Of a DNA stretch of 29,609 bases, positions 1 to 29,609 are shown piece after piece (within the stretch, counting starts at the first letter, position 1; each line of letters opens with the position of its first letter). A program made the position numbers and the translations under genes. The notes under the pieces are model-generated. The model saw nothing but the letters and a program-made list of their open reading frames with translations, made no database searches and was not told the origin of the DNA. The stretch comes from Macrostomum lignano (taxonomy: Eukaryota). The DNA lies in NCBI GenBank assembly GCA_002269645.1, contig NIVC01003440.1, positions 1-29,609 on the forward strand, in the 5' to 3' direction.

Positions 1-815
1 ATGTGTTATGACAGTGTGCTCTTTGCTTAGTTGCTGCACCGGGCCAGTGGGCCGTCTCTCCCCCTCCCCCCCTCCTTAGATATTTTCTGACTCACTCACC
101 TGCACTTCTGCGCGTGCGTACCCTCCCCTCCCTGCCTAGACCTTTTCTGTTGAGTCAACCCCCCATGCTCTGCGTGCGACCCCCCCCTGTGCGACCCCCC
201 CATTATTTTGTTAGCTTTGCTGCCCCGCCCCTGTTTGTGATTGGCTGCCAGTCCAGTCTGCCGTGCTGCGCCCCGGCGATTGGCTGGTACAGCTCATGCG
301 TTGCCTTGGCTGATGTCTAAGCCCCCTTTTCTGCCTTTATCCCGCGCCTCGCCCCACCCCAGTTTGCTGCCTATTTATTCGGCCCCCTTGAGACCCCATT
401 CTCGTCGTCTTCGTGGCTCCTCGGCGATTGTGCCAGCGTTGGTTGCTGAATTGCTATTCCTCGCAGAATTGCTAGACAAATATATAAGTAAAGAATATCG
501 AGATCACCACTGCTCTGACGGCGCTGTTTCTTGTACGACTGAAATCGCGGCTGGTAAGCCTTCCAATTTGTACGTCATTTGGGTCTGCATCTGTACTAGG
601 CACCTTAGAGGGATTAAGTGCGTCGTACGCCGGTCCCACCCCAAGCAGCTCTGCGTCGTACGCGAGTCTGTAGGCTGTCGTGCGTCGTACGCTCGAGCAG
701 CCTAGTCCCGACGGACACCGCGTCGTACGCGTGTCAGTGGAGGACCGCAGCCAGGGTCAGTACACGAACCGGGGTCTGGGAAAGGGGCACGAAAGGACCG
801 AGCCCCATCATCACA
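1..815 (+). repeat. 5' LTR (truncated at left by window)
   Basis: Window position 1 aligns with 7621. Ends in TCATCACA (808-815), a 7/8 inverted match to the LTR start TGTCATGA seen at 7613. Differs from the 3' LTR mainly by homopolymer indels plus a few substitutions (e.g. G488/A8111, T527/G8150, T569/C8192). Confidence 0.96.
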
Positions 816-818
816 AAT

Positions 819-836
819 TGGCATCCTTGGTGGGAC
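819..836 (+). promoter_or_regulatory. Primer-binding site TGGCATCCTTGGTGGGAC
   Basis: Starts with TGG 3 nt after the LTR end. Its reverse complement GUCCCACCAAGGAUG-CCA has the shape of a tRNA 3' end (T-stem half, acceptor half, G discriminator, CCA). The cognate tRNA is uncertain; it resembles Arg(UCU)/Asn-type ends from memory. Confidence 0.8.
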
Positions 837-923
837 CCTGCGCTGTGGAAGACTAAGCAAGGAAGAAAGCTCGAGGCGCGGAATATTGTGAGAAATTAAG
901 GTTAGAAACTGTGACGCCGTGGT

Positions 924-1975
924 ATGGATGCTGGAGGTGCTGCTGGAGGTGCTGCTGGAGGTGCGGCTGGGGGTGCGGCTGGAGGTGCTGCTGGAGGTGC
1001 TGCTGGAGCCTTTGGTGTTAATGATCTGGTCGCCGCCTTGACTGCCCAGATTCAGCAGAACATGCAGCAAGCGGGTGCCTCAGGATTCAGAGGCCGGTGA
1101 AGTATGCTCCAGGAATGAATTTCGTGAAGTGGTTGAGGCTCTTCGTAGCTTATTGCGATGCCATGCAGATTCCGATGCAGAATCGGCGCGCTCAGTTGCT
1201 CAGCAATCTAGACTTCAGCACATTCCAAGTTGTCGACAACATGAACCTTGGACGACTTGCAGTTCGAAGAATTTACCCAGGCCTTGAGGGATAGGTTCAC
1301 TATGCACCGTACCGTCGTCGACTACCGCACAGAACTGAGCAATAGAGAGCAGAGCGAGAAGGAGTCGGTAGAAGATTTCTCTGAAGCTGTGATTGAGTTG
1401 GTCGCAAACGCCTTTCCTGATGCGCCTGCCGATGTGCGCGATGATCTTGCGAAAGAGCGATTTATGCGAGGCGTCCGTGCGGGGGTGGCTGTGCGGGAGC
1501 GATTGTACATGAGCCAGCCGGAGACCTTAGCAGACGCGATGCGTCTAGTGCATCAGCTGGAAGCGGCGGTTAGGGCAAGTCACGGTCCACAGGTCAGGGA
1601 TCAAAAAGAGCTACCGTCTGTGCTGTCACAGCTGAGACTAGAAATGAGGCTTCCGAAAGCAGTGAGGTCGAGATGCTTCGAAAACAGCTTGCGGCCATGG
1701 AGATGCGAATGAAAGAGATGGAGGAGCGGAGGTCTGGAGAAGCGGAAGAGCCGACCCCGGCGAGTCGGAAGGCTGTGCAGTGTTTTTCGTGTCGAGAGTG
1801 GGGCCATATCTCATCAAAGTGTCCCAAGAAAACCAGCCAGACAAGTGGAAACGGGAAATCGCCAGTACGATGTCACAAGTGCAACGGTGAAGGCCACCTA
1901 TCCTTCAAGTGTCCGAAGTCGGGAAACGGGCCGAGGGGACCGACCGGGGAGAGTCGGGACCCTGCCAGGAAGTGA
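924..1975 (+). CDS. gag: Gag (frameshifted at ~1090, ~1247, ~1598)
   Basis: ATG 924 opens MDAGGAAGG...; continues through track ORFs 1097-1294 and 1248-1712 (capsid-like 'YRTELSNREQSEKESVEDF...ERFMRG') and 1673-1975, which has two CX2CX4HX4C knuckles (CFSCREWGHISSKC, CHKCNGEGHLSFKC). Confidence 0.9.
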
Positions 1976-4900
1976 AGTCTCCCAGGGCGAGGAACCGGTG
2001 TTGCTCACTAACTCTGTAAATAAATCCAAGTGCGTCTCTGGTGATGGGAATTCAAAGAGCAACCTGGTTCATGAGGCGTGTTCGTCGGTATCAACGGAGC
2101 CTCTGACAGTTTTTATTTCCGGTGCGGTTTCCGGCAAGCCAGTGGCTCTGCTGTTAGACAGTGGTGCGAGTGTGTCAGTGCTGAGCTGTGATGTTTTCCT
2201 GAGGCTGCCGCAAGAGGTGAGGGAGAGACTGACTGCAATGGACGGTTCCCTTTCAACGGCCAATGGAGGTGCGATGAGGATGAGAGGCTGCATTGTGCTG
2301 GACGTGGAGATTGGCGGCGAGCGGTGGTCAGCGAATTTCTTCGTAGTGGACGGATTGCGTTATGATGTCATTCTCGGGTCCGAATTTTTCAAACAGCATC
2401 GTTGCGTCATCAACTATTCGGAGTTTGTCTTTCGAGTGGGCGATGTTAGAGTTCCGATACGGCAGAAAGGCGAGCTGCCCGTGGTGTGTCGAATCAAAGC
2501 CGAGACAACGGTATTTCTGGAACCGGCGCAAGAAGTGGTCATGCCAGCCAGGGTAGAGAAAAAGGGCGCAAGAAACTGCGGATCGGTCGGCATAACGGAA
2601 GAAAAGCCGGTGAAGGCCGCTGAGAAGGATTTGGCGATGGCTCGAGCTCTGGTAGCGCCCGGTGTGGATGGACGGCTGCCGATGAGATTGCTGAATACGT
2701 CCAGTTGTAGGAAGAGGGTCAAGAAAGGAGAGACGATTGGCTGGTTTATTCCTTTGGAACCGAACGGAGGTATCAACGTGGTGCGCTTGGACGACGACGT
2801 AGAGGCCAAGAATGAAGCGGAGGCATGGGACCCGATCGAAGAATTCCGCGAGTGGGGTTCATGTGGCCTGTCGGAGGAGGAGGAAGCCGACTTCAGGGAG
2901 CTGATTTCCCAACATCGGGCTGTCTTTGCTAAGGACTCCAAGGATCTCGGCTGTACGACGGTGATGAAGCACGAGATCGACACTGGAGATGCCAGGCCTG
3001 TGAAAGAAGCGGCGAGGCGGATTCCCCGTACCTGCGGCAGGAAGTGGACAAGGAGTTGGATGACTTGCTGGAAGCTGGGAGAATCAGCGAGGTTCAGTCC
3101 CCATGGTGCTCTCCGGTGGTGTGCGTGAAAAAGAAGGACGGTTCCCTGAGGTTCTGTTGTGACTACCGGAAACTGAATGAAGTGACCAAGAAGGATGCAG
3201 TGCCGTTGCCCAGGACAGATGACCTGTTGGAGAGCCTAGGCGGTGCCAAGATTTTTTCGACCATGGACATGCAGTCGGGATACTGGCAGATGGCGGTGGA
3301 ACCCAGCGACAGACTGAAGACGGCCTTTGGCGTTTCACACCGGGTACAGCAGTACGCCTGGAACGTTATGCCATTTGGATTGACAAATGCACCGGCTTCA
3401 TTCAGCCGGCTAATGAATGTGGTGTTGGGGAAGTTGTGCTGGAAGACGTGTTTGGTGTATCTGGACGACCTGCTAGTGTGGTCACGAACGGTAGAAGAGC
3501 ACCTGGAACGGTTGCAAACGGTTTTTCGACGGTTGCGAGCAGCGAACATCAAACTGAAGCCGAAGAAGTGCGCATTCCTGCTGAAGTCAGTGACCTTCCT
3601 GGGACACGTAGTGTCAGCTGATGGGATCGCCACGAGTCCAGAAAAGATTGCCGAAATTCGTGACTGGCCAACTCCGAGAATGTGAAGGAAGTAAGGTCAT
3701 TCCTGGGACTGTGCGGGTATTACCGGCAATTCATCGCAGATTTTTCCCGCATTGCTGAGCCGATGCTGCGACGGACCCGACATGATTGCCCGTGGAGCTG
3801 GGATGAGGAGTGTCAAGCCGCATTCGAGGCCCTGAAGGAAAGGTTGCAGGGATCTGAGGTCATGGCGTTTCCAAACTTTGCGGAGGACGCTGGAGAATTC
3901 GTTTTAGACACAGACGGTAGCACAAAAGAAGAATTGGCGCTGTGCTTTCGCAGGTGCAGAAAGATGGGAGTGAGAAGGTAATAGCTTACGGAAGCAGGAC
4001 GTTGTCGCGAGAAGAACGGAATTACTGCACGACACGAGTCGAGTTGCTGGCCGTGGTGTTTTTCGTACAGAAGTTTCGTTATTACCTGATGGGGCGAGAG
4101 TTTCTAGTGCGCACCGATCACAGCAGCTTGAAGTGGCTGCATTCGCTGCGGGACGTAGAAGGACAACTGGCCAGATGGCTGGAACTCTTGGCTCCGTACA
4201 GGTATCGCATCGAACATCGTCCGGGAGTGAAACATCAACACGCGGACGCTCTCTCCAGGAAGCCACGTCGGCGCCATCAAGGAAGCGAGAGTTGTCCTGG
4301 ATGTGCACAAGAGCAGATCGGCGTGAACGCGTTGGGATTGCAGAAGTGGACCTCGGAGGAGATCAGAGAGAGCCAGAAGATGGACAGCGACATTCGTCAG
4401 GCGATGGAGCTGCTGGCTCACAGCGACGGAGAGATAACCGAAGAGCATTTGCGGCGCATATCACCGACGGCAAGGAGGATTATCGAAAGACGTCGTGACC
4501 TTGAGGTGTCGGACAGTGAGGTGTTGCTGTGTCATACGGCCAGTAGACGTCAGCCGCAAGTGGTGTTGCCACGGAATATGCTGAGAGCAGTGCTGGAAGA
4601 AGCTCATGGTGGACGGAGTGGAGGGCACGTTGGGATTTTCAAGACCAAGGAGAAGGTGCGGCAATCGTTTTGGTGGCCGGGACTTGGCCGCGAGGTCGAA
4701 GAGCACGTAAAAGCCTGTTTGGACTGCACCAAGGCCAAAGCTGGCAAGAAACCAATTGCACCGATGGAGCCGATTCCGAGTTCAAGCCCATTCGATATCG
4801 TGATGACGGACGTCATCGGGCCGCTGCCACGGAGCAAGAAAGGAAACTTCTACATCCTCACGGTGCAAGATGCGTTCTCAAAGTGGCCTGACGCTTATGC

Positions 4901-6111
4901 CATCCGGAACCAGAAGTCGGCAACGATCGCAAGGGTGCTATTCGAACGCTGGATTGCCAATCACGGGTGCCCCCGGGTACTTCACTCAGACCAAGGAAGG
5001 AACTTTGAGTCGGGGATCGTCAGGAAGCTGTGCGAGCTGTTGGGTGTGAAGAAGACCAGGACGAGCGCCTACCACCCGAGTGGCAACGGACAGGCGGAAC
5101 GATTTAACGGGTTCCTGAAGAACAGTTTGCGCACGTATCTGGTACAGAAGGGTCAGAACGCCTGGGAGGAGTACCTGCCAAGTGCCTTGATGGCTTATCG
5201 ATCGACGGTCCAGGCGTCCACCGGTTACACGCCCTACTACATGCTGCATGGTCAGGAGATGCCGCTGGGATTCGAACCAGAGGACCTTAGGCGAAAGACG
5301 GACAGCTATCCCTTGTTTGTGCAAGAGATCAGCAGAACCTGCTTCATGCCCATGAACGCATTCGAGAAGGACGCGAGACGGTTCAGCGACGGCAGAAAAT
5401 GAATTACGATCGGAAAGTAAAGGGCAAAGCGATTCAGAAGGGCGACTCTGTCTTGCTGTACTATCCGTGCTTGAAGATGGGAGAGAAAAGCAAGTTCCAT
5501 ATCAACTGGCGCGGCCCAGTGAAGGTCCTGGAGAAGCTGTCAGATGCGTTGTACGAGTGCAGGATCCGACACAGCCGCAGAAGACCAAGGTGGTGCACTT
5601 CAACAATCTCCGGCCGGTTCAGGGCCAGACGGAGGCGGCAGACGGTCAAGAGACTAGAGAGGAAATTGGGAGGGCCAGTTCGGGAAAAACCAGGCCGCGA
5701 CGTGATAATTCCACTGCTGGACGAAGCCGAAGGCAGAGAGTGCAACGGGGCGAGACCCAGAGGTGGACCGCAGCGCGAGGGCCGCAGGACCAGGAATCCG
5801 AGCAGGAAGATGAAGAGTTTGAAGATCTTCAGCTGCGGTTTCAAGATCCAAGAGATCACGCTCCACCGGACACCCGAAATCTGGCCGAAGACTGTGAGCC
5901 CGGACCTGAGCGTCGAGAAGCAGACGATGACGAAGAAGAGCACGACGATGAGTCGCGGTACGACGAGGAGCAGGACGAAGAGGATGAGGCAGAGCCGAAC
6001 GACGCCAACGTACCCGAGCAGGAAGTGAGGACGGCACAGGAGGAAGCAGGGCGACCAAGACGTCTGCGGCGACCGCCAGATCGGTTTGGGGTCCCGGTGT
6101 ACTACTACTGA
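1921..6111 (+). CDS. pol: Pol polyprotein PR-RT-RH-IN (frameshifted at ~3030, ~3680, ~3935, ~5340, ~5550)
   Basis: Protease LLDSGAS (Asp codon 2157); RT WCSPVVCVKKKDGSLRFCCDYRKLN and YLDD (3458-3469); RNase H FVLDTDGS/ELLAV/TDHSSL; integrase H-H-C-C (EAH..GHVG..CLDC), D(MTDVIG)-D(SDQG)-E(AERFN), GPY/F-like module (NWRGPVKV...KVVHFNNLRP); acidic tail ending RRPPDRFGVPVYYY*. The start is set at the putative slippery site. Confidence 0.95.
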
Positions 6112-6210
6112 AGAAGGGTCCGGTGTACGGCGCTTGGATAGCCAAAGGGGAAGGGAGGTACATGTCGTGCGTGTCTCATTGCTCATCGGAGTTAGGCCGG
6201 ACTGTTACAG

Positions 6211-7197
6211 ATGGCGGACCTCTACGAGTGTCTTGGAGTGCAGCTGTGGGCGTCTGCGGCACAGATTCGGAAAGCGTTCTACGGTCGAGCACGCGAACTG
6301 CACCCTGACAAGAGCGCAACAGAGGAGACGCGAAAGAGATTCCAGGAGTGCGAAGAGGCGTACCGAATACTGTCGTGTCCGTTCCTTAGAAAGCTGTACG
6401 ATATCTTTGGAAATGCTGTTCGTGACCGGGATGAGATGCTTCGGCTCGCAGAAGGGATGTTAGAGGATGAAGACATGCCCGACGATCTCCGAGAAGAGAT
6501 AGAAAGACTACAAGAGAGCAACCGATTAGCTGAGGAGGCGTACGAGAGAGAACAGGCGAGGAGGGATGAGGAGCACGTCAAGATGGAGGCAAGTGAGGAG
6601 GCCTCAGACGATGAGCAGGACGAAGAGATGAACGAGGCGAGTGAGACACTGCCGGAGGAGTACGAGGTCGAGAAGGTCTTAGGAGTACGAGTCACGGAGC
6701 GAGGAGCGGAGTATCTGCTGCAGTGGGCCGGTGTAGAGGAGCTTGAGACGTCATGGGAAGCGGAGGAAGATTGTGCCGGATGTAGAAACCTGATTGAAGA
6801 ATATCTGCAGAGAGCGTACCGGCTTCAGACAAGACCGTGCCGACCAGTGACCGTCGCGGAACTGGAGAACGTAGGACCCAGTCGGAAGAAACTGCACCAG
6901 GCAATGCGGAAGGGCGACCCGTGGGGCATCTTTGAGGTGCTGCTAGCCCTGAAGGGGAAGTGCGCCACTGCCTCGGTGGATTTCAAGGAATTCGGTCCGG
7001 AGTTGATGCTGCAGATCCTGGGCTACTTGGAGCGAGACGGTCGCAAGTATCCGGGGCACGGAGTTCGTCGGTGGAGTCGCCAAGCGTGTCAAGCTGTCTA
7101 CATGTCGGTGATGGTGATGTTCCCGCTGTTTGACCTGCGACGCCAGGGTTTGGTCCTGGGTGCCCTCCGTAGGCTGTGGGATTCGTGCTCTGACTGA
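6211..7197 (+). CDS. Retrotransposon ORF3: J-domain (DnaJ/Hsp40-type) + acidic linker + chromodomain + unknown C-terminal domain, 328 aa
   Basis: aa 2-67 DLYECLGV...IRKAFYGRARELHPDK...FQECEEAYRILS...RKLYD matches the J-domain pattern, with HPD at 6301-6309. EYEVEKVL...EYLLQWAG...TSWEAEEDC...LIEEY (~6658-6810) matches the chromodomain pattern. The frame is uninterrupted and lies between the pol stop and the PPT. Confidence 0.93.
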   Translation: MADLYECLGVQLWASAAQIRKAFYGRARELHPDKSATEETRKRFQECEEAYRILSCPFLRKLYDIFGNAVRDRDEMLRLAEGMLEDEDMPDDLREEIERLQESNRLAEEAYEREQARRDEEHVKMEASEEASDDEQDEEMNEASETLPEEYEVEKVLGVRVTERGAEYLLQWAGVEELETSWEAEEDCAGCRNLIEEYLQRAYRLQTRPCRPVTVAELENVGPSRKKLHQAMRKGDPWGIFEVLLALKGKCATASVDFKEFGPELMLQILGYLERDGRKYPGHGVRRWSRQACQAVYMSVMVMFPLFDLRRQGLVLGALRRLWDSCSD

Positions 7198-7600
7198 GGC
7201 TATGTCTTCCTAGGGACTTTGGGGCTAGGGACTTTGCAGTGCAGACCCAGGGACAGCGGAGCGGAGGTGGACCGGCCTTAACGGGTGCTGACGGAGCGAC
7301 ACGGCTGTGCAGCAACCGCAGGACTCGACGACCAGCGCAGAGCGACCAGAGCAACCGGCGACAGTAGCGACAGGGAGACGAGGCACCAGAGCGACGGCCG
7401 TACTCGGCGGGATGCAGGGAAGCAGTGCTAGTATTACTTGTGAGGGTAAATGTTTGACGGTTTCATTTTTTTGTTTTTTGTTCGAACTAGTTGCCATGCG
7501 AGTCCAAAATATTTTCAAATGCGGTTTGTTCCTCTGTTCAATTTTTTTGTTATAGTAGCATCATTTCAATATTCGACTTTTCGAACTCGAACTTTTGTCT

Positions 7601-7612
7601 AGGGGGAGGGAG
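7601..7612 (+). promoter_or_regulatory. Polypurine tract AGGGGGAGGGAG
   Basis: Purine-only 12-mer immediately 5' of the TGT start of the 3' LTR. Confidence 0.9.
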
Positions 7613-8438
7613 TGTCATGAATGTGTTATGACAGTGTGCTCTTTGCTTAGTTGCTGCACCGGGCCAGTGGGCCGTCCTCTCCCCCTCCCCCCTCCTTAGA
7701 TATTTTCTGACTCACTCACCTGCACTTCTGCGCGTGCGTACCCCTCCCCTCCCTGCCTAGACCTTTTCTGTTGAGTCAACCCCCCCATGCTCTGCGTGCG
7801 ACCCCCCCCCTGTGCGACCCCGCCCCATTATTTTGTTAGCTTTGCTGCCCCGCCCCTGTTTGTGATTGGCTGCCAGTCCCAGTCTGCCGTGCTGCGCCCC
7901 GGCGATTGGCTGGTACAGCTCATGCGTTGCCTTGGCTGATGTCTAAGCCCCCTTTTCTGCCTTTATCCCGCGCCCTCAACCCCCAGTTTGCTGCCTATTT
8001 ATTCGGCCCCTTGAGACCCCATTCTCGTCGTCTTCGTGGCTCCTCGGCGATTGTGCCAGCGTTGGTTGCTGAATTGCTATTCCTCGCAGAATTGCTAGAC
8101 AAATATATAAATAAAGAATATCGAGATCACCACTGCTCTGACGGCGCTGGTTCTTGTACGACTGAAATCGCGGCTGGTAAGCCTTCCAATTCGTACGTCA
8201 TTTGGGTCTGCATCTGTACTAGGCACCTTAGAGGGATTAAGTGCGTCGTACGCCGGTCCCACCCCAAGCAGCTCTGCGTCGTACGCGAGTCTGTAGGCTG
8301 TCGTGCGTCGTACGCTCGAGCAGCCTAGTCCCGACGGACACCGCGTCGTACGCGTGTCAGTGGAGGACCGCAGCCAGGGTCAGTACACGAACCCGGGTCT
8401 GGGAAAGGGGCACGAAAGGACCGAGCCCCATCATCACA
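7613..8438 (+). repeat. 3' LTR, 826 bp
   Basis: TGTCATGA...TCATCACA termini; near-identical to 1-815; contains TATATAA and an overlapping AATAAA (8110-8115). Confidence 0.97.
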
Positions 8439-8460
8439 ACTTTTTTATTCAGCTGTACAG

Positions 8461-8759
8461 TAAAGCGGGTCGTAGCCGAGTGGTTAGAGCGTCGGAGTCA
8501 CGACTTGAAGGTCGAGGGTTCGATTCCCGATTCCATTGGAACAATTTGTGTCTTTGAGTAAGACGCTAAATTCTGCATTGTCAGTTCCCCCAGCTGTAAA
8601 ATGGGTGCCAGCATTAGCTGGGGTAATTGAGGGTGTGTAGCGACCCCTCAGTCCATGGACTGAACAGCCGTACTCAGCTTTCAGATGCGCCGCGCGGCTG
8701 AGCTGTCGGTTGCGCATCTGGTCCCATTGGGGCAGGTGAAATCAATTATTATTATTATA
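8461..8759 (+). mobile_element. tRNA-derived SINE with Nin/Deu-like central domain and (ATT)n tail
   Basis: A box TAGCCGAGTGG 8473-8483; B box GGTTCGATTCC 8517-8527; central GTCTTTGAGTAAGACGCT...CCCAGCTGTAAAATGGGTGCC; ATT tail; 12-bp flanking direct repeat TCAGCTGTACAG (8449-8460, 8760-8771). A second diverged copy lies at ~15321-15566. The Nin/Deu assignment is from recalled similarity only. Confidence 0.8.
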
Positions 8760-8771
8760 TCAGCTGTACAG

Positions 8772-9462
8772 ACAGACAGTAATACAGTCAGTACTGACAG
8801 CAATGACAGCATTGACAGACAGTACTGATAGCTATGACAGACAGTACTGATAGCAATGACAGACAGTACTGATAGCTATGACAGACAGTACTGATAGCAA
8901 TGACAGACAGTACTGATAGCTATGACAGACAGTACTGATAGCAATGACAGACAGTACTGATAGCTATGACAGACAGTACTGATAGCTATGACAGACAGTA
9001 CTGACAGCAATGACAGACAGTACTGACAGCAATGACAGACAATACTGACAGCTATGACAGACAGTACTGATAGCTATGACAGACAGTACTGATAGCTATG
9101 ACAGACAGTACTGAAAGCAATGACAGACAGTACTGATAGCTATGACAGACAGTACTGATAGCAACGACAGACAGTACTGATAGCTATGACAGACAGTACT
9201 GATAGCTATGACAGACAGTACTGACAGTAATGACAGACAGTACCGACAGTAATGACAGACAGTACTGACAGCAACGACAGACAGTACTGACAGCAACGAC
9301 AGACAGTACTGACAGCAACGACAGACAGTACTGACAGTAATAACAGACAGTACTGACAGTATTGACAGACAGTACTGATAGCTATGACAGACAGTACTGA
9401 CAGCAACGACAGACAGTACTGACAGTAATAACAGACAGTACTGATAGCTATGACAGACAGTA
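8772..9462. repeat. 22-bp minisatellite (GACAGACAGTACTGATAGCTAT)
   Basis: Tandem units with period 22 and an internal palindrome CAGTACTG. Confidence 0.95.
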
Positions 9463-9955
9463 TAGTGGACTTTTAACCTTCTCGCGTGATCCGTCTTCCA
9501 CTGCACCGAGTATTCCGGGTAGGCACATCGCGCTCCCCCCCCCGTGAGGGAGCCAAGTTCTCAAGTTATCAGAGCGGATGCTGAGTAGGAGAGCTCTGGC
9601 GAATAATTTATGAGATCGGGTATTTGCGCCGCCAGGTGAGGCTGAGATCTCTACAGGCTCATCGGTAATGTTTGCTCAAGCAAAACCACTTTAGCAGCGA
9701 GCTGCCCCATCGTAAAAAATGAGTTCAGACGCTACATTCGAACTCAAGCAGTCCTCGATGGGGCGCCTCAGCTGCCGTCCCAGATGCGCATCCGAGTCTA
9801 AATTTGTGTTCAGTTGATTTACGACTAACATCCTTGAGGCTGATCGCTTTTGAGTGAATTCATCCTGGATCTGAGCGAGAGATGGCCTGATCGCACAAAC
9901 TCGCCTTGTTTGATGCACCTGGGATGCTTTGTTGATATTCGCACAGTGATCAGTG

Positions 9956-10957
9956 AAGAGTGCAGATCATGTGGCTCAAGGCTCAGACTGTGCGTGCAGA
10001 TCATGTGGCTCAAGACTCAGACTGTGTGTGCAGATCATGTGGCTCAAGACTCAGACTGTGTGTGCAGATCATGTGACTCAAGGCTCAGCTGTGTGTGCAG
10101 ATCATGTGACTCAAGGCTCAGCTGTGTGTGCAGATCATGTGGCTCAAGACTCAGACTGTGTGTGCAGAGCATGTGACTCAAGACTCAGACTGTGCGTGCA
10201 GATCATGTGATTAAGACTGTGCGTGCAGATCATGTGGCTCAAGACTCAGACTGTGTGTGCAGAGCATGTGACTCAAGACTCAGACTGTGCGTGCAGATCA
10301 TGTGATTAAGACTGTGCGTGCAGATCATGTGACTCAAGGCTCAGACTGTGTGTGCAGATCATGTGACTCAAGGCTCAGACTGTGTGTGCAGATCATGTGA
10401 CTCAAGGCTCATGCTGTGCATTCAGCGCAGGTGACTCAAGGCTCATGCTGTGCATTCAGCGCAGGTGACTCAAGGCTCATGCTGTGCATTCAGCGCAGGT
10501 GACTCAAGGCTCATGCTGTGCATTCAGCGCAGGTGACTCAAGGCTCATGCTGTGCATTCAGCGCAGGTGACTCAAGGCTCATGCTGTGCATTCAGCGCAG
10601 GTGACTCAAGGCTCATGCTGTGCATTCAGCGCAGGTGACTCAAGGCTCATGCTGTGCATTCAGCGCAGGTGACTCAAGGCTCATGCTGTGCATTCAGCGC
10701 AGGTGACTCAAGGCTCATGCTGTGCATTCAGCGCACGGGACTCAAGGCTCATGCTGTGCATTCAGCGCAGGTGACTCAAGGCTCATGCTGTGCATTCAGC
10801 GCAGGTGACTCAAGGCTCATGCTGTGCATTCAGCGCACGGGACTCAAGGCTCATGCTGTGCATTCAGCGCAGGTGACTCAAGGCTCATGCTGTGCATTCA
10901 GCGCAGGTGACTCAAGGCTCATGCTGTGCATTCAGCGCAGGTGACTCAAGGCTCAGG
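9956..10957. repeat. Bipartite 34-bp minisatellite
   Basis: 9956-10398 unit GTGCAGATCATGTG(G/A)CTCAAGGCTCAGACTGTG(C/T); 10399-10957 unit GACTCAAGGCTCATGCTGTGCATTCAGCGCAGGT. Both have period ~34. Confidence 0.95.
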
Positions 10958-11487
10958 CTACACCTGTATACTAGGTGACACAATCGGCCAGGTTCAGCTC
11001 GCTCAAAAAGGCTTTTGTAAGTACGGGCGTACTTGGATTCAAGAGCACTCTATTCTGGCTAAACTCACTCAGCTGATGAAAACAACCTCAACTGTCTGAA
11101 ATTACTAAGCCAAGAAAACAAAAGGCGTGGAGGCTCTTTTCTATCGCAAGCAACGGCAGCTCTTACCTGTAAATTTCAAGTCTAAAAATAAAAGGAAAAG
11201 CAAGTAAGGCAGTGCGCTACACACGCCTGCAGTGCAGTGTGTGCCCGCATTCACCCGCTGCCACCCCCTCATTGTGCGCCGGGCCAGCCCATTGGGAAAC
11301 TGCAATAATAAGCAGGGCTGGGCTGTACAACTCAGAGAACACACTCTGATGACCTCATTACTAAAATAACACTACTTCGCCTGAGGGGAACAGCAGAGAG
11401 ATTGAGACAAGATAAACTGAGCCACTAAGCCTCCACTCACAGCAAAACAGCCCTTCAAACCGCCTGCCCAGCCAACTTTGCCCCAAG

Positions 11488-12283
11488 ATGCTCAATGGCC
11501 ACTCTTCCAGACAGCCGGGCAACGATTATTTTCACGGCGACTCGGCCGTCAGCGAGTTCTCGCTGCACTTGGACTCAACTGAGCCGGCAGCCGCTGCCGC
11601 AGCTGTACTCGTCTTCCGGCCCGGCCAGCAGCTCACCGGCCGAGTCCGCCTGCGGCTGCTGCGTCCGCTGAAGGTGCGCAATCTCGACCTGGTGGTGCGC
11701 GGCTGCGGCCATGTCGGCTGGGGCCTCGGCGGCGGCCATTTCGTTCAAGACGATGAGGTGTACATCAACGACATAGCCGAGCTGGTGGCCACGGGGCCTG
11801 GCGAGGTCGTGACGCTGCAGGCCGGAGAGCACGAGTTCCCCTTCTCCAGCCGCCTGCCGCACCACCTGCCATCGACTTTCACCGGCAGCTGCGGCAGCGT
11901 GGCCTACTCAGCCAAGGCCGTCATGCAGGCCGATGGCGACACAGACGGTCCTTGGAGCGCCGTTGAGGCGTTCAGCGTCGAGAGCCTTCTGGAGCTAGAA
12001 GATCACTCCGAGTTGATGCAGCCCTGTATTGTTGACGCCCGAATGGCGGTTGGCGGCAGCAGGTGCGTGAAGGCCTCCCTGTCGCTGCCGCGGCGGGTGT
12101 ACGCTCCAAGCGAGTACATCAAGATTGACGCCACCGTGAACAACCGGTCGCGGAAGGCCATCAGCCGGCTGTGCGTCGGGCTGATGATGGAGTGTCTGTA
12201 CCAAGCTGGGGGGCAGCAGCAGCACCGGGAGACCCTGCTGGTCACCGACAGGACCGACGAATACCGCATCGGCCACTTGGAGG
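11488..12283 (+). CDS. Arrestin domain-containing protein (alpha-arrestin-like), exon 1
   Basis: Arrestin-N motifs 'VFRPGQQLTGRV', 'LQAGEHEFPFSSRLPHHLPSTFTGSCGSVAYSAKA' and arrestin-C start 'SLSLPRRVYAPSEYIKIDATVNNRS'. Donor G|GTAAT at 12284, phase 1. The ATG at 11488 is plausible, but an upstream exon cannot be excluded. Confidence 0.9.
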
Positions 12284-12289
12284 GTAATC

Positions 12290-12676
12290 GAGTGACTGGA
12301 TGAGCTGGTAGGGGAGTGACTGGTTGAGCTGGTAGGGGAGTGACTGGCTGAGCTGGTAGGGGAGTGACTGGCTGAGCTGGTAGGGGAGTGACTGGCTGAG
12401 CTGGTAGGGGAGTGACTGGCTGAGCTGGTAGGGGAGTGACTGGCTGAGCTGGTAGGGGAGTGATTGGCTGAGCTGGTAGGGGAGTGATTGGCTGAGCTGG
12501 TAGGGGAGTGACTGGCTGAGCTGGTAGGGGAGTGACTGGCTGAGGGCTGAGCTGGTAGGGGAGTGACTGGCTGAGCTGGTAGGGGAGTGACTGGCTGAGC
12601 TGGTAGGGGAGTGACTGGCTGAGCTGGTAGGGGAGTGACTGGCTGAGCTGGTAGGGGAGTGACTGGCAGAGCTGGT
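12290..12676. repeat. 24-bp minisatellite (GAGTGACTGGCTGAGCTGGTAGGG), copy 1
   Basis: Tandem period 24; starts a few nt after the arrestin donor. Confidence 0.95.
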
Positions 12677-13760
12677 TTGGGATCGGACGAGTCTGTTTGA
12701 TTCTATCAAAAATTCTGTAACTACTTTACAATCAACCGCCAGAGATCTGGTAGCCTGTCAGAGAGTGATTGGTTCAGAAGCTGGCAGCTGAGGGAAAAAG
12801 TCACGTTAGGAGATTGGCGATTTGCATGCCGATTCAGCGCAGCTTTCTTTTTTCGCTCTGATGCCTCAGTTGAGTAATTGCTTGTCGCGTGTATTTGGAC
12901 CAGCTAGCAGATCCCGCCCACGTTTTCCACGCAGCAACAAGATGCAGCCGAGCGAATCAGCCTCCCTCATACACTTAATAAGCATCGCCAGTAATTGTTA
13001 TCCCTAGTCTGGCGATGAGGCTGTTGGCGCTGTGAAGCTGCCCCCCCCGTGATGTTTGGGCGCCGCCCCCGCTGTGAAAAGCCCGAATTCTGCTGGCTGC
13101 TGTTCGGTTTTCCCGCTGTCTGGGGACTTCGCCAGCACCGTGAGCTGCTGCTGCTTGCTAATTGCAGCGCGCCTCTTCCCAGAGGTGACGACTTTTTGTC
13201 CCTAAGCGCACACAGGGAGTCCAGGGAAAGCGGCTCCCCTCCTTCCTGTAGCGAAAGCAGCAGCAGCTGGGATCCTGGCTTAGGCCTGAGCGCGGTGTTG
13301 CCAGGGCCTGCTAAAAATTGTCAGCGCTTGTGTCGAGGCAGAAATTCTCCCCACCCCCTTTTAGTCCAGGAAAGATGTTTACTTCCGTCTGACATGATGG
13401 GAATTGTCAGTCTATGCATCCCGGCAGGCCTTGTCTCATCGAGAGCCACTCGTGGCGCAGAAGTTCTCAAGAGATTGGCAGGGAATGAATGAATCGATAT
13501 GAATGGAGACTCCCGTCCCGGATGAGATTCGGGTAGCTAAATCTGAGACTTAATCGCGCGTTCTCTCAAGTCAAAAGCAGCCCGAGTTTCTTGGAGTCAG
13601 TTCTCAGGCAGCAAGGCCTCCACCTGAACTTTGTGGGATTGCAGGCGATTCGCGATCCCTTGAAAACAGATTCCTTCATCATATAGCAACAGCTGTAGGA
13701 ACTGCTCCAAGAAAAGACTTCAAGTCAGGGGTCGGCAAACTCCGGCCCGCGAAGCCTCTC

Positions 13761-14028
13761 AATCCGGCCCTCGGGTCCTTTGAGACTTTAAAATAGCAAT
13801 CCGGCCCTCGGGTCCTTTGAGACTTTAAAATAGCAATCCAGCCCTCGGGTCCTTTGAGACTTTAAAATAGCAATCCGGCCCTCGGGTCCTTTGAGACTTT
13901 AAAATAGCAATCCGGCCCTCGGTCCTTTGAGACTTTAAAATAGCAATCCGGCCCTTGGGTCCTTTGAGACTTTAAAATGGCAATCCGGCCCTCGGGTCCT
14001 TTGAGACTTTAAAATAGCAATCCGGCCC
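13761..14028. repeat. 37-bp minisatellite inside the MITE (AATCCGGCCCTCGGGTCCTTTGAGACTTTAAAATAGC)
   Basis: About 7 tandem units, period 37. Confidence 0.93.
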
Positions 14029-14042
14029 GCTCAAGGTTTATG

Positions 14043-14400
14043 TCTCTTCTCTCCTCTCTCCTCTTTTCCCTCTCCTCTTTTCTCTCCCCTCTCTTCTCTC
14101 TCCACTCTCTTCTCTCCTCTCTCCTCTTTTCCCTCTCCTCTTTTCTCTCCCCTCTCTTCTCTCTCCACTCTCTTCTCTCCTCTCTCCTCTCTTCTCTTTC
14201 CCCTCTCCTCTTTTCTCTCCCTCTCTCTTCCATCTTCTCTCTCTTCTCCCCCTCTCCTCTCCTCTCTTGCTCTCTCTCCTCTTTTCTCTCTCTTCTCTCC
14301 CCTCTCCTCTACTCGTATCTGCTGCATTTTCTCTCATCTAATCTCTCGCTTCTCCTCTCTTCTCTCCTCTCTCATTTTCTACAAGCTCGCATTCCCTCTC
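14043..14400. repeat. CT-rich low-complexity / microsatellite tract
   Basis: Almost exclusively C and T on the + strand. Confidence 0.9.
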
Positions 14401-15037
14401 CTTCTGCTCTCACCTGGCCCGCTGCCATGAGCTGGTTTCTTTATCTGGCCTTGAGGTAAATAAGTTTGCCGAGCCCTGCTCTAAGCCCATTTTCGACCGC
14501 ATTTTTGAGATTCAAAGCACCTCCCGGACACTAATTAGTGACCTTGGGACTTCTGGCCTGTAGGAGGACGGAACCACATGGTTGCCCGCACACTCTTGGC
14601 CTGTAATCCAGTCCGCCTGCCTCTCTCCAGTGTTCTTCATCCAGTGCGAGGTCCTTAACCTCTATCCCTCTCTGCTACCCCACTGCTAACTCTGCCCGTC
14701 CCGTACTTTAAGCAGTATTGAGGCCGTAGACTTGCATGTCCGTAGGGCTGGAAAATGTTCGTTTCTTTGAAAATCTTTCAAGGCAGGCGTTTTATTGGAG
14801 GCAGGTTTTAGAGGCTCATCTTTTATGATGACCTACCCGTTTTATTGATTAATTGACTTTTGCACAGCCTTTTTAGTCTTAGTTTACTGAGTCCTACTCA
14901 GCTAGGTCGTCCTTGATTGAGACCCACTTGCACCACAGCTGACAGGCCGGAGCTCGCCTCTCAACTGCTGGATTAATGCCAGCGTCTCAGATAACTCGTG
15001 GCTTACCGAATTCCATATTCAGTTCTGTTTGCCAACC

Positions 15038-15320
15038 CCACAGGAACACGCGGGACAGTGTCTGGAATCCCCACAAAAACACAAGGGACAGTGTCTGGCA
15101 TTCCCACAGGAACACACGGGACAGTGTCTGGCATTCCCACAGGAACACACGGGACAGTGTCTGGCATTCCCACAGAAACACACGGGACAGTGTCTGGCAT
15201 TCCCACAGGAACACACGGGACAGTGTCTGGCATTCCCACAGAAACACACGGGACAGTGTCTGGCATTCCCACAGGAACACACGGGACAGTGTCTGGCATC
15301 CCCACAGGAACACACGGGAT
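15038..15320. repeat. 33-bp minisatellite (CCCACAGGAACACACGGGACAGTGTCTGGCATT)
   Basis: About 8 tandem units, abutting the 3' end of the minus-strand SINE. Confidence 0.93.
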
Positions 15321-15566
15321 TCCTAATGGGCAGATGTGCAACCGGCAGCTTAGCCGCAGCGATTGCGGGACTGGGGGGGGGTCACCACACACACCCTCAA
15401 TTTCCCCAGCTAATGCTGGCACCCATTTTACAGCTGGGTGAACTGAACTGAGCAACGCAGAGTTGAGTGCCTTACTCAAGAACACAAGTTGTTCGGAGTG
15501 GATCGAGAATCGAACCCCCGACCTTTCAGTCATGAGTCCAACGCTCTGACCGCTAGGCTACAATTG
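15321..15566 (-). mobile_element. Second copy of the tRNA-derived SINE
   Basis: Minus-strand A box TAGCCTAGCGG (15560-15550) and B box GGTTCGATTCT (15516-15506); 35-bp block at 15404-15438 identical (reverse complement) to 8588-8622. Confidence 0.8.
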
Positions 15567-15676
15567 TGCTGATTTTGGGGAAGCGACTATCGAATAGAGA
15601 ATATTCGAATGGCAGAGAAACAATTGAATAATTTTAGCAAGCCAGACCCGGATCTCCCCTGCCCTCCCTCCCCCAG

Positions 15677-16035
15677 CCCGGCGCTGGCACAACGTCCGCC
15701 TGCGGATCCCTCGGCCGGTCCCGCCGTCAGGGCTGCCGCACTGCCGCCTGGCCAGCGTCAGCTACTCGCTGCTGTTCCGCGCCGAGGTCGAGGGCTGCGC
15801 CAAGGACCTCAACCTGCGGGTGCCGCTCGTGGTGGGCGCCAGCCGTGGGAACGCGGAGCCCGAGGAGCCGCAGCCGGCTGCAGATGCTGTCCATCGGCTC
15901 GTCCGGCGCTCCAGCAGCAACTTCCAGCCCATTGGCAGCACGGAGAAGCTGCGACCGAGCTCCGGGTACCTGCTGTTCGACCCCGCTGCTGACGGCGGCG
16001 CTGACGTCCTCCATGCAGCCGACAGCCTCTACTGA
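15677..16035 (+). CDS. Arrestin domain-containing protein, exon 2 (terminal)
   Basis: Pyrimidine-rich acceptor CTCCCTCCCCCAG| at 15676, phase-compatible with exon 1. Translation RRWHNVRLRIPRPVPPSGLPHCRLASVSYSLLF...LNLRVPLVVG is the arrestin-C end motif. Stop TGA 16033-16035; spliced product 384 aa. Confidence 0.9.
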
Positions 16036-16816
16036 TCGGAGCTGACGGGCTCAAGTAGGGTGCCACACCGGAAATCCATGCAGTTTTTGTCGCAGCCGAT
16101 TTCTGATCCAAACTGTCTTAACCATTTTTTTCATTTTTCAGCTTTTTAGGTCAGCTGGTGCAAGTTGGTCTTTCTTTCCAACGTTGATTGACAGTTACTT
16201 AAGGCAGAATATTTATTCTCTATGCAAGCCGCAAGCTGAACAAGCTCAATCTGACTGCCAATCTTTCCAAAATCTGGTTAAGAATAACAGAAATTTAATT
16301 CTCACGAGTCAACCTCAACCATAAGCTGCTCATGCTGTGCTGTAGGCACAGAGTATCAAAAATTACCTGCCGAAAAGTGGCATCGTTCATTCTGCAGTGC
16401 ATCGGTTGTTTTTCTGATCTGCTTTCGCTAGTTTTTGCTATTAATTGTAGGCGATTCATATCTGTATTCCCCCCCAGCTCCCATCATCGTGTGGCTGCGG
16501 GTGCCTCATCACCCTGCTCACTCAAGTGTGCTTGGTTATTATTATTAATGGAAAATATATACAGAGCATGAGCAGAATTTTCCCTTTGCCTGACAATAAA
16601 AGTCTCTATTAATATTCCTGATGGATGAAAAACTGAAGGCAGACACGGCGGCCTGAGTGCCGCTTTGCATCAGCTTGAGTCTGCCGGAAAAACAAAAGCT
16701 TTCAGCCGCTAGGAGGGGAGGTGAGAGACAGAGCGGCGGGGTTTTCTGGGACTCAGACTGGGATTTGAATTGTTAGCTGTGTCTGAGAGATCCCAGATAT
16801 TTGGAAGGCACCACCG

Positions 16817-17301
16817 CTCAGCATGGGGAGAGTGCCATTGCTCAGCATGGGGAGAGTGCCATTGCTCAGCATGGGGAGAGTGCCATTGCTCAACATGGGA
16901 GAGTGCCATTGCTCAGCATGGGGAGAGTGCCATTGCTCAGCATGGGGAGAGTGCCATTGCTCAGCATTGGGAGAGTGCCATTGCTCAGCATGGGGAGAGT
17001 GCCATTGCTCAGCATTGGGAGAGTGCCATTGCTCAGCATGGGGAGAGTGCCATTGCTCAGCATGGGGAGAGTGCCATTGCTCAACATGGGGAGAGTGCCA
17101 TTGCTCACCATGGGGAAAGCACCACCGCTCAGCATTGAGAGAGTGCCATTGCTCAGCATGGGGAGAGTGCCATTGCTCAGCATGGGGAGAGTGCCATTGC
17201 TCAGCATGGGGAGAGTGCCATTGCTCAGCATGGGGAGAGTGCCATTGCTCAGCATGGGGAGAGTGCCATTGCTCAGCATGGGGAGAGTGCCATTGCTCAG
17301 C
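16817..17301. repeat. 24-bp minisatellite (GCTCAGCATGGGGAGAGTGCCATT)
   Basis: About 20 tandem units. Confidence 0.95.
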
Positions 17302-17761
17302 TACAATGTTCCCCTATGGGCCCCCATAGCTGGGGTAAAGACTGCAGTTCTCAAAGTACTTTTATTTTCCGTGAGCGGTTGACCGGGCAACGCCGCCTCC
17401 GCAAGCAGCTCCGCCCTCGCATTGAGAGCCGGGGTGGAGACCCAAAACTCCAGGATGTGTGGGGGCGTGCAGAATGCGGGTTATTTAATTCCTGCTCAGT
17501 GCGGGTCTTCCTCAGCTGGGCTCTCAGTTCTTTTTCTGAAGCTGCTTCAATAGTAAGATTATTTATAGCCGAGTTTCACAAGGCGGATTAAATCAGACAG
17601 AGTTTACCAACACCATAGCCTGAGTTCCGAGCGTCTGCGGGTTTCTTTGAAGCCTTTTAAACGAATGCAATTTAAAGAGAATCTTCAGCCAGGAAAGTGT
17701 AGTAGATTTTGTTCCATGTGCGTTGCTTTTGAGACAAAATTTGAGCTGTCGATGCTTTTGA

Positions 17762-18676
17762 GCTCCGGTAACAGACAGCTCCGGTCACAGACAGCTCCGG
17801 TCACAGACAGCTCCGGTCACAGACAGCTCCGGTCACAGACAGCTCCGGTCACAGACAGCTCCGGTCACAGACAGCTCCGGTCACAGACAGCTCCGGTCAC
17901 AGACAGCTCCGGTCACAGACAGCTCCGGTCACAGACAGCTCCGGTCACAGACAGCTCCGGTCACAGACAGCTCCGGTCACAGACAGCTCCGGTCACAGAC
18001 AGCTCCGGTCACAGACAGCTCCGGTCACAGACAGCTCCGGTCACAGACAGCTCCGGTCACAGACAGCTCCGGTCACAGACAGCTCCGGTCACAGACAGCT
18101 CCGGTCACAGACAGCTCCGGTCACAGACAGCTCCGGTCACAGACAGCTCCGGTCACAGACAGCTCCGGTCACAGACAGCTCCGGTCACAGACAGCTCCGG
18201 TCACAGACAGCTCCGGTCACAGACAGCTCCGGTCACAGACAGCTCCGGTCACAGACAGCTCCGGTCACAGACAGCTCCGGTCACAGACAGCTCCGGTCAC
18301 AGACAGCTCCGGTCACAGACAGCTCCGGTCACAGACAGCTCCGGTCACAGACAGCTCCGGTCTCAGACAGCTCCGGTCACAGACAGCTCCGATCACAGAC
18401 AGCTCCGGTCACAGACAGCTCCGGTCACAGACAGCTCCGGTCACAGACAGCTCCGGTCACAGACAGCTCCGGTCACAGACAGCTCCGGTCACAGACAGCT
18501 CCGGTCACAGACAGCTCCGGTCACAGACAGCTCCGGTCACAGACAGCTCCGGTCACAGACAGCTCCGGTCACAGACAGCTCCGGTCACAGACAGCTCCGG
18601 TCACAGACAGCTCCGGTCTCAGACAGCTCCGGTCACAGACAGCTCCGATCACAGACAGCTCCGGTCACAGACAGCT
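17762..18676. repeat. 16-bp minisatellite (GACAGCTCCGGTCACA)
   Basis: Highly homogeneous array of over 50 units. Confidence 0.97.
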
Positions 18677-19373
18677 TCCGCTCAAGCTGCAGGTCGTTCA
18701 AGCAATTCCTAAAGTACAAAAGGACCTCCCTTGAGTTTGGTGAGAGAGTATTCCGGCCACATGGGAGCTCTTTTGATGAAGGCATTCAGGATGATTTTGC
18801 GTTCGCCAGTGAGTCGATCGATAGGCCCTGAACAAAGAGAAAGCTAAGAAGCCGAAAGCCAGTGATGATCGGGTCAGGCGGTTGCCGAGTTCGCAAAACC
18901 CGGAACGCTCAGCTGATCGATTCGGCAGCGAGGGCGGGAAGAAATGCGAGCTCCCGCCGTTTCCTGGCGTTTGCTTTCGAGTTGGCAGCTGGGGGCAGGC
19001 TGAGTAAAGGGGCAGTGGGTGAAGGGTGGGGGGCAGCCAAGCAAGCCAGCAAGCCAAGCTGCAACGGGTTTCCTCCGCAGCTAATGTCAGACAGTTAATG
19101 CGTTGGCTAAGGACTGCCTCTCGAATTGCCCGTATAATTTAATCAACAAAAGTTAATCAGAGTTGCGGAGGAGGCAGGCAGCCGGGGCGGGGCGGGTGAG
19201 TGCAGAGTATGAAAATAACACGGCGGACAGGGCAGAGAGTGCTGACAACAGCTAATATTGCATGTACAGAGCCGGCTGCGCCTCAGCTCTCTCTGCTGCA
19301 CCCTGGCGCGGCTCAGGCCCAAGTGCTGCAGGGTTGGCACCCAGCTAAACTCGGTGGGTGAGCGGCGACACCG

Positions 19374-19508
19374 TCAGTTCTCCAGAAAGCCGGCCTCCAT
19401 CTCTCCCAGGATGTAATGGATGGTCTTGGCGTAGATCTCGGCGATGCTGTCGTTGTACCGGTCCTCCAGGGTCAGCTTCACGGCCTCCAGGAACGGCTGC
19501 TCCATCGC
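19374..19508 (-). CDS. Globin exon 3 (G7 to end)
   Basis: Acceptor CCTTCCCAACCGCAG| then AMEQPFLEAVKLTLEDRYNDSIAEIYAKTIHYILGEMEAGFLEN*; phase 0; G/H helix pattern. Confidence 0.9.
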   Translation of the reverse strand, partial: AMEQPFLEAVKLTLEDRYNDSIAEIYAKTIHYILGEMEAGFLEN

Positions 19509-19528
19509 CTGCGGTTGGGAAGGAGCGT

Positions 19529-20360
19529 GGGGGAGTGACTGGCTGAGCTGGTAGGGAGTGACTGGCTGAGCTGGTAGGGGAGTGACTGGCTGAGCTGGTA
19601 GGGGAGTGACTGGCTGAGCTGGTAGGGGAGTGACTGGCTGAGCTGGTAGGGGAGTGACTGGCTGAGCTGGTAGGGGAGTGACTGGCTGAGCTGGTATGGG
19701 AGTGACTGGCTGAGCTGGTATGGGAGTGACTGGCTGAGCTGGTAGGGGAGTGACTGGCTGAGCTGGTAGGGGAGTGACTGGCTGAGCTGGTAGGGGAGTG
19801 ACTGGCTGAGCTGGTAGGGGAGTGACTGGCTGAGCTGGTAGGGGAGTGACTGGCTGAGCTGGTAGGGGAGTGACTGGCTGAGCTGGTAGGGGAGTGACTG
19901 GCTGAGCTGGTATGGGAGTGACTGGCTGAGCTGGTAGGGGAGTGACTGGCTGAGCTGGTAGGGGAATGACTGGCTGAGCTGGTAGGGGAGTGACTGGCTG
20001 AGCTGGTATGGGAGTGACTGGCTGAGCTGGTAGGGGAGTGACTGGCTGAGCTGGTAGGGGAGTGACTGGCTGAGCTGGTAGGGTAGTGACTGGCTGAGCT
20101 GGTATGGGAGTGACTGGCTGAGCTGGTATGAAAATGACTGGCTGAGCTGGTAGGGGAGTGACTGGCTGAGCTGGTAGGGGAATGACTGGCTGAGCTGGTA
20201 GGGGAGTGACTGGCTGAGCTGGTAGGGGAGTGACTGGCTGAGCTGGTAGGGGAGTGACTGGCTGAGCTGGTAGGGGAGTGACTGGCTGATCTGGTAGGGG
20301 AGTGACTGGCTGAGCTGGTAGGGGAGTGACTGGCTGATCTGGTAGGGGAGTGACTGGCTG
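19529..20360. repeat. 24-bp minisatellite (GAGTGACTGGCTGAGCTGGTAGGG), copy 2
   Basis: Same unit and same + strand orientation as 12290-12676. Confidence 0.95.
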
Positions 20361-21051
20361 ACTGAGGATCCGAGCTTCTCCGTGCTTGCCCAAACCGCTC
20401 GATCTCCTCATCCCAGAATCCCAGCCGCCACATCGGGAAATTCTCAGGGAATCAGCTGCGGTTTTCAGCGGTGCATTAAGTGGTCTCCCGGCCGCCATCG
20501 ACCCAAGCCAGCCTGTCTACTGGCAGTTGCAGTCCCCAGACAGACAGGCATATTTTCCGCTCGAGTGGCAGCGCAGACCAAGAGGAAACGGACGGGCCGG
20601 GCGGCACACGAGAGAGTGACCGCCTGAGGGCACTCGGTGCTCGGCAGCGAAACCGGACACGCAATAGCGGCTGGCCTTTCCTGCCTGACAATTTCTTTTT
20701 CTCATTTTCTGTCTCTCTGCCCTGCCTCCCGGGAGTCTGCGGGGTTGAGCAGATCGGGCGAACCTTCCAATCCCTTGGTTTGGGGAGGGGGCAATTTTTG
20801 TTTGATGAGGCCGCGACAGGAGGCTGGCCAATCAGGGTGCCAACACGACAGGCAGGCAGGAAGAAGCTTGACTTCTGCGATTCCGCATCGTGTGGGTGGA
20901 TACCGCTGGTCTGTCTAGGAATTGGGATCGGAATTCGTTGTACATGCATGAGTTGCTCCTGCACTTTTACTCACTGACTGTATCAGGATTTCTCTTAGTC
21001 TAAGTGGATTAATCACCGTCTTAATAGGTTGCTCATACACGATAGGGTTGC

Positions 21052-21612
21052 TCATACACTAGCTAGATTGGTCATGCACTAGTTAGATTGGTCATACACT
21101 AGCTAGATTGGTCATACACTCGCTAGATCGGTCATACACTAACTACATGTAGATTTGTCATACACTAGTTAGATTGGTCATACACTAGCTAGATCGGTCA
21201 TACACTAGCTAGACTGGTCATACACTAAGCTAGATTGGTCATATACTAGCTAGATTGGTCATATACTAGCTAGATTGGTCATATACTAGCTAGATTGGTC
21301 ATATACTAGCTAAATTGGTGATACACTAGCTAGATTGGTCTAGATTGGTCATACACTAGCTAGATTGGTCTAGATTGGTCATACACTAGCTAGATTTCTC
21401 ATACACTAGCTAGATTGGTCATACACTAGCTAGATTGGTCATACACTAGCTAGATTTCTCATACACTAGCTAGATTGGTCATACACTAGCTAGATTGGTC
21501 ATACACTAGCTAGATTGGTCATAAACTAGATAGATTGGTCATAAACTAGATAGATTGGTCATACACTAGCTAGTTAGGTCATACACTAGCTAGATTGGTC
21601 ATACACTAGCTT
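21052..21612. repeat. 20-bp minisatellite (TCATACACTAGCTAGATTGG)
   Basis: Tandem period ~20 with palindrome CTAGCTAG. Confidence 0.93.
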
Positions 21613-22879
21613 TGATCAAAGGTAGCAGCTATGAGTGTGAGCTGTTCACAAGCAGGCTCAGAGTGCAGTTTACTATTTCTACATCTACATCGCTCAGAAT
21701 CTTGAATTAGGTCAAGTTGCGCACACACTGGCCAAACAGCTTGCCTACTGTAAGCCCCAGGAGTTTTGCAACTTCAGTCCGCATCCTCCCAAAGCGCTAT
21801 AAAAGTACATTTCAGGTTGAGAGAAGCAGATTTCGCAAGCAGCCGCGCGGCGATGTCGGAGCCAGGATCAGCCGCGGCCAGCAGCCGTCAGTCAGCTGCA
21901 GCGTTTCCCACTCGCCCAGCCTCCTCCGGCGGGAACAGCGCCAGGAATGAGCCGTCCTGCCTTCCCGCCCTGCTCCCTCTCCCCACCCCCTGCTTCCCGT
22001 CCGCAGCCAGCCGGAACTGCCCTCAGTGGGAATCTGCGGAATTCACCGGCTCCCCGCTGCCGGCGGGACACGCAGAGTGCTCACCAGCTACGCTCAACAA
22101 CGGATTCCCAACGGATTCTGGTTCTGAATCGGGACAATAGCCTCTTCATAGCTATTAATATTTTTAGGAAATTTTCTGAAATTTTCTGTCAAATCGCATG
22201 TAAAAGTATAGTGTCATAACTTGTCTAAATACATGAAAATATCACTTCTAAATTTGTCTATGGCCGAATTCCACAGACCCCCTTTTGAGCCATAGACAAT
22301 ATAACATTAACAACTCCAGGGCAGACAAGCTTTGCACACCGGTCTTTTGGGCATAGACATTCTCAGCCTCAACACGCCTTCCCATTCACAGAATGCATGA
22401 AGCATCTTAAAGTCACTGCCACAGAGTCACGCACTTCTTTATTCTACTCTACTTTCTCCCTCTCTAGGCTGCTACGAGAGAGCAACCGGTTGGCCAATAT
22501 TGACACTAGCGAGGCCATGTTGCGTATAAAAATCTAGTGAACTCAGGCACGGCTTTGGGGGGGGGCAAGCTGGTGGATGGCAGAGAAAGGATTTTCCAAC
22601 CGTTATCTTTCGCTTCATCTCCTCGCCCCATCTCCGGGCTGTCGTGTCTATAGAGGCAACTGGGGATTATCAAGTCCATCCTTATCAATTCCCCCTTTCA
22701 CTTTTATCTCCCCGGAGCTGCTCCCGCTGCCTGTGTCCCCCCGAATCCGCTCAAATCATCAGCCCTTTGATGTTCCATGCAGCCTCCCTTCGGCCTGTCT
22801 GCTCTGGTGTTCGAACAGTTTCTTTGTTCGTTTTATCCTGTGTTCACCCCGGTGGCGATAGGGGTTTCACGATTTTGTC

Positions 22880-23782
22880 TTCTGCCTGCAGTCTGCCTTT
22901 CCTACAGTCTGCCTCTGTCTGCAGTCTGCCTCTGTCTGCATTCTGCCTCTGACTGCAGTCTGCCTCTGTCTGCAGTCTGTCTCTGTCTGCAGTCTGCCTC
23001 TGTCTGCAGTCTGCCTCTGTCTGCAGTCTGCCTCTGTCTGCATTCTGCCTCTGTCTGCAGTCTGCCTCTGTCTGCAGTCTGTCTCTGTCTGCAGCCTGCC
23101 TCTGTCTGCAGTCTGCCTCTGTCTGCAGTCTGCCTCTGTCTGCAGTCTGCCTCTGTCTGCAGTCTGCCTCTGTCTGCAGTCTGTCTCTGTCTGCAGCCTG
23201 CCTCTGTCTGCAGTCTGCCTCTGTCTGCAGTCTGCCTCTGTCTGCAGCCTGCCTCTGTCTGCAGTCTGCCTCTGTCTGCAGTCTGCCTCTGTCTGCAGTC
23301 TGCCTCTGTCTGCAGTCTGCCCCTTGGCCGCAGTCTGCCCCTTAGCCGCAGTCTGCCCCTTGGACGCAGTCTGCCCCTTAGCCGCAGTCTGCCTTTTGGC
23401 CGCAGTCTGCCCCCTGGCCGCAGTCTGCCCCTTGGCCGCAGTCTGCCCCTTAGCCGCAGTCTGCCTTTTGGCCGCAGTCTGCCCCTTGGCCGCAGTCTGC
23501 CCCTTGGCCGCAGTCTGCCCCTTGGCCGCAGTCTGCCCCTTGGCCGCAGTCTGCCCCCTGGCCGCAGTCTGCCCCTTGGCCGCAGTCTGCCCCTTAGCCG
23601 CAGTCTGCCTTTTGGCCGCAGTCTGCCCCTTGGCCGCAGTCTGCCCCTTGGCCGCAGTCTGCCCCTTGGCCGCAGTCTGCCCCTTGGCCGCAGTCTGCCC
23701 CTGGCCGCAGTCTGCCCCTTGGCCGCAGTCTGCCCCTTGGCCGCAGTCTGCCCCTTGGCCGAAGTCTGCCCCTTGGCCGCAG
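22880..23782. repeat. Bipartite 17-bp / 18-bp minisatellite
   Basis: ~22880-23315 unit GTCTGCCTCTGTCTGCA; ~23316-23782 unit GCAGTCTGCCCCTTGGCC; shared core GCAGTCTGCC. Confidence 0.93.
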
Positions 23783-23801
23783 CCTGGCTGCCCGAACTCA
23801 C

Positions 23802-24036
23802 CCAGAACAGCTTGGCGTAAAATCCAGCAAATTTCTGATGCGTGGCGGCGGCCCGCCGGACCCGCTGCCGCGTCACCTCCATGTTGTCGATGTTGAGGAT
23901 GGCCTCGTCCAGGATACCCATCACCAGCTCGCCGTGCAGCGCCAGCTCGCCGTTCTCGCGAATATTGTCGCTGAGCTCGAGGTGGCTGAACTTCACAAAC
24001 ATTGTCGCCTGCAGGTCTTTGTTTGTGCGGAATAAG
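23802..24036 (-). CDS. Globin exon 2 (B12 to G6)
   Basis: Acceptor ...GATTTCAG| at 24037; donor |GTGAGT at 23801; 235 nt, phase 2 to 0. LFRTNKDLQATMFVKF (CD1 Phe), LALHGELVMGIL (E7 His), AAATHQKF (F8 His). Confidence 0.92.
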
Positions 24037-25739
24037 CTGAAATCGGGGAGGGTGGGGCTTCTTAGAAATCTTCGATTGAACAAAGGATTTCGTCTGTCTG
24101 ACGGACCGCGCATTTCCTCCGCAGTGGGAAAGTTGCTTAGATGCGACAGGCAGCCCCCCCCCCCCCCAAGAGCCGCAAGTCAGAGTGGCAAAGGAAGTCG
24201 AATCCGCCGCCCCCGGAGAAACAGGAATTCGAAATTCGTACTTTTCCGGTCCATTTCTCCACTTTGGTTGCGCCTCGCACCCGCTACACTGGCTGGTGCT
24301 GCCGCATACGGGGCGGAGGTCATGGGACCCCCTTCCCCCGGTGCAGCTGGCATTCAACCTCCCCCCTCCAGTCTCCAGCGCCAGTCCTGCCACACAGCCT
24401 GCACGGCAGCTAATTTGCAGGGAATTTCGTCCTTCGCTGGCGGCTGGAAGGCCGGAGCTGACTGATAAGCGGCTGTCAACGGAATTCCATTAATATTTCA
24501 CAATTGTTGCCAGCGCGTGAGCAGCATGCAGAGTTCACAGGGACAGGTGAAGGCCAAGCATCTTCACCTACGCGACACTGCTGAGAACCTCTCGCTGAAG
24601 TCACAACTTTTTTCTGCAAAACATTTTTTCTGTTCTGATTACTTCAGAGGCCCAATTACGCGAATTTTATTTGTGCCTTCTGAGCTGCGCCGTCGGTGAG
24701 TTGAAATTGCAGAAATGAGGGAAAATCCTGAGCGAACCCGGCCTGACTCAGGGCAGCTCGACAGGCACTCAGACTCGGGCCCCGCCGAAACTAATGAGTC
24801 ACGCCTGACCGAGCTGACTGAGCTGCCTCTCTGACTGCCGAGACTCCCCTAGGAGATTTTCAGAACCTGCTTGAGAAGTTTTGCTCCATCTGAGTTCGGC
24901 AGGCAGGCACCAAGATGGCCAAGAGTGCAGAGCATGGCGTCAACTCCTTGCCAGCTCATTAATTATTAATGCGGTACTCAAAGTGATGCTTTTATAATGA
25001 TGAGGCTTACACTATGCAGTAGAACTCTATCATTGTCGCCAAAAAATTGACGCTGTGTGCACCTGCAAGACATCAGTGGGGCAGCAATTTGGCCTGCAGG
25101 CGGGCGGGCGGGCAGCGAGGGAAGAGCAGGGAGCCAGGGAGAAGGAGGCTGCAGTCGCAGTGCATGCAGGCCCTCCCGCAACGCGTTTTATTGCACCCTG
25201 CAGCCTGCCTGAGCTGCAGCCGCCCTGTGGGAGCAGCCATCCAGCTTGAGTAGTCAGTAGAGTGGGAAGTTTGCTGTAGAAACAAGCGGCTTGCCTGACT
25301 CCCCTAGGAATGCAACTGATATTGACATTCGGGATGTAGAAAAGGGGGGAAAAGCCCCCTTGCTTGGCGCAGCAGTCTCTAAGGAGCGGATACTCTTCAC
25401 TTCTCTTCTCTATCCGTCGCTTAGCCATTGCGGCTGCATGGTAATTCCAAAGCTCGGCTATGCTGTGCTCAGCCGCGAGTCAGATCCCAGATGCCTGCTG
25501 ACACCGGCATAGCCAGACAGGATTTATAATGGATTAAAATCTACGAATGGGACTCAAGAGGTGCTTTGCCGTTCTTGTCAGTTGGAGCACATTTTGCTAT
25601 GACAGGCCAAATGGTTTTTTGAGGGAGAGGAGCCGCTTATCGATCTGCGACAGCGAAAATCTTCAAGTTGGAACTGAAAAATCTGAAACAGCTGAGCTGT
25701 GAGTTCCTGAAATAACTGGGACCATGAAACTATGAGCGA

Positions 25740-26546
25740 ATGAATGAGGCACTGACTGAAAGAGGCGCTGAATGAGTGAGGCACTGACTGAATGAGGCAC
25801 TGATTGAATGAGGCACTGACTGAATGAGGCACTGACTGAATGAGGCACTGACTGAATGAGGCACTGACTGAAAGAGGCACTGACTGAATGAGGCTCTGAC
25901 TGAATGAGGCTCTGACTGAATGAGGCGCTGAATGAATGAGGCACTGACTGAATGAGGCTCTGACTGAAAAGAACTGACTGAATGAGGCACTGACTTAATG
26001 AGGCACTGACTGAATAAGACACTGACTGAATGAGGCACTGACTGAATGAGGCTCTGACTGAATGAGGCGCTGAATGAATGAGAACTGACTGAAAGAGGCA
26101 CTGACTGAATGAGGCACTGACTGAATGAGGCTCTGACTGAATGAAAAACTGACTGAATGAGGCACTGACTTAATGAGGCACTGACTGAATGAGACACTGA
26201 CTGAATGAGGCACTGACTGAATGAGGCTCTGACTGAATGAGGCTCTGATGAATGAGAACTGACTGAAGAGGCACTGACTGAATGAGGCTCTGACTGAATG
26301 AGGCACTGACTGAAAGGCACTGACTGAATGAGGCACTGACTAATGAGGCGCTGATGAATGAACTGAATGAATGAGGCACTGACTGAAGAGGCACTGACTG
26401 AATGAGGCTCTGACTGAAAAAAAAACTGACTGAATGAGGCTCTGACTGAATGAAGAACTGACTGAAAGAGGCACTGACTGAAAGAGGCTCTGACTGAAAG
26501 AGGCACTGACTGAATGAGGCACTGACTGAATGAGGCACTGACTGAC
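25740..26546. repeat. ~16-bp degenerate minisatellite (GACTGAATGAGGCACT)
   Basis: Tandem units with frequent small indels. Confidence 0.93.
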
Positions 26547-26559
26547 AGAGTACACACAC

Positions 26560-26806
26560 CTGATAAACATTTCCACTCCTGTGTCGGACACTTTCCGGTG
26601 AACAGCTTTCCAAGAAGTCTTCAGCTTGTAGACCTCGCGCTCAGTGAGCCCCAGCTTTGGGTCAGCCTCCTTCTTGGCCTCTGCCTGCTGCTGTCCGCTC
26701 GCTGAGCCGTCAGCCTCGGCGCCAGCATCGGCAGCGTAGGGGCACTGCCTCGGCTGGCGCTTGTCGCTGAATCGCACGGAGGACCCTTGAACTGAGTGCA
26801 GCCCAT
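26560..26806 (-). CDS. Globin exon 1 with N-terminal extension (globin X-like / neuroglobin-like); 1-nt frameshift at ~26784-26786
   Basis: A/B helices LGLTEREVYKLKTSWKAVHRKVSDTGVEMFI; donor AG|GTGTG at 26559 (phase 2, B12.2). Upstream ATG 26806 gives MGCTQFK; adding one base to the GGG run joins it to the globin frame. Spliced product ~205 aa. Confidence 0.85.
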
Positions 26807-27826
26807 GAGAGTCCGCTGCTGTGCCTGCCCCTGCTTAGTGCCAAACTGATGTCCTGATGCAGAGCGTGAGCGCTCAGACGCTGGACTGGCGAACCCGGTG
26901 TGGCGATGCTGCTGTGCTGTCAGCGGTCCGGCGATGCAGAGTTGCTGTGCAAACCTGATATGACAGATCCGGCCTCCTGCCCTGCAGCCAATGTCAGGCA
27001 GGGCGGGGTGGCTGCAGGTCCGAGAGTACTCTGCCGCTTCCTCATTGGCCAGCTGCGGATCTTAGCAACTTTTTTAAACCGGGAGGTGAAACTTCTGCCC
27101 CCCACCCCACCGGTGAGGGGGGGGGGTCCGCTGACTCCGCTGGTTGCAGTGAGCGTGGCAATCTGAAAGATGCATGCCCCCCCCTCCTCCCTCTTAGTCA
27201 AACCGGGGGTGTCAGCTTAGCGACTGTTGAGAGCGAGGGTAGAGCAGATCGAGTTCGGCAAGCCCCGGGTATCGAATGGCAGAGCAAGGCCTGAGGGAGA
27301 CCTGCGTCCCCTGTAGCTGCGGCTGCAACAGCTGTGGCTCCGGGCCGGGGCGAGAGCTCCGCCTTCTATCAGACAGTCAGAAAGCGGTTATTTTGCTCGG
27401 ATGATTAATTCCGATCGGCCGCCGGGGGCTGGACAGTTTCTGATTAATCTCCCCGCTTGTACTATTCGGGAAATTGAGCGTAATTAGTTTTGGCTGCCGG
27501 CGCAGCGGGCCCGACTCAATCCAGCTGGGAGGCTGAGTGCGCCATCCATTCCAAATTTGCAGATCGATCGGCCCTGCCCCGCATCGTGTGCGGCAATTAA
27601 CTAATTTGGCAGGGCAGCAGCTCCGCTTGTATCTGAGAATTACGGGGTTCTGAAATGAAAGGAAAAATATTGTTTAGCTCAGTGGCTGCATCAGTCAGGT
27701 TCGCTCAGATGAGACGGGAATGGATTTGATATTCAAAGCATCGGATATAAATTCACTTCTGAAAAAGCTTTTCGGGCTTTGAGGTTTCTGCTGCGGCTCG
27801 CGAAAACGCGCCAGTTTAAACAAAGG

Positions 27827-28122
27827 GGCGCCAGAGTAGACAAAAAGGCGCCAGAGTAGACAAAAAGGCGCCAGAGTAGACAACGAGGCGCCAGAGTAGA
27901 CACAGAGGCGCCAGATTAGACAGAAGCGCCAGGGTAGACGCAGAGGCGCCAGAGTAGACACAGGCCCGAGTAGACACAGAAGAGTAGACAGAGCGCCAGA
28001 TTAGACACAGAGGCGCCAGAGTAGGCACAGAGGCGCCAGAGTAGACACAGAGGCGCCAGAGTAGACACAGAGGCGCCAGAGTAGACACAGAGGCGCCAGA
28101 GTAGACAAACAGGCACCAGAGT
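27827..28122. repeat. 20-bp minisatellite (GGCGCCAGAGTAGACACAGA)
   Basis: About 14 tandem, partly degenerate units. Confidence 0.92.
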
Positions 28123-28640
28123 AGCGGAGGTCACCAAGGCCAGTAGTACTCAGACTTCCTTGCCCAGAAAACGGGCAGCATGTCCTTGCTGAACTGCAAC
28201 ATTGGGAAATATCATTTCGCTTTATAAAAATGATGAAGCCTCAGGTTGACCGCCCCCTCCCGCCCGCAATCTGGCGTTCCTTTGTTCGTCCGTGACTTCC
28301 GTTAAATCTCTGCTAGGAAATAAATATTTCCTGCTACTGCTGCATGAGGCGGATGCTCCAAATAATGAGTGCGCAAAATCGAAATGAAGGCCTCTCCTCA
28401 CGCTCTACCGATGTGGCGTTTTTAATGGGCTCGGGGAGCGCGAATTTCGGCTCACAGAAATCTTCCTTTGCATATTTTGAATGAATTCGAGATTCAATTC
28501 ATTATTAAGAATCAATTGCAGACTAGTGCTCAAGAACTGACTCAGACTTGAGTTGAAGTCAGTCTCAGCTATTTGTTAAGTCTCTTTGCTCACCAGTCAA
28601 ACTTTTGCGCCGTAGACTAAGGGTAGCAGTTGTCTTTAGC

Positions 28641-28798
28641 CATTGTCGGATGATTCATCGTGCAGGAATGCACAAAACGTGCAGGAATGCATTTCTGCGC
28701 CTAATGCTTTTTCAGTGAGATTTTACCATAGACATCCATTCCTGCACGCAAAAGAGTGGCAAGAATGCCATTCTTGCATGGAAAATCAGCCGACAATG
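28641..28798. mobile_element. Putative MITE with ~30-bp imperfect TIRs
   Basis: CATTGTCGGATGATTCATCGTGCAGGAATG at the left versus reverse complement CATTGTCGGCTGATTTTCCATGCAAGAATG at the right; TAGC on both flanks (28637-28640, 28799-28802). Confidence 0.5.
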
Positions 28799-29609
28799 TA
28801 GCGTTCTTCGACTGTATATTGAGTCAAGTGCTTTTTGAGCTCAAACTGACTTCATAAAGCTGTATTATTTTTACAGTGCATTTCTGGCTTCTAGTCAAAA
28901 GCCATTGTTCAAAATGTCTATGGTAATTTAGCTCGTAGTTCAAGGCAATGACATTCATACAATGACCGGTCATTGTTTGGAATTTTAGTGGTATAATTTT
29001 TTAAGTCAACGCGTATATTTTAAACTTAACATATAACAATCAAAAACTTTTAGCTATAGTTAATTCGTCGCACAAATGTCTCGATCGTAGTTATTTATGC
29101 GACATTTATGCGACATTTATGCGACATTTGTGCGACTATGTAGTTTCTCACTCGCTAGGAAATTAAGGAAGCGTTCACCGTAGATGTACATCTGCTTCTC
29201 GTTTCGGCAGGTAGGCTTTCAATTTCTACTCGATCCATCTCGTTAACATCAAGTTGCTGTCCATCTAGGCACGGAGTTCATCGTTAGAACGATCACTTTG
29301 AATGTAGTCAAGGAACGCGGCAAAGTCGTCGTCGCGTCGGTCGATGTTTGAAGTCTCGGAAATAAAGTTCAGTTCGAACGAGTGACATTGCCTAATTCGT
29401 CGATAGCAGATTGCGCCATACTCGCCCGATGAACAGCGACTCTTTAAAACTCCGTCATCTTGACCATAGACATATCATTCTCTATGATTGCGTGTGTTCT
29501 GCGTTGTCTGGAACTGAACTAACTGATTTTTTTCAACCCTTGGCTTTTACCATAGACGTGGCAGATATTAAGATGTGGGCTTCGCACGCTCGTGTCTATG
29601 GCCATTAAC

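Follow-up and report, generated by a model that had tools for sequence, protein, structure and literature searches.

The third open reading frame (ORF3) of a Ty3/Gypsy LTR retrotransposon, which occupies positions 1–8438 of the window (the whole stretch of 29,609 nucleotides analysed here), is a real, selected and apparently undescribed accessory J-protein of a clade of flatworm Gypsy elements. In the best of several readings, the protein would be a nuclear Hsp70 adaptor aimed at silencing complexes marked by SUMO or H3K9 methylation and would counter the silencing of its own element, a reading to which we give a probability of about 40%.

The retrotransposon in the window

The element is about 8.4 kb long and contains two LTRs, a primer-binding site (PBS), a polypurine tract (PPT), gag, a pol with protease, reverse transcriptase, RNase H and integrase, and then ORF3, all on the plus strand; the TG...CA LTRs with PBS, PPT and target-site duplication (TSD), as well as the order of gag and PR-RT-RH-IN, are those of Ty3/Gypsy. 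The host is Macrostomum lignano, according to the label of the 99% identical protein P0002. The 5′ LTR (1–815), whose first bases are missing at the contig start, ends in CA and aligns with the 3′ LTR (7613–8438, 826 bp, TG...CA) with few substitutions. The latter is preceded by the PPT (7601–7612) and followed by a 4-bp TSD (8439–8442), the 5′ copy of which is visible in L024, apparently the same locus in a second assembly. Both gag (924–1975), with two CCHC knuckles (zf-CCHC), and pol (1976–6111), which ends in an acidic tail and has no chromodomain, have their frames broken in this copy, pol at several places, and ORF3 is open. The PBS (819–836) is unlike those of families B/C and D described below (L029, L030, L031), which suggests that the use of the primer tRNA changed within the clade; that of families B and C resembles a tRNA-Lys PBS, a lead only for the Gmr1/Osvaldo cluster.

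The initial annotation had placed a separate ORF of 328 aa inside the LTRs behind pol, and its coordinates (6211–7197) were confirmed together with the three in-frame stops that separate its ATG from the pol tail (6109–6111, 6139–6141 and 6193–6195). Since these stops precede ORF3 and a Chromo match is absent from all four pol tails examined, the element is not a chromovirus with an integrase-fused chromodomain. ORF3 has no membrane segment (top 19-residue hydropathy 1.23) and matches no env family in Pfam, and therefore it is not an env of the errantivirus-like kind. A heat-shock link through an HSE in the LTR was considered and rejected, as the regular expression for the canonical HSE in the accessible text of PMC12801592 had no match in window 1–8500, nor in L030 or L031, and one match in L029, which lies within pol. 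The heat-induced Mlig-id38, with an LTR of 337 bp and a length of about 6.4 kb, is by eye unlike the element in the window. Downstream of the element, minisatellites cover 36% of positions 8440–29609, with host exons among them; one exon encodes an arrestin-domain protein (11488–12303, plus strand, E 5e-19) and another a globin fragment (22902–24113, minus strand, E 1e-5).

Domain architecture of ORF3

The J-domain (aa 3–64, 6217–6402) reported in the initial annotation matches Pfam DnaJ PF00226 with an E-value of 4.4e-16 and 59.2 bits (cut-off 27.8), and its HPD (6301–6309) is intact, which makes ORF3 a class C J-domain protein by sequence; a DnaJ match above the cut-off with HPD was also obtained in all seven J-bearing relatives scanned. 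It is followed by a clade-specific J extension (aa 65–95, 6403–6495) with a conserved Pro motif at its end, and by an acidic linker (aa 96–150, 6496–6660), in which 23 D/E stand against 6 K/R and which, unlike those of most relatives, has no SIM-like motif. Next come a chromodomain (aa 151–201, 6661–6813; Pfam Chromo PF00385, E 1.4e-12, 47.7 bits, cut-off 25.1) and the C-terminal domain (CTD, aa 206–328, 6826–7194). The architecture first described stands. Its ‘further domain’ is the CTD, and it is this domain and not the chromodomain that forms the conserved partner of the J-domain in the clade. It is known that HPD J-domains stimulate Hsp70 and deliver clients selected by their other domains, and we infer that ORF3 is a modular Hsp70 adaptor. 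In NCBI and UniRef the protein is named hypothetical or ‘J domain-containing’, the names being shown without element context. A J-domain tree (83 rows, 72 columns) was poorly resolved, had 3 changes and is compatible with one origin; a donor was not found in it.

The CTD is a new folded domain to be characterised. The single-sequence fold of ORF3 was unusable (pLDDT 46.4), and from a 15-row alignment the CTD is predicted with confidence to consist of five helices and a loop rich in Arg (pLDDT 84.2, pTM 0.78). Each of the 11 full-length rows in the A3 alignment has a basic CTD (20 K/R versus 12 D/E in the window member), and the basic G-R-R-W loop is conserved. Pfam gave no family for the window member and no family in more than 2 of the 15 members, and a CTD profile search returned three proteins, all of the ORF3 family. 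Its sequence matches in the PDB were designed helical proteins, and Foldseek with the CTD model against PDB and BFVD gave no match at E ≤ 0.001. The best VIA-align score was Z 7.8 (rmsd 3.5, 103 aligned), inside the range common for helical bundles. In addition, several four-helix bundles of the B12-binding cap aligned at Z 6.5–7.6 (rmsd 2.1–3.1, about 80 aligned), a likeness that was set aside as a common helical arrangement.

The chromodomain of family A, to which the window element belongs, has Swi6, CBX1 and CBX5 as its best solved matches (E 2e-10 to 4e-9), and with its Chromo match and this likeness it is of the HP1/Swi6 type; the other chromodomains of the M. lignano genome are 33–38% identical to it. 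No Pfam match to Chromo_shadow was found in ORF3, which is thus not an HP1 protein. At the positions of the aromatic cage, which are those of CBX1 and were placed via the chromodomain alignment, family A has Y151, W172 and V175, that is, two of three aromatics, P0003 has Y/W/L and the sister family A′ has F/W/F. Because the third cage residue is Val, methyl-lysine binding by the family A chromodomain is doubtful, and the full cage is found in A′ only, whose four examined copies are all broken.

A clade of eleven families with a common core

Homologous ORF3s were found in 11 families of the M. lignano genome (A, A′, B, H, C, C′, D, D′, G, I and J), ten of which were reached via weaker genomic matches. 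ORF3 lies directly behind the pol tail in all eight families with upstream DNA read (A, A′, B, C, C′, D, G and J), a count that covers 8 of the 11 since the upstream DNA of H, D′ and I is outside the fetched stretch. The full-length ORF3s of the other families are 25–32% identical to that of family A, and the integrases 55–61%. Common to all are the J-domain, the extension and the CTD, and HPD is present in 10 of the 11 families. As read from the alignments, the shared core of the clade is this J-domain with extension and basic five-helix CTD, not a J-domain with a chromodomain. The chromodomain, which is confined to families A and A′ plus P0003, is best regarded as a lineage-specific addition, and because of this distribution methyl-lysine reading cannot be the ancestral job of the protein.

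Family J (L049:170–1846, plus strand; L050 = G000:C254:568450–571800), with 16 places at 38–39%, has an ORF3 of 558 aa directly behind the integrase. Its J-domain is degenerate, with HPD lost and a DnaJ E-value of 0.0025, below the cut-off. It has no acidic linker and keeps the extension and the CTD, the latter with a weak match (hhalign prob 22, E 0.001, 103 columns). Moreover, it carries a TatD-like domain (Pfam E 4.9e-5, below the cut-off), and a description of a TatD-like ORF3 was not found in the paper search. Family A′ (L034:2170–2538, L035) is about 52% identical to family A in the chromodomain and N-terminal CTD and 95% in residues 273–328, which marks it, by its sequence pattern, as a recombinant with family A. 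All four examined copies of A′ are internally deleted or interrupted, and some of those examined in D′, C′, H and I are also broken.

A word-index protein search returned only P0002 and P0003, the closer of the further members (75% identical), and a whole-library phmmer search added P0026, P0033, P0007 and P0097 among the best 150 of 13,638 matches, P0026 and P0033 being public members of the clade; the search with a full-length ORF3 profile was swamped by ordinary DnaJ. The ESM Atlas had no usable match for ORF3 or a CTD, and a metagenome scan with P0033 gave 146 pattern matches, of which none was confirmed. L032, a control match, is a host DNAJB-like gene and not an element, and P0014, P0017, P0019 and P0023 are multi-chromodomain proteins without DnaJ. 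An unrelated ENA protein of 263 aa (P0104) also combines a DnaJ match (E 1.3e-23) with a Chromo match (E 7e-17) but lacks the CTD; it is a single member and may be a chimeric gene model. Some further features were seen around the families. At the gag-pol junction, family B (L029:1430–2190) has a 30-nt tandem repeat with a His/Gln/Pro/Ser repeat in the pol frame, and a Ser/Pro repeat occupies the corresponding position in family D. Beside the A′ fragment in L033 there are two AT-rich ORFs (3669–5147 and 5975–6604, plus strand), which look by eye like Polinton-type capsid genes, and the minus strand carries a second, different integrase.

Recent activity and purifying selection

The family A chromodomain was found at 28 places at ≥97% among 39 matches in the assembly, which is redundant, so that this figure does not give the number of copies. 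Of the other places, the 20 with the highest ORF3 scores were fetched. Each of them is preceded by pol sequence and followed by an LTR, and 17 have both LTRs within 9.9 kb; the ORF is thus multi-copy and element-borne wherever its context was checked. ORF3 is open in 16 of the 20, a proportion that is no test of maintenance as the copies were picked by ORF3 score. A 4-bp TSD is present in 13 of the 16 copies with both ends parsed, all 13 being different, and the LTR pairs of the parsed copies differ by 0–4 substitutions; therefore family A has been recently active. The public gene model P0155 fuses a family A copy with a conserved, MutS/MSH6-like host gene, which suggests an insertion in or beside that gene.

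Pairwise Nei-Gojobori counts were made for 13 segments in the family pairs A/A′, B/H, C/C′ and D/D′. The dN/dS ratio is 0.10–0.27 in 12 of them, with 0.27 in the chromodomain segment, and the remaining one is saturated (pN/pS 0.29); these values are to be read with synonymous sites near saturation, local alignments and broken partner copies. The bootstrap upper 95% bound of pN/pS is ≤0.71 in all 13 segments. J-domain, chromodomain and CTD are thus under purifying selection. The initial annotation had named missing domain matches, a single copy, neutral evolution (dN/dS about 1), a match to a known host gene or an earlier description as counter-evidence, and none of these applies; both domains were matched, the ORF is multi-copy and selected, and no description of it came up in our searches.

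Expression of ORF3

A putative splice acceptor (6197–6210, ..TTACAG) lies immediately 5′ of the ORF3 ATG. An AG ending 0–1 nt before the ATG occurs in seven of the nine families with an ATG (A, A′, B, H, D, D′ and G) against a background of 32/250, and does not occur in families C and J. This acceptor points to a spliced ORF3 mRNA, the junction itself being a predicted one. GTAAGC donors are present in the LTR regions of families A, B, C and D. For the donor of family A (CTG/GTAAGC, 550–561, cut at 553/554 within the LTR), a contig of run X1 contains one GT..AG joint (552–648), and contigs of runs X1 and X6, whose RNA kind is a guess, stop at 553; this donor appears to be in use. In three runs that are guessed to be RNA, contigs span the element and ORF3, and a joint to the ORF3 acceptor is not among the joints listed for those contigs, which cannot show absence. 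ORF3 would be made from a spliced subgenomic RNA, either in cis from the LTR donor or by SL trans-splicing. Both routes are possible because ORF3s of LTR retrotransposons are typically expressed from spliced messages, according to the accessible part of PMC5408684, and SL trans-splicing occurs in 30% of M. lignano genes, as stated in the text available from PMC8629364. A contig of run X6 leaves the LTR at the donor (553) and continues for at least 255 letters unlike window 1–7612; it is possibly an LTR-driven chimeric host transcript.

Possible function of ORF3

In the proposed mechanism, ORF3 would be an accessory protein that a clade of Macrostomum Ty3/Gypsy elements has long retained, and its basic CTD would bind DNA or nascent RNA of the element itself, or else a protein partner. 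The linker module, SIM-like in most families and an HP1-type chromodomain in A/A′, would engage SUMOylated or H3K9-methylated silencing complexes, and the HPD J-domain would call nuclear Hsp70, which would pull these complexes apart. Transcription of the element would be eased, and ORF3 would be a counter-silencing factor. The main argument is that, in Drosophila, the silencing of transposons guided by piRNAs passes through SUMO and H3K9me3 as steps that follow one another (10.1101/533091, as far as its accessible text goes), and therefore two different modules point at one pathway.

The SIM-like motif is a hydrophobic strand followed by S/T-D-D-E, which recurs in the acidic linkers and fits the SIM definition given in the available part of PMC12751080, i.e. 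a four-residue hydrophobic core followed by acidic/Ser residues. It is present in the linkers of 9 of 11 relatives (B, H, C, C′, D, D′, I, A′ and P0026; family J was left out of the set) versus 0.35 expected from shuffles, a contrast that overstates the test as the nine matches stem from about five related lineages. It is absent from the linkers of G and P0033 and from the window protein and P0003, and was found in none of five equally acidic pol tails. The broad rule was written after the motif had been seen and after a stricter textbook-style regular expression had matched 2 of 13 linkers. The motif is thus a strong lead, not proof, and its presence in most relatives suggests additional support for a target in chromatin silencing. 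A complex prediction of host SUMO with the SIM-like segment gave 0.32 (mark 0.34; one control 0.28). Acidic C-terminal extensions with SIM-like stretches were seen by eye in families G (L038:265–430 region) and I (L046, downstream of an internal stop), and the host SUMO gene (L048, G000:C1551) is intronless, with 7 places on 4 contigs.

HPD is kept in all families except J despite the low ORF3 identity, which speaks for a counter-silencing role, and modules of a reader with a J-protein act on silenced chromatin in Arabidopsis, where, according to the accessible parts of PMC8616336 and PMC11694752, MBD5/6-SILENZIO silences and SUVH1/3-DNAJ1/2 activates. Against this role, the window family has neither the SIM-like motif nor a full cage, and SILENZIO silences transposons instead of freeing them (PMC8616336). 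Furthermore, Hsp70 recruitment is not indispensable, because family J keeps the CTD and extension and has lost HPD and the acidic linker. Thus, for the Hsp70 adaptor at silenced chromatin suggested initially, both domains and their selection hold and the SIM-like motif adds support, while the loss of HPD in family J and the non-ancestral chromodomain weigh against it. The targeting of methylated chromatin by the chromodomain is doubtful for the window family: the domain is of the HP1/Swi6 type and selected, but its cage has V175 and it is restricted to two families and P0003. We put forward tentatively that the clade encodes an Hsp70 co-chaperone with a J-domain and CTD scaffold and exchangeable SIM, chromodomain and TatD-like modules, which would dismantle SUMO/H3K9me-marked piRNA silencing complexes.

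The Arg-rich loop of the modelled CTD may fit a role in RNA export equally well. ORF3 could then be a Rev/CERV-like handler of RNA, which binds the unspliced genomic RNA through this loop and lets Hsp70 remodel the RNP for export or packaging, the SIM or chromodomain merely placing it at transcription sites. The LTR donor and ORF3 acceptor make the genomic RNA intron-containing, the G-R-R-W loop is conserved, and of all the parts only the CTD persists throughout the families, even in J. CERV of Cer1 in C. elegans, the product of a spliced mRNA, is needed for export of the genomic RNA, as described in the text available from PMC10309623. Nevertheless, a resemblance to CERV or Rev did not turn up in the sequence searches made, and RNA handling alone leaves the gain of a selected HP1-type chromodomain unexplained. 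We consider this explanation a serious alternative, less probable than the counter-silencing role.

In another serious but somewhat less probable alternative, ORF3 would travel in the virus-like particle or pre-integration complex and recruit Hsp70 there to help in assembly or uncoating; in family A it would also direct insertion into heterochromatin, acting in trans where the integrases of chromoviruses act in cis. Viruses are known to employ J-domains, as in the polyomavirus T antigen, the integrase itself lacks a chromodomain, and the TatD-like nuclease domain of family J, below the cut-off, would suit a step with a DNA intermediate. On the other hand, the SIM-like motifs of families without a chromodomain would be unneeded for uncoating, and no insertion-site bias was seen in family A, 3 of 13 TSD-bearing insertions lying in tandem arrays versus 36% tandem-repeat cover in the rest of the window, a poor background that makes the comparison weak. 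Self-restraint, in which ORF3 would bring Hsp70 to the chromatin of the element and reinforce silencing or limit copy number, is improbable: the same parts would serve, as tethered SILENZIO silences (PMC8616336, accessible text), but the recent activity of family A, with its 13 distinct TSDs in 16 copies and nearly identical LTR pairs, speaks against it. A passive and functionless capture of pieces of host genes, which the broken copies of A′, D′, C′, H and I would fit, is very unlikely in spite of the caveats of the counts, since it is largely refuted by the dN/dS of 0.10–0.27, since frame, HPD, CTD and acceptor persist between families whose synonymous sites are nearly saturated, and since no host gene with this CTD is among the protein matches.

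If the counter-silencing reading is true, ORF3 would be a transposon-encoded, chaperone-based suppressor of transcriptional silencing in animals; from plants, element-encoded suppressors of silencing (VANC21) have been described, as have host J-proteins that act at silenced chromatin. ORF3 is kept by selection across 11 families in a model animal tractable for transgenesis, and its natural variants, which gain or lose HPD, the SIM-like motif, the chromodomain and the TatD-like domain, form a comparative series in which the countering of SUMO/H3K9me silencing by a transposon, or RNA handling, can be tested.

Comparison with known systems

Chromoviruses resemble family A in that a Gypsy element carries a chromodomain, whose cage is imperfect in family A; theirs is on the integrase, whereas here it is in a separate ORF and in 2 of 11 families only. 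The polyomavirus T antigen has an N-terminal HPD J-domain that acts in cis with a targeting motif, and it targets Rb-E2F through LxCxE. ORF3 is similar to it in having such a J-domain on a parasite protein, and the difference is that the T antigen comes from a DNA virus. A description of a retrotransposon J-domain protein was not found in the literature search, with most subscription journals and repeat databases outside its reach, and the initial suggestion that the architecture is undescribed in LTR retrotransposons agrees with this. Extra ORFs behind pol are of a known kind, and it is the content of J-domain and CTD that is apparently undescribed. The GDSL and DEDDy ORF3s of the bdelloid Juno/Vesta elements are likewise family-specific extra ORFs between pol and the 3′ LTR with domain swapping; what ORF3 encodes here is a J-domain co-chaperone that bears reader-like modules, and ‘DnaJ’ occurs 0 times in the accessible part of that paper (PMC5408684). 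The heat-induced, HSE-bearing LTR families of M. lignano share with family A the host, the superfamily and a link to the heat-shock system and differ from it in the HSE, and the main text of PMC12801592, as far as available, contains none of the terms DnaJ, J-domain, Hsp40 and chromo. CERV is also a nuclear accessory protein of an animal LTR retrotransposon made from a spliced mRNA; it was compared by description only, and J-domain, SIM and chromodomain are unmentioned in the available text of PMC10309623. VANC21 of VANDAL21 is likewise an element-encoded accessory protein and has the anti-silencing job that is proposed for ORF3, but it belongs to a plant DNA transposon, no J-domain is described for it in the accessible part of PMC8616336, and homology to ORF3 was not seen. 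Finally, MBD5/6-SILENZIO and SUVH1/3-DNAJ1/2, from the parts of the sources available, couple a reader of silent chromatin to an Hsp70-recruiting J-domain at transposon-type chromatin, as would ORF3; these are host complexes of two proteins which read DNA methylation, whereas ORF3 would join the corresponding functions in one element-encoded chain of an animal.
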